64,000 nucleotides of DNA, taken from assembly GCA_965116925.1 (NCBI GenBank), contig OZ220744.1, positions 5,888,001-5,952,000 of the forward strand, in the 5' to 3' direction. Source of the DNA: Candidatus Poribacteria bacterium (lineage in GTDB: Bacteria; Poribacteria; WGA-4E; PCPOR2b). A program made the position numbers and the translations under genes. The notes under the pieces are model-generated. The model had not been told where the DNA came from. It saw only the letters and a list, made by a program, of their open reading frames with translations, and searched no databases. This document shows positions 1-64,000 of the stretch, piece after piece (position 1 is the stretch's first letter; each line of letters opens with the position of its first letter).

Positions 1-1481
1 CCCTCAGAGTGCCACTGAATCTGCGGCATATTCGTGCGCGGGGGCTGGGGCCAATGTGAGCCGCGTTGGCTGGAGAGCCCTCTGTTGGGACCGGGGACAA
101 AGTCTCGGTCAGGTAAGCCAACGAGCTGCCCATTTTCTGCCCAAGCCTCATCGCCGCCGTAGAGTTGACCAACCAGACGGTCAGTTAGATTGGTGAGGAT
201 AGCGGCATGTTCAGCGGAAGTGGAGAGATCCGTCAATTCATTCGGGTCGTTCTGCAAATCGAAAAGCTGCCGACAGTTGCCAACCGGATAATAGATGAGC
301 TTATAACGACCATCGTGAATCATGCGTGTGGCATGGTTATCCTCACCCACTTCGCCGTAGAACCAATCCCGTCTTCCCTCACCGACCATTGACCTCCCTT
401 CAACCGTCTCAGGGATATCAATACCCGCCAAGTCGAGCAATGTTGGCATCACATCCGACCAACCGACCAATCGGTCATCTACACGGTTGTAACCGACCCG
501 TTCATCCCCAGCGACGCCGAGCAGAATCATCGGGATGTTAGCGGAGTATTCGTAGAACAGTCGCTTCGCCCACATACCGTGGTTGCCGAGCATATCGCCG
601 TGATCGGATGTAAAGCAGATAATCGTATTGTCAAGCTCGCCCTCTTCACGCAAAGTCCCGAGAATGACACGCAACTGATGATCAATATGGGTGCAAAGCG
701 CATAGAAGGCACGCCGAGCGGCAATGGTCTGGTGTGGTGTCAGTTTAGCCCCTCGTGCAACATTGGCTTGCAAGCTTAAGGGCAAATCTTCTGAGGACGC
801 TGCCCAGCTGCCACTGTAGGGTTCATCAATCGGAATATCGCTGTACAGATCCAGATAGGTTTGTAGGGGAACAATTGGTGGGTGTGGGTGACGGTAGGAG
901 ATAAACCAGAAAGCAGGGCGGTTTGGATCCCGACGTTTGACAATCCGCGCCATCTGACTCGTCGCCCAATTGGTCGCATGGGTCTCTTCGGGAAGATGCC
1001 ATGGACGGTTGACATATTCGTTGTTACCCATCCCGTGATCAAAGTGGCGTCCTGCATATCCTTGATCGCCGAGAAACAGTTCGTAATCATCTAAAACCCC
1101 GTATTGGACGCGACCCTCTTCGTCCAAAATCACATCGTCGAAACCGATCCTATCGCGTTGCGGGTAGACGTGCAGTTTCCCGACCGCATAAGCCTGATAT
1201 CCTGCGTCCCGAAAGGTCTGTGCCATCGTCGGTATTTCGGGCATGGTCAGTTTATCTTTGAACACCCGATCCCCGTGGGTGCGGGGTGTAGTTCCTGTCA
1301 TAAGGGTCCGACGGGCGGGAATGCAGACCGGGCACTCCGCATAGGCGTTACTGAAACGAACCCCGCTGCGACAGAGTTCGTCGAGGGTTGGGGTTTGGAT
1401 GGCTGGATGTCCCGCAGCGCCGAACAGGGCAGCGGGCCAATGGTCAGTGCTTATTAAAAGTACATTTGGTTTAGCAGACAT
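1..1481 (-). CDS. Sulfatase (formylglycine-dependent), runs off the left edge
   Basis: Not in the ORF track because there is no stop in the window. Manual translation from ATG 1481 (RBS GGAGG): MSAKPNVLLISTDHWP...NAYAECPVCIPARRTLMTG...GYQAYAVGKLH, with the CxPxR and GKxH sulfatase motifs. Confidence 0.9.
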   Translation of the reverse strand, partial: MSAKPNVLLISTDHWPAALFGAAGHPAIQTPTLDELCRSGVRFSNAYAECPVCIPARRTLMTGTTPRTHGDRVFKDKLTMPEIPTMAQTFRDAGYQAYAVGKLHVYPQRDRIGFDDVILDEEGRVQYGVLDDYELFLGDQGYAGRHFDHGMGNNEYVNRPWHLPEETHATNWATSQMARIVKRRDPNRPAFWFISYRHPHPPIVPLQTYLDLYSDIPIDEPYSGSWAASSEDLPLSLQANVARGAKLTPHQTIAARRAFYALCTHIDHQLRVILGTLREEGELDNTIICFTSDHGDMLGNHGMWAKRLFYEYSANIPMILLGVAGDERVGYNRVDDRLVGWSDVMPTLLDLAGIDIPETVEGRSMVGEGRRDWFYGEVGEDNHATRMIHDGRYKLIYYPVGNCRQLFDLQNDPNELTDLSTSAEHAAILTNLTDRLVGQLYGGDEAWAENGQLVGLPDRDFVPGPNRGLSSQRGSHWPQPPRTNMPQIQWHSE

Positions 1482-1505
1482 AGATTATTCCTCCCTACAC
1501 ATCGT

Positions 1506-2456
1506 TCATAGGTCAATATCATCGGTCTCTAGATTCAACCAACGCATCTCATCAGGGGATAGTTGGATCGCCAACGCTTCAAGACATGAAGATAACTCTT
1601 CGTGAGTTAAGGGACCAACGAGCGGAAAGGTTGGAAACGGTTGATGCAGAACAAACGCAAGTGAAATCTGTATCGGCGTGCACCCCTTCTTCTCCCCAAC
1701 TGTTTGCGCTCGGTTGAGTCGCTCAAAATTGGCATCGTTATAGTACACCCGCACCATGTCCTGATTTTCCCGTTTTTCAGGAGCAAAACGTCCGCTGAAG
1801 AACCCTCGTGCCTGCGAGGACCACGGCAGCAGCGGAAATTGCGTTTCATTATGCCATTCCCATGCCGTTTCTGATACAGACACAACACCTTTCCACATCG
1901 GTTCCATCGGGACAGCCAAGCTGATATTGTTGCTGCTGACCGCAAATCCGTGCAATCCATGTTCTGCGGCGTATTCATTCGCTTCTTGGAGGCGTTCAAG
2001 TTCCCAATTCGACGCTCCGATCGCTCGAAGGTTGCCCGCACGAATCTCCTGATTCAGGTGCTCGATGATTGTGCTGGCGGGAATGCTTGGATCATCCCGA
2101 TGCAGCAGAAACAGGTCGATATAATCGGTCTGTAGACGGAGGAGGCTTTCATGGATGTCGTGGGCAAGTTCCTCCGGACTCAAGCGTGGACGTGGCACTG
2201 CAGCGTGTGGATGTCCGCCCTTATCAACCAAGAACACCTCGGATCGGTTTTTCCGATTTTTCATCCACATACCGAGCAGCCGTTCACTGTCGCCGCCCCC
2301 GTAACTATGCGCGGAATCAAGTGCATTCCCGCCGGCTGCAAAAAATTCGTCTAGCATTGAATAACTGTGTTCCATCGTATCGGGCGTAAATAGCATACAC
2401 CCAAGCACAAGTTGAGAAACCTCTCTGTCTATTCCTGGGATCGTTCCGTAATTCAT
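1506..2456 (-). CDS. Aldo/keto reductase
   Basis: LDSAHSYGGGDSE, LQTDYIDLFLLHRDD and IGASNW motifs; likely start MNYGTIPG after GGAG. Confidence 0.9.
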   Translation of the reverse strand: MNYGTIPGIDREVSQLVLGCMLFTPDTMEHSYSMLDEFFAAGGNALDSAHSYGGGDSERLLGMWMKNRKNRSEVFLVDKGGHPHAAVPRPRLSPEELAHDIHESLLRLQTDYIDLFLLHRDDPSIPASTIIEHLNQEIRAGNLRAIGASNWELERLQEANEYAAEHGLHGFAVSSNNISLAVPMEPMWKGVVSVSETAWEWHNETQFPLLPWSSQARGFFSGRFAPEKRENQDMVRVYYNDANFERLNRAQTVGEKKGCTPIQISLAFVLHQPFPTFPLVGPLTHEELSSCLEALAIQLSPDEMRWLNLETDDIDL

Positions 2457-2598
2457 TGGGACTCCTCTCAATAAGTATGTTGGATACATGATAACAAAAA
2501 AAGGGAAAAAGGTCTATACTCGCCACAATTTTTGCCCTGTCAACGCAAACTATGCTACAATACTGACTGGATTTTTAACCTTTTGGAGGATTTCAACA

Positions 2599-3789
2599 AT
2601 GAAGATTAATACCCTTGAAATGATTACGCTGCACATCCCTTTTTACGCCGATTATGTCACTCGACACATGCAACGCGCCTTGACCCATTCGGAGCAGGTA
2701 GAGGTGTACCGCGTTGAATTGGATAACGGCGTTATCGGTTATGGCGAAAATTTGGGGGACGAATCCGGCAACTTCGATCGGGTTATCGGACAAAACCCGT
2801 TTGCAATTATGCAGGACGACAGCATCGGTTTCGGGATTCAGATGTCCCTGTTTGATGCCGTCGGCAAATCGGTTGGCGTTCCTGTCTACCAACTGTTGGG
2901 TGCAAAGGTTCGGGACCGCTGCCCGATTTCGTGGTGGGATATCGATATGCCGCCGGAGGATTGGGTGAAAGAGGCGGAGGAATCAATTAAACGCGGTTAC
3001 ACATCAATTAAGCTGAAAGCCCGTCCGTGGCGGGACATCTTCGAGCAGGTAGAGGCGGTTGGAAAGGTTGTCCCAGAAGGTTACAAATTGGACATCGACT
3101 TCAACGGTTTTCTCCGAACAGCGGAGGGCGCACAACCCGTTTTGCAGGAGTTGGATAAACACCCCAACGTCGCATACTACGAAAGCCCTTACTATCTCGG
3201 CACAGACATCGAAGGTGCCGGGCGACTACAGGAAGTGGTGGAAAAACGGATCGTCGAACACTTTAATGAATCGTGTCTACACGCCCGCTGCTGCGGTGGA
3301 TTTGTTGTTGGGGGTGGGGCAACGGGGACACGGAGAATCAATGCGTTGTGTGCTTCGTTTGACAAACCGTTCTGGCTGCAGATGGTTGGAACGGGGATTA
3401 CGACCGCCTACGCCATGCACATCGGCGCGGTTCTATCTCATGCACAGCTGCCGGCAATCACCTGCTTTGAGTTGTGGGAACACGATCTTTTAACGCAACG
3501 GTTGGAGGTGGTAGACGGTACAATTGCTCCACCGGAAGCACCGGGGCTAGGCATTGAAGTTGATGAGTACGCGCTAGAACGCTACCGCGTTGAGCCGGGA
3601 ACACCTTCACCCACAGCCCTCTACAAGCAGAGGGAACGGACCTGTCGTGTGCATATTCCCGATGGCAAAGGGGGTGAGGTTGTCCACGATTTCACTGGTG
3701 AGGATGTCTATTATCCCGCTTTTAGTGAAGGAGAGTATCCGGGATTTGTTCGTGGTGTCTGGATGGAAGTGATTGAAGGGGCAGGATAA
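2599..3789 (+). CDS. Mandelate racemase/muconate lactonizing enzyme family (enolase superfamily)
   Basis: DAVGKSVGVPVYQLLG, KLK, DFN and APGLGIEVD motifs; RBS GGAGG before ATG 2599. Confidence 0.85.
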   Translation: MKINTLEMITLHIPFYADYVTRHMQRALTHSEQVEVYRVELDNGVIGYGENLGDESGNFDRVIGQNPFAIMQDDSIGFGIQMSLFDAVGKSVGVPVYQLLGAKVRDRCPISWWDIDMPPEDWVKEAEESIKRGYTSIKLKARPWRDIFEQVEAVGKVVPEGYKLDIDFNGFLRTAEGAQPVLQELDKHPNVAYYESPYYLGTDIEGAGRLQEVVEKRIVEHFNESCLHARCCGGFVVGGGATGTRRINALCASFDKPFWLQMVGTGITTAYAMHIGAVLSHAQLPAITCFELWEHDLLTQRLEVVDGTIAPPEAPGLGIEVDEYALERYRVEPGTPSPTALYKQRERTCRVHIPDGKGGEVVHDFTGEDVYYPAFSEGEYPGFVRGVWMEVIEGAG

Positions 3790-3885
3790 ATCTAGATGTT
3801 TAGGTGGAAGGTGCTAGGGGCAACAATCACCGTTGCTCCTAGCACCCCGTCCCTACAAAATTGATAGCGTACTAACACTACAAAT

Positions 3886-4317
3886 CTAAAGCATATCGAG
3901 TTGAGCAGCAATCTCAGTCAACTTGCTTTCCATTTGACTTGCAGCTGCTTTAAGTTTTTCCTGATCGATTTTCAATCGTCGAATCCTATCATCTTGGTGT
4001 GACAGGATGCAAAACTGGTAGTTTTTCCGTATATCAAAGCCCGCCTGCTTAATGTTCTCTTTCACAGGGCCCTCCGGGTAATACCACCGCTGCCCTCGGG
4101 TCTGATCCAGATTCATGTGGCAATGCCCCTCGTCGCCGCCAAAACAGTCGAACCGCAAAACCTCGTTATCATAAAAATATAAAGAGGCTGCGGGCCCATG
4201 GCCACCCCGGTCGGATCTCCAATATACTTCCAATCTAACGTTATCCTGTACCGGATATTCAACCCAGTCAAACCTTTCCTGATTGTTCACTACCTTAGTT
4301 GCCATCTGCTCCTCCAA
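3886..4317 (-). CDS. Hypothetical protein
   Basis: 143-aa ORF (start may be 4305 after GGAGGAG); contains an LRFDCF..H.H motif; no family recognised. Confidence 0.65.
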   Translation of the reverse strand: MEEQMATKVVNNQERFDWVEYPVQDNVRLEVYWRSDRGGHGPAASLYFYDNEVLRFDCFGGDEGHCHMNLDQTRGQRWYYPEGPVKENIKQAGFDIRKNYQFCILSHQDDRIRRLKIDQEKLKAAASQMESKLTEIAAQLDML

Positions 4318-4430
4318 CTATAATGGATGTGGGCGTAACGCCCAGATCTATCAGGGAAATCCCCGACCCATCAACCCTCAATCGGATTTTCCTAAGACTC
4401 TGCCTTACAGTCTAGCATTAACGGGCAAGA

Positions 4431-4522
4431 ATGTCAAGTTTAAGATTTGATGCAAAGAAACCGAGTTTTGCCGAAAAAACTCGGTTTCTCTTCATGTTTT
4501 GCACTTTCTTTTTATATGAGCC
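4431..4522. repeat. MITE family A copy, left end eroded
   Basis: AGAAACCGAGTTTT..AAAACTCGGTTTCT palindrome and the ...TATATGAGCC end shared with the other copies. Confidence 0.7.
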
Positions 4523-4543
4523 TCCCCGTTTTTCACAGGTCCC

Positions 4544-5632
4544 CTAAGGTTGCTCAACCTCAACTCGGCGACCTGTCTGACTGGATTCCAAAGCTGCATC
4601 GATTATGCGGGCGACTTGGAGCGCGTCACGACCCGATGCAGGCGGAGTGCCTTCACCCTGCCCCGCACGAATAAAGTCGCGGATGAACTCCTCCCCAGCA
4701 ATACCGCCATAGGCCGGAGACTGACCCAAGGTATAGTCAAATTCGCGTTGAGGCGCAGATGCCCAAGAACCCTGAGTCGTTTCAACGCTCATATGCTCTG
4801 CAACCCCCGGGGAACCCCAGTGAATTCGACCATTCTGACCGTTGACACCCACATAGGTATCGTAACTGGGCTGGTTGGGATATTTCGATCCACTCAATGC
4901 AAGGGTATATCCCGCATGTAGAGAACCAACCGCTCCCGAACGCAAACGGAAAGAGAGTGTCGCAATATCCTCCACATCGATATCCTCGCCACTGCGTGTT
5001 GCGACCTCGGCAGACACCGACACGATTTCGTCGTGGGTAATGTAGCGTAGCATGTCGATATAGTGACAGCCCAACCATGCAAGGATGCCGCTCCCCGCGT
5101 ATTCGTGGCGAAACAGCCAACCTTCGGGGTTGCGGTATTGTACCTGCGTCGTCAGCATCCGCATCTCAATCGACATCAGCGGACCCAACAAACCCTGCCC
5201 CACAAGATCTCGCGCTTCACGGATCATCGGATTATACCGATTTTGATAGCAAACACCCAACTGCATACCTGTGCGTTCCGCCGCATCGACAATTCGCTGC
5301 ACATCTGGAGTGGTTCTGCCGACCGGTTTTTCTGCCATTAGATGTTTGCCGGACTCTAATATCCGTATAAAAATATCGGGCTTCAAGTCCGTTCTCATGG
5401 TGGCAATAGCAAAGAAGACATCGTCCTGTGCCAGAACTTCATCCAAATCGGTGGTGATGCTTTCCACCTTACGCTCCTCCAATTGTTGGAAGGCTTCTAG
5501 GGCGGATGGGTCTTCTCCCCAAACAAAAATGCTTTCAACCTCCGGCAATTCTTGTAATGTGCCGAGATGTCCTTCAAAATGGGCATGTCCCGGGCTTAGC
5601 AGCAACGCTTTCATTTGCTTCTTTCCTTTCAT
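4544..5632 (-). CDS. Gfo/Idh/MocA family oxidoreductase
   Basis: GKHLMAEKP motif and GILAWLGCHYID motif. Confidence 0.9.
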   Translation of the reverse strand: MKGKKQMKALLLSPGHAHFEGHLGTLQELPEVESIFVWGEDPSALEAFQQLEERKVESITTDLDEVLAQDDVFFAIATMRTDLKPDIFIRILESGKHLMAEKPVGRTTPDVQRIVDAAERTGMQLGVCYQNRYNPMIREARDLVGQGLLGPLMSIEMRMLTTQVQYRNPEGWLFRHEYAGSGILAWLGCHYIDMLRYITHDEIVSVSAEVATRSGEDIDVEDIATLSFRLRSGAVGSLHAGYTLALSGSKYPNQPSYDTYVGVNGQNGRIHWGSPGVAEHMSVETTQGSWASAPQREFDYTLGQSPAYGGIAGEEFIRDFIRAGQGEGTPPASGRDALQVARIIDAALESSQTGRRVEVEQP

Positions 5633-5846
5633 TTAGCAGAGTTACTCAGAAAAATATTATCCCATAGAAGTTTACAAAGAGATCGGTATAAGATCTGATG
5701 GCTTACCTTTGGCCCAATATTGTAGATGCAGCGACAACATAATAACATCTTTTCACAAAATTGGGCAGACCAATTATTGATAAATCTTTGAGAAGCAGCA
5801 CCGCACCTCCACCTACGTCGAAAACGCGAAAAACCGAACCCATCAA

Positions 5847-5875
5847 TTGACAGCCTAACAGCAGTGTGGTATTCT
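5847..5875 (+). promoter_or_regulatory. Sigma70-type promoter
   Basis: TTGACA-17 bp-TATTCT with an extended TG, upstream of 5938. Confidence 0.55.
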
Positions 5876-5937
5876 TTTGTGAATTGAAGATGATTGGCTA
5901 TAATTCGTCGGAACGTTGAATCCAAGAGAGGTGAAAC

Positions 5938-6402
5938 ATGCCCAAATTCTATATCAACCTTGTACTTGCCCTGTTGGTGTTCGCCATATTTTTCGGGTTT
6001 GTGACATGGGCACAAAAGACGGAGGATGGAACTCAGAAGGAAGGGGTGACACTAGAAGCACTCGGGGTGACAGCGGAACAGAAGGAGCGGATCAAAGCCC
6101 TATGGGAATTCAAACGTCAAAGTCACCGCCAAGCAATCGAAAATCTGAAGCCCCTGAACCGGCTTGCTAAAGATAAGCTGACATCAGATGAAGAGGTCCG
6201 GGAGATTTTGAAAAAATTTCATCAGCAACGCTTGGCACAGGAACAGAAGATTAAGATGGCTGAAGAGAATCTCCTCAAGTCTCTGCCTCCGCGTGCACAG
6301 CTGCATCTGACCATCCTCGGTGTGCTAGACAACGGTTTACCGCCCCGCTTCGGTGCTGCTCCGAAGAAAGTCGACAATACACAAAAACCGAGCGACAGAT
6401 AG
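5938..6402 (+). CDS. Exported helical protein, Spy/CpxP-like
   Basis: Signal peptide, LGVTAEQKERIKAL and L.P...L..LG.L motifs, helical composition. Confidence 0.6.
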   Translation: MPKFYINLVLALLVFAIFFGFVTWAQKTEDGTQKEGVTLEALGVTAEQKERIKALWEFKRQSHRQAIENLKPLNRLAKDKLTSDEEVREILKKFHQQRLAQEQKIKMAEENLLKSLPPRAQLHLTILGVLDNGLPPRFGAAPKKVDNTQKPSDR

Positions 6403-6429
6403 GAAAAAGAGATCTGCGGGCACAAAAAA

Positions 6430-6504
<75 letters not shown>

Positions 6505-6573
6505 ACTTGAACGCCTGTATTTTAACATACTGTCTGCCAAAGCGCAAGGAAAAATCAGCCTTGCCCAAAAACA

Positions 6574-7380
6574 TCATGAACCCGTACTGTGATAGCGTCG
6601 TAGTCCACTACACCAGAGCAGATAGCTAACACAGAGCATCACTAGCGCAACGACCGGTGCTCCGAATTGGAAGAGTTCAGGCATACCGAGAAAATCCTCC
6701 TTTTGAAGGAGCTGTTGGGCGGGATAATAGGTCACAAAAGCGACGGGGAGAATAAACGTCAAAAGTAGCCGTACGGCAAGCGGATAGATCGAGATGGGAA
6801 AAGCGGTTGCTTCTTTGGTTGCACTAATGAGCAGATCCGTCAATTTACCCGATTTTGTCGTCCATAGCGCGACGGTAGCACTGATGAGCATGAGTGTAAA
6901 CATAATCAGCGTACCACTCAAGATTGTTGTGAGAGTAAACAGCGCAACATCCAGCGTCCAGCGAATCCCGCTCAAATGGAACGCGACAACGAAGATAGCA
7001 ACACTGGTCAACGCCCGCGAAACGTGAATTAACTCTATGCGACTTGCAAGGATGTAGAATAGTGGTGGCAAAGGTCTAATTAACACGCCGTCCAACTCAC
7101 CACGGACGATGTACCGATCGAAATCGTCCAATTGGCTTCCCAATATCCGCATGAACGAATACGCCAAGTTCCCTAAGCCGTACAGGAACACCACCTCCGC
7201 CCATGTCCACCCATTAACGGTGCGAAACTTGGCAAGCAGCGCACCTAACAAGCCGAGCAAACAGACTTCGCTGATAACAATTCCGAAGCACATGAGTCCA
7301 AACGAGAGCCGGTATTGAAGCCGAGAGCGCACATACGCCCCAGCGAGAAGAAAGTAGAGTTTGAAGTAGCGTCGCACCAT
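6574..7380 (-). CDS. ABC-2 type exporter permease (DUF990-like)
   Basis: Multi-TM protein with GELDGVLIRP, FPISIYP and C-terminal RRYHSTGS motifs. Confidence 0.88.
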   Translation of the reverse strand: MVRRYFKLYFLLAGAYVRSRLQYRLSFGLMCFGIVISEVCLLGLLGALLAKFRTVNGWTWAEVVFLYGLGNLAYSFMRILGSQLDDFDRYIVRGELDGVLIRPLPPLFYILASRIELIHVSRALTSVAIFVVAFHLSGIRWTLDVALFTLTTILSGTLIMFTLMLISATVALWTTKSGKLTDLLISATKEATAFPISIYPLAVRLLLTFILPVAFVTYYPAQQLLQKEDFLGMPELFQFGAPVVALVMLCVSYLLWCSGLRRYHSTGS

Positions 7381-7447
7381 CGATCCCTCTATATCCCCAA
7401 ATGTGGGAACGCAGATCTGCGTTCCCTACGATTCCAATGTGTTCATT

Positions 7448-8245
7448 TTATCCGCCTTGGATTACCAGTTTACGGAAGGCTGCACTATATGCCACCCGTC
7501 CAAACCCCGCTAATACAACCACCCAAATCAATTGTATCAACAGTGCCGTAACGAGACTCTCCCCTATTAATTGACCGGTGTAAATGGCGGTCGGAAAATA
7601 GATAATCGCGCGAAAGGGCAAGACCGCTGCAATTTTGGCTAAGAAATCGGGATAAAACTCCAACGGCAAAAAGTAGCCGGAAAACAACATAGCCAGTCCC
7701 CATATAACGAAAGCATAAATACCACGGATCTCGACAAGCCAGAAGGCAAAAATACCAATTATAAATTCTATACTGAACAGAATGATATATCCTAAGACCA
7801 CGCTAATAATAAAGAGGACTACCATCAAAATCGATGATGGTAGCGATAGCCCAAACGTGCTGTAAAATAGCAAGAATTTTGGGAGCATATTGAACAGTGC
7901 CGTATGGCTTGAAGTTCCCGCAGCGGTTGCAAGCATCATCAGCTGAAAATCGATCGGTTTCATTAAGTCGGTGACCACCTCGCCCGTGCGTACCTTCTCT
8001 TCAATAATACGCGCCATTCGGAGTGTAAACGTGAAGGTCAACAGGGTTTGCGAGACGACGATGTAGGTCAGAATCCCGTTCAGGTCATATCCTTCCACCG
8101 ATGTCCGCCCTGTGTATAACGCCTTCCACAGATAGACATAGACCAACATAAACAGCACGTTGATAAATAGTTCCATCCATAACTCAAACCGGTATGTCAG
8201 CGTCCGCTGGAAGGCTTTCACCGTAAAAGTGAGATATTTCTTCAT
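7448..8245 (-). CDS. ABC-2 type exporter permease (DUF990-like)
   Basis: GEVVTDLMKP, FSGYFLPLEFYP and C-terminal LVIQGG motifs. Confidence 0.88.
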   Translation of the reverse strand: MKKYLTFTVKAFQRTLTYRFELWMELFINVLFMLVYVYLWKALYTGRTSVEGYDLNGILTYIVVSQTLLTFTFTLRMARIIEEKVRTGEVVTDLMKPIDFQLMMLATAAGTSSHTALFNMLPKFLLFYSTFGLSLPSSILMVVLFIISVVLGYIILFSIEFIIGIFAFWLVEIRGIYAFVIWGLAMLFSGYFLPLEFYPDFLAKIAAVLPFRAIIYFPTAIYTGQLIGESLVTALLIQLIWVVVLAGFGRVAYSAAFRKLVIQGG

Positions 8246-8265
8246 CGTAATGTGATCCGCGGGTA

Positions 8266-9249
8266 TTAATGCATCCCCAACTCATAGATACGTCGAACAA
8301 TCTCCTCAATCTCCGGCTCCGATATCGTTAAATCCTGAATCTCATAGCGTGCCGTCAATTGTGCGATGACTTCGGAGGCAGAAATGGTATCGCGATCAAA
8401 TGCAAGCCAGATACGATTGCCGTCGCGTCGGGTCAGATCTACACCCTCAAGTTGAATGTCGGGATACATCTGTGCAAGGTCAACGATGAGCATTCGAGTC
8501 TTCCCATAACGTTCTTTCAAAGCGTCGATCTCACCGTCATAGATGATCTTGCCGCTGTCAATGATGATCAGTCGCCGACAAACTTGCTCGACATCGTTGA
8601 GGTCATGCGTTGTGAGAATAACTGTGACTTGGCGTTCCGCGTTGACTTGCCTCAGAAACTGACGGACCTGCTCTTTGGCAACTACATCCAAGCCGATGGT
8701 CGGCTCATCTAGGTACAGGATTTCCGGGTTATGTAGCAGTGCCGCGGTCAGATCACACCGCATCCGTTGTCCGAGACTTAGTCTTCGCACCGGCGTGGAC
8801 AAAAATGGCTGTAATTGTAACATTTCACTGAAAAATTCGAGATTCTGTTTATACAGGTTTTGCGGGATTTCGTAGATATGCTTGAGCAGTTCAAAGGAGT
8901 CGATAACGGGCAGATCCCACCAGAGTTGGGTTCGTTGTCCAAACACCACGCCGATCCGGCGTGTATTTTCCCTTCGCTGGCGATATGGCGTCAACCCCAT
9001 CACATCAATATGTCCCGAAGTTGGCACAAGAATCCCCGTCAACATTTTGATGGTTGTCGATTTCCCCGCTCCGTTGGCACCGATGTATCCCACCAACTCT
9101 CCACGCTCAAGGGTGAAGTTCACATCATCAACTGCTTTGACAACATCGTGCTGGCGTGAAACTGTGCTGCTGAGATTTCCCCAAAACCCGGTGCGGCGTT
9201 TATGGACTTTGAAATGTTTGCTCAGATGTTCGACTGTGATAATCGGCAT
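8266..9249 (-). CDS. ABC exporter ATP-binding protein
   Basis: Walker A GANGAGKST, signature LSLGQ, Walker B ILYLDEPT. Confidence 0.95.
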   Translation of the reverse strand: MPIITVEHLSKHFKVHKRRTGFWGNLSSTVSRQHDVVKAVDDVNFTLERGELVGYIGANGAGKSTTIKMLTGILVPTSGHIDVMGLTPYRQRRENTRRIGVVFGQRTQLWWDLPVIDSFELLKHIYEIPQNLYKQNLEFFSEMLQLQPFLSTPVRRLSLGQRMRCDLTAALLHNPEILYLDEPTIGLDVVAKEQVRQFLRQVNAERQVTVILTTHDLNDVEQVCRRLIIIDSGKIIYDGEIDALKERYGKTRMLIVDLAQMYPDIQLEGVDLTRRDGNRIWLAFDRDTISASEVIAQLTARYEIQDLTISEPEIEEIVRRIYELGMH

Positions 9250-9446
9250 TTTCGTCAGTGTCAGGTTATCAGGTTGAAAACTCTCGGAGCGGAGAGGTTA
9301 ATTTGTAGAAAGATAGAATTATTTGCATTAAGAGCGGGTTACAGTATACCATAATACCGCGTCAACAAAGTCCTCTTTTCATTGTTCGCAGCGCTGGTAT
9401 TCTCTGGAGTGGTAGGTTTATAGCACTTGGGCTGATAAATTATAGA

Positions 9447-9551
9447 GGCTCATGTTAAGAAATCGTGCAACAGAAACCCAGGGCAGAAGAAAGAAACCGA
9501 GTTTTGAAGAAAAAACTCGGTTTCTCTTTGCGCTTTCTTTTTACATGAGCT
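9447..9551. mobile_element. MITE family A copy with 8-bp TSD
   Basis: Ends GGCTCATGT...ACATGAGCT, flanked by the direct repeat ATTATAGA (9439-9446 and 9552-9559). Confidence 0.85.
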
Positions 9552-9608
9552 ATTATAGATTGCTCTCCCTCTGAATTAAGTGGTAAAACAGTCGCGGAGC
9601 ACCATAAT

Positions 9609-10217
9609 ATGATGCAATTCACTGACACGCTCATCGAGTCTTATGAAAAACACGCCCATCGCAGGGAGTCTAGCACTACTGACGAGTTTAAGGAACGAGA
9701 ACGGTCAGAGTTTCTGAAACTCTTGAAGGTTGAACAACGAAAGACCCTCCTTGAAATTGGCTGCGGGCCCGGTCGAGATGCCCAGTTCTTTCAAAGTCAA
9801 GGGTTCCAAGTTCTTGCGGTGGACAACGCACCAACAATGGTGAGACTTACTGCAGAAAAGGGTGTCACCGCCCAAGTGTTGGATTGCTATGATCTCGATC
9901 AGATTGACGAAACCTTTGACGCGGTGTATACGCTGAATTGTCTTCTACACATACCAAAGAGGGATATCGGTCATATTTTCAGTCTGATCGCAGCTCGACT
10001 TAACGGAAATGGCTTAATGTATCTTGGACTTTGGGGCGGAGAAAATTTTGAAGGCATCTTAGAACAAGATACATACGAACCGAAGCGATTTTTCTCGTTT
10101 TGGGAACCGGAGAAACTCCTTGAAGGCGTACAACAATCATTCAGATTGGAATACTATCGTAAGTTAAACCCTCGTGAAGGCGTAACCTTCAATTCTATTA
10201 TCGTCCGTAAACGATAA
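9609..10217 (+). CDS. Class I SAM-dependent methyltransferase
   Basis: LLEIGCGPG motif I. Confidence 0.9.
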   Translation: MMQFTDTLIESYEKHAHRRESSTTDEFKERERSEFLKLLKVEQRKTLLEIGCGPGRDAQFFQSQGFQVLAVDNAPTMVRLTAEKGVTAQVLDCYDLDQIDETFDAVYTLNCLLHIPKRDIGHIFSLIAARLNGNGLMYLGLWGGENFEGILEQDTYEPKRFFSFWEPEKLLEGVQQSFRLEYYRKLNPREGVTFNSIIVRKR

Positions 10218-10232
10218 TTTTTAGGATGGAAA

Positions 10233-11099
10233 ATGATCGAAATACAATCTCACAACGATGCAAACGAGCTCATCTCACTTTCAGGTGCCTACTTGGAATT
10301 GAATGAGGGTGAAAATAGTTTGCCGATTGGTCTAGCCTACAGGCTCGCTAAGAATCCTCGTTATTATGGATCCGAATCGCCGCTGCTGTTGAGTATTTTG
10401 GAGCAAGGTAGAGCCGTCGGTGTGGCAATTATGACACCACCTAGGAGACTCATCTTGAGCAGATTCGAGACAAGCATTGAAGTCGCTATGGCTCATCTTA
10501 CACGTTACCTACGTGGAATTGATACTCCAATACCGGGGGTTGCCGGGCCAGCGACCGAAGCCCAAGTCTTTTCCGATTGCTGGGTTGAGGGGATGCCTAA
10601 CGCATCGTCAAGAATCGCTGTGCGGCTGCGGATTTTTGAAGCGAGAACAGTGGCTGATGTACCGCTCTCTCCGGGGGAGTTACGCTTGGCGTGTATGGTT
10701 GATCACCCACTCATGACGCAATGGATTGTCGCCTTTTCAGAAACAATAGGCGAGCCTACGGATGTTGACAGTGCCAAAAGCACCGCCCAGCAGAACATCA
10801 AGGATAGACAACTATATATTTGGGATGATGGTGGGCCGGTCTCGATTGCTACTGAAACTCGCCCGATTAGAAATGGGACAACAATCAGCACGGTGTACAC
10901 GCCGCCGGAGCATCGCAGTAAGGGATATGCGACTTCATGTGTTTGGTCGTTGACAAAGAAACTGCTCTCAGGTCGCTACTCATTCTGTAATCTATATACC
11001 GATTTATCAAATCCAACCTCCAACAGTATCTACACCAAAATCGGATATGTGCCTTTGGGGGCTGCATTGTCATTCGATTTCGCCCCTTCAGCGCATTAA
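10233..11099 (+). CDS. GNAT family N-acetyltransferase
   Basis: VYTPPEHRSKGYAT and NPTSNSIYTKIGY motifs. Confidence 0.9.
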   Translation: MIEIQSHNDANELISLSGAYLELNEGENSLPIGLAYRLAKNPRYYGSESPLLLSILEQGRAVGVAIMTPPRRLILSRFETSIEVAMAHLTRYLRGIDTPIPGVAGPATEAQVFSDCWVEGMPNASSRIAVRLRIFEARTVADVPLSPGELRLACMVDHPLMTQWIVAFSETIGEPTDVDSAKSTAQQNIKDRQLYIWDDGGPVSIATETRPIRNGTTISTVYTPPEHRSKGYATSCVWSLTKKLLSGRYSFCNLYTDLSNPTSNSIYTKIGYVPLGAALSFDFAPSAH

Positions 11100-11147
11100 A
11101 ACCGAACCGAACACCGTGTCCACCGCTGTGTGTTCTGGAGATAACCG

Positions 11148-11555
11148 ATGCAAGATTTCGACTATACGCTGACATGGTATCACGGCTCTCAGCAAGAGTT
11201 GACCAAACTTAGGGTCGGGAGTTCGATTACACAGAACAGAAATGTGGCAAAAGCTTTCTCACATAGCCCTTCACTGGTCACTCAGTCTGAGGGCGGTAGG
11301 GTCAAGCATGACGGCATAACGCCCGGTTATCTCTATACCGTTGCCGATGAGATTGATCCCGATGACGTGTATCCACATCCCCATCCCGTAAATGTTACTC
11401 GTTGGGAGTGGCTGACCAATCGAGAATTGAAACTGGAATTAATCGAACAAACTATCGTGACGGACGAGGAGCGTTTGACAGATCAAGAAATCACAGAGAT
11501 ACAGCGGAAACAGGAGGAAAGGGGCGAGAGGTCCTTCGTAGAGGAAGATGTTTGA
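11148..11555 (+). CDS. Hypothetical protein, possible ADP-ribosyltransferase-like fold
   Basis: WYHGS...SITQNRNVAKAFS...GYLY...EWLT pattern; RBS GGAGA. Confidence 0.5.
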   Translation: MQDFDYTLTWYHGSQQELTKLRVGSSITQNRNVAKAFSHSPSLVTQSEGGRVKHDGITPGYLYTVADEIDPDDVYPHPHPVNVTRWEWLTNRELKLELIEQTIVTDEERLTDQEITEIQRKQEERGERSFVEEDV

Positions 11556-11649
11556 TAAAAATACAGAGGCTCATATAAAAAGAAAGCACAAAGTACGAAG
11601 ATAAACCGAGCTTTGCGGAAAAAACTCGGTTTCTTTGCGCCAAATCTTA

Positions 11650-12536
11650 GAACCTGTTTGAAAAAGAAAAATCCTACTCAAAAGTTAATGTTTATGTTAA
11701 ATCATTGGTGCAGTAAAATACTGACCTAATGAAAGGCATACACATGACCTCAACGAAGTATCCTACTGATTTGACCGATGCCCAGTGGAACAACCTGTTC
11801 CCCTATTTGCCAGAACCTTCCCCCATAGGTAGACCTCTCAAATGGGAGATGCGCTCCATTATCAACGCTATTTTTTATATAGTCAAATCAGGGTGTCAGT
11901 GGCGAATGCTACCCCATCAAATGCCACCGTGGCAAACGGTCTATTCCCACTTCAGAAAGTGGCAAGCCGATGGCACATGGGTTATGATTCATCAAGCACT
12001 TCACCAGCAAACTCGTTGTGATATTGGCAAAGCACCCTCACCGACAGTAGCTATCATTGACAGCCAATCGGTCAAGACGACTGAACTGGCAGACACGAGA
12101 GGGTTTGATGCACATAAGAAAGTCAAAGGTCGTAAACGCCATATAGTCACTGATACCATTGGCATTCCATTGGGAATCAAGGTCACTGATGCCAATGTCA
12201 GTGATAATCGAGTCGCAATAGAGTTGCTAAAGGAAGTCTTTGATTGGCAGATAACGATTCAGTTAGTTTGTGCCGATGCTGGCTATCGCGGAGAATTAGG
12301 CGACTGGCTTTATTTGACGCATCAGTGTCAATTGGACATTGCCCCATCTTTTAGACAATCGGGGTTTGTGGTTGTTCCGTTGCGTTGGATTGTGGAACGC
12401 ACCTTTTCTTGGTTCGGGCGGTTTCGTCGACTGACTTTGGACTATGAACGCTCTGCTGAGACTGCTGAAGCTATGGTATACATTGCTTCTATTTACTTGA
12501 TGCAAAACCGTATCAAATGACTTTTAAAACAGGCTC
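11650..12536 (+). mobile_element. IS5-family insertion sequence (IS1031-like), 887 bp
   Basis: Terminal IRs GAACCTGTTTGAAAA and (reverse complement) GAGCCTGTTTTAAAA; 3-bp TTA duplication; intact transposase inside. Confidence 0.9.
11729..12520 (+). CDS. IS5 family transposase
   Basis: YPTDLTDAQW, GCQWRMLP, IIDSQSVKT, ADAGY and RWIVERTFSW motifs. Confidence 0.95.
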   Translation: MKGIHMTSTKYPTDLTDAQWNNLFPYLPEPSPIGRPLKWEMRSIINAIFYIVKSGCQWRMLPHQMPPWQTVYSHFRKWQADGTWVMIHQALHQQTRCDIGKAPSPTVAIIDSQSVKTTELADTRGFDAHKKVKGRKRHIVTDTIGIPLGIKVTDANVSDNRVAIELLKEVFDWQITIQLVCADAGYRGELGDWLYLTHQCQLDIAPSFRQSGFVVVPLRWIVERTFSWFGRFRRLTLDYERSAETAEAMVYIASIYLMQNRIK

Positions 12537-12566
12537 TTAACATGAACGAATACAGATTGGAGAACG

Positions 12567-13448
12567 ATGAACGCTTGGAAAGAACATACCTTGCAGGTGA
12601 ACGGGCACGAAATGGCTTGGTTTGAGATCGGCACAGGACCGACCTTAGTTTGTCTTCACGGTAGTTGGGATCACCTGCTTTACCGTCCAATGGGAGAGCT
12701 ATTCGCCCAAAAATATAGATGTATCCTCTACGACCAACGCGGATCCGGTCAATCGAAACTGCTTGAGAGGGATGAGGACGCCATGGATATTAAGAAATTC
12801 ACCCAAGACCTCGACGCGCTTCGGGACCATTTGGGGTTGGATAAGATGGCACTGCTTGGGCATTCGTGGGGCAGCGGATTAGGGTTACTTTACGCCCAAG
12901 CGTATCCTGATCGCTTGTCCCATCTCATCTTAGTGGGGCCAGGACCACTCAATTCCGAAATGAGTAGCTGTTATCGCGCAAATAGAGATCGAATGGCATA
13001 CCCAACCTCGCCTGAAGAATTCGCAGCGATTCGGCGGTCATACGACGAAGCACGGTCTGAAACGGGTGTGGTTTCACGCGAGATTGACGAAGCCTTGATC
13101 CGGGTATGGGCTCGCGTCATATTCTATTCGCGTGAGACTGCGGGTCAGTTTATCGACTTCTATCTGAACTGTGGTGGCTATCTTAGACATGCTGAGTCAC
13201 CCACGAACTTCAGGCATGAAATGCAACTGGCAAACGCTGATAGGATTACCGCACCTACATTAGTTGTTTACGGATATCAGGACTATGAACCCATTACACA
13301 GGCATACTTAATCAAGGAGAGGATCCCTCAGACAGAGATTGCTTTTCTGAATGAGTGTGGACACGCGACTTGGGTGGATCAACCGGAGGAGTATTTCAAG
13401 GTCGTTGACACATTCTTATCAAAAGACAGCGTGAAACGTGATGCGTGA
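12567..13448 (+). CDS. Alpha/beta hydrolase (proline iminopeptidase-like)
   Basis: YDQRGSG, nucleophile elbow GHSWG, catalytic His in CGH. Confidence 0.88.
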   Translation: MNAWKEHTLQVNGHEMAWFEIGTGPTLVCLHGSWDHLLYRPMGELFAQKYRCILYDQRGSGQSKLLERDEDAMDIKKFTQDLDALRDHLGLDKMALLGHSWGSGLGLLYAQAYPDRLSHLILVGPGPLNSEMSSCYRANRDRMAYPTSPEEFAAIRRSYDEARSETGVVSREIDEALIRVWARVIFYSRETAGQFIDFYLNCGGYLRHAESPTNFRHEMQLANADRITAPTLVVYGYQDYEPITQAYLIKERIPQTEIAFLNECGHATWVDQPEEYFKVVDTFLSKDSVKRDA

Positions 13449-13479
13449 AAACATTTTGTTCATTGGTTCATGAATGAAC

Positions 13480-13672
13480 TATGGTAGATTTTAGAATTAC
13501 TTGGGCACTGCCAATGGGCGAGGTTAGGAAACCTCGACTACCGGAGATGAAAAAATCTAGGCTACGACCCCGGTAGGTGCGGTTTGTAACCGCACCGCAT
13601 CGGCGCAGTTGGAAACAGCGCCTACCAAACACGGGGAGCGACAGTGTCTATTTATTTTTAGAATTCACTATA
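13480..13672. repeat. MITE family B (TA-flanked ends) containing GTAG REP-like palindromes
   Basis: Ends TATGGTAGATTTTAGAATT and TTTAGAATTCACTATA; internal GGTAGGTGCGGTTTGTAACCGCACC; related copies at 50149 and 52067. Confidence 0.75.
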
Positions 13673-13684
13673 AAAGGAGTGGAG

Positions 13685-14590
13685 ATGAACATCGTTCAAT
13701 ATACCCCCAAATTGCAAAGCGTTTTGACGGCATTCTATAACCGTCAGACCGTCAATGTTCCGCACTGCTACCCGGTCAAGGAAGAAGAATTCGCCCTTGC
13801 GATGGTCGGGGTTACTACTGGTAAAGCTGACATACAGGAGGGTGGACTTGATTTTGAGACAGCCTTCGTTGCGATAGAGAACCGTGCTGTACAAGCGTTT
13901 ATTCACGTCGGTATCGGTCAGGTTGGAGCTAACAGGGAAATTCCTGTCGGCGTTATTCGGTTTTTGGGGTATGAGCGCGGTGCGCGGCGTGCCGGGCAAG
14001 CCGTGCTTGAAAAAGCGGAAGCCTATCTGAAAGCATATAACGTCGCCCGAATTTTTGCCTTTCCATATGGGTATCTGTATCGTTTCTATTATTTTGGAAG
14101 TGGTCACTTATCGGATGCGCTTGACCAAGTTCAGGCACTGCTTGGATTCAACGGTTACCATCGTAGTAGAGGTGAGGTCTTTTTGGATTGGGAGAACTAT
14201 TCTGTCACACCAACGCCTTCAAGCATGCCGGTAACGTTTTCTGTCGAATGGGAGCAGGGACGTGGGCAACTTCCAAACTGTACCGTAACTGCCTACCTAG
14301 ATGGCAAGGAGATTGGAGATTGCGACGCTGTCTCCGGCGGTCAGTTTTCAAGCCACCCCGATGCACAAGACTGGTTTTATACTGCTGCGATCGCTATCGA
14401 AGGTCCATTTCAAGGACGAGGTATTGGGCGTTATCTGCTCCAATACTCGCTTCAAGAGATGCGCAAAGTCGGATATCGTCACGCGGCGATTAGCACTGAC
14501 TGGGAGAACTACCGTGCATTCCTGTTTTACAGCAACTGTGGCTATCGCGCTGTAGATTGGACTTACAAATTAGAGAAACATTTCGATTAA
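13685..14590 (+). CDS. GNAT family N-acetyltransferase (tandem domain)
   Basis: FQGRGIGRYLL and NYRAFLFYSNCGY motifs; start MNIVQY after AGGAG. Confidence 0.85.
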   Translation: MNIVQYTPKLQSVLTAFYNRQTVNVPHCYPVKEEEFALAMVGVTTGKADIQEGGLDFETAFVAIENRAVQAFIHVGIGQVGANREIPVGVIRFLGYERGARRAGQAVLEKAEAYLKAYNVARIFAFPYGYLYRFYYFGSGHLSDALDQVQALLGFNGYHRSRGEVFLDWENYSVTPTPSSMPVTFSVEWEQGRGQLPNCTVTAYLDGKEIGDCDAVSGGQFSSHPDAQDWFYTAAIAIEGPFQGRGIGRYLLQYSLQEMRKVGYRHAAISTDWENYRAFLFYSNCGYRAVDWTYKLEKHFD

Positions 14591-14615
14591 AGGTTCACAG
14601 CGCAAAGGTCTTGCC

Positions 14616-15500
14616 ATGGATGAAACCACTAAAATTGGAGCAGAGAACGTATACGATTTTCTTAAACAGTTCGCTGCAGATATCTCCCTAGCGGACCTGA
14701 AACCTGTATCCAATCATCACCGTGGCGGTGATAGTCTGACCTTTTACTATCGGAATAACAGTATCCTCAAGGTCCCCCGTTGTAACGACTCCCGCACAGG
14801 ACTCCTAAAAGAGGTCAAACTCACAGAATACCTGCATACACAGCCACTGCCCTTCGTTGTAGCAAAACCGATCACAGTACATGAAAAGGGGTTCTATGCG
14901 ATATTTTCAAGGATTAATGGTACTTCACTTTCGATAGAAGCATTTGAAGAGTTTACCCATAGAGAGTTGGAATCCTTTGGCAGATCTGTCGGCACCTTCC
15001 TCTCCTTTTTGCACAACCACAAATTTCCAGTTGAGGTCTTGAAATACATCCCACGTGCGGATGATCCCTTTGAAGTAGCACTTCACGAGGCAAGGCGACA
15101 ACTCGCTGTTATTGAGGCACATACTATAGAAGTAGACACAACCCAATGGACTGAAAAACTGGAAAGCTTATGCGAATCCTTAGATCAGCGGTGGGCTGTC
15201 GTGCACTGTGATCTCCAAATAAACCACCTACTTTTTGTCCGAGGAAATCTTGAACAGCTCGCGATTATCGACTTCGCAGATACGTTGATGCACGATCCCG
15301 CTGTAGACTTATCCGAGTTTGCTATAGAGATGTATTCAGATTTGCCCCCTGACGGTATCACAGCCAAAAAGATTGTCGATGCGGTTCTGAAGCATTATCA
15401 AACAGACGATCCTGCGATTGAAGCAAAAATTGAGTTCGGACTTCTCCTTTTTGCAATTAGCCGCGCCTACCAAGAGGCAATGAAACTTATCCGCCCATGA
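14616..15500 (+). CDS. Aminoglycoside phosphotransferase (APH)/kinase-like protein
   Basis: ILKVP, VVHCDLQINHLL (Brenner-type motif), IIDFAD and DPAVDL. Confidence 0.8.
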   Translation: MDETTKIGAENVYDFLKQFAADISLADLKPVSNHHRGGDSLTFYYRNNSILKVPRCNDSRTGLLKEVKLTEYLHTQPLPFVVAKPITVHEKGFYAIFSRINGTSLSIEAFEEFTHRELESFGRSVGTFLSFLHNHKFPVEVLKYIPRADDPFEVALHEARRQLAVIEAHTIEVDTTQWTEKLESLCESLDQRWAVVHCDLQINHLLFVRGNLEQLAIIDFADTLMHDPAVDLSEFAIEMYSDLPPDGITAKKIVDAVLKHYQTDDPAIEAKIEFGLLLFAISRAYQEAMKLIRP

Positions 15501-15603
15501 ATTTCTCCGCTGCTATTTTTTCAAAGGTGGTATAATTAGACTTGAACCCTCTCAGGGCTATGGTCCGTTTGAGGTTGTCAAGCTACCATAGTCAATGAAG
15601 TTG

Positions 15604-15984
15604 CTAGGGCGTGTTGACATTTTGAAGCTGCTGATTCGGCAAACACTGTAATCATCAGGCAATCTGCCAAATGTAGCGCAAACTGTTAGTTTGCAGGCTG
15701 AGATCACAATCTAACAGATCGTGGTACAAAAGGAGATTGTAGGTCGAGATTCATATCTCGACAAAATACCCAGCGTGTCGCACCACAATCTTGGCTCAAT
15801 CACCTTGGAACATTGCACGCTGTTCTTAGGTATTGTCGATTTTGGAAAATCGACCTACAGCAGCAGTCCGAAATCGTTTCTGATGTGTAAGTAGAGGGTT
15901 GGGAAACCCACCCCCTACGAAGAATCATACGTCTGTGCGCTCTCCTTGATTGTCTAATTGCGATGACATGTCAACAGAACCTAG
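15604..15984. mobile_element. ~380-bp MITE-like element with CTAG-flanked IRs, packed with REP-like hairpins
   Basis: Left CTAGGGCGTGTTGACAT, right ATGTCAACAGAACCTAG; internal GTAGGTCGAGATTCATATCTCGAC, GTCGATTTTGGAAAATCGACCTAC and GTAGAGGGTTGGGAAACCCACCCCCTAC. Confidence 0.65.
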
Positions 15985-16019
15985 ATTTATACTTTTCTCT
16001 GATTCAGAAAGGAAATTCT

Positions 16020-17186
16020 ATGAAGATTAAAGAAATTCGCGTTGTAGAAATTGAGTTGAATCCGAACCCGACAACACCGCCACGGACACCGAGTCGAGCC
16101 AGTAAATATCCAATGAATCGACCCATTTCCCGTTACCCAACGTTCGACAAGAAAGTGGGGGATGCCTCCTTAGAATGGAAAAGACCCGCATGTATTGTGA
16201 CAGCGGAAGATGGTACTTGGGGGTTCGGTATTTCACTTCATGGCGGTCCAGTGACTCGAATCATCACGGATTACTTTGCTCCACGTCTCGTTGGCGAAAA
16301 CTGTATGGCGACAGAGAAACTGTGGGATATGATGGTGCGATCATCAACCGCCTTTGGTGCAACCGGTTTGATCAGCTATGCGATCAGCGCGGTCGATTGC
16401 GCCCTGTGGGATCTCAAAGGCAAGATTTTGAAGAGACCTGTTTACGAATTGTTAGGGGGACCGCAGAAGGAGAAAATTTTCTGCTACGCCTCCGGTTTTG
16501 ATCAGGAATGGTATATGGAACTTGGATTCAAAGCGACAAAATTATTCACACCTTACGGTCCGGTGCACGGGAAGGAAGGCTTAATCAAACTCGAAGAATT
16601 GGTGGCGAGCACGCGAGAAGTGATTGGCGATAAAGTTGAATTGATGTTGGATGCGTGGACCGGCTTTGACGTTGAACATACCGTGCGTGTCTGCGAGCTC
16701 ATGAAACCCTACGACTTGAAGTGGATGGAAGACTACATTTCCCCCGAAGATTTTGTAGGCTACGAAACCTTGCGTCAACGCATTCCTTGGCAAACACTCG
16801 CTACGGGAGAACATTGGTATCTGCCAACCGTTTTTGCCGCTGCTGCGGGTCGGCGGTTGGTCGACATCTTCCAGCCAGACGTATTGTGGTGTGGTGGTAT
16901 TACTGCTGCAGCCAAAATCTGTCACATCGCTGAGGCAAACGGTATCTCTGTGATTGCACACGGTGGAATGAATTATCCCTACGGTCAACATCTGTCGTTT
17001 GCCATGCCCGCTATCACATGGGGTGAACGGTCGGAGGGTATCTCTGCGCCCGGTGTGCCGCTTGAAGAGATGGTTAAGTTGCCCGGTACTCCAGTCATCA
17101 AAGATGGCTACCTCGTACCATCGGATGCCCCCGGTTTCGGTCTTGAAATTGATGAGGCTTGGATTGAGAGTGTAAGTACAGTGTGA
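16020..17186 (+). CDS. Enolase-superfamily acid-sugar dehydratase (L-rhamnonate dehydratase-like)
   Basis: AISAVDCALWDLKGK, LMLDAW, WMEDY, TGEH, QPDVLWCGG and APGFGLEI motifs. Confidence 0.85.
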   Translation: MKIKEIRVVEIELNPNPTTPPRTPSRASKYPMNRPISRYPTFDKKVGDASLEWKRPACIVTAEDGTWGFGISLHGGPVTRIITDYFAPRLVGENCMATEKLWDMMVRSSTAFGATGLISYAISAVDCALWDLKGKILKRPVYELLGGPQKEKIFCYASGFDQEWYMELGFKATKLFTPYGPVHGKEGLIKLEELVASTREVIGDKVELMLDAWTGFDVEHTVRVCELMKPYDLKWMEDYISPEDFVGYETLRQRIPWQTLATGEHWYLPTVFAAAAGRRLVDIFQPDVLWCGGITAAAKICHIAEANGISVIAHGGMNYPYGQHLSFAMPAITWGERSEGISAPGVPLEEMVKLPGTPVIKDGYLVPSDAPGFGLEIDEAWIESVSTV

Positions 17187-17946
17187 TTTTGCGTAGGGTT
17201 ATACATCGTCGGTAAGATAGGCGAATCTGAATCGTTAGATCGTAATTTCCCCCAAGATATTGTATACTGTAATGTTCCACGCTACAAAATACGATAGAAA
17301 GGGGAAATTACGATGAGCACCATAAGCGTAAATGTTCCAGAGAAACTTTGGCGTGAGTATGAAGCGTATATATGTTTCAGTCGGTCAAGGGGTCAGTATT
17401 ATCCAACCTTTTGGTATTGGCTGAACTACATACGCTAAACACTCAACCAGTATACACTTGGCAGAAATATATTGTCAAGTGTATGCCCAATTAAACCCGA
17501 CTCGGCGAACTTGCCGCCGTATACCTCACCCTAGCTGCGTCGCTGGAAACGGCGGGGTGGCAAACAAGGGAAAATGGCGCACGGACTGGAATGAATACAG
17601 ATACTCTAAATTGCCACGTCAGGTAAGCATGGTATGGTTAAAACGAAAGTTGAACTGCCGTAAGCTTCGTCAACTCTAACGGGTAAATCTGCGAGTGAAT
17701 GCCCTGAGAGGTGCATTCAGTAATCAGCCCGTAACCAAAATGGTAAGAGGTTAGAACGCTCACTTTATTCTTGAGCGTCATGATAAGGGTTTTTGTACTT
17801 AGCCTTTATTAGCAAGTCACAATTCCTTTGGGGTAAAGACAGAACCTAACCTATGCGTATATATATAGCGTGAGAGCGAAATAGTCCCTAAGTTGTCTCA
17901 TGCATCCAGCGCACACTGTCGAACCAGTATGCGCTGGTGTACGAAC

Positions 17947-18447
17947 CTATTCATAATAGAGGTTAGCCCGCAATTCTTTAATTGCAGGTTCAACAACGTG
18001 CTCGATGCGGTAGGGATTGTGTTTCCAAAGGGAACGCAATTCCCTTTCAACGTAATCAATCACATCAAGGGTCAAGGAACACGCTAATTCCTCAGCCCTT
18101 GCATAACCGTCCTTGAGAAGACAAGTATTCATTATCATCTCAAGGGTTGGGTGCGTATCATTACGCCCCACCTTTTTCGCAGAGTGGACTGTCACGACGT
18201 TCACCTCATAGAGGTTAGCTCGCAATTCTTTAATTGCAGGCTCAACAATCTCCTTGAGACGATCATCGTTGTGTTTCCACAAAGAGCACAACTTGCTCTC
18301 AAGGTCATCAACCCAGTGAGGGGTCATCGAATAGGCTAATTCTTCATCCCGTCGATAATCGTCCTTGAGAAGATAAGCATTCATTATCATCTCAAATGTT
18401 GGGTCACGCCCTACCTTTTTCGCAGAGTGCACTGTCACGACGTTCAT
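17947..18447 (-). CDS. Hypothetical protein made of two tandem ~82-aa repeats
   Basis: RBS GGGAGGAG before ATG 18447; both units read (M/V)NVVTVHSAKKVGR...VEPAIKELRANLY; DNA repeat period about 243-252 bp. Confidence 0.7.
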   Translation of the reverse strand: MNVVTVHSAKKVGRDPTFEMIMNAYLLKDDYRRDEELAYSMTPHWVDDLESKLCSLWKHNDDRLKEIVEPAIKELRANLYEVNVVTVHSAKKVGRNDTHPTLEMIMNTCLLKDGYARAEELACSLTLDVIDYVERELRSLWKHNPYRIEHVVEPAIKELRANLYYE

Positions 18448-18645
18448 CTCCTCCCTTGTTGGATTAGGCGTGGTTGAACACGCCTTTTCCGCATAGGACG
18501 ATGAATCGATGTTTAGGTTTATGAGATGATAAGGGAGAGGAGGCAAGGTAGGATAGCAATACCTGAGCATTGCCAGAGTTAGGAAACTGAAAGCCTAACA
18601 AAAAACTTTACCAACATTGATGAAAAGCGGGGCTTGCCCTGTCAA

Positions 18646-18924
18646 ACGACTGGATTCGGCGTGTTTTCATCTCAACGTATCACCGAGTTTGAAAATCACG
18701 TCCGAAGTATTCAGATGAAACTGGACAAAGCGGTTCCAAATGATGATAAAAACCTTGGTTCATATTAAGAAAGCGTGCAACAGCAATCGTAGGGGCGGGG
18801 TTTCCTCGCCCGCGCTTCACATTTTGCACTTTCTTTTTATATGAGCCAAAACCTTATCCGATGGTATGTGCATCTTTTGAGTAAGAAATCGAGAACCGTT
18901 AAAATCCTCGCAATTCACAACTAG
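18646..18924 (+). pseudogene. Remnant of the group II intron reverse transcriptase N-terminus
   Basis: After removing the MITE and one TSD copy it reads ...ENHVRSIQMKLDKAVPNDDKNLIRWYVHLLSKKSRTVKILAIH*, resembling the RVT_N region of intron RTs; the rest is absent. Confidence 0.65.
18757..18847. mobile_element. MITE family A copy with 8-bp TSD
   Basis: GGTTCATAT...ATATGAGCC flanked by AAAACCTT (18749-18756 and 18848-18855); interior is a GTAGGGGCGGGGTTTCCTCGCCC hairpin. Confidence 0.88.
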
Positions 18925-19019
18925 CATTCCCGGAAAGAGATGGCAAACCTTATCGACAAAGATATTGACTATCTACGGTTGGTAAAGGTTTGATGAAGTC
19001 CGTCAAGTGAGATTAAGAC

Positions 19020-19382
19020 TCAATACCCGACTGTTTGCCAATAATAGATGATGCCATCAGGACGAACAAAAAACAATCTACGCTTTTCCACAGTGTATGT
19101 ACGCCCATGTTTATAAGTGGCGACAGGTATCAGTGGATGGTAGGATACAGACGAAGGAAATTGACCCACGACGCTGTTGTCCCAAATATAGATTGTCCCA
19201 CCCTTACCATCAGGGACGGACGATTGATAGACTCCCCATGATCTGATAACTTCAGAGATATGAGAACCTAACCAAGAATCCATAATCTCCCGATTGGAAG
19301 GGGGTAGAAGTTCACCTAATTTGGCACACCCAAGCATCAGGAAACAAAGGAACACAACGACAAATCTCATATTTCTCATCAC
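19020..19382 (-). CDS. Small lipoprotein
   Basis: Lipobox LMLGC; SWLGSHISEVIRSWG and FFVRPDGII segments typical of small alpha/beta lipoproteins. Confidence 0.75.
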   Translation of the reverse strand: MMRNMRFVVVFLCFLMLGCAKLGELLPPSNREIMDSWLGSHISEVIRSWGVYQSSVPDGKGGTIYIWDNSVVGQFPSSVSYHPLIPVATYKHGRTYTVEKRRLFFVRPDGIIYYWQTVGY

Positions 19383-19461
19383 CTATTTTACTATTTTACG
19401 AATTATTTTATCGACGATAGAAAATTAGGAAGGTTTAACACATCATCATTTTTGATTCGGA

Positions 19462-19536
19462 AAGCCGTGTGCGGTGAAAGTCGCACGCACGGTTTGGAAG
19501 CGGGGAAAAGTCCGTGAGGACTCTACCTATGCTCAC
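19462..19536 (+). ncRNA. Group II intron catalytic domains V and VI
   Basis: AAGCCGTGTGCGGTGAAAGTCGCACGCACGGTTT (AGC triad, GAAA loop, 2-nt bulge), followed by GGAAGCGGGGAAAAG...CTACCTATGCTCAC ending in AY. Confidence 0.92.
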
Positions 19537-19588
19537 TAGAATATACAAGAAGGGTAGACATCGCTCGGCTATGAAGATGACTTTATCG

Positions 19589-20674
19589 CTATTGCTGCTC
19601 GTATTCAAATGGGAACGTCACCGGCTCACCATCGTTCGCCCACGATGTCGCCATCGCCACGTCAATTTCCCGGTCCTTACGACCGTTGTAAGCCCCATAT
19701 TCGGGCTCGGTGTCGTTGCGAACAGCGTTTGCGATACTCATCAGTTCTGACGCGACAGGAATTTCGCCATCACTGAGCGGGTAATTTTGCAACGGATTCT
19801 CCCACACCACTTCCGGCGTTGTATCCGCCACGAGTGCGGCGACGGTCTCAAACCCATTAACATCGTTGGTTTTGCGCGTGATTGTGATTTCGCGTTGCTC
19901 ATCGGTAGTGTCGCTCAGAATGACCGCTTCATCGCGGAAGCACATCCCGCGTTCAGCGTAGAACTTCGTGCCGTTGAAACCGCGAAGCGGCGAACCGTAA
20001 GACAAGCTGCTGAAATTGAATACCCCGACCGCGCCATCGGCAAATTCGATGATGCCGTGCTGCCATTCTTCTGAGTCGCGTGTCGGCTGACCTTGCCGCC
20101 AGATGTGTTCCTGCACGGTAAAACTCTTTCGGAACCCGAACACGCGCAGGGGTTCGTTATCAAATCCGACGTAACTGCGAATCAAGCCGATTCCGTGATA
20201 CCCGTGCCCGCGAAATTCGTTGTAGGCGACGTTGACTTTGCCGAATACCCCCGCCAGAATCATCTCGCGTTTAATCCGTTCCGAGGGCACACGATAATAG
20301 TTTTCGTTGACCTCAATCTTCGTTCCGTGCTGCTTTGCGGATTCGATCATTTTGTCCGACCAACCGAGGTCTGTGTCGATCGGCGTCTCGGTGCAGTAGC
20401 TTACCCCATGTTCAGAGCACAGCAGCCCCGGGATGTGATTGTTGCTCGGCGTAATTACGATGGAGCAGATATCTGGCTTCTCTTTTTCCAGCATCTCAGC
20501 GGTGTCTGTGTATGTGGCAATGTTATACTTTTCCCCCTGCTCTTTGACGGAATCTTCGTGTAGATCGCAAACGGCAACGAGTTCAAGGTCGTCCTTCAAC
20601 TTCGCAATGAGCGGCAGGTACGCGCCCGTTCCACGATTCCCTGTGCCGATATGTGCAATTTTGAGCTTGTCCAT
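19589..20674 (-). CDS. Gfo/Idh/MocA family oxidoreductase
   Basis: KIAHIGTGNRG Rossmann start, LVAVCD and ETP motifs; RBS GGAGG. Confidence 0.88.
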   Translation of the reverse strand: MDKLKIAHIGTGNRGTGAYLPLIAKLKDDLELVAVCDLHEDSVKEQGEKYNIATYTDTAEMLEKEKPDICSIVITPSNNHIPGLLCSEHGVSYCTETPIDTDLGWSDKMIESAKQHGTKIEVNENYYRVPSERIKREMILAGVFGKVNVAYNEFRGHGYHGIGLIRSYVGFDNEPLRVFGFRKSFTVQEHIWRQGQPTRDSEEWQHGIIEFADGAVGVFNFSSLSYGSPLRGFNGTKFYAERGMCFRDEAVILSDTTDEQREITITRKTNDVNGFETVAALVADTTPEVVWENPLQNYPLSDGEIPVASELMSIANAVRNDTEPEYGAYNGRKDREIDVAMATSWANDGEPVTFPFEYEQQ

Positions 20675-21138
20675 TGATTCGCCTCCTCTGGCAATTGAAG
20701 ATTGCAGGTTGTTTTCACCGGTTTTTCTCCGCTGCGAAAGGCAACTCAACACCCCAATCTAACTTCAAACGCATTATAGCAAAAGGCTTTGCAGAAATCA
20801 AGTGTACCCGCGGATAACTAACAATCAGCCGCACTCACCAAAATTAAAGCCGAGCGAAAACACCAACAAACAAGCGGTTCAAGAAATAATTCCAAACAAT
20901 CCAGAAAGGACATTAACAGCGCGGAGTTGATAGTAGCCGTTCTAAATAAAAAATGCTACAATGCTTAAAGATTTGAAGAATTAATTGCTTGCAGGGGTTA
21001 TTCTTAATTGGAGTCTTTCTGATCTATAGAGGGTGACATCTCTGGGAAATTCGCCAACTTCATCCTGCACCACCAAAAGAAATCAATGTTGAGCTGAATC
21101 GTTCGTTTCTTTACACCATTTCTTAATAGGAAGGAAAA

Positions 21139-21861
21139 ATGATTAAAGCAGTATTTTTTGACCTTGACGATACGCTCTGTGATTCAGATACAGCTTGGCG
21201 TATCGCGGTAAGAGAAACATTCCAGCTTTTATGTAAGCGTGTGCCGGGTGTTTCGGAAGAGGCTTTTACAAAAGCATGGACCAAAGTTCATCAGAAACTC
21301 TTTCAGCAACTCGATATGGGGAAACGTTCCATGGCAGAGGTGAGAGATTTACGTTTCCAGTGCACATTCAAAGAATTAGACCTGCCGACAAGTAAAATTA
21401 CAGAAGAACTCAACGACTTTTTGAGTGCGCGCTACATTGCAAGTCTGCACCTTTACGAAGATGTCGCAGTGCTTGAAGAATTGCAGGCATATCATATCGG
21501 CATCATCACAAACGGCGCACACGATAAACATACAGACAGCCAACTCTCCAAAGTAAAACACTTGGGGCTCACTGACCGTATTCAGTCGCTTACAATTTCG
21601 GACGAAGTCGGTGTTAGAAAACCGAACATTGACATCTTCAAGGCAGCTTGCGAACGTGCTGGTGTTTTACCAACAGAGGCCATGTTTGTTGGCGATTCCA
21701 TTGAAAATGACATCGTTGGTGCCAACCGTGCAGGTATAACGAGTGTTCTCATTGACCGAAAATCAGATACTTTAATACCGGAGATTGCGGAGGGACGACC
21801 AGATTACTCAGTCTCAAACCTGTATGACGTTCTGTCCTACTTGGAGAACAAACGGGAATAG
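21139..21861 (+). CDS. HAD superfamily hydrolase
   Basis: FFDLDDTL, ITNG, KP and VGDSIEND motifs. Confidence 0.92.
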   Translation: MIKAVFFDLDDTLCDSDTAWRIAVRETFQLLCKRVPGVSEEAFTKAWTKVHQKLFQQLDMGKRSMAEVRDLRFQCTFKELDLPTSKITEELNDFLSARYIASLHLYEDVAVLEELQAYHIGIITNGAHDKHTDSQLSKVKHLGLTDRIQSLTISDEVGVRKPNIDIFKAACERAGVLPTEAMFVGDSIENDIVGANRAGITSVLIDRKSDTLIPEIAEGRPDYSVSNLYDVLSYLENKRE

Positions 21862-21938
21862 AATTACAACGGTTGATACGCATTGTTGCTGCGTCTCTTT
21901 CACACCTTAGCTCTATTCTCCTGATATGGAGGCACACG

Positions 21939-22808
21939 ATGATTAACACCAAGCTAAAAGACAAAGTCGCTCTGATTACGGGTGCCAATCATGGCATCGG
22001 TGCCGCAACCGCTCTGGCTCTAGGCAATCAAGGCGTAAAGGTGTTTGCATCATTTTTTCGCCCACCGCCTCAATACAGTGAAACAGAATTGAAGCAAGCT
22101 GAAGAGACTGGATTGGGTGGAGATGCCTTCTACCGAGCAATGCAACAAAAGCCTATTGAGCACCTCGTAAATCAGTTTGAGGAAGGGGGCATGAAAATAT
22201 CCGTTTTAGAAGCCGACCTTGCTGATGAAACGAACATCCCGAAACTTTTCGATGCCTGCGAGAAAGAACTGGGACCCGTTGATATCTTGATTAACAATCA
22301 CACCCACTGCGTCTTGGAAACATTCGATCCTGAGCAAACTTCAAAAGACGGGAGAGGTATTTTTCTACCTACCACCTCAAGCATCGACACACATTTTGCT
22401 ATTAATTCGCGAGCGTATGTATTGATGATGCAGGCGTACTTGCAGCAATACCTTGAAAACGGTCTGAGCTGGGGACGCATTGTAAATACCAGTACGGATG
22501 CCGCACACTGCCATCCGCTGAACATCAGCTACGCCGCCAGCAAACACGCAATCGAATCCTATAGCCGCTCTGCTGCGTGTGAGATGGGAAAATACGGGAT
22601 AACTGTGAATGTAATTGCCCCCGGACCGATTCAGACGGGCTACATCACCCCTGAAGCTGAGAAAGAGATTGCAGAATCTACACCGTTAGGCAGGGTTGGT
22701 AAACCTGAAGATGTGGCGGAGGTCACTGTTTTTCTCTGTTCTGAGCAAGCCCGTTGGCTCACAGGACAACTACTCTATGTTGGAGGCGGCTATCGAATGC
22801 CTCAATAG
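21939..22808 (+). CDS. SDR family oxidoreductase
   Basis: TGANHGIG, YAASK and PGPIQT motifs. Confidence 0.92.
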   Translation: MINTKLKDKVALITGANHGIGAATALALGNQGVKVFASFFRPPPQYSETELKQAEETGLGGDAFYRAMQQKPIEHLVNQFEEGGMKISVLEADLADETNIPKLFDACEKELGPVDILINNHTHCVLETFDPEQTSKDGRGIFLPTTSSIDTHFAINSRAYVLMMQAYLQQYLENGLSWGRIVNTSTDAAHCHPLNISYAASKHAIESYSRSAACEMGKYGITVNVIAPGPIQTGYITPEAEKEIAESTPLGRVGKPEDVAEVTVFLCSEQARWLTGQLLYVGGGYRMPQ

Positions 22809-22874
22809 ATAAATAGCGTTCGGTAGTTTGAAAGCCTTAACCGATATGTTGATACTTGGAAGGTAAAATTATCT

Positions 22875-23672
22875 ATGAGTAAAATTCATGAAGCCAATCG
22901 TCGGCACTGGAATAATCAGGCGACAACATGGGAGGAACGCCTAAACCGTGATGGGCGTTGGCGCAGGTGCCATAAAGAGCCTGAATTGGCATTTGAAGGC
23001 GAAACGCTTTCTACGATCCGAGAGATGGTAGGCGATCTTCACGACAAGCAGGTGTGTATCATTGGTAGCGGTGATAACATGGCAGCCTATGCGCTTTCAG
23101 GATTAGGGGCAGTGGTGACTTCCACAGATATTTCAGAGGAACGATTGAAGCTAGCAGCAAGTCGTGCAGAGACCCTCGGTGTGTCGATTGAATTTGTCCG
23201 TTCCGATGCCGCCGATCTCGGATTCGCAGACGATTCGACCTTCGATCTTGTCTGCTCCACAAACGGCTTCTTCGTGTGGATTGCGGATCTCGGCGCGGTC
23301 TTCCGTGAGGTTTCGAGAATCCTGAAGCCGGGAGGTGCATACGTTTTCTACGACATTCACCCGTTCATGCGTCCCTGGAAAGAACAGATAACGCCTATTG
23401 AAATGGAGAAATCTTATTGGGACACCGGACCATTTCGGGAGTCAGTGGATGGATCATACGAGTTTAACTGGACCTTAGCGGATCTGCTTAATCCGTTGGC
23501 ACAAGCTGGATTGATGTTGAAAAAAGTCCTCGAAAGTCCAGCGCAGGATCCCGGATTTTGGCGGGGCGGTGGTGATACCACTGACATTGACGAATCGTTA
23601 TTTGATTGGAGGCGGAATCCCCGTGCTGGATTGCCTGTTTGGCTAACAGTCGCTGCATCCAAAATGGATTGA
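22875..23672 (+). CDS. Class I SAM-dependent methyltransferase
   Basis: IIGSGD motif I variant, TDIS, FDLV and RILKPGG. Confidence 0.88.
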   Translation: MSKIHEANRRHWNNQATTWEERLNRDGRWRRCHKEPELAFEGETLSTIREMVGDLHDKQVCIIGSGDNMAAYALSGLGAVVTSTDISEERLKLAASRAETLGVSIEFVRSDAADLGFADDSTFDLVCSTNGFFVWIADLGAVFREVSRILKPGGAYVFYDIHPFMRPWKEQITPIEMEKSYWDTGPFRESVDGSYEFNWTLADLLNPLAQAGLMLKKVLESPAQDPGFWRGGGDTTDIDESLFDWRRNPRAGLPVWLTVAASKMD

Positions 23673-23720
23673 GGTACGACTAGAACACAATCGGATTACT
23701 TTGCGAAAGGAATCCACACA

Positions 23721-24233
23721 ATGGTAGAAATACGGGAGGAACGACAAGGAGAGTGTCAGGAAATTCGTCAGGTTATCGTCGCTGCATTCGGTGGTGACAC
23801 TGAAGCCAATGCCGTTGAATTGCTTCGAGACAGAAACAAAGCACCGGTCGCACTCGTGGCAGTCAGTGACAATAAAATTGTTGGTCATATCATGTTTTCA
23901 CCGGTGACGATAACATTCGCTCACACAACGCTCCGTGCTATTGGACTAGCACCCCTATCCATCCTACCAAAGTTCCAAAGGCAGGGTATTGGCTCCATGT
24001 TGGTGCGTGAAGGGCTAAAAAAATGTGCGGCGGCTGGATTTGAGATAGCGGTCGTGTTGGGAAGTCCCTATTACTACCCACGATTCGGTTTCTCCCGTGC
24101 CAGCCTTTACGGCTTGGGAAACGAATATAACGCTGACGAACATTTCATGACAATGGAATTGAAGGACGGTGCTCTTGATAAAGTCAGTGGCACCGTGCGG
24201 TATTCGTCAGAATTCAAGGAGTGTGGTTGTTGA
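23721..24233 (+). CDS. GNAT N-acetyltransferase (YhbS-like)
   Basis: GLAPLSILPKFQRQGIGS and VLGSPYYYPRFGF motifs. Confidence 0.9.
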   Translation: MVEIREERQGECQEIRQVIVAAFGGDTEANAVELLRDRNKAPVALVAVSDNKIVGHIMFSPVTITFAHTTLRAIGLAPLSILPKFQRQGIGSMLVREGLKKCAAAGFEIAVVLGSPYYYPRFGFSRASLYGLGNEYNADEHFMTMELKDGALDKVSGTVRYSSEFKECGC

Positions 24234-24389
24234 GAAATTCATTTCAATAAAGAAGGGCGGCATGAGTCATCCAAATACTCTGCGAACAAGCATTGGCAGC
24301 CAACTCTCGAGTTCTATCGCGAACTTGGCTTTGAAGTGTGGTCCTTTTCTTTATTTCTCGATGAAACGCTGACATTCGCTTAACAAAAG

Positions 24390-24600
24390 TTGACATACTC
24401 CAAAGCTGAAGCATTGGGATTCTTATTAGAGAACCCTATTTTAGAATTGTGCTGCCAATGGTGAATTCTGGTTTTACTCCGGTCCTAGTTCACTTATCGC
24501 AAACCGGCGATCTCCGCTGCCCTGGTTCCTTCGGCAACCCGCTTCACGAGTTCGGTAACTTGAAAACGTCGGGTTGCTATAAAGCCGGCGGTCCGTTACC
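24390..24600 (-). mobile_element. IS200/IS605-type right-end remnant, non-coding
   Basis: Minus strand ends GAATCCCAATGCTTCAGCTTTGGAGTATGTCAA, similar to the tnpB right-end hairpin/TCAA terminus; left boundary uncertain. Confidence 0.5.
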
Positions 24601-24619
24601 TGAAACGGATTTAATAATA

Positions 24620-25236
24620 ATGCAAGTTGCTAGTTGAATATCCATGGGATTTCCGTTAGAGTATTTGCGTTCTAAACAACACTCTTAAAACAGGAGAATT
24701 CCATGGACTTAGTAATCGTAGCATTTTATGCGCTTTGTGACGATCTCTTAATTCAACACCGATACCAAGGTGAAGCGTGGCGAGGACATATAGCTAGTAA
24801 CCGCAGATATTTCTATGGACTTAAACTGCATCTGATGGTCACTGAAGATGGCGTGCCGGTTGAGTTCTTCTTAACACCGAGCAGTTTTGGTGATGTTTTA
24901 GGGTTGCGGTGTTATCCGTTTGACTTACCTCAAGGGGCGGCCGTTTATGCAGATAGAGCCTACTGCAATTATGGGATTGAAGATGCGTTAGCTGAAGCCG
25001 GTATTACGCTCAAGCCGTTGCGAAAAAAGAACAGCAAACGCCAATATGACACGTGTAAGGTTTATCTCCACCATCACCGCAGGAAGCCTGTAGAGGAACA
25101 AATAGTCTCATCACCCAACGCCTACCCCGGTCAATTCACGCGGTCACTGCCGCTGGGTTTGAGATGAAAGTCGTTTTGTTTCTCATCGTTACTATGATTA
25201 CACGCATCATTACATAAAAACACTAGCAACTTGCGT
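24620..25236 (+). mobile_element. IS982-family element, internally deleted
   Basis: IRs ATGCAAGTTGCTAGT and ACTAGCAACTTGCGT; transposase remnant inside. Confidence 0.8.
24703..25167 (+). pseudogene. IS982 transposase pseudogene
   Basis: RYFYGLKLHL, YADRAY and PLRKKNSKR motifs; N-terminus fused to the catalytic part by a deletion; frameshift near 25095. Confidence 0.85.
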
Positions 25237-25310
25237 TATAATAAGCTGACTTTGAAAAAAACAACTGCGGGAAGACATGGAGGGTTGTGCGACCTAGGGA
25301 AGGACCAGCC

Positions 25311-25895
25311 GTGAAAGTCAAAGGAAAAATCCCTCAAGATAACAGAGCCCATAGCTACTGCCCCAAGTGCTGGAGCGAAAATATTCAACCTTATGCGGTT
25401 GAAGGCAGAGAATATTATCGATGTGGGGGTTGCGGGTATGATGACAGCCGCCTCATCATGCTCTACCCGCAAATGCGTTATCGCATTTTGCCCGACGGAG
25501 AGCTGTTGCATTATTCCGTCGGTGCGGTCATCGAATGGGAGGGGAAGATTCTCTTATTCCACCGAAGGTTGTTCCCATTTTGCTATACAATCGTTGCCGG
25601 GCATTGGGATTTGGACGATGAGACTCCGGAAGTTGCCGTTGCTCGCGAGATCGAAGAAGAAGCGGGAATTGAGGTTAGTCCTGAAAAGCCGGTATTTGTG
25701 GAAACGCTTGAAGAACCGTGTCGTCGCGGTGCGGATTTTCACGAATGGCGACTGTACCGGGCGACGGTAGATCAGAATACAGCGACGCTATCCGACGAAG
25801 CGGATATCATCGGGTGGTACGCTCCTGATGAGATAAGGGGACTTGATTTAACAATTCCGACCGAATATTTTCTAAAAAAGCTAGGGATTATCTGA
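25311..25895 (+). CDS. NUDIX hydrolase with N-terminal zinc ribbon
   Basis: CPKC...CGGC, and Nudix box AGH...ETPEVAVAREIEEEAG; GTG start is inferred. Confidence 0.85.
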   Translation: MKVKGKIPQDNRAHSYCPKCWSENIQPYAVEGREYYRCGGCGYDDSRLIMLYPQMRYRILPDGELLHYSVGAVIEWEGKILLFHRRLFPFCYTIVAGHWDLDDETPEVAVAREIEEEAGIEVSPEKPVFVETLEEPCRRGADFHEWRLYRATVDQNTATLSDEADIIGWYAPDEIRGLDLTIPTEYFLKKLGII

Positions 25896-25908
25896 TGAGG
25901 TGTGTTTG

Positions 25909-26631
25909 TCAAAGTTCACCGATACAGAACACGGTGTTCTTCGCTTCCAAACTCCGAATTTCGGAATAGTGATAGACTTGAGCAACTTCTGTCCCATCTT
26001 CAATAATCGGAGTTGGTTTCTCGATAACAAAATCAGCGAAGTGCGGGGCGTTGAACGCAACGTAAGCGAGACTGAACGTCTCAATCTGCGGATCGTATCG
26101 CTTTGACAGGTCTGGAAATAGGATTATCCCTGTATCGACTTGGTAGATGTCTGCTTGTTCATCTATATTCATCGTTTTAACTGGACATTCAATAATTGCC
26201 CGCTGAGATGTATTGGCATCCCATATTTCTGTGTGCGTTACGATTGGCAGGCTCTTTCGCGTGGCTTCAAAAATAGCTGCGTTGCTATCGAGGACCTGTA
26301 CCGGCGACGCCTCTTGGATATCAAACAGGGGTCCTCCCCACCATTCCTTCGCCGGTCTATACTCGGCGTAGTTATCGTTGCGGTAGGCATGTCGTCTGAA
26401 TACCGCCGAGTGTGCTTCTCCAAAAACCGGGAGAAAATCGTAGTTTGGGTTTACGAAAAGATCCCTCTTCGCGAAGGTATGTTCACTCTTACACGAACCA
26501 CACTGATAATAGTCGTTGAAACTTCCATCTGTGTCGTCTATCAAGCGGCATCGAGATTCGACCCAAAATCGGGGTGCATTTCCATTGCCGACAGAATTGA
26601 TAAAAGAGAGTCCATAGTCAAGGCAATTCAT
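25909..26631 (-). CDS. Hypothetical protein
   Basis: 240-aa ORF with RBS AAGGA; contains RFWVES and CGSCKSEHTF; no family recognised. Confidence 0.75.
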   Translation of the reverse strand: MNCLDYGLSFINSVGNGNAPRFWVESRCRLIDDTDGSFNDYYQCGSCKSEHTFAKRDLFVNPNYDFLPVFGEAHSAVFRRHAYRNDNYAEYRPAKEWWGGPLFDIQEASPVQVLDSNAAIFEATRKSLPIVTHTEIWDANTSQRAIIECPVKTMNIDEQADIYQVDTGIILFPDLSKRYDPQIETFSLAYVAFNAPHFADFVIEKPTPIIEDGTEVAQVYHYSEIRSLEAKNTVFCIGEL

Positions 26632-26797
26632 TGGTATTTCCTTTCGGTGCCGTTGGGATATAAGAGTATCTTTTCACTGCATCAACTACCATTTCACAGG
26701 CACCGAGCATCTCAACGTCATCTTCCAGACGATTTACGCTTGGACAGTGTGCGCCTTGGCTGTGTCCTCCTGCACCGATAAATCCTGCTTTGAGCAT
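26620..26797 (-). pseudogene. Truncated Gfo/Idh/MocA N-terminus
   Basis: MLKAGFIGAGGHSQGAHCPSVNRLEDDVEMLGACE..., stops after about 59 aa. Confidence 0.55.
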
Positions 26798-27146
26798 TGT
26801 GACCTTTCTTCTTCGTCTTAATGTTCGCTAAATTTCGTAGGTCAGAGTATCCGTACTTTAGCACAAGACTGAATTGATTGCAAGAAATTTTTCGGATATC
26901 GGAGAGCCTTGCGAAAATTTGGAAAGGCTCAGGGACGGTTATAAATCGAAAAGTTTGATTCTCTCAATCTTTTATGATATTCTTGGTACCATATTAATTT
27001 TCAAGCAATTAAAGCATTTCTCTGTTTACAGAGAAGTCCGAATTTACATTGGGATATGTCGTTGGATGATATGCCGGTACGTTTGAAGGTGCAAGGCGTT
27101 TTGTATCTGGTGGATACGCCAGAAATAGGGTAAGGAGAGTCGCCTC

Positions 27147-28436
27147 ATGACAGATTTATTGGCAGCACGCGCACAGATGGCGATGTCGCTCGCATTTCAC
27201 ATTATTTTTGCGGTGATCGGTATAGCGATGCCGCTGCTAATGGTGATTGCGGAAGGGCTATGGCTCAAAACGCGAGAAGAGGTTTACCTGACGCTTGCGA
27301 AACGGTGGGCAAAAGGGACTGCAATTATGTTTGCTGTCGGCGCGGTCTCTGGCACCGTTTTGTCTTTTGAACTCGGTTTGTTGTGGCCCAATTTTATGGC
27401 TTACGCTGGTCCGATCATCGGCATGCCGTTTTCATTGGAAGGGTTTGCATTCTTCCTGGAAGCGATCTTCTTAGGGCTTTACCTCTATGGCTGGGACCGC
27501 ATTCCAAAATATGCCCACTGGTTTGCTGGGATGATGGTGCTGCTCGGCGGCACCTTGTCCGGTATTTTTGTTGTCACCGCGAATGCATGGATGAACACGC
27601 CTACCGGATTCTCTATTGTCAATGGAGAGGTGACGGATGTCGATCCGATTGCGGCAATGTTGAATCCCTCCTCGTTTAGCCAAACACTTCACATGACTAT
27701 CGCTGCTTTTCTGACAGTCGGATTTGCGGTGGCGGGCATTCACGCCTATTTTCTGCGACGTGATCCCGACAACCTGTTCCATCGCCGTGCGTTTGCGATT
27801 GCCTTGAGTGTTGGTGGTGTGTTCGCACTCCTGCAACCGATTTCGGGTGACATCAGTGCCAAGAAGCTTGCGAAACACCAACCTATCAAGCTTGCGGCGA
27901 TGGAGGCGCAGTGGGAGACCGAACGCGGGGCACCTTTACGTATCGGTGGTATTCCTAACGAGGACACTGAAGAGACTCGATATGCGCTTGAAATTCCGAA
28001 GGCACTTAGTTTTCTTGCGTACTCTGACTTCAACGCTGAGGTTATGGGGCTTAAGGCGGTGCCACCGGAAGACCGTCCGCCTGTGGCGATTGTGCATTTC
28101 GCATTTCAAATTATGGTAGCGTGCGGGATAGTGCTGATTGCTGCTGGTGTTATCGGTGGTTGGCTCGCGTGGAAACATAAAAGACTACCGGATCAACGTT
28201 GGTATCTTCGGTTCGTTACATTCTGTACACCGCTTGGGTTTATCGCGATTGAGGCAGGTTGGACAGTCACAGAGGTTGGACGGCAACCGTGGATTATTTA
28301 TAATTACATGCGAACCGCTGAGGCGGTAACCTCAATGCCGAACCTCGTTGTTCCCTTTCTCGGTTTTACGGTACTTTATATTTTCCTCTCTATTATCGTT
28401 GTTATCCTATTACGTCGTCAGATATTTTTAAGCTAA
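27147..28436 (+). CDS. cydA: Cytochrome bd ubiquinol oxidase subunit I
   Basis: LAFHIIF, QPIKLAAME and GWTVTEVGRQPW motifs. Confidence 0.96.
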   Translation: MTDLLAARAQMAMSLAFHIIFAVIGIAMPLLMVIAEGLWLKTREEVYLTLAKRWAKGTAIMFAVGAVSGTVLSFELGLLWPNFMAYAGPIIGMPFSLEGFAFFLEAIFLGLYLYGWDRIPKYAHWFAGMMVLLGGTLSGIFVVTANAWMNTPTGFSIVNGEVTDVDPIAAMLNPSSFSQTLHMTIAAFLTVGFAVAGIHAYFLRRDPDNLFHRRAFAIALSVGGVFALLQPISGDISAKKLAKHQPIKLAAMEAQWETERGAPLRIGGIPNEDTEETRYALEIPKALSFLAYSDFNAEVMGLKAVPPEDRPPVAIVHFAFQIMVACGIVLIAAGVIGGWLAWKHKRLPDQRWYLRFVTFCTPLGFIAIEAGWTVTEVGRQPWIIYNYMRTAEAVTSMPNLVVPFLGFTVLYIFLSIIVVILLRRQIFLS

Positions 28437-28583
28437 CGCCAAGCGTTAAACACGATTGTTAGTTAAACAATATTTCTCGGATAAGTTCCGCAGGACTCCG
28501 ATGTTGCCCTGCTGCTTGCACTTCAATAGATTGTTGCGACGAACCTACTGCCAGGCACCCACCGATACGTCGAGAGAACTTTC

Positions 28584-29624
28584 ATGTTGAGTCTTGACTT
28601 CTGCATTGCATGTGTAATGCTTATTTCCCTGATTATCTATATGTTGACAGGTGGTGCTGATTTTGGCGGCGGCATCTGGGATCTGTTTGCAACAGGTCGC
28701 CGTGCGAACGCACAGCGCTCGCTTATCGCACACGCGATTGGACCCATCTGGGAAGCGAACCATGTCTGGTTGATTGTGATTGTCGTTCTACTTTTCGTGG
28801 CGTTTCCTTTTGCATTCGCTGCAATTAGCACAGCTTTACATATTCCATTGACATTTATGCTCATCGGTATTGTGCTTCGCGGCACGGCGTTTGTGTTTCG
28901 CACCTATGATGTTCAATCGGATGTAATACACCGCCGTTGGAGCCGAGTATTCGCTGTTGCAAGTGTTATTACGCCTGTGATGTTAGGGGTTACGTTGGGC
29001 GCGGTCGCGTCCGGCACGATACACGTTGACGTGGAGAGTGGACAGGTGGACACAGATTTCATCTCGGCATGGTTTGCGCCGTTTCCGTTTGCAATCGGGT
29101 TCTTTACCTTGACGCTTTGTGCGTTGCTTGCGGCGGTGTATCTCACCCTTGAGACTGAGGACACAGAATTGCAGGAAGATTTTCGGCGACGTGCTCTCAT
29201 CTCGGCAGTGAGTGTCGGTGCGATGGCAGGACTGAGTTTTATCTTGTCTGCGGAGGGTGCACCAGCAATTCGACGCGGACTCGGTAGCGCGTCTTGGTCG
29301 ATCCCGTTTCATATTTTAACGGGTGCGATGGCACTGTGGGCGATCTGGACAATTTGGAAGCGTCAATTTCGCCTCGCGCGTATCCTCGTTCCGATACATG
29401 TTACGCTCATCGTTTTCGGTTGGGGGCTGGCACAGTATCCGTATCTTGTCACACCGGACTTAACCTTTTCAAATACGGCTGCACCGGATACAGTGTTGCG
29501 TCCGTTGTTGATTGTACTGATTGCGGGGGGTGTGCTGTTGGTGCCTGCTTTCTGGTATCTGTACGCTGTGTTTAAGGGTGCAGCGCGGAAGGCGGAGCAA
29601 ACCAAAGAAGAGATTGGTCCTTAA
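28584..29624 (+). CDS. cydB: Cytochrome bd ubiquinol oxidase subunit II
   Basis: GGADFGGG and IGPIWEANHVWLI motifs; directly follows cydA. Confidence 0.95.
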   Translation: MLSLDFCIACVMLISLIIYMLTGGADFGGGIWDLFATGRRANAQRSLIAHAIGPIWEANHVWLIVIVVLLFVAFPFAFAAISTALHIPLTFMLIGIVLRGTAFVFRTYDVQSDVIHRRWSRVFAVASVITPVMLGVTLGAVASGTIHVDVESGQVDTDFISAWFAPFPFAIGFFTLTLCALLAAVYLTLETEDTELQEDFRRRALISAVSVGAMAGLSFILSAEGAPAIRRGLGSASWSIPFHILTGAMALWAIWTIWKRQFRLARILVPIHVTLIVFGWGLAQYPYLVTPDLTFSNTAAPDTVLRPLLIVLIAGGVLLVPAFWYLYAVFKGAARKAEQTKEEIGP

Positions 29625-29722
29625 CGTGAATGGGATGAAAACGCCATTCCGATTCCACTCGGCATCGGTTAAATAACCAAAGTTAAGAACTTAGGCAACT
29701 GACTCCGTTTGAATGTTGAACT

Positions 29723-30778
29723 TTAACTTATCGAAAAAACGCTCACCCCACCCGACTCGTCACCAACAGCAACATGCTGATCATTCGGTGACCAAACGAG
29801 GCTTGTGACCCCCGCTGTCAGACCGACTTCATGAACCGCGAGAGAACGGTGGCGACCTCGCAATTGCCAGACGTAGACCAGACCGTCGGTGCCGCTTGAG
29901 GCTAGCAGTTTTCCGCGATGTTGAAAACGCACAACGCTGAGAAAATCCTGATGCCCGGAAAGCATAATGGGACTGGTATTGGCCGGTCCGCGACCGGAAC
30001 AATCCCACACCACAACGTCCTGACCGCCTCCCGTAGCCAAGTATCGACTCGTGGCATCCCACGAGAGTTCTCGCACTTTCGTTGGATAGCCAGACATTTG
30101 CAAGTCTTCACCGGTAGACATAATCCAGAAATGTACGGTCGAATCTTGATCGCCGGTGGCGATGTATTTGCCGTCAGGGCTCCACTCAATCACCAGTGAT
30201 GAGCCTTGCCATTCCAATCGGCGGACGGCTTCCGACTGTTGCGGGTCCCACAGCGTGACGCCGCCGTAGGCGATCGAGGCAAGTTGCCTCACATGCGGTC
30301 TCCACTGGAGACCAGAAATCGTGCTCTGATGGTCGGGATATTCGCGAACAAGATCGCCGACAGCGTTCCAGAGTTTCAGCTTACGACCAGCGGCAGAGGC
30401 GAGTATCGGTTTTTTGCCGCCACTCCAAGCGAGGTGCTCAACCCATGCTGCACCCCCATCAAGCGAATAGGTCGCTTCGCCACTTGTTATATCCCATAAC
30501 CGAATTTTCCCATCTTGTCCTGCGCTTGCAAGCACCTTGCTGTCTGGACGCCACGCGATTGACATTGTGCCGAATTCATGCCCTTTGAAGGCATGGATAA
30601 CCGATCGACGACGACCTTCAAAAATTGTCACCGGACCGAGAGCCGACGCAGCAGCGATGTATCTCCCATCAGGTGACCATGCTAGATCGATGACGTGGTC
30701 GCTGATGGTTGCGGTCCAATTTTCGCGCAGTTGAGAGGATTGGACAGAGCTGTTGTTGAGGTTGTTCAAGCGAGACAT
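29723..30778 (-). CDS. WD40 repeat beta-propeller protein
   Basis: Multiple WSPDG/GH...D..(I/V)..WD repeats; overlaps the upstream COG0523 gene. Confidence 0.92.
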   Translation of the reverse strand: MSRLNNLNNSSVQSSQLRENWTATISDHVIDLAWSPDGRYIAAASALGPVTIFEGRRRSVIHAFKGHEFGTMSIAWRPDSKVLASAGQDGKIRLWDITSGEATYSLDGGAAWVEHLAWSGGKKPILASAAGRKLKLWNAVGDLVREYPDHQSTISGLQWRPHVRQLASIAYGGVTLWDPQQSEAVRRLEWQGSSLVIEWSPDGKYIATGDQDSTVHFWIMSTGEDLQMSGYPTKVRELSWDATSRYLATGGGQDVVVWDCSGRGPANTSPIMLSGHQDFLSVVRFQHRGKLLASSGTDGLVYVWQLRGRHRSLAVHEVGLTAGVTSLVWSPNDQHVAVGDESGGVSVFSIS

Positions 30779-32136
30779 GCTTTAAACCCTTCAGTCAATT
30801 CTGCCCGGTCGAGGTTGCGCCCGATGAAGATGAGGCTATTGTAGCGCGGTTCACCACCCCACGGGCGGTCGGGGCGACCGTCGAAGAGCATATGAACACC
30901 TTGGAAGACAAATCGGTCTGGTTGACCCTTGATGCTCAGAATACCTTTCATGCGGAAGATGTCAAGACCTTTTGTCCTAAGCAGATTGCCAATCCAATCG
31001 TTCAGCCGGTCGGGGTCGAGGTCGCCGGGGGTTGTGATGCCGACCGATGTGACTTCGTCATCATGTTCGTGGTCTGGCTTAAATTCGCGGTCAACAACTG
31101 GCTTGATAAGGGCACCGCTGCCAAAGAGTTGTGCTTGGAATTCGTTGGGGTGATGCTCGGTAAACAGCGCGTAAGTGCCGGGGTGGTCGATCTGCACGTC
31201 AAAGCGTAATTCGTCCGCCGTGAGATTCAACTCGATGAGTTGTCCACTCGGTTGAAGGACGCCGCCTGCCGAAAGTTCATGCTCATCATCGGAGAAAACC
31301 ATAACGACTGGCTCAACAGCGGCCTGCAAAGCTTCATCGGTTGACTCATTTACGGGCACCAACGCGAGTTTCATCGTCGGGTCAGGACCTTCTTGGAGAA
31401 CCAGTTCATGCGTGCCTGCCGAAAGGTTATAAACACCAGCCCATTCAAAGGGATACTCCGGTTCCATAAACTGTGGGTCAACCTCCATCGCCCGATCCAG
31501 ATCGAATCCGCCGACATTGAGAATCTTGTCCATTTCCACCGCGGCGTTTTTCGTTCGATAAATCTTCGCTGCAGCGTTCATGCTGCGAATTCTAGCTTCC
31601 AGTTGATCCAACTCTTCCTCGGTCACAAGGTCAATCTTGTTCAACAAAATGACATCGGCAAAGGCAATCTGTTCACGCGCTTCGTCGCTGTCATCGATGT
31701 GCTGCCAGATGTGTTTGGCATCAACTACCGTCGTGACGGAATCCAGTTGCAGTTTCTCTTCCATTTCGGTGTCCATGAAGAACGTCTGAGCAACTGGCCC
31801 AGGGTCCGCAAGCCCTGTGGTTTCGACCATGATGTAGTCGAACTTATCGCGACGCTTCATCAGATTCCCCAAAATACGGATGAGATCGCCGCGCACCGTG
31901 CAGCAGATGCAACCATTGTTCATCTCGAAAATCTCTTCTTCGGCACCGATGACCAAATCATTATCGACGCCGACCTCGCCAAACTCGTTTTCGATGACGG
32001 CGATACGTTTGCCATGGTTTTCGGTGAGAATGCGGTTGAGAAGCGTGGTTTTACCAGACCCCAAAAAGCCCGTCAACACGGTGACGGGGACTTGATTGTT
32101 TAGCACGGCTGTGTTCATCTTTCTCTCCTTGTTCAA
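30766..32136 (-). CDS. COG0523/CobW-family metallochaperone GTPase with an inserted domain
   Basis: GFLGSGKTT, GCICC, ETTGLADP, NKID and a CobW C-terminal domain; about 130-aa insert starting YPFEWAG. Confidence 0.93.
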   Translation of the reverse strand: MNKERKMNTAVLNNQVPVTVLTGFLGSGKTTLLNRILTENHGKRIAVIENEFGEVGVDNDLVIGAEEEIFEMNNGCICCTVRGDLIRILGNLMKRRDKFDYIMVETTGLADPGPVAQTFFMDTEMEEKLQLDSVTTVVDAKHIWQHIDDSDEAREQIAFADVILLNKIDLVTEEELDQLEARIRSMNAAAKIYRTKNAAVEMDKILNVGGFDLDRAMEVDPQFMEPEYPFEWAGVYNLSAGTHELVLQEGPDPTMKLALVPVNESTDEALQAAVEPVVMVFSDDEHELSAGGVLQPSGQLIELNLTADELRFDVQIDHPGTYALFTEHHPNEFQAQLFGSGALIKPVVDREFKPDHEHDDEVTSVGITTPGDLDPDRLNDWIGNLLRTKGLDIFRMKGILSIKGQPDRFVFQGVHMLFDGRPDRPWGGEPRYNSLIFIGRNLDRAELTEGFKACLA

Positions 32137-32137
32137 T

Positions 32138-32398
32138 TTAGCCAGCGGTCAAGCTAACGATGTCCGTCTGCTTCACCTCCGCCAGCGGTTTGTGAATCTT
32201 GTATTGCCGGGGCTTTCCGGGTGTTTCCATTATTGCAATGACCGTTTCAATAGGCGGGCAGCCTTCTTCGGTGCATTGCAACTGAGTAACCATCACGGAG
32301 ACGTCTTCTGATAGCCCAAAAGCTTGGGAGACCCACGATTTGATTTGGACAAGTTGCCGCGGATCATTCTCTTTTTGCGAATTGAAAAATTTCAGCAC
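32138..32398 (-). CDS. Small hypothetical protein with a CxxxGCPPxET motif
   Basis: 86 aa, tightly packed between the two COG0523 genes. Confidence 0.75.
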   Translation of the reverse strand: MLKFFNSQKENDPRQLVQIKSWVSQAFGLSEDVSVMVTQLQCTEEGCPPIETVIAIMETPGKPRQYKIHKPLAEVKQTDIVSLTAG

Positions 32399-32425
32399 TG
32401 TTTCAATTGAAATTGTCTGATGAGG

Positions 32426-33583
32426 TTAAGGTTCAGTTGGAACGTGTGAATTCGTTGGCGGTTCTGCCAGAATAAGCTCCCGAAGCAATTCAAAATCGTC
32501 GGCGGCATCAGACTCTGTAACCTGGGGCGTGTCATTTTCCGGTTCGCACGCTTCAAAGCGCGATTGCAACTCAGTAGCGTCGATTCCGCCATACTCACCG
32601 ATAAAAACTAACTGCGTACCCGGTTTCTCGTCGCCCCACGGCGCACCAATGATCAGACGCGCCCGTTGGCCGACAACGTGGACGATTCCCTTCCGATCCG
32701 GCGTCTCATCAAGATAGACAAAGCCTTTGGCGCGATAGATCGTCGCCGGTAAGGTTTTCACCGCCTGACGTACAGCCCGATGTGACAGCGGTTTGTCGGT
32801 CGTGTAACTCCACGTATTAAAGACCAACGTATGGTCGTGGTCATGGCTGTGTTCGTGATGGTGTTCATCCTCGTGGTCATGTGCATGGTCGTGGTCATAC
32901 ACCTCGCCGTCGGCATGGACGTGAACATCCAAGCCCGATTTCCCCGAAAACCGGTGGAGATCGTATGTCCCGACGCCGAGCACCAAATCGAGCGGAACCT
33001 TACCGTGTGTGGTTTCGAGGATACGGGCCCTCGGAACAAGGTTTTTGACAAAATCTGCCAATTTCTCCCGTTTTTCATCATTGACCAAGTCAACCTTGTT
33101 CAGCACCACAATGTCTGCCATAGCGATTTGGTCTAACGCGAGATTCCGATGCTTTCTGTTTACATGATCAATCTGATCGGAATCAACCACGGTCAGCATA
33201 CTGTCCACTCGCGCCGCCGACCGCAATTCGGGTGCCATGAAGGTCAATGAAACCGCCATAGGGTCAGATACGCCGCTGGTCTCAACGACGATATACTCCG
33301 GCGGGTTTGGGCGTTGAATCAATTGTACCGCTGCCTCAAGCAGATCGTCGCGAATTGAGCAGCAGATACACCCGTTGGAAAGGTTAATGGTGGATTCCCC
33401 AGAGACACCAGAAACTAACGCGGCGTCAATGTTAATCTCTCCAAAATCGTTGACCAATACTGCTACGCGCAATCCATGGTCGGCGTTGAGAATGTGGTTG
33501 AGCAGGGAAGTTTTGCCCGCGCCCAGAAAGCCGCTGATGATGGTCACAGGAATCGGTTCTGTGAAGTCTTGGATTTCAGTCAT
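32426..33583 (-). CDS. COG0523/CobW-family GTPase with a His-rich loop
   Basis: GFLGAGKTS, GCICC, ETSGVSDP and HDHAHDHEDEHHHEHSHDHDH. Confidence 0.93.
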   Translation of the reverse strand: MTEIQDFTEPIPVTIISGFLGAGKTSLLNHILNADHGLRVAVLVNDFGEINIDAALVSGVSGESTINLSNGCICCSIRDDLLEAAVQLIQRPNPPEYIVVETSGVSDPMAVSLTFMAPELRSAARVDSMLTVVDSDQIDHVNRKHRNLALDQIAMADIVVLNKVDLVNDEKREKLADFVKNLVPRARILETTHGKVPLDLVLGVGTYDLHRFSGKSGLDVHVHADGEVYDHDHAHDHEDEHHHEHSHDHDHTLVFNTWSYTTDKPLSHRAVRQAVKTLPATIYRAKGFVYLDETPDRKGIVHVVGQRARLIIGAPWGDEKPGTQLVFIGEYGGIDATELQSRFEACEPENDTPQVTESDAADDFELLRELILAEPPTNSHVPTEP

Positions 33584-33587
33584 CTTC

Positions 33588-34568
33588 TTACTGCCTCCGA
33601 TAAGCTAACTCAGTTCTCAAGGCGTTCACGATGGTATCTATGTTGTGACGTATCAACCCGATGTACGTCCCTTCAGGAGTTCCGGGCGTTCCCATCGCAT
33701 CGGCGAAAAGACCGCCGCCGATTTCGACCTCGAACCCTTTTGCACGAACAGCGGCTTGAACAGCCTCAATGCCCTGCGACGGGGTCGAGGTTTCGACGAA
33801 CATCGCCGGGATTCGATGTTCAATAATAAACGCCGCGAGTTCTCTGACATCAGCGACGCCCACTTCTGTTTCTGTGTTCAACCCTTGAAGCCCACGTACC
33901 TTGAAACCGTAAGCGCGTCCGAGGTAACCGAACGCATCGTGCGTTGTGACGAGAACGCGACGCTGAGCGGGTATCTGTGCCGCGAGATTTTGTAGGTCGT
34001 CATGCAATGTTTTCAACGCTGCTAGGTAATTCTTTGCGTTAGAACGATAATATTCGGCATTATTGGGATCGGCTTGAACCAACGTGTCTCTAACCCTTTC
34101 AACTGCTTTCATCCAGAGCGACACATCGTGCCAGACATGTGGGTCGTAACCGCCCTGAAATTCAGATGATGTCCGAAGTTGTGAGCGTAGGATCCCATCC
34201 GTGACGGCGATGGCCTTCGTTTTATCCGCCATCTTATCGTGGGCGGCACCTATAATTTTCATTTCGAGATTCAAGCCGTTGTAGAAGATAATATCAGCGT
34301 CCTTTAGCCGTTCGACGTCTCCCTCTGTCGGTTTATAGAGATGTGGGTCAACTCCTTCACCGACAATCCCGGTGACATCAATCCTATCTCGTCCAATATT
34401 TTTCAAAATGTCGGTAATCATGCCGATTGTTGCAACGACGTGAAGTTTTTTTTCTGTCGTAGGGTTTGCATTTGCGGGGTCTTCTGTGTTATCCTTTTGA
34501 CATCCGCCAGCAACCATCAGCAGTAACACCAACAAACATAAACTCGTCTTGAGAAATTGCCGATCCAT
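33588..34568 (-). CDS. Zn/Mn ABC substrate-binding lipoprotein (TroA/ZnuA family)
   Basis: Lipobox AGGC, GVDPHLYKP, DPHVW and THDAFGY motifs; start MDRQ after AAGGAG. Confidence 0.92.
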   Translation of the reverse strand: MDRQFLKTSLCLLVLLLMVAGGCQKDNTEDPANANPTTEKKLHVVATIGMITDILKNIGRDRIDVTGIVGEGVDPHLYKPTEGDVERLKDADIIFYNGLNLEMKIIGAAHDKMADKTKAIAVTDGILRSQLRTSSEFQGGYDPHVWHDVSLWMKAVERVRDTLVQADPNNAEYYRSNAKNYLAALKTLHDDLQNLAAQIPAQRRVLVTTHDAFGYLGRAYGFKVRGLQGLNTETEVGVADVRELAAFIIEHRIPAMFVETSTPSQGIEAVQAAVRAKGFEVEIGGGLFADAMGTPGTPEGTYIGLIRHNIDTIVNALRTELAYRRQ

Positions 34569-34595
34569 TCTGTCAACTCCTTCTGAATTTGTTAT

Positions 34596-34714
34596 TAGAC
34601 TTACGCAGCGCGTTATAAGTCCCCCTGATTTTCCAAAGTCCCCCTGACAAGGGGGATTTAGGGGGTTAAAAATCAAAAATCTACCCCGTTGTGCTCCAAA
34701 TTTACGTAAGTTAT
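34596..34714. mobile_element. MITE with GACTTACGCA-type ends
   Basis: TAGACTTACGCA...TACGTAAGTTAT with a GTTAT duplication; internal CCCCC..GGGGG hairpins; ends resemble the IS701-like end at 41005. Confidence 0.6.
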
Positions 34715-34731
34715 GTTATATTATAACATAA
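34711..34731. promoter_or_regulatory. Zur box
   Basis: Perfect palindrome TTATGTTATA-T-TATAACATAA matching the known TGTTATANTATAACA Zur motif, upstream of the zinc operon. Confidence 0.85.
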
Positions 34732-34854
34732 CAAATTCAGAAGTCAAGTCAGAAATGGAATCTTCTAGGGAGGAGGAGTTGACTGAATCTTTAACAAAGA
34801 AAAAAAACCGGCATTGTCGTTCTTTTTCACTAAAGAAAAGACGTTTTGAATTCA

Positions 34855-34890
34855 TTGACAAAAACCGCGTTATGTCATAACATAACATAC
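34855..34890 (+). promoter_or_regulatory. zur promoter with an overlapping degenerate Zur box
   Basis: TTGACA at 34855 and TTATGTCATAACATAACATAC at 34870-34890. Confidence 0.7.
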
Positions 34891-34915
34891 ACCTTCATTA
34901 TAAGGAGCTAGGGAT

Positions 34916-35428
34916 ATGTCTTTTACAGATGCGGAAAACACAACATTTGAAGCCTTTCCCAAACCAACCCATGACCATTCTCAGTGTGTCAAAGACGCAC
35001 TGGCAAAGGCTTTGGCGATCTGTCAGGCGCGAGGCGTGCGATTTACCAAACTACGGAAACAGGTTTTTGAACTCGTGTGTGCTAGCCACAAGCCAATCGG
35101 CGCCTACGATATTCTTGACACCTTTCAAAAACGTGGACGGAAAACCGCACCGCCAACCATCTACCGGGCCCTCGACTTTCTGCTTGAACAAGGTTTGATT
35201 CATCGAATTGCCTCGTTAAACGCCTATGTCGGCTGTGACTTCCCACAGGAACCCCATCGCGGGCAGTTTGTCATCTGCAAATTGTGTGGCGAGGCAACTG
35301 AGCTTGTCAGTCACACGATCGATAAGTGTATTGCTATCGCCGCCGAGAAACTTGGCTTTCAGGTTCAATCCAGAGTGATCGAGATTCTTGGCGTCTGCTC
35401 GGTCTGCCAGTCAATAACCCCGCCCTGA
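34916..35428 (+). CDS. zur: Fur-family zinc uptake regulator
   Basis: HDHSQC, APPTIYRALDFL, HRIASLNAYVGC and two CxxC motifs; divergent from the zinc operon. Confidence 0.88.
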   Translation: MSFTDAENTTFEAFPKPTHDHSQCVKDALAKALAICQARGVRFTKLRKQVFELVCASHKPIGAYDILDTFQKRGRKTAPPTIYRALDFLLEQGLIHRIASLNAYVGCDFPQEPHRGQFVICKLCGEATELVSHTIDKCIAIAAEKLGFQVQSRVIEILGVCSVCQSITPP

Positions 35429-36014
35429 AGGGCGAGGCTTGCAATCCCGTGCCAACGGTCACTTGCAAGTTAAACCGTTGACTAGACAATTATATGAAGG
35501 GTGCTCGTAACTGGAACGAGTCTTTTAGCCCCCTTGAGGTGGGGAAGCAATGGTTCTACGCTGAAATCCAGAACCGTTGGATATTGGTCACACTCAAAGG
35601 TTTTGAAACAAAGGCAATTCGTGATTCGCTCGGACTCCAGAAGACTGGTAACAAGATGTCCAGCGGCTTCAACGCCCATTGCGTAGACTCATGGTGCTTG
35701 GCATACCATGTCATCGGAAGCGATACAGACCAAGTGGACAATACTTGTGTGTTTTATGTCAGTCCGATACCCATTGCACGGCGGCAATTGCACAGACAGA
35801 ATCCACAGAAGGGTAGCAGACGCCCACGCTACGGCGGTACAATGTGCAATGGCATCGCCAAGAATACACTGGTAAAACATGTAACACACGGTTTGACTCG
35901 TGTTAGCGGATATATGGAAAAAAAAGGGTATTCCCTATACTCGTTGGGGGTAAACGTCTCACTCAGTCTGCGAAACCTGAGACTTTCAAAGTTCTCACAC
36001 GATTAAACTTTAAT
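35410..36014 (+). mobile_element. Internally deleted IS200/IS605 IsrB/IscB-type (OMEGA) element
   Basis: omegaRNA-like 5' scaffold GTCAATAACCCCGCCCTGAAGGGCGAGGCTTG...GTTGACTAGAC (35410-35487) joined to a C-terminal nuclease fragment. Confidence 0.8.
35494..36014 (+). pseudogene. isrB: IsrB-like (RRXRR family) C-terminal fragment, frameshifted near 35950
   Basis: FSPLEVGKQWFY, AHCVDSW (RuvC-III-like), RRQLH and YGGT; no HNH seen; the alternative frame continues GKRLTQSAKPETFKVLTRLNFN. Confidence 0.72.
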
Positions 36015-36701
36015 CATTGGCTCTTCCTGTGCCTTCCTATACTTAAGTTGCCATCCTATAACAAACCAAGTCGCTGCTGCTGAAGCGTGCGCTTCTTTGT
36101 CACGGAAAGTCAAATCCTGCAACGTATCATAATCAAAGTTATAACGCTCAGTGCCTCCCGGTATAGTGAAATCATACCTGTCATTGTCATCTTGCCACCA
36201 ATGCGTACATTCATGGATAAACGTATTCAGGTAGGACATATTGCCGGGTTTGAATATGTCAACGGTGCCACGAGTGCTGCTATGATTAAGGAAATCAGTG
36301 AACGGATGTTTCCTAATCACAATCGTAATTAGACCGTCATTTTCACTCCCGTGCCAAGGCTGACCCGGAAACTCCCATACAAGTTTAACTCTAATTTTGT
36401 TTTCAATCCTATCATCAGTAAAACTTCTGGAATTACCAAACACAAGGCGGACTGCATCTTTCTCTAATGGGCTTAAACGACGCGGGCCGTGTATCCTTAA
36501 AGCCAGTTCTACTGTCCCATATCCAAGATCAACTACAGGCGGTGCGGCCGGAGGTGGTTCTGGTTCTGGAGGCTGCGATTCTGGCGGCGATGGGACCGGC
36601 GGTACAGGTGTATAGGGATAGGGTGTAGGCGCGCTTTTGGCGGTAGACCCCATGCCTCCCTGCGTATTTCTGAGTCTTCTAAGCAGTGATGGAAATCTCA
36701 T
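36003..36701 (-). CDS. HEXXH zinc-metalloprotease-like protein, probably C-terminally truncated
   Basis: FIHECTHWWQ and KEAHASA; Pro-rich linker; paralog of 38168-39493, ending at the IsrB junction. Confidence 0.7.
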   Translation of the reverse strand: MRFPSLLRRLRNTQGGMGSTAKSAPTPYPYTPVPPVPSPPESQPPEPEPPPAAPPVVDLGYGTVELALRIHGPRRLSPLEKDAVRLVFGNSRSFTDDRIENKIRVKLVWEFPGQPWHGSENDGLITIVIRKHPFTDFLNHSSTRGTVDIFKPGNMSYLNTFIHECTHWWQDDNDRYDFTIPGGTERYNFDYDTLQDLTFRDKEAHASAAATWFVIGWQLKYRKAQEEPMIKV

Positions 36702-36782
36702 CGTATTTCTCCTTTGCTAACTGTGGTTCGATTGCTACTGGTGCAATGTAAAGTCTTGCTAGTATTCCTTCTCATCATCAGT

Positions 36783-37005
36783 CAATTCGATTGGTCTCGC
36801 CCCGTCTCAACGTGATATTCGGTATTTTGTCTGCGATAACATCCGTTCTCCAGAAATAAAAAAGCCCCAGACAGAGTAATTTCAAAGGGAAAATGTCCCT
36901 CGGTCACCCTGCTGGGGCTTCGAGAAGAAAGGATAAATTCGTGCTACATGATGGAATTATACAAATCTATCACCATGATGTCAAATCCTTTCTGTTGATG
37001 TTTCC
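36783..37005 (-). repeat. ~220-bp duplicated non-coding module (copy 1): promoter, hairpin RNA and U-tract
   Basis: Closely matches 40764-40985; minus-strand TTGACA-17-TATAAT (36984-36956), then a long stem and T6 at 36863-36858. Confidence 0.85.
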
Positions 37006-37199
37006 GCCAAGAATCGCCATCGTCTCAACTCCCGGGAAGCTAGAATCTGGATTATATACCGCGTCATGGTCAAAAATAGCGTAAATTGTTTCAACAGCCT
37101 CCAAAATCCATTTGATACTTGCTAAATTCTGCATCGAACGCCTCCAATGATCAAGCCGTGTGTATCATCAAAATCGGTGAGTTTTTCTGTCTGCTGCTG

Positions 37200-37928
37200 T
37201 CATTCAGCGTCAACTGGTATGGTCATAAAGGTAATAATGAATTCATGGTTATACCCTGAGCATTTCATACATTCGCACATATCAGTCTCGTAAATCCATG
37301 CCTCGTCAACCACTATCCTAATCGTATAGCGTTTCCCTTCTTCAAGTAACTTCCCGTTCTCACCACGATGCAATTTTAGGATGGTGGGGAACTTACTGTC
37401 ATCCCATACCGCCTCCCAACCGAGGTCATTGCCCTGTTCGGAAAATAACCTTGCCTCCACCCCAACAGCCCGTTTCGTAAAACTGTATTGGATAAAGTGT
37501 TCATTGAACTCATCAGGATCTACAAGATCGCCCCCCCATATACTCCCTTCCCTTAAGGACATCACTTCCCAACTGACATGAGCCACTTTCAGCCAGACCT
37601 CTGGACCAACACTTGTCGTGCCGTCAGGGTTTGTCCATTCGATTCGGAGTGATATGGGACCGTGCTCTCCATTCGGAATGTCCCAACACACCAGATTCCC
37701 CTTCACTTTAGCCGGCGTTCCATTAACAGAGACGGATAGCGGTCGCTTATTGAAGTAAAGTAGAACGGGTCGGTCGTATGCAGCCAGCTCCCCACTTGCA
37801 GGAAGCGTCTCAATTAGCGTGGCAACGTCGCTTACGAACACATCTTCTTCCACAGATTCAGTTGGATTAGGTGAATCATCTGCACAACCGATCGCGATTA
37901 ACAGTGCAAGTAATAGTAGAATCTTCAA
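37200..37928 (-). CDS. Lipoprotein with putative Ig-like domains
   Basis: TTG start after AAGGAGG, lipobox IAIGC; C-terminal half resembles the 39685 and 40282 lipoproteins (VDP..N....F..., LGW, LLE...YTI). Confidence 0.75.
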   Translation of the reverse strand: MKILLLLALLIAIGCADDSPNPTESVEEDVFVSDVATLIETLPASGELAAYDRPVLLYFNKRPLSVSVNGTPAKVKGNLVCWDIPNGEHGPISLRIEWTNPDGTTSVGPEVWLKVAHVSWEVMSLREGSIWGGDLVDPDEFNEHFIQYSFTKRAVGVEARLFSEQGNDLGWEAVWDDSKFPTILKLHRGENGKLLEEGKRYTIRIVVDEAWIYETDMCECMKCSGYNHEFIITFMTIPVDAE

Positions 37929-38167
37929 TAGTGTTTGCCTCCTTTACCACACTTGGTTGGGAGCGCGTGGCTCTTTCTTCAGAAGTATCATCCCTTCTCT
38001 CAGGGACGACCCAAGAACCAAAATGTCTGCCACTAAAATGATAACCACCGCCTTATCCCGATCTATCGGGACGGTTACTACCGCCTGCTACCGCGGCATC
38101 AATGTCTTCGGTGTTCTTAGCGTCAATCCGCCTGAGAATGGACATCTTAAAACGCGTAGCAACCCCA

Positions 38168-39493
38168 TTATTCGCTCGGTCGCGGCAATGGTTGTACGGT
38201 CCTAACCTCTTTCAAGACTGTGTTAAAGTCCGCCAACAACGTTTTTGCCTCTGCCCTTGTCATCCAATTCCCGATAGGCGGTGAGGTAGTATGACGACCG
38301 AAATCAGCTTGCCAGTCCATTCCCCTGATCTTCATGTAACGTTCAACACTGCCTACCCCTTCGTCACGACCTCTCTGGAGATCATGCGTCAAGTTTATCA
38401 ACTGACCCGCGGGTCTATGCTTGAGTTGCCATTCGATGACAGCCGCTGTAGCGACTGCGCTCGCGTGCGCCTCTTTGTCCACAAACTTGTGTGCCGCTAA
38501 CTGCGCCTCATTGAACTGATACTGGTCCTCTTCCACTCTGACCCCATCCCTGTTCCACTTAAAATCGTGTCGATTCTGGTTATACTGCCACCAATGCGCC
38601 ATCTCATGGGCGAGTGTCCATACCAGTTGCAGCATACCTGGACTATTGAGTTCGGAAACCTCTAAACTATTTATATTCGTTGAACCATCTATAGCGGGTG
38701 CTAAAGTAAATTTTACGTTATACACTGTGATTAACCCCTTAAGATGTCCTCCCCTGTTTCCGTCTGCCGTCCCTAACTTGTATTGGATTCTCAGTTTGTC
38801 TCTGAATAGCTCACCAGAGAAACTCGGAGAGTTTTCAAATACGACCTTAGCAATCTCTTTCTCAAGCCCACTGAACTCTCGTTTGCCCTGAATTTGTAAT
38901 GCAGGCGTAGTCGGGAAAGGAGGTTGAGGTACAACTACTACAGCATAATCTGGAGGGGTCGGCGGATCTTGGTCTGCCGGTATGCGATCGACTGGCATTC
39001 CTCTTGGATATGGATATGTCGGTTGCGGTGTTCCCGCTGGTAGATGTGTAAAAATATAAGTGTCGTGTTGAACTGTAGTCGTTTTCTCGGCTTTTTCGTT
39101 CCAGTTACCTGCTTCGTCTTGAGCCTTACCGGCAGGAACTATAAACTTTATATCGCCGCCGTGAGTGTCTCTTGGTCTAACAGTTAAAATAAACCTTCTG
39201 CCCGGTTGACTCTCATCTTCTTCCCATGCTACTTCTGTGTGGGTTATCCCTTCGATCCTGACATCGCTCTGTGTAAATCCGATTACTATCTCACTCCAAA
39301 AAAACACTACATCGAACTCACGGTATGGCACGCTTGGACTGACAAGGATAGTTACCGTGGGACTTCGAGTGTCTGGTTCGGGGACCGGCGGCGGTACAGG
39401 CGTATAGGGATAGGGTGTAGGCGCGCTTTTGGCGGTAGACCCCATGCCTCTCTGCGTATTTCTGAGTCTTCTAAGCAGTGATGGAAACTTCAT
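38168..39493 (-). CDS. Ig-like domain plus HEXXH metalloprotease-like protein
   Basis: Leader MKFPSLLRRLRNTQRGMGST, Ig-like segment (PTVTI...WSEIVIGFTQSD...AQDEAGNWN), LAHEMAHWWQ and KEAHASA. Confidence 0.75.
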   Translation of the reverse strand: MKFPSLLRRLRNTQRGMGSTAKSAPTPYPYTPVPPPVPEPDTRSPTVTILVSPSVPYREFDVVFFWSEIVIGFTQSDVRIEGITHTEVAWEEDESQPGRRFILTVRPRDTHGGDIKFIVPAGKAQDEAGNWNEKAEKTTTVQHDTYIFTHLPAGTPQPTYPYPRGMPVDRIPADQDPPTPPDYAVVVVPQPPFPTTPALQIQGKREFSGLEKEIAKVVFENSPSFSGELFRDKLRIQYKLGTADGNRGGHLKGLITVYNVKFTLAPAIDGSTNINSLEVSELNSPGMLQLVWTLAHEMAHWWQYNQNRHDFKWNRDGVRVEEDQYQFNEAQLAAHKFVDKEAHASAVATAAVIEWQLKHRPAGQLINLTHDLQRGRDEGVGSVERYMKIRGMDWQADFGRHTTSPPIGNWMTRAEAKTLLADFNTVLKEVRTVQPLPRPSE

Positions 39494-39684
39494 CGCATTT
39501 CTCCTTTTCTAATGCCTGTATAAACTCCACAAATCCAAAACATACCATTCAAACCAATACCTCTTTGAGGAACAACCGCAATTTTTCTAAAGTAAATCCA
39601 AGCCGATTGCAACTAATTATTGAGGTCTTACGCTTCTCAGTCGAACCCATGAACCCACGAACCACTCCCCAAAGGAGGAATCCC

Positions 39685-40170
39685 ATGAAAACACTCGCTC
39701 TATTACTGTTCGCGATTCTAATTCTCGGCTGTGAAACCGAGACACCTGTGGTTGAGGAGCCAGAACCTGTTATCGAAGAACCACCGCCTGTTGTGATGGA
39801 AGATGAACCCGCTATGCCCGAAGATACTGTTCCGCCAGAAATTGTAGAGGGTAGCGTGCGTGATGGCGCGGTCAATGTTGACCCCGAACCGTTGAATCGC
39901 GACGGAATGGTCTTCAAATTTACGGAAAATCTCCGTTTTTATGCAGCAGATATCCTACGTGAGGAAAAGTCCCTCGGCTGGCACCCTCTCGATGTCGTCA
40001 CCGGGCTATTCAAACCAGGAGGTGTCGTTGGGCAATTTGCAAATATAGAACCCATGGCTGGCAGTCAGTTGTTGGAACACAACACCGACTACACCATTGA
40101 GATGTACGTGCAAGATCGCGTATGTAACGGCACGAGGATAGAAATAAAGTTTCAGACCAAGCCACGCTAA
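39685..40170 (+). CDS. Lipoprotein (Ig-like), paralog of 40282
   Basis: AGGAGG RBS, lipobox ILGC, then ETETPVVE. Confidence 0.8.
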   Translation: MKTLALLLFAILILGCETETPVVEEPEPVIEEPPPVVMEDEPAMPEDTVPPEIVEGSVRDGAVNVDPEPLNRDGMVFKFTENLRFYAADILREEKSLGWHPLDVVTGLFKPGGVVGQFANIEPMAGSQLLEHNTDYTIEMYVQDRVCNGTRIEIKFQTKPR

Positions 40171-40281
40171 AAACCATCACTCGATATCGCCACCAACGCC
40201 CGATGAATTGAGAAACTACAATCCAACCTGACGTTTCTGCTTCTTTTTACGTATTACACATTATTCATCAGGAGGAATCCC

Positions 40282-40752
40282 ATGAAAAAAATGTCTCTAT
40301 TGATATTCGCTATCCTGATGCTCGGTTGTGAAACCGAGACGCCTGTCGTTGAGCAACCGCTGTCCATTATCGAAGCACCATCACCCGTTACGGCATCAGG
40401 TGAACACTTTCGGGTTGATATAAGTGAGCCGATACTATTATGGTCAAATGTGGAGGATGGAGCCGCTGACGTCGACCCTAACCCCCTCCATGTTGGAATT
40501 CGCTTCGATTTTGATGAAAATCTCAAGCTGTATAAAATTGACCTCCGGCTTGATGGTGGGCAGTCTCTCGGTTGGCTACCTCGCGGTGTCGTCGATGACG
40601 AGGACATCGGAGACCGTATAGAAATGATACCCGTGGCCGATAGTCAGATGTTGGAATTCGATACCGCATACGTCATAACGCTCTACGTTCAAGATTTAAG
40701 CTGCTGGAGTTCAAAATTCCGAATACGGTTTCGGACAAAACCAAAGCCCTGA
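40282..40752 (+). CDS. Lipoprotein (Ig-like), paralog of 39685
   Basis: Same RBS and start context, lipobox MLGC, then ETETPVVE. Confidence 0.8.
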   Translation: MKKMSLLIFAILMLGCETETPVVEQPLSIIEAPSPVTASGEHFRVDISEPILLWSNVEDGAADVDPNPLHVGIRFDFDENLKLYKIDLRLDGGQSLGWLPRGVVDDEDIGDRIEMIPVADSQMLEFDTAYVITLYVQDLSCWSSKFRIRFRTKPKP

Positions 40753-40763
40753 TATGAAGCGAG

Positions 40764-40985
40764 CAATTCGATTGGTCTCGCCCCATCTCAACGCGATATT
40801 CGGTATTTTGTCTGCCATAATATTCGTTCTCCAGAAATAAAAAAGCCTCAGACAGAGCGATCCTAAAGGAAAAATGTCCCTCGGTCGCCCTGCTGGGGCT
40901 TCAAGAAGAAAGGATATATTCGTGCTACATGATAAAATTATACAGATCTATCACCATGACGGCAAATCTTTTCTGTTGATGTTAC
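40764..40985 (-). repeat. Duplicated non-coding module (copy 2)
   Basis: TTGCCG-17-TATAAT (40965-40937), the same stem with compensatory changes, T6 at 40844-40839. Confidence 0.85.
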
Positions 40986-41004
40986 CGCTATCGCATATAC
41001 AAAT

Positions 41005-41356
41005 AGGAGTTACGCAGTTGGTTGAAAAATAGGTTATAATAGTGGTTATAAATCCACCAAAATGCAGCGAATATGACTACATCAACTTTGTGATAGCGAC
41101 ACCGAGTGTCTACAGTTGTACCGAAGCAGCGCGTGTGCAGCCCCTAGATGATAATCCACCCGCGCATGACTCATTGAATCGGTTGCTGTATCGGCTGCCT
41201 GCTGATTCAGAAGCATTGTGGACAGAGGCACAACCCGCTGTCAAAACAGACCAAGGGATTCTGGTCATAGACGACTCTACCCTGGATAAAATGGCTTTGA
41301 TACCAGATAATTTGCTTCTGCACCATCAGCTGGAATCTGGGAGAGAATCCAGTTGA
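41005..41356 (+). pseudogene. IS701-family transposase 5' fragment with left end
   Basis: AGGAGTTACGCA end; NPPKCSEYDYINF...YSCTEAAR...AHDSLNRLL...LVIDDSTLDK, then truncated. Confidence 0.8.
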
Positions 41357-41472
41357 TGGTGTAACCTTTCCTCGCCTTTCTTAGTTGCGTTTATCTGCTG
41401 CAGCCCTACCCTAACCCCGATGCTAATAGATGTTTATTGCAAGCATCGTCCTTTGAAGATACAAAAAAAATC

Positions 41473-41513
41473 TTGACAAGGGAAAAGATATTCGGTATAA
41501 TTAACAGTGTTAA
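41473..41513 (+). promoter_or_regulatory. Consensus sigma70 promoter with putative TetR operator
   Basis: TTGACA-17-TATAAT followed by the palindrome TTAACAGTGTTAA. Confidence 0.8.
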
Positions 41514-41545
41514 GTTAAATTACTATGTAAATCAGAGGCAAAGCA

Positions 41546-42151
41546 ATGGGTACTAAAGAACGCAGGGCAAGGGAAAAAGAGCAGTTACGGGATCAAATTC
41601 TTTCAGCAGCGCGGGAGTTGTTCGTCAATGAAGGCTACGAGAACGTCTCCATGCGAAAGATTGCTGATAAGATTGAGTATTCACCGACGACGATCTATCT
41701 CTACTTCAAAGACAAGGCAGATCTTTTAGATTCTGTGTGTAAGGAAACCCTCTTGGACCTGTTGAACACGCTTGAGCTGCTAAACAGAGATAAAAGCGAT
41801 CCTGTCGAGACGCTAAGAAAAAGTGGAAAAGCGTATGTCGAATTCGGTCTAAGGTATCCGCAGGATTACAAGTTGACGTTTGTCATCCGTCCCCAGTTCC
41901 AGCAGGGTTTGGGTCTGGAAGAAGGATCGGTTGGCGAAAGGGTGTTTAATTACCTGCGCGAAATGGTCTCTGAATGTATTCGACAAAAGGTATTTCGGCA
42001 AGTGGATGTCGATACCGCTGGTCAGGCGCTGTGGTCAGCAGTTCACGGCGTCACATTGCTCCTGATCGATTTTTCCGATTTTCCTTGGACCGAGAAAGAC
42101 AAATTGATCGATACGGTCATTCACACAATGATCGAGGGGTTGAAAGCATAG
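41546..42151 (+). CDS. TetR/AcrR family regulator
   Basis: HTH SMRKIADKIEYSPTTIYLYFKDK and a WSAVHG C-terminal domain. Confidence 0.95.
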   Translation: MGTKERRAREKEQLRDQILSAARELFVNEGYENVSMRKIADKIEYSPTTIYLYFKDKADLLDSVCKETLLDLLNTLELLNRDKSDPVETLRKSGKAYVEFGLRYPQDYKLTFVIRPQFQQGLGLEEGSVGERVFNYLREMVSECIRQKVFRQVDVDTAGQALWSAVHGVTLLLIDFSDFPWTEKDKLIDTVIHTMIEGLKA

Positions 42152-42234
42152 ATTCTAGGTTATAGTGGATTCTACAAATGTCAAGTATTTTGAACCGGAG
42201 CGTCAAAAAAGATAACTTAATTAGGAGGTGCTGT

Positions 42235-42705
42235 ATGCACATGAGAACACTTTTCATCGTTATATTGGCGATAACATTATGTGGTTGTGAAGCACTTGTT
42301 GATACAGTGGTTACGCAGCCGGAGGAGAACCAACTTGTCGGGGTGTGGACCATTGAGACGATAGATGGTCAAACATTAGAGATGGCTATCCCCGGAGCGC
42401 AAGAGCTCGCTGATTTCTTTGACATCTGGACGTTCTATCGTGATGGTCGATACGAGCGGATATGGGGGTGGACGCCCGCAGCCAACGCCGATGGCGTATT
42501 CGTCTCACCGCCCCTCTACTTTAGTATCGATGGGAACTATACTGTGGAGGGTTCGCGATTTACCATGACGGTTGAGAACTCAATGTTCTTTGGCGATGCG
42601 CCAAACCCCGGTGATGAAATGAGCGGCACATGGGTCAGGGAAGAATCGACATTGACACTCACCTTTGATGACGGCACGGTTATTGTCCTGAAAGAAAGGG
42701 TGTGA
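42235..42705 (+). CDS. Lipoprotein, lipocalin-like
   Basis: Lipobox LCGC, LVGVW motif, beta-rich composition. Confidence 0.7.
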   Translation: MHMRTLFIVILAITLCGCEALVDTVVTQPEENQLVGVWTIETIDGQTLEMAIPGAQELADFFDIWTFYRDGRYERIWGWTPAANADGVFVSPPLYFSIDGNYTVEGSRFTMTVENSMFFGDAPNPGDEMSGTWVREESTLTLTFDDGTVIVLKERV

Positions 42706-42891
42706 AAAAGGTAGTTCAACAACTTATAGCAGTCAATTCCTCTTGAAGTACTCCTATGCAAGTTTGCTACTACAATCAAGTTGGGGTTGACTGCCCTCAA
42801 ATCATTCATAGTGAATTCTACAAATAAATAGACATTAAAAGCAGTAGGCACATTATATGGCGAAGGTCGCCATATTTTTTTGGTTGGTATA

Positions 42892-42904
42892 TTAACACTG
42901 TTAA
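42892..42904. promoter_or_regulatory. Second putative TetR operator
   Basis: TTAACACTGTTAA, with following bases (GTTA..TA.CTATGT) similar to the 41501 site. Confidence 0.7.
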
Positions 42905-42952
42905 GTTATTTATCTATGTTAATACATAGAAAACCCTGAAAGGAAAATAAAA

Positions 42953-44614
42953 ATGAAGAAACGGAACTTATTCTACAAACACTTTCTTTTCGCAAAACTT
43001 AGCTTGACTACTAATCACACGAGGTACCATGAACTCAGCCGCTTCTTTATGCTAGTTTTTGGATTCTTCCTATCAGGATGTTCAGTCCTGTCCGGTGAAG
43101 AGGTTGATCCGATATTAACTGCCTCCACGGAATTTACTTTTGGGCAGTATGAAGTCTTCACCGGGACCGCGAAACACCAGACGATTTTGACGGGGTTTCT
43201 GTTTGGTAATGCTACTGCGGAACTTGTCGTGGTGAATATCGACGAGAAGGATGAGCGTCGTTTGCACATCTACGCGTTTGATGACGACAGTTGGGCACTG
43301 AAACTGGAAGCAACACTGCGACCCGAAGTGTTATTCGTTGATGTGGCTAACATCGGTGGACGGGACCGCTTGATTACCTATGAGGCGGGACGCCTGAACT
43401 GGTTTAATCCCGAATCGGCAACGGAGCACTTGTTGACGGCTGCTGCTTCCAACGTTCCGCCTCCCATTGACGAAATTCCCCATCTTGATGTTACGCAGGA
43501 CCTTAACGGTGATAACTGTGACGACTTAGTTCTGCCAGACTCCGACGGCTTCTGGGTATTCATCCAGATGAAAGATGGCATGTTCGCCGATCCAGTGAAG
43601 ATTGGTCGCTCTATTGAGATAGGTAGAATCTACGCAACCGACGGATATCGATATAACCCTTGGACTGAAGCGCGTATCCATGAGATGGACTATGACCAAG
43701 ACGGTCGCAGTGATTTAGTGTTCTGGAACGAGGATCATTTCGTCGTTCATCACCAAGATGAGCGTGGGTTATTCTCCCCTATGGCTAAGACCTTCACAAC
43801 CGAGGTTGCCTTCGACTCCGATGACCTCGGTTCCCTTGTCGCTCCCGACGGGGTTCGTGGCAGACGTTTCGACCACGGAGCACCCGGTGCCATGACGGGG
43901 AGGGTGCTGCACAGGTTAACCGACATGAACCACGACGGTATCGCCGATCTCTCGATCTTCTCGTTGCGAGCAGGGAAAAGTGGTTTTCTAGGGCAGACCT
44001 CCGAACTATGGAATATGCACTCCACCTACGAGGTACACTTCGGTAGGCAGACACCCGGCGGCACTGTGTTCGAGACGGAAGTCGGCACCATGATCCGGTC
44101 GGACGGCATCCCGTTTGAGATAGGCGCGCGCGACTTGGACTACGACGGTCAGGTTGATGTGATGTGTGCGGTTATCGACCCGGGCATCTTCAAAATTATC
44201 GGTATGTTGGCGAGGGGGATCGCGACGGATTCTGCGTTGCTGGATCTCAATCTCTACCGCATGGAAGGAGGGGCATATCCCGACGAACGTGACGCCACCT
44301 ACAAGATCAAGGCGTACACGCCCGGCGATTCGGGGAAGAAAGCCATGCACTTCCCAGCGTTGCTATTTGGAGATGTAAACGGCGATGGACGCCCGGACCT
44401 GCTAGCGCAGAATGGGCAAAAAGAATTGCACGTCTTTGTCGGCGTGCCGGGGCCTAACCTGTTTGCCCGGAAGCCTCAAAAGGTAGAAGTAGTCATGCCC
44501 TACGAGGAATACACTTGGCTGGTAGACTTTAACAAGGACGGGCTGCAGGATCTCCTCATGCACCATCCGTCCACCACCGAACCCCATCGGGTGACGATGC
44601 TGATCGCTCAATGA
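42953..44614 (+). CDS. FG-GAP/VCBS repeat protein (possible lipoprotein)
   Basis: Repeated DxNxDGxxD motifs (DLNGDNCDD, DYDQDGRSD, DMNHDGIAD, DVNGDGRPD, DFNKDGLQD); LSGC lipobox. Confidence 0.85.
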   Translation: MKKRNLFYKHFLFAKLSLTTNHTRYHELSRFFMLVFGFFLSGCSVLSGEEVDPILTASTEFTFGQYEVFTGTAKHQTILTGFLFGNATAELVVVNIDEKDERRLHIYAFDDDSWALKLEATLRPEVLFVDVANIGGRDRLITYEAGRLNWFNPESATEHLLTAAASNVPPPIDEIPHLDVTQDLNGDNCDDLVLPDSDGFWVFIQMKDGMFADPVKIGRSIEIGRIYATDGYRYNPWTEARIHEMDYDQDGRSDLVFWNEDHFVVHHQDERGLFSPMAKTFTTEVAFDSDDLGSLVAPDGVRGRRFDHGAPGAMTGRVLHRLTDMNHDGIADLSIFSLRAGKSGFLGQTSELWNMHSTYEVHFGRQTPGGTVFETEVGTMIRSDGIPFEIGARDLDYDGQVDVMCAVIDPGIFKIIGMLARGIATDSALLDLNLYRMEGGAYPDERDATYKIKAYTPGDSGKKAMHFPALLFGDVNGDGRPDLLAQNGQKELHVFVGVPGPNLFARKPQKVEVVMPYEEYTWLVDFNKDGLQDLLMHHPSTTEPHRVTMLIAQ

Positions 44615-44650
44615 GCGAAATTGGTGATTTATATCGTTGCGTTTCACATT

Positions 44651-44859
44651 GGTAGCACCGCAGTTAAGTGTGGTAGGCATCAAATGTCTGAAATTATGGG
44701 CAAAATCCGAGGCACACCCAAAAATGGCATACATCGGTAATACGCCTCGAAACCCCGTGTTCATTGAGGATTTCTCTGATGAATGCCTTGTTGCTGTATG
44801 AACGATTTTGCAAACTTGAGTGCCGATTTCACTACTCCACACTTTAGTGCAGACCTACC
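44651..44859. mobile_element. 209-bp MITE with 8-bp TSD
   Basis: IRs GGTAGCACCGCAGTTAAGTGTGG and CCACACTTTAGTGCAGACCTACC; TTCACATT duplicated at 44643-44650 and 44860-44867. Confidence 0.8.
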
Positions 44860-44885
44860 TTCACATTTCAAAAAGGAGGAAAACA

Positions 44886-45446
44886 GTGATACGTTCAATT
44901 TTTTGCTTTATGGCTACTCTCTTGGGAATAATCTTCAGTTTCTCAACTCAAGTGCAAGCAGCTGACCTTACCAGAAATTTCGGTATTGGACTTCAGGGAG
45001 CTGCGCCTGCATACGGCCTTGTTCAAGAGCAATCGGAGCCAATCCTTGGTGGAATCAGTTTTCGCTATAACGGACTGGCACCCATCTATTTCCAAACCGT
45101 TGGACATTTTGTTCTTGATGATCAGGATAGTGACCATATATTAGGTGCTGGCATTTCATACGCCATATTCGAGCACCAAAGTCAGTGGAATATAGCCCGA
45201 CTTTATTTCGCATTGGAGGGTGGCGGGCGGTATCAAAAAAAACAAGAACTCAATCAAGAGACGCTCAAAACCACGACTCTCGGAGCTGGCCTCGCTTTTG
45301 GGGGTGAACTTGTGTTTTCACTGGAAGGGATTCCTCTCGGTTTGAACGTGAAAGTCGGTCAAGGATTTGGCAAGGAAACGGTTGATTCTCAATCCAAGGG
45401 TCGCGCCGGCGTTTATGTAGGAACAGGCATACACGCCTATTTTTAG
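44886..45446 (+). CDS. Putative small outer-membrane beta-barrel protein
   Basis: GTG start after AGGAGG, signal peptide, amphipathic strands, C-terminal ...GIHAYF. Confidence 0.65.
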   Translation: MIRSIFCFMATLLGIIFSFSTQVQAADLTRNFGIGLQGAAPAYGLVQEQSEPILGGISFRYNGLAPIYFQTVGHFVLDDQDSDHILGAGISYAIFEHQSQWNIARLYFALEGGGRYQKKQELNQETLKTTTLGAGLAFGGELVFSLEGIPLGLNVKVGQGFGKETVDSQSKGRAGVYVGTGIHAYF

Positions 45447-45457
45447 ACTCTCTTTTT

Positions 45458-45589
45458 GATTCATATAAAGAGAAAATGTGAGATATGAAGCGAAATCGTA
45501 GGGGCGGGGTTTCCCCGCCCGCAGTAGGGGTTAGGTCACCTAACCCCTACAAAGCCCGATTGCTGTTGCGCGCTTTCTTAACATCAGCC
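45458..45589. repeat. MITE family A copy with REP-like interior
   Basis: GATTCATATAAAG...CTTAACATCAGCC with GTAGGGGCGGGG and GTAGGGGTTAGG..CCTAACCCCTAC hairpins. Confidence 0.7.
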
Positions 45590-45686
45590 ACTCATATTAT
45601 CCTATAACGTCCACCTGTCAATTAAAATATCTTGCTTTTCCAAATTATTTTCTTTATCATGGTACGGGGACAGAAAGGGTGAGGTA

Positions 45687-46790
45687 ATGATTCATAAACA
45701 AATCAGGGCAGTGCTAATCACGATTTTGGTATGCGCGTTACTTTCTCAGTCGAATGCGGCTTCCGCTGAAGTGAGTGAGGCAGGGCAGCTCTATGAGACT
45801 GCTTTCAGGCGAATAGTTGAGGGGGATTACGGTGAGGCGTACGATCGGCTCAACGAAGTCATTGACAGATACCCGGACACTGTCTACGCGCGGTTTGCGG
45901 AAGATCAGCGGCAGCGGTTGGAACAGATGAATCTGCCAAGCATTCGCCGCAAGAAAATTGACCAGAGTGGTCGAATTGGGACTGTGGTGTTCAGCACCTT
46001 GTATTCGACATGGCTGGGAATTGGCACAGCGAGGCTTGCTGATGAAACAGACAACGCAAAAAGCATCGCTACCGGTATGATGATAGGGGCACCGGCGGGA
46101 CTTTTGGCCTCTCTGGTTGCGACGCGAAATGCCAAATTGACCCGTGGACAGTCCGCTTTAATCAACTTCAGTGGTGCTTGGGGAACGTGGCAAGGATTGG
46201 GCTGGGCAATTCTAATTGACGAGGAGGATGGCGAAAAGCCGTTGATTGGCGGCGCAATGATCGGTGGACTGTCGGGCATTCTGACGACCTCTATTCTCAC
46301 AAGAAGAATTGATCCGAATTTAGGAGACATGGCGATAATCAATTACGGTGCACTTTGGAGCACATGGTTATCTTTGTGTGCAGGTCAAGTTGCCGGTGTT
46401 GAAGGTGGAGAGGAATTACTCGCTTGGACGCTCATTGGGGGGAATTTGGGTATGACAGCAATGGCATTGGTTTCCCCAAACATTGACATTACGCCAGCAC
46501 GGGCGAATTGGATTAATCTGGGAGGGGTTATCGGTACTACAGTTGCCAGCGGAATAGTGACGATAATTGCTGAAAGCAATATTAGTGAGGAGGCCGCATT
46601 TGGGGCCCTAATGGTTGGCGGCATTGCTGGGCTTATTACAGGCGTTTACAACACCCGTCATATCTCGCCTCCAGAAGCGAGTGAAGGGCTGAGTCGCCGG
46701 AATGATTCGACGCTATGGGATAGCCCTCCACACCAATTGCAGTTAAGTTCTAACGGTATACACACCAATTTCTTCAGCCTCCGATTTTGA
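45687..46790 (+). CDS. Exported protein: TPR-like helix pair plus Gly-rich hydrophobic repeats
   Basis: Signal peptide, LYETA...YPDT, three INxGxxWGxW-type repeats, C-terminal Phe. Confidence 0.75.
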   Translation: MIHKQIRAVLITILVCALLSQSNAASAEVSEAGQLYETAFRRIVEGDYGEAYDRLNEVIDRYPDTVYARFAEDQRQRLEQMNLPSIRRKKIDQSGRIGTVVFSTLYSTWLGIGTARLADETDNAKSIATGMMIGAPAGLLASLVATRNAKLTRGQSALINFSGAWGTWQGLGWAILIDEEDGEKPLIGGAMIGGLSGILTTSILTRRIDPNLGDMAIINYGALWSTWLSLCAGQVAGVEGGEELLAWTLIGGNLGMTAMALVSPNIDITPARANWINLGGVIGTTVASGIVTIIAESNISEEAAFGALMVGGIAGLITGVYNTRHISPPEASEGLSRRNDSTLWDSPPHQLQLSSNGIHTNFFSLRF

Positions 46791-46834
46791 TCGCGGATCC
46801 TTTCATTGAGTCAACAACTAGAAAGATTGAAACT

Positions 46835-47983
46835 ATGCCGAATCAATTCATCAAAATTATTGTCGCAGTTCTTCTTTCCTTTTCCTCACCTCCTCTGTGG
46901 GCGGGTGAGATTGAATCAGAAGTCAAAGCACTGGAAGCACGATTGATCTATGAAGAAGCTGTTAAGCGGGTTGTCGATGGGGAATACGATGCAGCCCTCA
47001 GACGACTGGACTGGCTTAGTGCTTCCTATCCCGAAACAGCACATGGGCGATTGGCAACGGATAAAAAGCAGGAAATTGCTATTTTGCTACAGCAACCCAA
47101 ACCGATCAGCGGCATAAGCAGGGCGGGACTTGTTAGTTTCGGTACGCTCTTTACGACATGGCTAGGTGTTGGCGCGCTGATACTTGCGGATGTAGAGGAT
47201 CCGGTCCCTTACGGGCTTGTTCTGATTGCGGGGCCCGTAGGCGGATTAGCCGGCTCTTTAAGCCTCACGCGGAACATCGAACTGAGCGATGGGCAGGCTT
47301 CATTGATTAATCTTGGAGGCGTTTGGGGTATCTGGCAAGCGGTCGGAGCAGCTGCCCTTGCTGATGCCAGTGAAAAGCCGACTGTGTATGCTAGCATGGT
47401 GGGCGGTGCTCTTGGATTGGCGTTGGCTAGCAGTATTGTCAAAGGCAGAGACATCAGTCCCGGTGATGCAACGCTAATCAATTTCGGCGGGATCTGGGGA
47501 ACATGGTTTTCGATTTGTGGGGCGATGGCTGCTCGCGACAGGAGCCGTGATAACAGCAAATTTGTTCTCGGCAGTGCAATGATGGGCGGCAATGTTGGAC
47601 TATCAGCCATGGCGGCGTGGTCAACGAAACTGAATATGAGTCGTGCTCGCGCCCGTCTTATCAATATCGGAGGCATCGTAGGTACACTCTACGGTTTAGG
47701 CACAAGTATTCTGCTTGATATTGAGCCGGAGGACCGGAGTTTTTGGTCACTCATGGGAATCGGCGGTGTGGTTGGGTTGACAGCGGGTTCCTATTTTACC
47801 CGAAACTACGACGCTCCAGAGAGTTATTTCACAGAAAGTGGTGTGGGGTTACTGAATCTTGAACCCGTTGAGAAGAGATGGGACCTATCTTTTCCATCGA
47901 TTACTATTTCCCCTATCAGTAACAGAGATTCGCGGATTCCTGATGTTGAATTGCGGACATCGTTGATTCAGGTTCAGTTCTAA
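46835..47983 (+). CDS. Paralog of 45687: TPR-like plus Gly-rich hydrophobic repeats
   Basis: INLGGVWGIW, INFGGIWGTW and INIGGIVG repeats; C-terminal Phe. Confidence 0.75.
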   Translation: MPNQFIKIIVAVLLSFSSPPLWAGEIESEVKALEARLIYEEAVKRVVDGEYDAALRRLDWLSASYPETAHGRLATDKKQEIAILLQQPKPISGISRAGLVSFGTLFTTWLGVGALILADVEDPVPYGLVLIAGPVGGLAGSLSLTRNIELSDGQASLINLGGVWGIWQAVGAAALADASEKPTVYASMVGGALGLALASSIVKGRDISPGDATLINFGGIWGTWFSICGAMAARDRSRDNSKFVLGSAMMGGNVGLSAMAAWSTKLNMSRARARLINIGGIVGTLYGLGTSILLDIEPEDRSFWSLMGIGGVVGLTAGSYFTRNYDAPESYFTESGVGLLNLEPVEKRWDLSFPSITISPISNRDSRIPDVELRTSLIQVQF

Positions 47984-48021
47984 CAGCAGAGGTCGGAGAG
48001 GAGCACCGCAATACAGGCATA

Positions 48022-49242
48022 ATGAACAAGGTTGAGGGGGCACACTCCACAACAGATCAGACGCATCCTAATTTTCCGGATAGGACTACCATCCGGGCGT
48101 ACTATGTCGGTATGTTTCTCTACTGGGGCGCGCTATATGTCTACTCGCCGATTTTATCCGTATATGCTCAGTCGTTGGGTGCCTCGTTCACGACAGTGGG
48201 AATGGTTGTCGGGGCATACGGCTTCGTACAGATGTGGCTGCGAATTCCGTTGGGTGTATGGTCAGATCGGTTGGGACGGCGCTTGCCCTTTCTTTACGCT
48301 GGGCACTTTTTCAACCTCGTCGGGTGTTTAGGGCTTGCGATGGCACCGACACCGATGTACCTTGTGATCTTCCGTGGCGTGCTTGGTGTCAGTGCCGCCA
48401 CATGGGTTGCGTTCACTGTGCTATTCGCTAGTTACTTCCCGCCGAATCAGAGTCCCAAGGCGATGGGTGTTGTTACGGCTATCAATGGCATCTCGCTTAT
48501 TGTCGTCAATGGACTCGGCGGTCAAATCGCTCAGATGTGGGGGATGGGTGCTACGTTCTACGTTGGTGCGATTCTGGCGGCTATAGGTCTCATAGCAACC
48601 ATACCTATTAAGGAACATCGGGCGACGCGTCAACCTCCTACATTTCGACAAATATGGCGTGTCATCACACACCCTGCCCTGATGCTCATTGCGATTATCA
48701 CGGCACTCAATCACTACTCATTTTGGGCGACTACCTTTGGTTTTATTCCGCTCTATGCGGAGAATCTGGGGGCAAGCAAATTGGTGCTCGGCATCATTGG
48801 GGTAGCGGCGCTGGTGCCCTATACGTTAACCGCTCCGATGAACCATCACTTTGCTGCTCGCTTGGGCGAAAACCGCGCTGTTTTTGTGGGAATTATGGTG
48901 ATGGCGGCGACGATGCTTGTTGTCCCCTTAATCAACAATATCCCGCTGCTGGCAGTTTCCCAAGGCGCGAGCGGGTTTGGACGGGGGCTTGTGTACCCTT
49001 TGTTGATGGGACTGAGTATCCGAGAGATATCTGGTGAGGACCGGGCGACAGCAATGGGTGTGTTTCAAGCGGTGTATGCGATCGGTATGTTTTTGGGACC
49101 AATGACCGCTGGTGCCGTCGCCGATGTGGTAGGGCTTTCTGGGGCGTTCATCATTGCCGGCACGGTTTCAGTGATTGCAGCGATAGCAGCTTTAATCCTC
49201 TTGAGACGGACAAACGATCTCTCAAAACGTGGAGGGGCATAA
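48022..49242 (+). CDS. MFS transporter
   Basis: Motif A GVWSDRLGRR and about 12 TM segments. Confidence 0.92.
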   Translation: MNKVEGAHSTTDQTHPNFPDRTTIRAYYVGMFLYWGALYVYSPILSVYAQSLGASFTTVGMVVGAYGFVQMWLRIPLGVWSDRLGRRLPFLYAGHFFNLVGCLGLAMAPTPMYLVIFRGVLGVSAATWVAFTVLFASYFPPNQSPKAMGVVTAINGISLIVVNGLGGQIAQMWGMGATFYVGAILAAIGLIATIPIKEHRATRQPPTFRQIWRVITHPALMLIAIITALNHYSFWATTFGFIPLYAENLGASKLVLGIIGVAALVPYTLTAPMNHHFAARLGENRAVFVGIMVMAATMLVVPLINNIPLLAVSQGASGFGRGLVYPLLMGLSIREISGEDRATAMGVFQAVYAIGMFLGPMTAGAVADVVGLSGAFIIAGTVSVIAAIAALILLRRTNDLSKRGGA

Positions 49243-49259
49243 GCTTCAATCAGCACACA

Positions 49260-50063
49260 TCACAGTTTTCCGTCCGCCCGCATTCGGGCTCCATAGGCTT
49301 CGATCTCGGTTTTTTCCTCTGGCGTGAGTGTATGGCGATCGGACAGTGCGGAGGCAATCCGACTGAAGCGGGGCACGTTTCGCAAGCCCATGATAGTTAG
49401 ACCCACTGACTCATGGCTGAGGACATAGCGATAGAATTGTTCTTCTGCCGGCGCGCCTGCGCCATCGAAGAGTTTATCGTTTCGTGACGCATTCATAATC
49501 ACTACGCCGGTGTTATACTTGTGTGCCTCCGGAAACACGGTGCCCTCCGGCTCCTTCATGGCGCAATTGTACCAACATAACACAGTATCAAAAAATCCGG
49601 TCGCAACCGCCTGCCCGATCTGTTCCCAATCGTGACCCGTAACACCGATGAAGCGAATTAGTCCTTCCTCGCGCGCTTTTTGAACCGCTTCCAGCGCGCC
49701 ATCGGCTGCCAGCGCACGATTTCGTTCCTCTTCGGTGTTCAGATGGTGGAGTTGGTAGATGTCGATGTAATCTGTTCCCAATAGGCGCAGCGATGTTTCA
49801 AGATCCCGACGTGCCCCTGCGGCATCGCGCTGTTGAGTCTTGGTTGCTAGAATCAATTCATGCCGCCGTCCTTGGATGGCATTTCCGATAACCCTTTCGT
49901 CGTCTCCATCCCGATACGCTCGGGCTGTATCCATATAATTGACGCCACAGTCTAATGCGGTTCTATACCCATCAGCAGTTTCGCAATATGCACCGCCGGT
50001 GCCGAGTCGAGTTACGACCAATCCTGTTCGACCAAGAGTTGTTCGGGGAATCTGATCTGCCAT
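49260..50063 (-). CDS. Aldo/keto reductase
   Basis: DTARAY, LATK, LGTDYIDIYQLH and IGVTGH motifs. Confidence 0.9.
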   Translation of the reverse strand: MADQIPRTTLGRTGLVVTRLGTGGAYCETADGYRTALDCGVNYMDTARAYRDGDDERVIGNAIQGRRHELILATKTQQRDAAGARRDLETSLRLLGTDYIDIYQLHHLNTEEERNRALAADGALEAVQKAREEGLIRFIGVTGHDWEQIGQAVATGFFDTVLCWYNCAMKEPEGTVFPEAHKYNTGVVIMNASRNDKLFDGAGAPAEEQFYRYVLSHESVGLTIMGLRNVPRFSRIASALSDRHTLTPEEKTEIEAYGARMRADGKL

Positions 50064-50148
50064 GAGCGTACACCTCCGTGATTATCTTATCGTTCTAATC
50101 GCTATACACTTATTGACCTGCTGGAGTTGTGTCGGTTCATTAGTTCAT

Positions 50149-50425
50149 TATAGTAGATTTTAGAATTAATGGGACACGCCTCCCCGGTAGGTGCGGTTTG
50201 ATGAAGTTTAAGTATTTAAATCGGTAATCCCGATTTTCCTCGAAACATCCGGTAGGCGCGGTTTTATGAGATTTAAGTATTTAAATCGGTACTTCCGATT
50301 TCCCTCGAAACACACGGTAGGCGCGGTTTTCCCCCGCGCCGATGTCGCTAGCAAATTACCGAACTGTTTTTTTAATTTTCATCCAACCGCACCTACCGGG
50401 GGGACGCAATTTTGAATGCACTATA
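50149..50425. repeat. MITE family B copy with nested, tandemly duplicated interior
   Basis: TATAGTAGATTTTAGAATT...GAATGCACTATA; the REP palindrome is split by two ~64-bp tandem units. Confidence 0.7.
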
Positions 50426-50488
50426 ATTATACCTGTTTGTGAGGGTGTGTCAATCCAAAAGGTAAGATTGGGGTTCAAGGAAATCTGC

Positions 50489-50517
50489 TTGACATGCCAT
50501 CTATCAGTCGTTAAAAT
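50489..50517 (+). promoter_or_regulatory. Sigma70-type promoter
   Basis: TTGACA-17-TAAAAT upstream of 50583. Confidence 0.6.
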
Positions 50518-50582
50518 ATATCAGATCCCAACATGTTTCGCAACGTCTGTTAAAAATAACCGAGTACGAGGAGTTTCGCTAT

Positions 50583-50930
50583 ATGCCGACATACGAATAT
50601 AAATGCCTGGATTGTGGCATCCAGTTTGAGCGGTTTCAAGGTATTACCGAAGATCCCATCCAGGAATGTCCCGAATGTTCAGGTCAGACCAAGCGGTTAA
50701 TCGGTGCTGGTGCCGGGCTGATTTTTAAGGGTTCAGGCTTCTACATCACGGACTATCGCAGTGAAGGATACAAAGAGAGCGCGAAAAAAGACAAAGATTC
50801 GTCATCGAGCAGTGGTGGGGATAGCAAAAGTGGCGAGAGCAAAAGCGGAGATAGTAAAAGCGGCGATTCTAAATCTAGCAAGACAGAGAGCAGTGATTCT
50901 TCCAAATCGACTTCAGATGCAAGTGCTTGA
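50583..50930 (+). CDS. FmdB-family zinc ribbon protein
   Basis: MPTYEYKCxxC...CPEC...FKGSGFYITDY and a Ser/Gly/Asp/Lys-rich tail. Confidence 0.92.
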   Translation: MPTYEYKCLDCGIQFERFQGITEDPIQECPECSGQTKRLIGAGAGLIFKGSGFYITDYRSEGYKESAKKDKDSSSSSGGDSKSGESKSGDSKSGDSKSSKTESSDSSKSTSDASA

Positions 50931-51062
50931 GAGATGGTTCATAAGTAATTTCGTATTTCGTGGTGAACCATCCACCGGCACAATCAGCACCCTACGCATA
51001 GGCAACGCTCTCGCTATAGAGGATTGTCAGATGACCTTATCTATTAGCCGAAAGGGGAAAGC

Positions 51063-52028
51063 ATGGACCACACGCACCATCATCATGACCACGCGCATCA
51101 CCACCATGATGAAAAGGAAGATGGGCATCAACATAGTCATCAGCATCGCCTACAGGGAAAATTTCGATTCGCAGTCCTATTGACAACCTTTGTGCTCGTG
51201 ATCGAGGTAGTCGGGGGGATCCTGTCGAACAGTTTGGCATTGTTGAGCGATGCAGCACATGTTTTCTCAGATTCTCTGTCGCTGATTATGAGTTGGCTGG
51301 CGATCTATTTGTCGACCCGCCCGGCAACTAGCTCACGCACCTATGGCTATCACCGGACAGAGGTATTCGCTGCGTTCATCAACGGGGTTTCACTGATTGC
51401 GATCTCTAGCTGGATATTTTACGAAGCTGTCCACCGGTTTATCGAACCTGAACCCGTTAAGAGCAAAGAGATGCTCGTCGTGGCGATTATCGGATTTATC
51501 GCAAATATGCTCATTGTCTGGCTATTTCACGGTGAAGGGCATAAAAGCCTCAATGTGCGGAGTGCGGTACTTCATGTCATTGGAGATGCGCTCGCTTCCG
51601 TCGGCGTCATCGTAGGCGGGGCGATAATATATTGGACCAGTTGGTTCATTGTTGATCCAATTCTGAGCTGCGGTATTGGTCTGGTGGTCTTGATTGGTGC
51701 GGTCAGGGTTACGAAAGAAGCAGTTCACATCTTGTTGGAAGGGTCTCCAAAACATGCGGATGCCCACAAAGTGGCGGCGTGCATCAGTGCTATCGATTCA
51801 GTTAAGGATGTCCATGACATGCACATTTGGTCTTTATGCTCTAATTATTTGGCGTTGAGCACGCATGTGTCGATCGCTGAGGACGCAAGCAAATCCTCAC
51901 ACGAATTACGGCAGGAGATTAACGACAAACTACAAGTGCAATTTGGTATTTTCCACACGACAATTCAGATTGAACAGCCCGGTTGTCCCCACGAGGGAAA
52001 TCTGCTGTGTAACGCATCCCACCACTGA
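51063..52028 (+). CDS. Cation diffusion facilitator (CzcD/ZitB-like)
   Basis: His-rich N-terminus, SLALLSDAAH, LHVIGD, HDMHIW and HTTIQIE motifs. Confidence 0.93.
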   Translation: MDHTHHHHDHAHHHHDEKEDGHQHSHQHRLQGKFRFAVLLTTFVLVIEVVGGILSNSLALLSDAAHVFSDSLSLIMSWLAIYLSTRPATSSRTYGYHRTEVFAAFINGVSLIAISSWIFYEAVHRFIEPEPVKSKEMLVVAIIGFIANMLIVWLFHGEGHKSLNVRSAVLHVIGDALASVGVIVGGAIIYWTSWFIVDPILSCGIGLVVLIGAVRVTKEAVHILLEGSPKHADAHKVAACISAIDSVKDVHDMHIWSLCSNYLALSTHVSIAEDASKSSHELRQEINDKLQVQFGIFHTTIQIEQPGCPHEGNLLCNASHH

Positions 52029-52066
52029 GACGTGATGCGTAAACGATCCGGGGCTCATTAATGAAC

Positions 52067-52169
52067 TATAGTAAATTCAAAAAATAAAGAAACACTTGCG
52101 CCTCCCCGGTAGGTGCGGTTTGTAACCGCACCGGTTTGGCGTGTCCCATTAATTCTAAAATCTACTATA
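52067..52169. repeat. MITE family B copy
   Basis: TATAGTAAATTC...AATTCTAAAATCTACTATA with GGTAGGTGCGGTTTGTAACCGCACC inside. Confidence 0.75.
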
Positions 52170-52195
52170 ATGTACCAATGAACTCTTGAACAAAG

Positions 52196-53365
52196 TTAGT
52201 ATGACCGAGGCAAGTCCAATACGTGAGTGGCGAGATAGGCGAGAACAAGGTTGTTATTGACTGGTGCCACTTGATAGAGCCGCGTCTCCCGAAACTTGCG
52301 CTCCACATCGTATTCATCGACAAAGCCGTAGCCGCCGTGCGTGTCGAGGCAGATATTGGCTGCCTGCCAACTCGCCTCAGAGGCGAGCAATTTTGCCATG
52401 TTCGCTTCTGCCCCACAGGAGGCGTTGGTATCGAAGAGCCAAGCGGCTTTGTAGCGGACCAGATCTGCTGCGACGGTCGCTGCATAAGCGCGGACAATGG
52501 GGAACTGCACGCCTTGGTTGCGACCAATCGGAGCCTCAAAGACCTCTCGTTCACGGGCATAGGTGCTCGCCCGATCAACAAACCAGTAGCCATCACCGAT
52601 GGCTTCCGCTGCCAACAGGATGCGCTCGGCGTTCCAGCCGTCGATGACGTAGCGGAAGCCGCGTCCCTCCTCGCCAATCAAACTATCGAGCGGCAACCGT
52701 AGATCGCGGAACCAGACTTGGTAGGTTGCGTAGTTGAACATGGTGCGGACAGGCTGCACTTCTAATGCTCCTTTTTGCCGACGTGCATCGCGTAAATCGA
52801 TCAGGAATAGGCTGAGTCCGTCCGTCCGCTTGTCGACGGATTCGCGGGGTGTTGTGCGTGCCAACAGGAGAAGTAGGTCTGATTGCTCGATGCGGCTAGT
52901 CCAGTTCTTGTGACCGTTGACGATGTATGCCGAGCCCTCACGCCGGGCAAGGGTGCGGATGCTGGGAGTATCAGAGCCTGCTTCCGCTTCGGTGACTGAA
53001 AATGCCTGTAACCGCAGCTCGCCGCTAGCGATAGATGGGAGCCAATGCTCCTTCTGTGCATCGCTGCCGTGGCGAAGTAACGCGCCCATGAGATACATCT
53101 GTGCATGAAACGCCGCCGAGTTTCCACCCGAACGATTGATCTCCTCCAACACAATGCTCGCCTCTGTCACACCCAAGCCAAGCCCGCCGTATTCTTCTGG
53201 AATCAGAATTGAAAGAAAGCCAGCTTCTGTGAGTGCCTTGACAAAGGCTTGTGGATACGCACGCTCACGGTCAGTTTCGCGCCAGTAAGTATCGGGGAAT
53301 TGAGCGCAGAAGTCGCGGACGCGCTCTCGGAGGGCTTCGTGTTCAGGTGAGAGTCGAAAATCCAT
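52196..53365 (-). CDS. Acyl-CoA dehydrogenase
   Basis: IPEEYGGLG, VTEAEAGSD, NGHKNW, QGVQF and HGGYGF motifs. Confidence 0.95.
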   Translation of the reverse strand: MDFRLSPEHEALRERVRDFCAQFPDTYWRETDRERAYPQAFVKALTEAGFLSILIPEEYGGLGLGVTEASIVLEEINRSGGNSAAFHAQMYLMGALLRHGSDAQKEHWLPSIASGELRLQAFSVTEAEAGSDTPSIRTLARREGSAYIVNGHKNWTSRIEQSDLLLLLARTTPRESVDKRTDGLSLFLIDLRDARRQKGALEVQPVRTMFNYATYQVWFRDLRLPLDSLIGEEGRGFRYVIDGWNAERILLAAEAIGDGYWFVDRASTYAREREVFEAPIGRNQGVQFPIVRAYAATVAADLVRYKAAWLFDTNASCGAEANMAKLLASEASWQAANICLDTHGGYGFVDEYDVERKFRETRLYQVAPVNNNLVLAYLATHVLDLPRSY

Positions 53366-53547
53366 CGTATATCCCTTTCTAGTCGGAGAACCGTCAACGT
53401 TCTGACAATTCTTGCGTTCCTAGTTTGTATCTTATCACACGCCTCGTGGGATTACAAGATAGATCTTGGCGGTTGTGCAACGCCTACGATGGTACTGTAT
53501 ACCGAACACGTAATGCGTAAAGAAGAGATATTACGTATTTTATTTTT

Positions 53548-53761
53548 GGTTCATATCAAAAGCAAGTGCAAAATGCGAAGAGAAACCGAGTTTTTCCGAA
53601 AAAACTCGATTTCTTTGTACTATTTCTTAACGGCTTATGTTAAGAATTAGTGCAAAAGCATTGACTTACCTCAAAAACCGTAGGCGGGGCATCTTGCCCC
53701 GCCGTCAACGCGTTCATCGTAATTGCACTCCGTTTTTACATGAGCCTTCTTAACATGAGCC
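53548..53761. mobile_element. Two nested MITE family A copies
   Basis: Inner copy 53632-53746 flanked by the TTCTTAAC duplication inside the outer copy's terminus. Confidence 0.85.
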
Positions 53762-53841
53762 AATTATGATAGTATCTATTGAATTGACGAACGGAGATGG
53801 GCTATAATTCAGGGAGAAAACCGGCGGGAGGGTTTCAAATT

Positions 53842-56331
53842 ATGTTCAAACTACGATCCCCCAAATGGCTATTTTGCTTTATACTTGTGACATTGATGGT
53901 GGTGTGCTTGCAGTTCCTTCTTCCCCTGTCAGAGGGGCAATTGATACAATGGCCCCCAACGCCAGAGAGTCAATTGATACGATGGCCGCCTGTGATTTGG
54001 CCGACACTGACGGAGAACCTAATTGGTGAGGATGGAAGTAAGGTCATGATAGTGTATCTACCACCAAGCTACGAGTTTACCGAAAAGCGCTACCCCGTCA
54101 TCTATGTGCTACATGGGTTCGGCGGAGATTCAAATAGCCTAACCCGAAAAATGAAATCAGCGATGGACCGTATGATTCTTAGCGAGGAAATTCAGGAAGT
54201 AATCGCTGTGTTTGTCGATGGATCGAATCGGTTTGGTGGGAGTCAGTATCTCAGTTCGCCAACGATCGGCGATTATGAAACGTACATCAGGAGGGATTTA
54301 GTTAATTTCATTGATAAGCAGTACCGAACAATACCCCATCGGGACAGTCGCGGCATTACAGGGTTTTCGATGGGCGCGTACGGTTCAATGCACCTTTCGC
54401 TTAAATATCCAGAGGTATTTGGTGTGGCTGTTGCACAAGCAGGTACTTATAAATTTGACGATGATTTGATAAAGTCTTTTACGGAGAAGGGGGGCGTTGT
54501 CCTAACCCTCCTGGAACCGCTGAAACAGAAATCTGGGGACGAATTTTGGAACGCACTGGAAGACTTAGCCAATTCGGATGCATTGCAGAAAGTTAGCCTA
54601 CCGTTTCGGAGTGGTCTGGCGTATTTAGCGGGGGTTGCTTCCAATCCTGATAACCCTCCCTGCTATCTAGATTTGCCATACAGATTAAGAACAGGTGTGC
54701 CTCCGTGGGAGCGTGATGAGGCGGTTTGGGAACAGATTCTTGAGAATGACGTCATTCATGAATTAGATCGGTACTTGAACAGATTAAGGCAAAATCCACA
54801 ACAACCGGTGCGGTTGAATGGGATTAAGTTGGTTCATGGTCTTGAAGACGAGAAGGCGTTGTTCAGACAGGCGGAATCATTGGATCAGAGGTTGACGGAG
54901 CTTGGCATTGACCATGAGTTTGTAGCACATGACGGTGGACACACATTCATCGCGGAGGAGTCACTGGAATTTATGGCGAAACATCTGGCATTTGAATCGC
55001 CGCCTATTACCCCTGATGGATCCGGCACAGCTACGGTTTCACCGTATGCTATTGCGGCGCATAGCATTGGCAATGAAATTGTAATTACCTATACCGCTGA
55101 GGGGATGATGCGCCGCGGTGCCCTTACGGTTCACATTCCGTCAGGTTGGACATTGCCGCAGGATGTTGCAGGGATTCCCGGATACACAACCGTTACCTCA
55201 ACCGGCACTATCGGCGATATAACATTCGCCAACCAAAGGATTGGGGTCGATATTCAGACTTTGATGCCCGACGACACAATAACGCTTATCTATGGGAATG
55301 GTGGATATGATTCAGGAGTAACGGTGCCGGGGAATCAATTCTCAACCTTTATCATCAGTGTTGCCTCAACATCGGATGGGATTTTGACGCTGATTAAACA
55401 GAGTCCGGTTATTGATGTTTACCTAGATCCATGGGATGTGAATGGCGATGGGACTGTGGGGCTCCTTGATTTGATTGTCGTAGGGTCTGAATTGGGAAAG
55501 GTGATAGATGGGGTGGTTTTCGGTCAAAACCCGGACGTGAACCGAGATGGACTTGTGAACTTATTTGACCTTATTACTGTCGGGGCTCATTTTGGGGAGA
55601 CTGTCGGCAGTCCAGCAGCACCTGAACATCCCTCTACCCCTATATCAGCGACAATCAAATTCGGGAATCCCCGGTTTTTGGAGAATCGTCTCCTGCTCGA
55701 TCTGATGATTGAAACGGCTGTGCCCTTTGTGGGCTACCATATCCGGGTCGCGCCGGAGCGGCTTTTGAGAGTTGATCTGGACAGAAGTGAGAACGATGTA
55801 TTCCGTTTAGAGGAGGTCGCTCAATCCGGAACGTTAGTGGGTACGAAACTGAGCGCGGGGCACCCGTGGCACGGTCGGGTACGGCTCGCCACGCTGGAAT
55901 TGGAAGCGAATCGTTCGGGAGATGCAGTGCCTGTCCTAAACTCCAGGATTTCTGTGGAGGCAGCGCATCTCGTTTCTGTAGACGGACAGACCATCGGCGT
56001 TGGCGTGGAGCCATTTTTTATGAATCCGTTGCGCCCTCTCCAGACGGGAGTGTTCGCCAACTATCCCAATCCGTTCAACCCGGAGACGTGGATTCCCTTC
56101 CAACTGCACAAGGATGTGCATGTCCGCATCACTATTTATGATGTTTTGGGGCGTAAGGTTCGGAGATTTGATTTGGGTTATCTGCCCGCCGGTTACTACA
56201 AAACGCGCGAGCGCGCCGTGTATTGGGATGGTCGCAACGACGTGAACGAGCGGGTCGCCAGTGGGACTTACCTTTACCGCTTGGAAGCGGGTGATTTTGT
56301 TGGGGCGCGCCGGATGGTAGTCTTAAAATAA
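53842..56331 (+). CDS. Secreted esterase with dockerin/EF-hand-like repeats and a FlgD-like C-terminal domain
   Basis: VYLPPSY, GFSMG nucleophile, DVNGDGTV and DVNRDGLV repeats, NYPNPFNPETWIP...YWDGRN tail. Confidence 0.88.
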   Translation: MFKLRSPKWLFCFILVTLMVVCLQFLLPLSEGQLIQWPPTPESQLIRWPPVIWPTLTENLIGEDGSKVMIVYLPPSYEFTEKRYPVIYVLHGFGGDSNSLTRKMKSAMDRMILSEEIQEVIAVFVDGSNRFGGSQYLSSPTIGDYETYIRRDLVNFIDKQYRTIPHRDSRGITGFSMGAYGSMHLSLKYPEVFGVAVAQAGTYKFDDDLIKSFTEKGGVVLTLLEPLKQKSGDEFWNALEDLANSDALQKVSLPFRSGLAYLAGVASNPDNPPCYLDLPYRLRTGVPPWERDEAVWEQILENDVIHELDRYLNRLRQNPQQPVRLNGIKLVHGLEDEKALFRQAESLDQRLTELGIDHEFVAHDGGHTFIAEESLEFMAKHLAFESPPITPDGSGTATVSPYAIAAHSIGNEIVITYTAEGMMRRGALTVHIPSGWTLPQDVAGIPGYTTVTSTGTIGDITFANQRIGVDIQTLMPDDTITLIYGNGGYDSGVTVPGNQFSTFIISVASTSDGILTLIKQSPVIDVYLDPWDVNGDGTVGLLDLIVVGSELGKVIDGVVFGQNPDVNRDGLVNLFDLITVGAHFGETVGSPAAPEHPSTPISATIKFGNPRFLENRLLLDLMIETAVPFVGYHIRVAPERLLRVDLDRSENDVFRLEEVAQSGTLVGTKLSAGHPWHGRVRLATLELEANRSGDAVPVLNSRISVEAAHLVSVDGQTIGVGVEPFFMNPLRPLQTGVFANYPNPFNPETWIPFQLHKDVHVRITIYDVLGRKVRRFDLGYLPAGYYKTRERAVYWDGRNDVNERVASGTYLYRLEAGDFVGARRMVVLK

Positions 56332-56402
56332 TGCGAGTTGTGACGGTGCGATATAACTACCGCCCCGGTATTGGCTTGAAACGGCTTATCTGACAAATTT
56401 TG

Positions 56403-57533
56403 TCAGTCTTGAGCTTCCGTTGTACTCAAAACTAATGGTGTTTTCGCCAACTCTGCGTCTAATATGCGAATATCCGCCGTTACCTTCTGTTCAGCGAGCC
56501 ACGCTTCTCTGCGTTCCTGTAGTGCTTGCCCGATAAGTTTGTCCTGAATTTCTTGGCTGACTTCTGGATATGTTTTCTGGCGAGGCAGTTCTTTTTTAAG
56601 CAGTTTGGCGATGAGATAACCTTCAGGTGTGGGGATGGGTTGGATAACTTCGTTAATTTCTAAGCTAGCTATTACTAACTGAGCCTCCGCATCGATTGGA
56701 AGTGTCTGCGGTTCTGGAACAATCTGAAGAATCGGATTATTGGGATAAGTTTCCTGAATTTCCTGAAAGGTTGCACCCTCTTTCAACTGGGCAGTGATTG
56801 TCTCGGCAAGGGCCTTGGCTTTGGCTTGCAGATCTGCTGGGTCGCTAGGTTTTGAACGGACCAAGACATGCTGAAATTGAATCTGTGCGGGTTCAATAAA
56901 TTCTGATCGATGTAGTTCAAAATATTGGGGAGCCTCTTGATTGATTTGTTCGTCGTCAATACTGTTGCGAAATTGGCGGATGGTTAGTGCGTTCACAATT
57001 AAGCCATTCCTCACTCGCTCTTCTACTTCTTGATATTCCAATCCCATCCGCTTCAGATCAACCAAGTACGATGCCTCGCTGCTATACACGGATTTCAGTG
57101 CTTGAATTTCTGCATCCACCTTTTTCCCCCAGCTCCAAAGCAGCATTCCGATATCGTCCGCCTGCTGTAACATCAGTTTCTGCTCGATGAGCGTTTCTAA
57201 AACTGATCGTTTAACTGTATTCGGGGGATTCTTAATTTCTTGAAAAGTTGGCTGGTTGTCTTGTTCACGTAGGATTAGCGGATTATTGATAACGGCGATA
57301 ATGATTAGTTCGGTCTCCAGTTCGTGTCGCGTGATTGGCTGATCGTTGACGACGGCGATCACATAATCGAGGGTTCTCTCCTTGCTGAATCCGTTTGATG
57401 GGCTAGCGATAAGAGCGAGGCAGAGCACAATATAGCATGTGATGTGTAATGTGTAAAACGGAGAACACAATACGTCAGTGTGCTTCCCATCTTTCTTTCT
57501 TTGATTCTCGGCTGAGCGTCCAAGCCTTTCCAT
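56403..57533 (-). CDS. SurA/PpiC-like chaperone
   Basis: IAVVNDQPIT SurA N-domain and a parvulin-like QHVLV segment. Confidence 0.75.
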   Translation of the reverse strand: MERLGRSAENQRKKDGKHTDVLCSPFYTLHITCYIVLCLALIASPSNGFSKERTLDYVIAVVNDQPITRHELETELIIIAVINNPLILREQDNQPTFQEIKNPPNTVKRSVLETLIEQKLMLQQADDIGMLLWSWGKKVDAEIQALKSVYSSEASYLVDLKRMGLEYQEVEERVRNGLIVNALTIRQFRNSIDDEQINQEAPQYFELHRSEFIEPAQIQFQHVLVRSKPSDPADLQAKAKALAETITAQLKEGATFQEIQETYPNNPILQIVPEPQTLPIDAEAQLVIASLEINEVIQPIPTPEGYLIAKLLKKELPRQKTYPEVSQEIQDKLIGQALQERREAWLAEQKVTADIRILDAELAKTPLVLSTTEAQD

Positions 57534-57716
57534 CTCCGTCCCCCTGCCCGTATTTGATTCTAACGGATGTTGTCATTCCTCTGACAGCAATTCGATAGTA
57601 GAATTATATTCGTTCAATATCTGCCTGTCAATTAGAAGTTTTCACGGTTGATAGAATCAACTGGCTATGCTATCATATAGTGTAACGATTTCGGTTGGAA
57701 AGAGAGGTGGAAGATT

Positions 57717-60113
57717 GTGAAAAACGCGGATCAGCCTATTTCAAGAGAACTGTTGGAGACGTTGGATACAATTCAGCAGCGTGTACTGTGGTTGGCAACG
57801 CTCATCATTCACTACGCGAATAACCTGCGTCCCAATCCAGATCAGACAAAGGTCGGCGGGCACCAAGCGTCGTCTGCCTCGATGGTTTCAATCATGACGG
57901 CACTTTACTTCCATTTTCTTCAAGCTGGAGATCGTGTCTCGGTCAAACCACACGCTTCGCCGGTTTTTCATGCAATCCACTACCTGCTGGGTCAACTGCC
58001 TCGAAAATACCTGACCATGTTTCGATCGTTTGGGGGGCTGCAGGCGTACCCGAGTCGAACGAAAGATCCGGATGCAGTCGACTTTTCGACCGGCTCTGTG
58101 GGTCTGGGAGCGGTCGCGCCGGCTTTTGGCGCGTTAGCGCATCGGTATGCGTTGTCCCACTTCGGTCATGTGAGCTCGCGTCGTTTCGTGGGGGTCATCG
58201 GTGACGCTGAGTTGGATGAGGGCAATGTGTGGGAGGCGATCCTAGATCAAGCGCTCACCGGTATAGATAACCTGTTGTGGATTGTTGACCTCAATCGCCA
58301 AAGCCTTGATCGAGTTGTGCCGGGCATTCGTGCGCGTCAACTTCAACGTCTATTTGAGGAGAGCGGTTGGCAGGTGCTTGAAGCGAAGTACGGTCGACAG
58401 CTTGAGGAACTCTTTGAACGACCGGGTGGACCCGCCTTGCGTCAGCGAATCGACGAAATGAGCAATGAGGAGTATCAGGCACTGATTCGTCTCCCCGGTG
58501 AAGAACTTCGCTCTCGGATTGTTGATTGTGGGGGAGTTGATAACGCTGAAATCACATCAGTGATCCAGGACATCCCAGATGAGACGCTGCCATCGGTGTT
58601 AAGTAACTTAGGTGGACACGATTTAGAGGAATTGCTCGCTGTACTGTCGCAGGCTGAAGCGGAACCTGAACGACCTACGATTATCTTTGCCTACACGATT
58701 AAAGGCTGGGGCACACCTATCGCTGGGCACCCGCTGAACCATTCGATGCTCCTGAATGAGGAGCAGATAGCCGATTTGCGGGAACGTTTGGGTGTACCCC
58801 CTAGTGACGATTGGGAGCGATTTGATCCGGGATCGCCCCCCGGTCAACTATGTCTTGAAGTTGCCGATCGACTTTTTCCACCCAATCCTGAGCCACCGGT
58901 AACCCTGTCCGCCGATGATGTACCGATAGCGCTCTCTCTGCCAACTCAAGGGTTCTTGAGTACGCAACAGTCTCTGGGGCGGCTGCTGATGCGTCTGACC
59001 CGCGTGCCGAAGTTGGCGGATCGGATTGTCACGACGTCGCCGGATGTATCGGTGTCCACTAACCTGTCTGGGTGGATTATTAAGACGGGTGTGTTTACGC
59101 CGCAGGAATTGCCTGACTATGAGACCGAAGCGAACCAACTCCGAAGTTGGCGGCACGGACCGAGTGGGCAGCATATCGAGTTGGGGATTTCGGAGATGAA
59201 TCTCTTTACGTTGCTGGGGATGCTCGGCTTGTCTGCTGAATTGTGTGGACAACATGTCATTCCTATTGGCACAGTCTACGATCCGTTTGTGTGCCGCGGG
59301 CTTGAAGCACTCATTTATGCCCAATATTCAGGGGCGAAGTTTATTTTCGCCGGGACACCGTCGGGGATCACACTGTCGCCGGAGGGCGGGGCGCACCAAT
59401 CCACTGTTACGCCGTCACTCGGTGCGGAGATTCCTCGACTCAATGCCTACGAACCGTGTTTTGCACAGGAGTTAGAGTGGATATTGTTGGACGCGCTCCG
59501 CCAGTGCTGTGACCGGGAGGGGGGACGCTCGACCTATCTGCGACTGTCCACCAAGCTGATTGATCAGCGGCTGCTCACGCCGGCGTTGGAGCGTCTCGGA
59601 GAAGATGAATTGCAGCGTCAGGTGCTGGCTGGCGGATACCGGTTGGTGGATTGGCGCAATGCGGATCCGGTTGTGCCAAGAGAGCGGTTGGTTCATATTG
59701 CGACAACCGGGGTCATGGTTCCAGAAGCGGTTGAGGCTGCGGACATACTTCGCGAGCAGCGGATCGCTGCCAATGTGCTGAATATGACGAGTCCGCGGCG
59801 ACTATTTGAGGCGTGGCAGACGATGCAAAAGCACTCCGGACACTTGCAAAGCGGAGGAGAGGTCCCCACTCCATTTGACTGGCTGGTTCCAACCAACGAG
59901 AGACATGCACCGATTGTCACGGTTCACGATGGTGCCTCCCACGCATTATCTTGGTTGGGAAGTGTCTACGGGGAGTTGGTTATCCCGCTCGGTGTGGATG
60001 AATTTGGTCAATCGGGCGATCGCGCTGAACTTTACCGCCACTTCGGAATTGACGCCGAGGGTATCGCTGCGGCGGCGTTAGCGGCGTTAAGTCGCTGTGG
60101 CATATCTGTCTGA
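57717..60113 (+). CDS. Pyruvate dehydrogenase E1 (AceE)/transketolase-like ThDP enzyme
   Basis: KVGGHQASSAS, STGSVGLG, GDAELDEG...NRQSLD, EGGAHQS and FGQSG motifs. Confidence 0.9.
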   Translation: MKNADQPISRELLETLDTIQQRVLWLATLIIHYANNLRPNPDQTKVGGHQASSASMVSIMTALYFHFLQAGDRVSVKPHASPVFHAIHYLLGQLPRKYLTMFRSFGGLQAYPSRTKDPDAVDFSTGSVGLGAVAPAFGALAHRYALSHFGHVSSRRFVGVIGDAELDEGNVWEAILDQALTGIDNLLWIVDLNRQSLDRVVPGIRARQLQRLFEESGWQVLEAKYGRQLEELFERPGGPALRQRIDEMSNEEYQALIRLPGEELRSRIVDCGGVDNAEITSVIQDIPDETLPSVLSNLGGHDLEELLAVLSQAEAEPERPTIIFAYTIKGWGTPIAGHPLNHSMLLNEEQIADLRERLGVPPSDDWERFDPGSPPGQLCLEVADRLFPPNPEPPVTLSADDVPIALSLPTQGFLSTQQSLGRLLMRLTRVPKLADRIVTTSPDVSVSTNLSGWIIKTGVFTPQELPDYETEANQLRSWRHGPSGQHIELGISEMNLFTLLGMLGLSAELCGQHVIPIGTVYDPFVCRGLEALIYAQYSGAKFIFAGTPSGITLSPEGGAHQSTVTPSLGAEIPRLNAYEPCFAQELEWILLDALRQCCDREGGRSTYLRLSTKLIDQRLLTPALERLGEDELQRQVLAGGYRLVDWRNADPVVPRERLVHIATTGVMVPEAVEAADILREQRIAANVLNMTSPRRLFEAWQTMQKHSGHLQSGGEVPTPFDWLVPTNERHAPIVTVHDGASHALSWLGSVYGELVIPLGVDEFGQSGDRAELYRHFGIDAEGIAAAALAALSRCGISV

Positions 60114-60115
60114 TG

Positions 60116-60850
60116 CTACTGTATCGTTAGTGAAACGGTGTTGGATTCAAGTGTTGCCAAGCCCCGGAACGAATCCAAGAGGAGATAGGTCCCATCTAGT
60201 TGGGCTGCCTCCTCGCTCCGCAAACCTTCAATCTCTCGCTCTAAATTGCGGATCATCCGTTCCTTCATGTCGTCTGGCATGACAGTGTCTGCTTGTACTA
60301 TCCGAATTTCGTTCTTTATCTCAAGAACCTCTGGCGGTTCAGGAGAAAAGATCTCCCGATAGACTTTCAACTCCATAAGCACCTGCAATGTATAATCGCC
60401 GGGTCCTAGTTTGTAGTGGGACTTCAGGTCTTTCAAACTTGCCTTTCGTGTCTCTCCCGCCTTGAGTTCGGTCCCTTGGATGCAACTCACCACCCTGTCC
60501 TCCCACATCACGGTTTTGGTTTTCGCCGGGAATGTGATCGGCGGTTTCGGGGGGATAACTTGCCCCAAACTGTTTTTGACCACCAATTTGGTGAACGCTC
60601 CCCTGCTTGCAACGGAGGCATACGGCACGAGTAGATTGAATTTTCCCATCTGAATCGTCATGTCAAGGGGGATCGGTTCGTTGAGACCGTAGCTCGATTT
60701 TGCTGATGATAGATGCAGATCCCCAAGGGATGCTGGGGCCGCTGGTTCTACGGGTGTGGGTGTCGGTTCGGTTTTTCCGGTCGTTCCGCTCAGGCAACCT
60801 GTGGCGTAAAGACTCCATAGGGTTAGGCATATTAGAAGTTGGGTTTTCAT
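60116..60850 (-). CDS. Hypothetical lipoprotein
   Basis: RBS AGGAGG, lipobox ATGC. Confidence 0.75.
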   Translation of the reverse strand: MKTQLLICLTLWSLYATGCLSGTTGKTEPTPTPVEPAAPASLGDLHLSSAKSSYGLNEPIPLDMTIQMGKFNLLVPYASVASRGAFTKLVVKNSLGQVIPPKPPITFPAKTKTVMWEDRVVSCIQGTELKAGETRKASLKDLKSHYKLGPGDYTLQVLMELKVYREIFSPEPPEVLEIKNEIRIVQADTVMPDDMKERMIRNLEREIEGLRSEEAAQLDGTYLLLDSFRGLATLESNTVSLTIQ

Positions 60851-60926
60851 GGTATCCTCCTGTTAGCTGGGGTTAGCAGAAAAACATCCACGAATCCACG
60901 CGAATCTTCGCGAATGATATTTTTCT

Positions 60927-61017
60927 AGTTCATATCAAAAGAAAGTGCAAAATGCGAAGAGAAACCGAGTTTTTTCTTCAAAACTCGGTTTCTTTGCACT
61001 ATTCCTTAACATGAGCC
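60927..61017. repeat. MITE family A copy
   Basis: AGTTCATAT...ACATGAGCC with TTTTTCT on both flanks and the GAAACCGAG palindrome. Confidence 0.8.
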
Positions 61018-61040
61018 TTTTTCTTTTAGGCTCCCTTTCA

Positions 61041-61235
61041 TCAAAGTAATGGCTCCGACAAATCGGGTTGCTCTACAGAGGTTGATGGTGAAATGTCCGC
61101 GCTTTCTAAATCTGCGAGCAGGCACTTAAGGATTTCTTCCATCGACTGCACAGATTTCAACATTGCTTTAAGCGTGTCAAGGATCTCGCGCTTTTCCCTA
61201 CCTATGTAATTATAGATGCCTTTTACTGCGGACAT
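61041..61235 (-). CDS. Small hypothetical protein at the CRISPR trailer
   Basis: 64 aa with RBS GGGAGG; no recognisable family. Confidence 0.45.
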   Translation of the reverse strand: MSAVKGIYNYIGREKREILDTLKAMLKSVQSMEEILKCLLADLESADISPSTSVEQPDLSEPLL

Positions 61236-61265
61236 TTTGCCTCCCTAAATTCCTTCAATTCCCTT

Positions 61266-64000
61266 CTTGCAGTCTCCTTTTCATCTGGTCAAGGATTGTA
61301 ACTCTGGTGCTGATAATGATGCTCCTGTTGATGCTTACTTTCAGTCCCCTTTTCATCGGGGCAAGGATTGTAACGATTGTGCACCGACTGCGGGAAACAC
61401 GCCCCAACGCACTTTCAGTCCCCTTTTCATCGGGGCAAGGGTTGTAACCTATCCCCCTCAATTCTTCGGGAGGCACGGCTGGGCTTTCAGTCCCCTTTTC
61501 ATCGGGGCAAGGGTTGTAACATTGAAAGGTTACGTGGGACACTGGCACGTGATGAACTTTCAGTCCCCTTTTCATCGGGGCAAGGGTTGTAACATATACA
61601 TCTTCTAATCGTAAGAATTTCGAGTTTACCTTTCAGTCCCCTTTTCATCGGGGCAAGGGTTGTAACATTGAAAGGTTACGTGGGACACTGGCACGTGATG
61701 AACTTTCAGTCCCCTTTTCATCGGGGCAAGGATTGTAACCAAGTCCTCAATCTTCTTCAGGTGGATTATTGCGTTTGCTTTCAGTCCCCTTTTCATCGGG
61801 GCAAGGATTGTAACTAGGTTCTATATTCCCCACAGGTGAGACGATTCAACCCTTTCAGTCCCCTTTTCATCGGGGCAAGGATTGTAACACGCACGCTGCC
61901 ACTCATCAGCTCATGGTGCATCCCCTTTCAGTCCCCTTTTCATCAGGGCAAGGATTGTAACGCCGATTTTGGCACGGATCAACGCAAAATCGCCTCCTTT
62001 CAGTCCCCTTTTCATCGGGGCAAGGATTGTAACCATCGTTGGGCGTGGTATAATCGACTACAGTTTGCATCTTTCAGTCCCCTTTTCATCGGGGCAAGGA
62101 TTGTAACGCCGATTTTGGCACGGATCAACGCAAAATCGCCTCCTTTCAGTCCCCTTTTCATCGGGGCAAGGATTGTAACGCCTCACGAATAAAGAAACCT
62201 GTCTTTGCTGTGTTCTTTCAGTCCCCTTTTCATCGGGGCAAGGATTGTAACACGCGCAGACGGGACACCGCGCCGGGTACTGTTGACTGCTTTCAGTCCC
62301 CTTTTCATCGGGGCAAGGATTGTAACCTTCACAAGAGACCTTGTGATAGCCGATGAAGACCTTTCAGTCCCCTTTTCATCGGGGCAAGGATTGTAACCGG
62401 AGTCCCCCATCGTCTATCCCCCAACGGCTTCGCTTTCAGTCCCCTTTTCATCGGGGCAAGGATTGTAACCATGATGATGGCGATTGCATTTCTCACGCAA
62501 TGCCTGACTTTCAGTCCCCTTTTCATCGGGGCAAGGATTGTAACCATTTAAGCGGAAATGTCACTACACGCCCTTTTCACCTTTCAGTCCCCTTTTCATC
62601 GGGGCAAGGATTGTAACCCTTGACATCGTTTTCCGTAGGCTGCATCAGGATTCTTTCAGTCCCCTTTTCATCGGGGCAAGGATTGTAACAAGAAGTCTCT
62701 ATCCTTGACCGTCCCCGTATCGTTGCTTTCAGTCCCCTTTTCATCGGGGCAAGGATTGTAACATCATACAGATACATATCTCCCCCAGCCCGTTTACTTT
62801 CAGTCCCCTTTTCATCGGGGCAAGGATTGTAACCTCACTCAATGCCGGACGGGTGGCCGTCTCAAGAGCATTCTTTCAGTCCCCTTTTCATCGGGGCAAG
62901 GATTGTAACAAGGCTACCGAGAATCCGACCCGACGATGAGGTGATGCTTTCAGTCCCCTTTTCATCGGGGCAAGGATTGTAACCTGCAACGCTGCAACGT
63001 AAAGTTGACAGTTTGGAACTTTCAGTCCCCTTTTCATCGGGGCAAGGATTGTAACCATGCGATGGGCAGGGCTGATACCCCTGTTGCGTGGTCTTTCAGT
63101 CCCCTTTTCATCGGGGCAAGGATTGTAACACCAACGATTCAGTGGAACGCCACTGGATAGCGTTCTTTCAGTCCCCTTTTCATCGGGGCAAGGATTGTAA
63201 CACAGCTACATCACCAGCAGCAGTATTATTACAGATGCCTTTCAGTCCCCTTTTCATCGGGGCAAGGATTGTAACGACAAATATAAAACCCAAAGGGTAA
63301 AGGGCCGTTAGTCTTTCAGTCCCCTTTTCATCGGGGCAAGGATTGTAACGACACCAGTAAACAAGCGGAGGCATTCCCGGACTATTCTTTCAGTCCCCTT
63401 TTCATCGGGGCAAGGATTGTAACGACAACATCGCAGCAGGCAAAAAGTTTGTGCTGGACTTTCAGTCCCCTTTTCATCGGGGCAAGGATTGTAACTACAC
63501 CAGTCTATCGGCAGTACAACTTCAAAGGGACTTTCAGTCCCCTTTTCATCGGGGCAAGGATTGTAACTGATAGATTTTGAAATAGGTAGGCGCGACTGCA
63601 CGGTCTTTCAGTCCCCTTTTCATCGGGGCAAGGATTGTAACCAAGCCAATCTACAAGCACATTGACCATTTACAAGCTTTCAGTCCCCTTTTCATCGGGG
63701 CAAGGATTGTAACGCAGCTAGGGAAAACTATGACGGCTTTGTGTTTGCTCTTTCAGTCCCCTTTTCATCGGGGCAAGGATTGTAACGTCATTTGCGGAGA
63801 TTGTGAATTTGACCGGGAACCAGCTTTCAGTCCCCTTTTCATCGGGGCAAGGATTGTAACGACCATTAGGGGTGTCCTTCTCTTTCATGATGTATGCTTT
63901 CAGTCCCCTTTTCATCGGGGCAAGGATTGTAACCTTGAAACTACAGTTGAGATGGTTTCTCCTTGCCTGCCTTTCAGTCCCCTTTTCATCGGGGCAAGGA
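61266..64000 (-). CRISPR. CRISPR array, at least 38 repeats and 37 spacers, continuing beyond the window
   Basis: 37-nt repeat GTTACAATCCTTGCCCCGATGAAAAGGGGACTGAAAG (minus strand) with 34-39-nt spacers. The degenerate repeat at 61266-61302 marks the trailer, and the GAAAG 3' handle supports minus orientation. Confidence 0.98.

Follow-up and report, generated by a model that had tools for sequence, protein, structure and literature searches.

Can a natural bacterial group II intron serve as a carrier for genes other than its own RT, and if so, how would such genes be accommodated, expressed and exchanged? The question is raised by a locus in a sponge-associated Candidatus Poribacteria bacterium, contained in a stretch of 64,000 nucleotides (the window; contig OZ220744.1, positions 5,888,001 to 5,952,000, assembly GCA_965116925.1), for which an earlier note based on the letters alone had proposed a group II intron scaffold that lost its RT and holds two antisense passenger genes. 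To our knowledge, natural bacterial group II introns have been treated as selfish elements carrying only their RT. Intron cargo is known mainly from engineered targetrons, in which size limits are a practical problem. The window belongs to a 6.47-Mb genome in a single contig (99% complete), and the stretch is also contained in sponge metagenome DNA runs. The intron lies between an enolase-superfamily gene upstream and a convergent oxidoreductase gene downstream.

Intron boundaries and insertion site

The features that define the element and its pairing with the exons are as follows.

15963..17180, forward strand: 5' exon, enolase-superfamily (mandelate racemase-like) gene
17168..17180, forward strand: IBS2 (17168-17173) and IBS1 (17174-17180), complementary to EBS2 and EBS1
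17181..19536, forward strand: complete group IIB intron of 2356 nt, beginning with GUGYG and ending in AC, delimited by empty alleles and family alignment
17756..17761, forward strand: EBS2, pairs with 17168-17173 (two G-U)
17794..17801, forward strand: EBS1, eight Watson-Crick pairs (8/8) with the end of the 5' exon
17836, forward strand: EBS3 (A), pairs with T19537

The boundaries come from alleles that lack the element. In nine of 11 congeneric orthologous loci, position 17180 is joined directly to the 3' exon (19537), the other two being a locus with a different short insert and one without the adjacent upstream gene, and the intron is absent at this site in all 10 congeneric loci in which gene order is kept. 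Since the empty alleles join 17180 to the 3' exon, the intron must be 17181-19536 and begin with GTGTG. The start proposed at first (17535, CTGCG) was thus placed 354 nt too far downstream, and the suspicion that this copy might be inactive on account of its CTGCG 5' end falls, because the true end is a canonical GUGYG.

The insertion point is immediately before the stop codon of the host gene. This stop, TAG in the empty alleles, is now found at 19537-19539, and the interrupted gene has instead one extra codon followed by a TGA (17184-17186) that is supplied by the intron. The exon pairings hold beyond this copy, EBS1 forming at least six pairs with its own exons in 30 of 55 family elements as against 47 of 2482 foreign-exon controls, and EBS3 being Watson-Crick in 45 of 53. 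Of 55 family sites, 12 have an RBS followed by ATG where intron and exon meet, compared to 1.0% of random positions. The intron entered just before the host stop codon, at a site that matches EBS1-3, and brought a replacement stop with it; the entry was presumably by reverse splicing and reverse transcription. A IIC-type insertion behind the hairpin at 17449-17487 is ruled out, since that hairpin lies within the intron.

Ribozyme core

The six-domain architecture can be followed from one end of the element to the other.

17186..17882, forward strand: domain I (DI), closed by 17186-17192/17876-17882, consensus helices kept (28-sequence consensus fold)
17535-17545/17550-17560, forward strand: Ic stem, GAAA-capped, with CTGCG/TCGCT (17535-17544) as one strand
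17885..18536, forward strand: domain II (DII), stem 17885-17899/18523-18536 with a 623-nt apical-loop insert (17900-18522)
18542..18574, forward strand: domain III (DIII), from sequence, without insert in this copy
18576-18584/19450-19458, forward strand: DIV basal stem, nine pairs, four of them G-U
19462..19495, forward strand: domain V (DV), AGC triad, GAAA loop
19500..19536, forward strand: domain VI (DVI), bulged A at 19529, 3' end AC

DV, which had been recognised at 19462-19495, and DVI are matched by Rfam RF00029 (19460-19536, 64.4 bits) and confirmed by covariation, all 360 cells being paired over 15 family members, with nine of 24 pairs changed on both sides. The consensus fold of DI-DII in 28 members comprises 22 helices, 15 of which are fully paired in this copy while four lack one or two pairs (at most one pair per five) and three are weak in the consensus alignment (2/6, 2/4 and 5/9). 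A weak Rfam match to DI begins at 17501, upstream of the first-proposed start at 17535. As for the individual domains, the earlier note was right about most of them: the DII stem around the 17947-18447 ORF is found in the consensus fold, and DIII (then 18542-18573) and the DIV stem are both present in the sequence. DI does fold with its consensus helices kept, although over 17186-17882 rather than 17535-17900, and its closure had been misassigned to TCGCT and AGCGA, the former being a strand of Ic.

GUGYG/AY ends at the exon junctions, DV, DVI, the structure of DI-DIII and the EBS1/2/3 pairings are thus all present, and because exon junctions, ribozyme helices and exon pairings agree, the group II intron is real. 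As judged from these elements, the intron is of the IIB (CL-like) type, is full-length and belongs to a Poribacteria lineage.

RT remnant and MITE in DIV

DIV contains what is left of the intron-encoded protein, itself interrupted by a small transposable element.

18601..18993, forward strand: RT/maturase remnant, in which the N-terminal ~73 codons are joined to the final ~26, interrupted by the MITE
18757..18847, no strand assigned: MITE, 91 bp, imperfect terminal inverted repeats (TIR), REP-like core

The remnant has no start codon and contains an internal stop. Of the protein of an intact relative, residues 2-73 and 552-577 are represented in it, which corresponds to an internal deletion. 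An intact RT-maturase-endonuclease ORF is absent from this DIV but is found in relatives such as element L030. The MITE has terminal inverted repeats, no transposase and an exact 8-bp target duplication (18749-18756 and 18848-18855), and it is one of many, the genome harbouring 25 elements that share its TIR pair and have an exact 8-bp duplication. The alignment of the remnant and the duplication around the MITE therefore uphold the original description of DIV as having lost its RT and containing both items.

Passenger genes

Once ribozyme, RT remnant and MITE are set aside, the following features are found in the loops of this copy.

17213..17496, forward strand: Ia apical-loop insert, 284 nt, on the stem 17208-17212/17497-17501
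17313..17438, forward strand: passenger 1, 41-aa sense ORF in the Ia insert
17449..17478, reverse strand: predicted sigma-70-like promoter, 11/12 consensus bases, in an inverted repeat and convergent on passenger 1
17947..18447, reverse strand: passenger 2, 166-aa ORF with an RBS, in the DII insert
19020..19370, reverse strand: passenger 3, lipoprotein of 116 aa (longer starts at 19379/19382), in DIV

The intron thus has three predicted passenger ORFs, in the Ia, DII and DIV loops, all showing conservation at the protein level. The two antisense genes initially reported are indeed open and antisense, but the third, sense ORF in the Ia loop had been missed. Antisense orientation is not a rule for cargo, since passenger 1 is sense and relatives in family f2 carry sense ORFs, which are common there. 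None of the passengers has a significant family in Pfam, NCBIfam or PHROGs (best PHROG E 0.004).

Passenger 1 lies in a loop that is 7 nt long in relatives, and the joint 17212>17497 expected without the insert is present in a related contig. The insert is strongly structured (three long hairpins, z -7.4), and the RBS and start of passenger 1 are inside a 14-bp stem (17239-17252/17301-17314). Its homologues are found in DIII of two other introns of the family, L038 and L098, beside a similar convergent-promoter arrangement, and in five further database proteins of unknown genomic context. All three strong phylum-wide matches lie in these introns (a fourth match is weak). Selection on the protein is indicated by a pN/pS of 0.36-0.39 and by third positions accounting for 28 of 52 differences from L098. 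Type I toxin-antitoxin families combine a small ORF, a sequestered RBS, an antisense promoter and a hydrophobic membrane peptide. In the Ia insert the RBS is predicted to be sequestered and an antisense promoter is predicted to converge on the ORF, but passenger 1 is no hydrophobic membrane peptide, its highest 17-residue hydropathy being -0.22. The Ia module might be a small gene under the control of an antisense RNA, perhaps of the addiction type, a tentative reading that we would not favour.

Passenger 2 consists of two tandem units of ~82 aa each, 77% alike in DNA, with a dN/dS of 0.35 between them and a 9-nt length difference that preserves the frame, and a one-unit homologue is 82% identical. 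It is predicted to be helical (the structure model, with a pLDDT of 49.7, is unreliable), has weak Atlas matches (0.85) and no homologue in the other 175 genomes of the phylum. Passenger 3 belongs to a family that is common in Poribacteria (82 of 176 phylum genomes). Its homologues at 19 other loci are all outside introns, one of them having a DV match nearby but the gene outside it. Atlas places it near unnamed lipoprotein clusters (0.94), BamE at 0.85 being a mere lead, and its structure model (pLDDT 78) has no PDB match at E 0.001.

A candidate antisense promoter

Two of the inserts share a short motif upstream of their gene.

18497..18522, reverse strand: AAAC-N16-CGTC motif preceding passenger 2, at one edge of the DII insert
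19413..19438, reverse strand: AAAC-N16-CGTC motif preceding passenger 3, at the 3' edge of DIV

In its general form, AAAC-N15-17-CGT(A/C), the motif is found antisense within 70 nt of DV in seven of 82 elements, all with antisense cargo in DIV, and near DV in none of the remaining 75 (chance 0.43% per interval searched), a comparison that is not independent since the motif was defined on the cargo-bearing elements themselves. The independent evidence consequently is the copy in DII, another in L045 (a 3' fragment) and the absence of the motif upstream of the free lipoprotein homologues (19 of 19). It is missing at DV in three cargo-bearing elements (L037, L051 and L141). Located 11-45 nt before the RBS of the cargo, the motif fits the AAC (-35)/CGT (-10) pattern of ECF promoters described in PMC8103513, and the host genome has 40 sigma70_r4_2 matches above cut-off. 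There is perhaps an even chance that it is an antisense promoter supplied by the intron, probably read by an ECF-type host sigma factor, which would express whichever ORF follows. From such promoter-like motifs, we infer that passengers could be expressed independently of splicing, as the earlier note had supposed. Genome-wide, the motif occurs 33 times, against 22-35 times at other spacings, with no clear excess at 15-17 nt, and because it is not enriched it might instead be a recombination or binding site. The idea that cargo brought it from a host regulon is unsupported, given this lack of excess and its absence from free lipoprotein genes. The DIV motif and the RT 3' end of L017 share a 12-nt inverted likeness, which may be due to chance.

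These properties bear on a different explanation, in which the passengers would be separate small mobile cassettes that target intron loops, with the motif as their end or recombination site, and the intron would move them incidentally. The position of the motif at the very edge of two different inserts is what one would expect of such cassettes, as is the occurrence of the small-ORF module in Ia here and in DIII elsewhere, and of a non-coding module whose ends resemble promoters, found in L027 (DIV) and in L030 (DVI). However, neither a matching motif nor a target duplication was seen by eye at the other edge of the inserts, the elements contain no recombinase, the distance to the RBS is that of a promoter, and the motif is lacking in all 19 free lipoprotein homologues. 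We consider this explanation improbable and keep to the view of the motif as a candidate promoter that belongs to the intron.

Cargo in the intron family

Of the 29 genomes of the family, 25 are matched by the DV/DVI model, with 195 matches in total. The stronger matches, ~110 in number, were retrieved and yielded 82 elements in which both DI and DV could be delimited; the genomes compared are kin and not independent samples. Among 62 complete elements of family f1, 43 are at most 870 nt long, six contain the RT only, five contain ordinary IS elements and eight contain passengers. Most members are thus without a passenger, which speaks against a cargo-vehicle view. Three further members (L027, L141 and L154) carry cargo but had a 3' or 5' end that was not called by the script. 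Across the family, passengers are found in Ia, DII, DIII, DIV and DVI (the DIII ORFs in L027, L029, L030, L038 and L098), and nine of the 21 passenger ORFs scored have a membrane or signal segment.

Between the RT stop and DV, 12 of 27 Poribacteria elements with an RT C-terminus have 386-988 nt of additional sequence, as against none of 62 distant metagenome introns, a control from which 14 of 76 loci without a usable DV were dropped and four of 80 with open ORFs left out, and in which one apparent case proved to be a frameshifted HNH domain. Nor is cargo confined to degenerate copies, L030 combining an intact 582-aa RT-X-HNH protein (TIGR04416 above cut-off) with inserts in DIII, DIV and DVI. 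It shares a DIII ORF family with L027 and L029, and the 600-nt flanks of the three are unrelated. In the family, predicted passengers therefore vary between members while the same passenger families recur at unrelated loci. L038 and L098, two elements of one genome with unrelated flanks, are 97-100% identical over their first 600 columns, have no RT remnant or match and contain homologous DIII ORFs but different DIV ORFs. They offer the best evidence that cargo introns lacking an RT may move and that the DIV slot may be exchanged. Compact ORF-less copies, too, are identical at several loci (742/742 in the genomes G005 and G004). In a core tree, the intron of the window is nearest to the cargo-free compact element L028, then to L027 and L029, and cargo and cargo-free forms are interleaved. 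The motif-bearing type requires three changes on this tree, one of them forced by the starred branches, so that one or several origins fit. The copies with other cargo, RT-encoding parents and empty alleles that the earlier note had proposed to look for were found in the family, along with the compact ORF-less copies. No metagenome or viral contig matched the cargo-slot signature in pattern scans, and a single-protein scan of the genome collection gave one locus.

We consider it likely that passenger genes are tolerated by this Poribacteria IIB lineage in its peripheral-domain loops, are carried along by it and are exchanged. Inserts would survive only where stems remain intact, which suggests that selection was still acting on the ribozyme when they were acquired. 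Cargo might pass from one copy to another through recombination or RT template switching, with the conserved flanks as sites of exchange, a step to which we give roughly equal odds either way. With cargo placed antisense, its terminators would not act within the intron RNA, the layout of RAM targetrons being alike. A more ambitious model, possible but rather unlikely, is that of an integron-like retroelement whose stress-sigma slot captures promoterless ORFs (often membrane or secreted, sometimes tRNA), swaps them and spreads them by RNA-based mobility, including in trans when RT-less, with antisense modules aiding persistence.

Mobility of this copy

What holds for the family need not hold for each copy. 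In this 99% complete single-contig genome there is no second copy of the element and no match to a related RT, i.e. neither of the hallmarks of a trans-mobilised intron, near-identical copies being found in relatives instead. Its RT deletion differs from that of L027. A single copy with a deletion of its own and no RT in the genome may have arrived with an intact RT that was lost in place, which we regard as quite likely; movement after rather than before RT loss seems the less probable order, without being far-fetched. Now, for want of an RT, the copy appears stranded. The proposed gene-cargo vehicle is thus borne out at the level of the family, by varied cargo, RT parents and empty alleles, but not for this copy, which is single and has no helper RT.

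It could be argued that nothing more is needed, i.e. that a single intron came in with its RT intact, that the RT was then lost on site and that unrelated inserts accumulated as they do in any neutral intergenic DNA. The solitary copy without helper RT, the MITE sitting in the dead RT gene, the five relatives enlarged by plain IS elements and the further decayed intron remnants in the genome are all in keeping with this. Yet all three gene inserts leave the stems intact, they carry RBSs and protein-level conservation, homologous cargo is present in RT-intact and RT-less relatives at unrelated loci, and the distant introns have nothing similar (0 of 62). We therefore hold neutral accumulation to be unlikely and prefer a lineage that tolerates and exchanges cargo.

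Other sequencing data address whether the intron, through domestication, has lost its importance as a mobile element and become fixed behind the host gene, at its 3' end, either as a platform for conditionally expressed genes or as a regulatory RNA. In another study, contigs contain this intron, inserted at the same position and including the Ia cargo, at ~95% identity (22 differences in 449 nt, 17140-17588) and the lipoprotein region is ~99% identical, in agreement with a fixed platform; relatives without Ia or DIV cargo are present as well. However, the intron is missing from all the congeneric loci with conserved gene order, and expression lends no support, the cargo of this copy having a depth of 0-5 in the contigs of one metatranscriptome (none for the lipoprotein). 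Domestication is, in our opinion, very improbable, and the lineage-level reading stands. In the same assembled contigs, ribozyme parts of relatives reach a depth of 600-3300 compared to 3-70 for flanking genes, a circle-like joint of the 3' end to DI (19537>17626) has a depth of 612, and the spliced joint 17180>19537 was not found. The high ribozyme depth and circle-like joint were discarded as signs of splicing of this copy, since these signals, seen in contigs, come from relatives.

Comparison with known systems

A lineage that bears more than 1 kb of foreign genes distributed over several loops, with an RT still intact in some of its members, would allow genes to spread among sponge symbionts by way of RNA. 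It would also show, from nature, which sites of an intron accept cargo, and offer a testable system for the capture of promoterless ORFs. In the main texts of open-licence papers, neither this lineage nor any natural group II intron with passenger genes was found to be described. Surveys in which the DI-to-DV distance of ORF-less introns is capped at 1300 nt (PMC8919778) would miss this element, its Ic-to-DV distance being ~1940 nt.

In its six-domain ribozyme, GUGYG...AC ends, EBS1/2/3 and the RT-X-HNH protein of intact relatives, the family resembles mobile introns of the IIB/CL class, from which it differs by extra protein genes in DI, DII, DIII, DIV and DVI loops. The best solved relative is PDB 6ME0_C (E 7e-88), which we take to be the Thermosynechococcus enzyme. 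The closest parallel for the insertion site is the start/stop-codon IIB1 clade (Avi.groEL, EcKTE56.groEL), in which, according to Michel et al. 2007 as cited in PMC12584367, the intron inserts at a stop codon and supplies the stop itself, and in which the basal internal loop of DI holds, in all members, an insert of 300-700 nt. The stop-codon site, replacement stop, RBS and ATG junctions and large variable 5' insert are shared, but the insert here is in the apical loop of the first hairpin (Ia) and missing from most members, the distance from the 5' end to Ic being ~60 nt in nearly all relatives, which leaves no basal-loop insert. The clade descriptions in the passages of PMC12584367 mention no passenger genes, which this family carries.

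As for ORF-less bacterial introns served in trans, these are rare and nearly always beside their helper (PMC4424553, as far as consulted). The compact ORF-less relatives, identical at several loci, are comparable, whereas in this one family such forms are common, some have passengers and no helper was found in the genome. Engineered targetrons and RAM markers have an antisense gene with its own promoter in DIV, DIVb being the best cargo site, and inserts of more than 1 kb cut their mobility sharply (PMC3898094, in the sections used). The antisense DIV gene with its own, here putative, promoter is a likeness, while the present introns are natural and loaded in several domains at once (1.3 kb of extras in this copy). 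Finally, group II introns are described in PMC12584367 as having no promoter of their own, and the outward promoter Pout of IIC-attC introns drives a neighbouring cassette outside the intron in the account of PMC3001079 that we draw on. The putative intron-internal promoter would likewise serve a gene that is not needed for mobility but, unlike Pout, it faces a gene inside the intron.

ORF-less copies and large cargo-bearing relatives

At the compact end of the size range, three identical ORF-less copies of 742 nt (L041, L081 and L082) occupy separate loci of a single genome, G005, in which a search for the RT returned only a short fragment. Another compact intron, L028, sits within DI of a further family member, in a twintron-like nest.

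Much larger is a relative of more than 5 kb:

G004:C1, ~5604900-5610100, minus strand, family member L154

It carries two antisense lipoprotein ORFs and one sense ORF ahead of a frameshifted RT, and its DVI loop opens into more ORFs; L153 and L155 likewise open at DVI into ORFs with signal peptides. L154 shares cargo families with L141, an element of the same genome (G004).

Remnants and other mobile DNA in the genome of the window

The genome of the window (G000) also holds truncated intron remnants, and two transposase genes lie near the intron:

G000:C1:1003600-1004400, minus strand, truncated remnant keeping DII-DVI
G000:C1:364200-364640, minus strand, truncated remnant
G000:C1, 3282280, truncated remnant
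G000:C1, 753100, truncated remnant
window 11729-12520, IS5-type transposase gene
window 24703-25167, truncated DDE transposase gene

The first of these remnants contains an antisense 113-aa ORF (membrane and coiled-coil) related to the cargo of the relative L037. The MITE family represented at window 18757-18847 is found genome-wide. Its copies are flanked by 8-bp duplications and vary in their REP-like filling, and a search up to 2.5 kb gave no autonomous partner for it.

Insertion sites and tRNA genes

In L069, L071, L073 and L076, the 5' end lies ~8-10 nt past a consensus sigma-70 -10 box, that is, near a predicted transcription start. Compact subfamilies (L036, L091-L093, L103, L106-L108 and L116; L018-L020, L035 and L046) have near-identical, repeat-like 5' exons at many loci, and this near-identity suggests a tuning of their EBS sequences to host repeats.

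L069 and L073 also carry a tRNA gene in DIV, directly after the RT stop:

L069:3146-3219, tRNA-Gly gene
L073:3291-3362, tRNA-Gly gene

Downstream of it, both have a common secreted-type ORF of 135-143 aa. A tRNA gene can also be the insertion site: RT-encoding relatives of family f2 (L057, L058, L059, L063, L064 and L068) interrupt, in its D-arm region, a tRNA gene whose sequence looks by eye like tRNA-Arg(CCT). A bacterial tRNA gene would be an unusual site for a group II intron.
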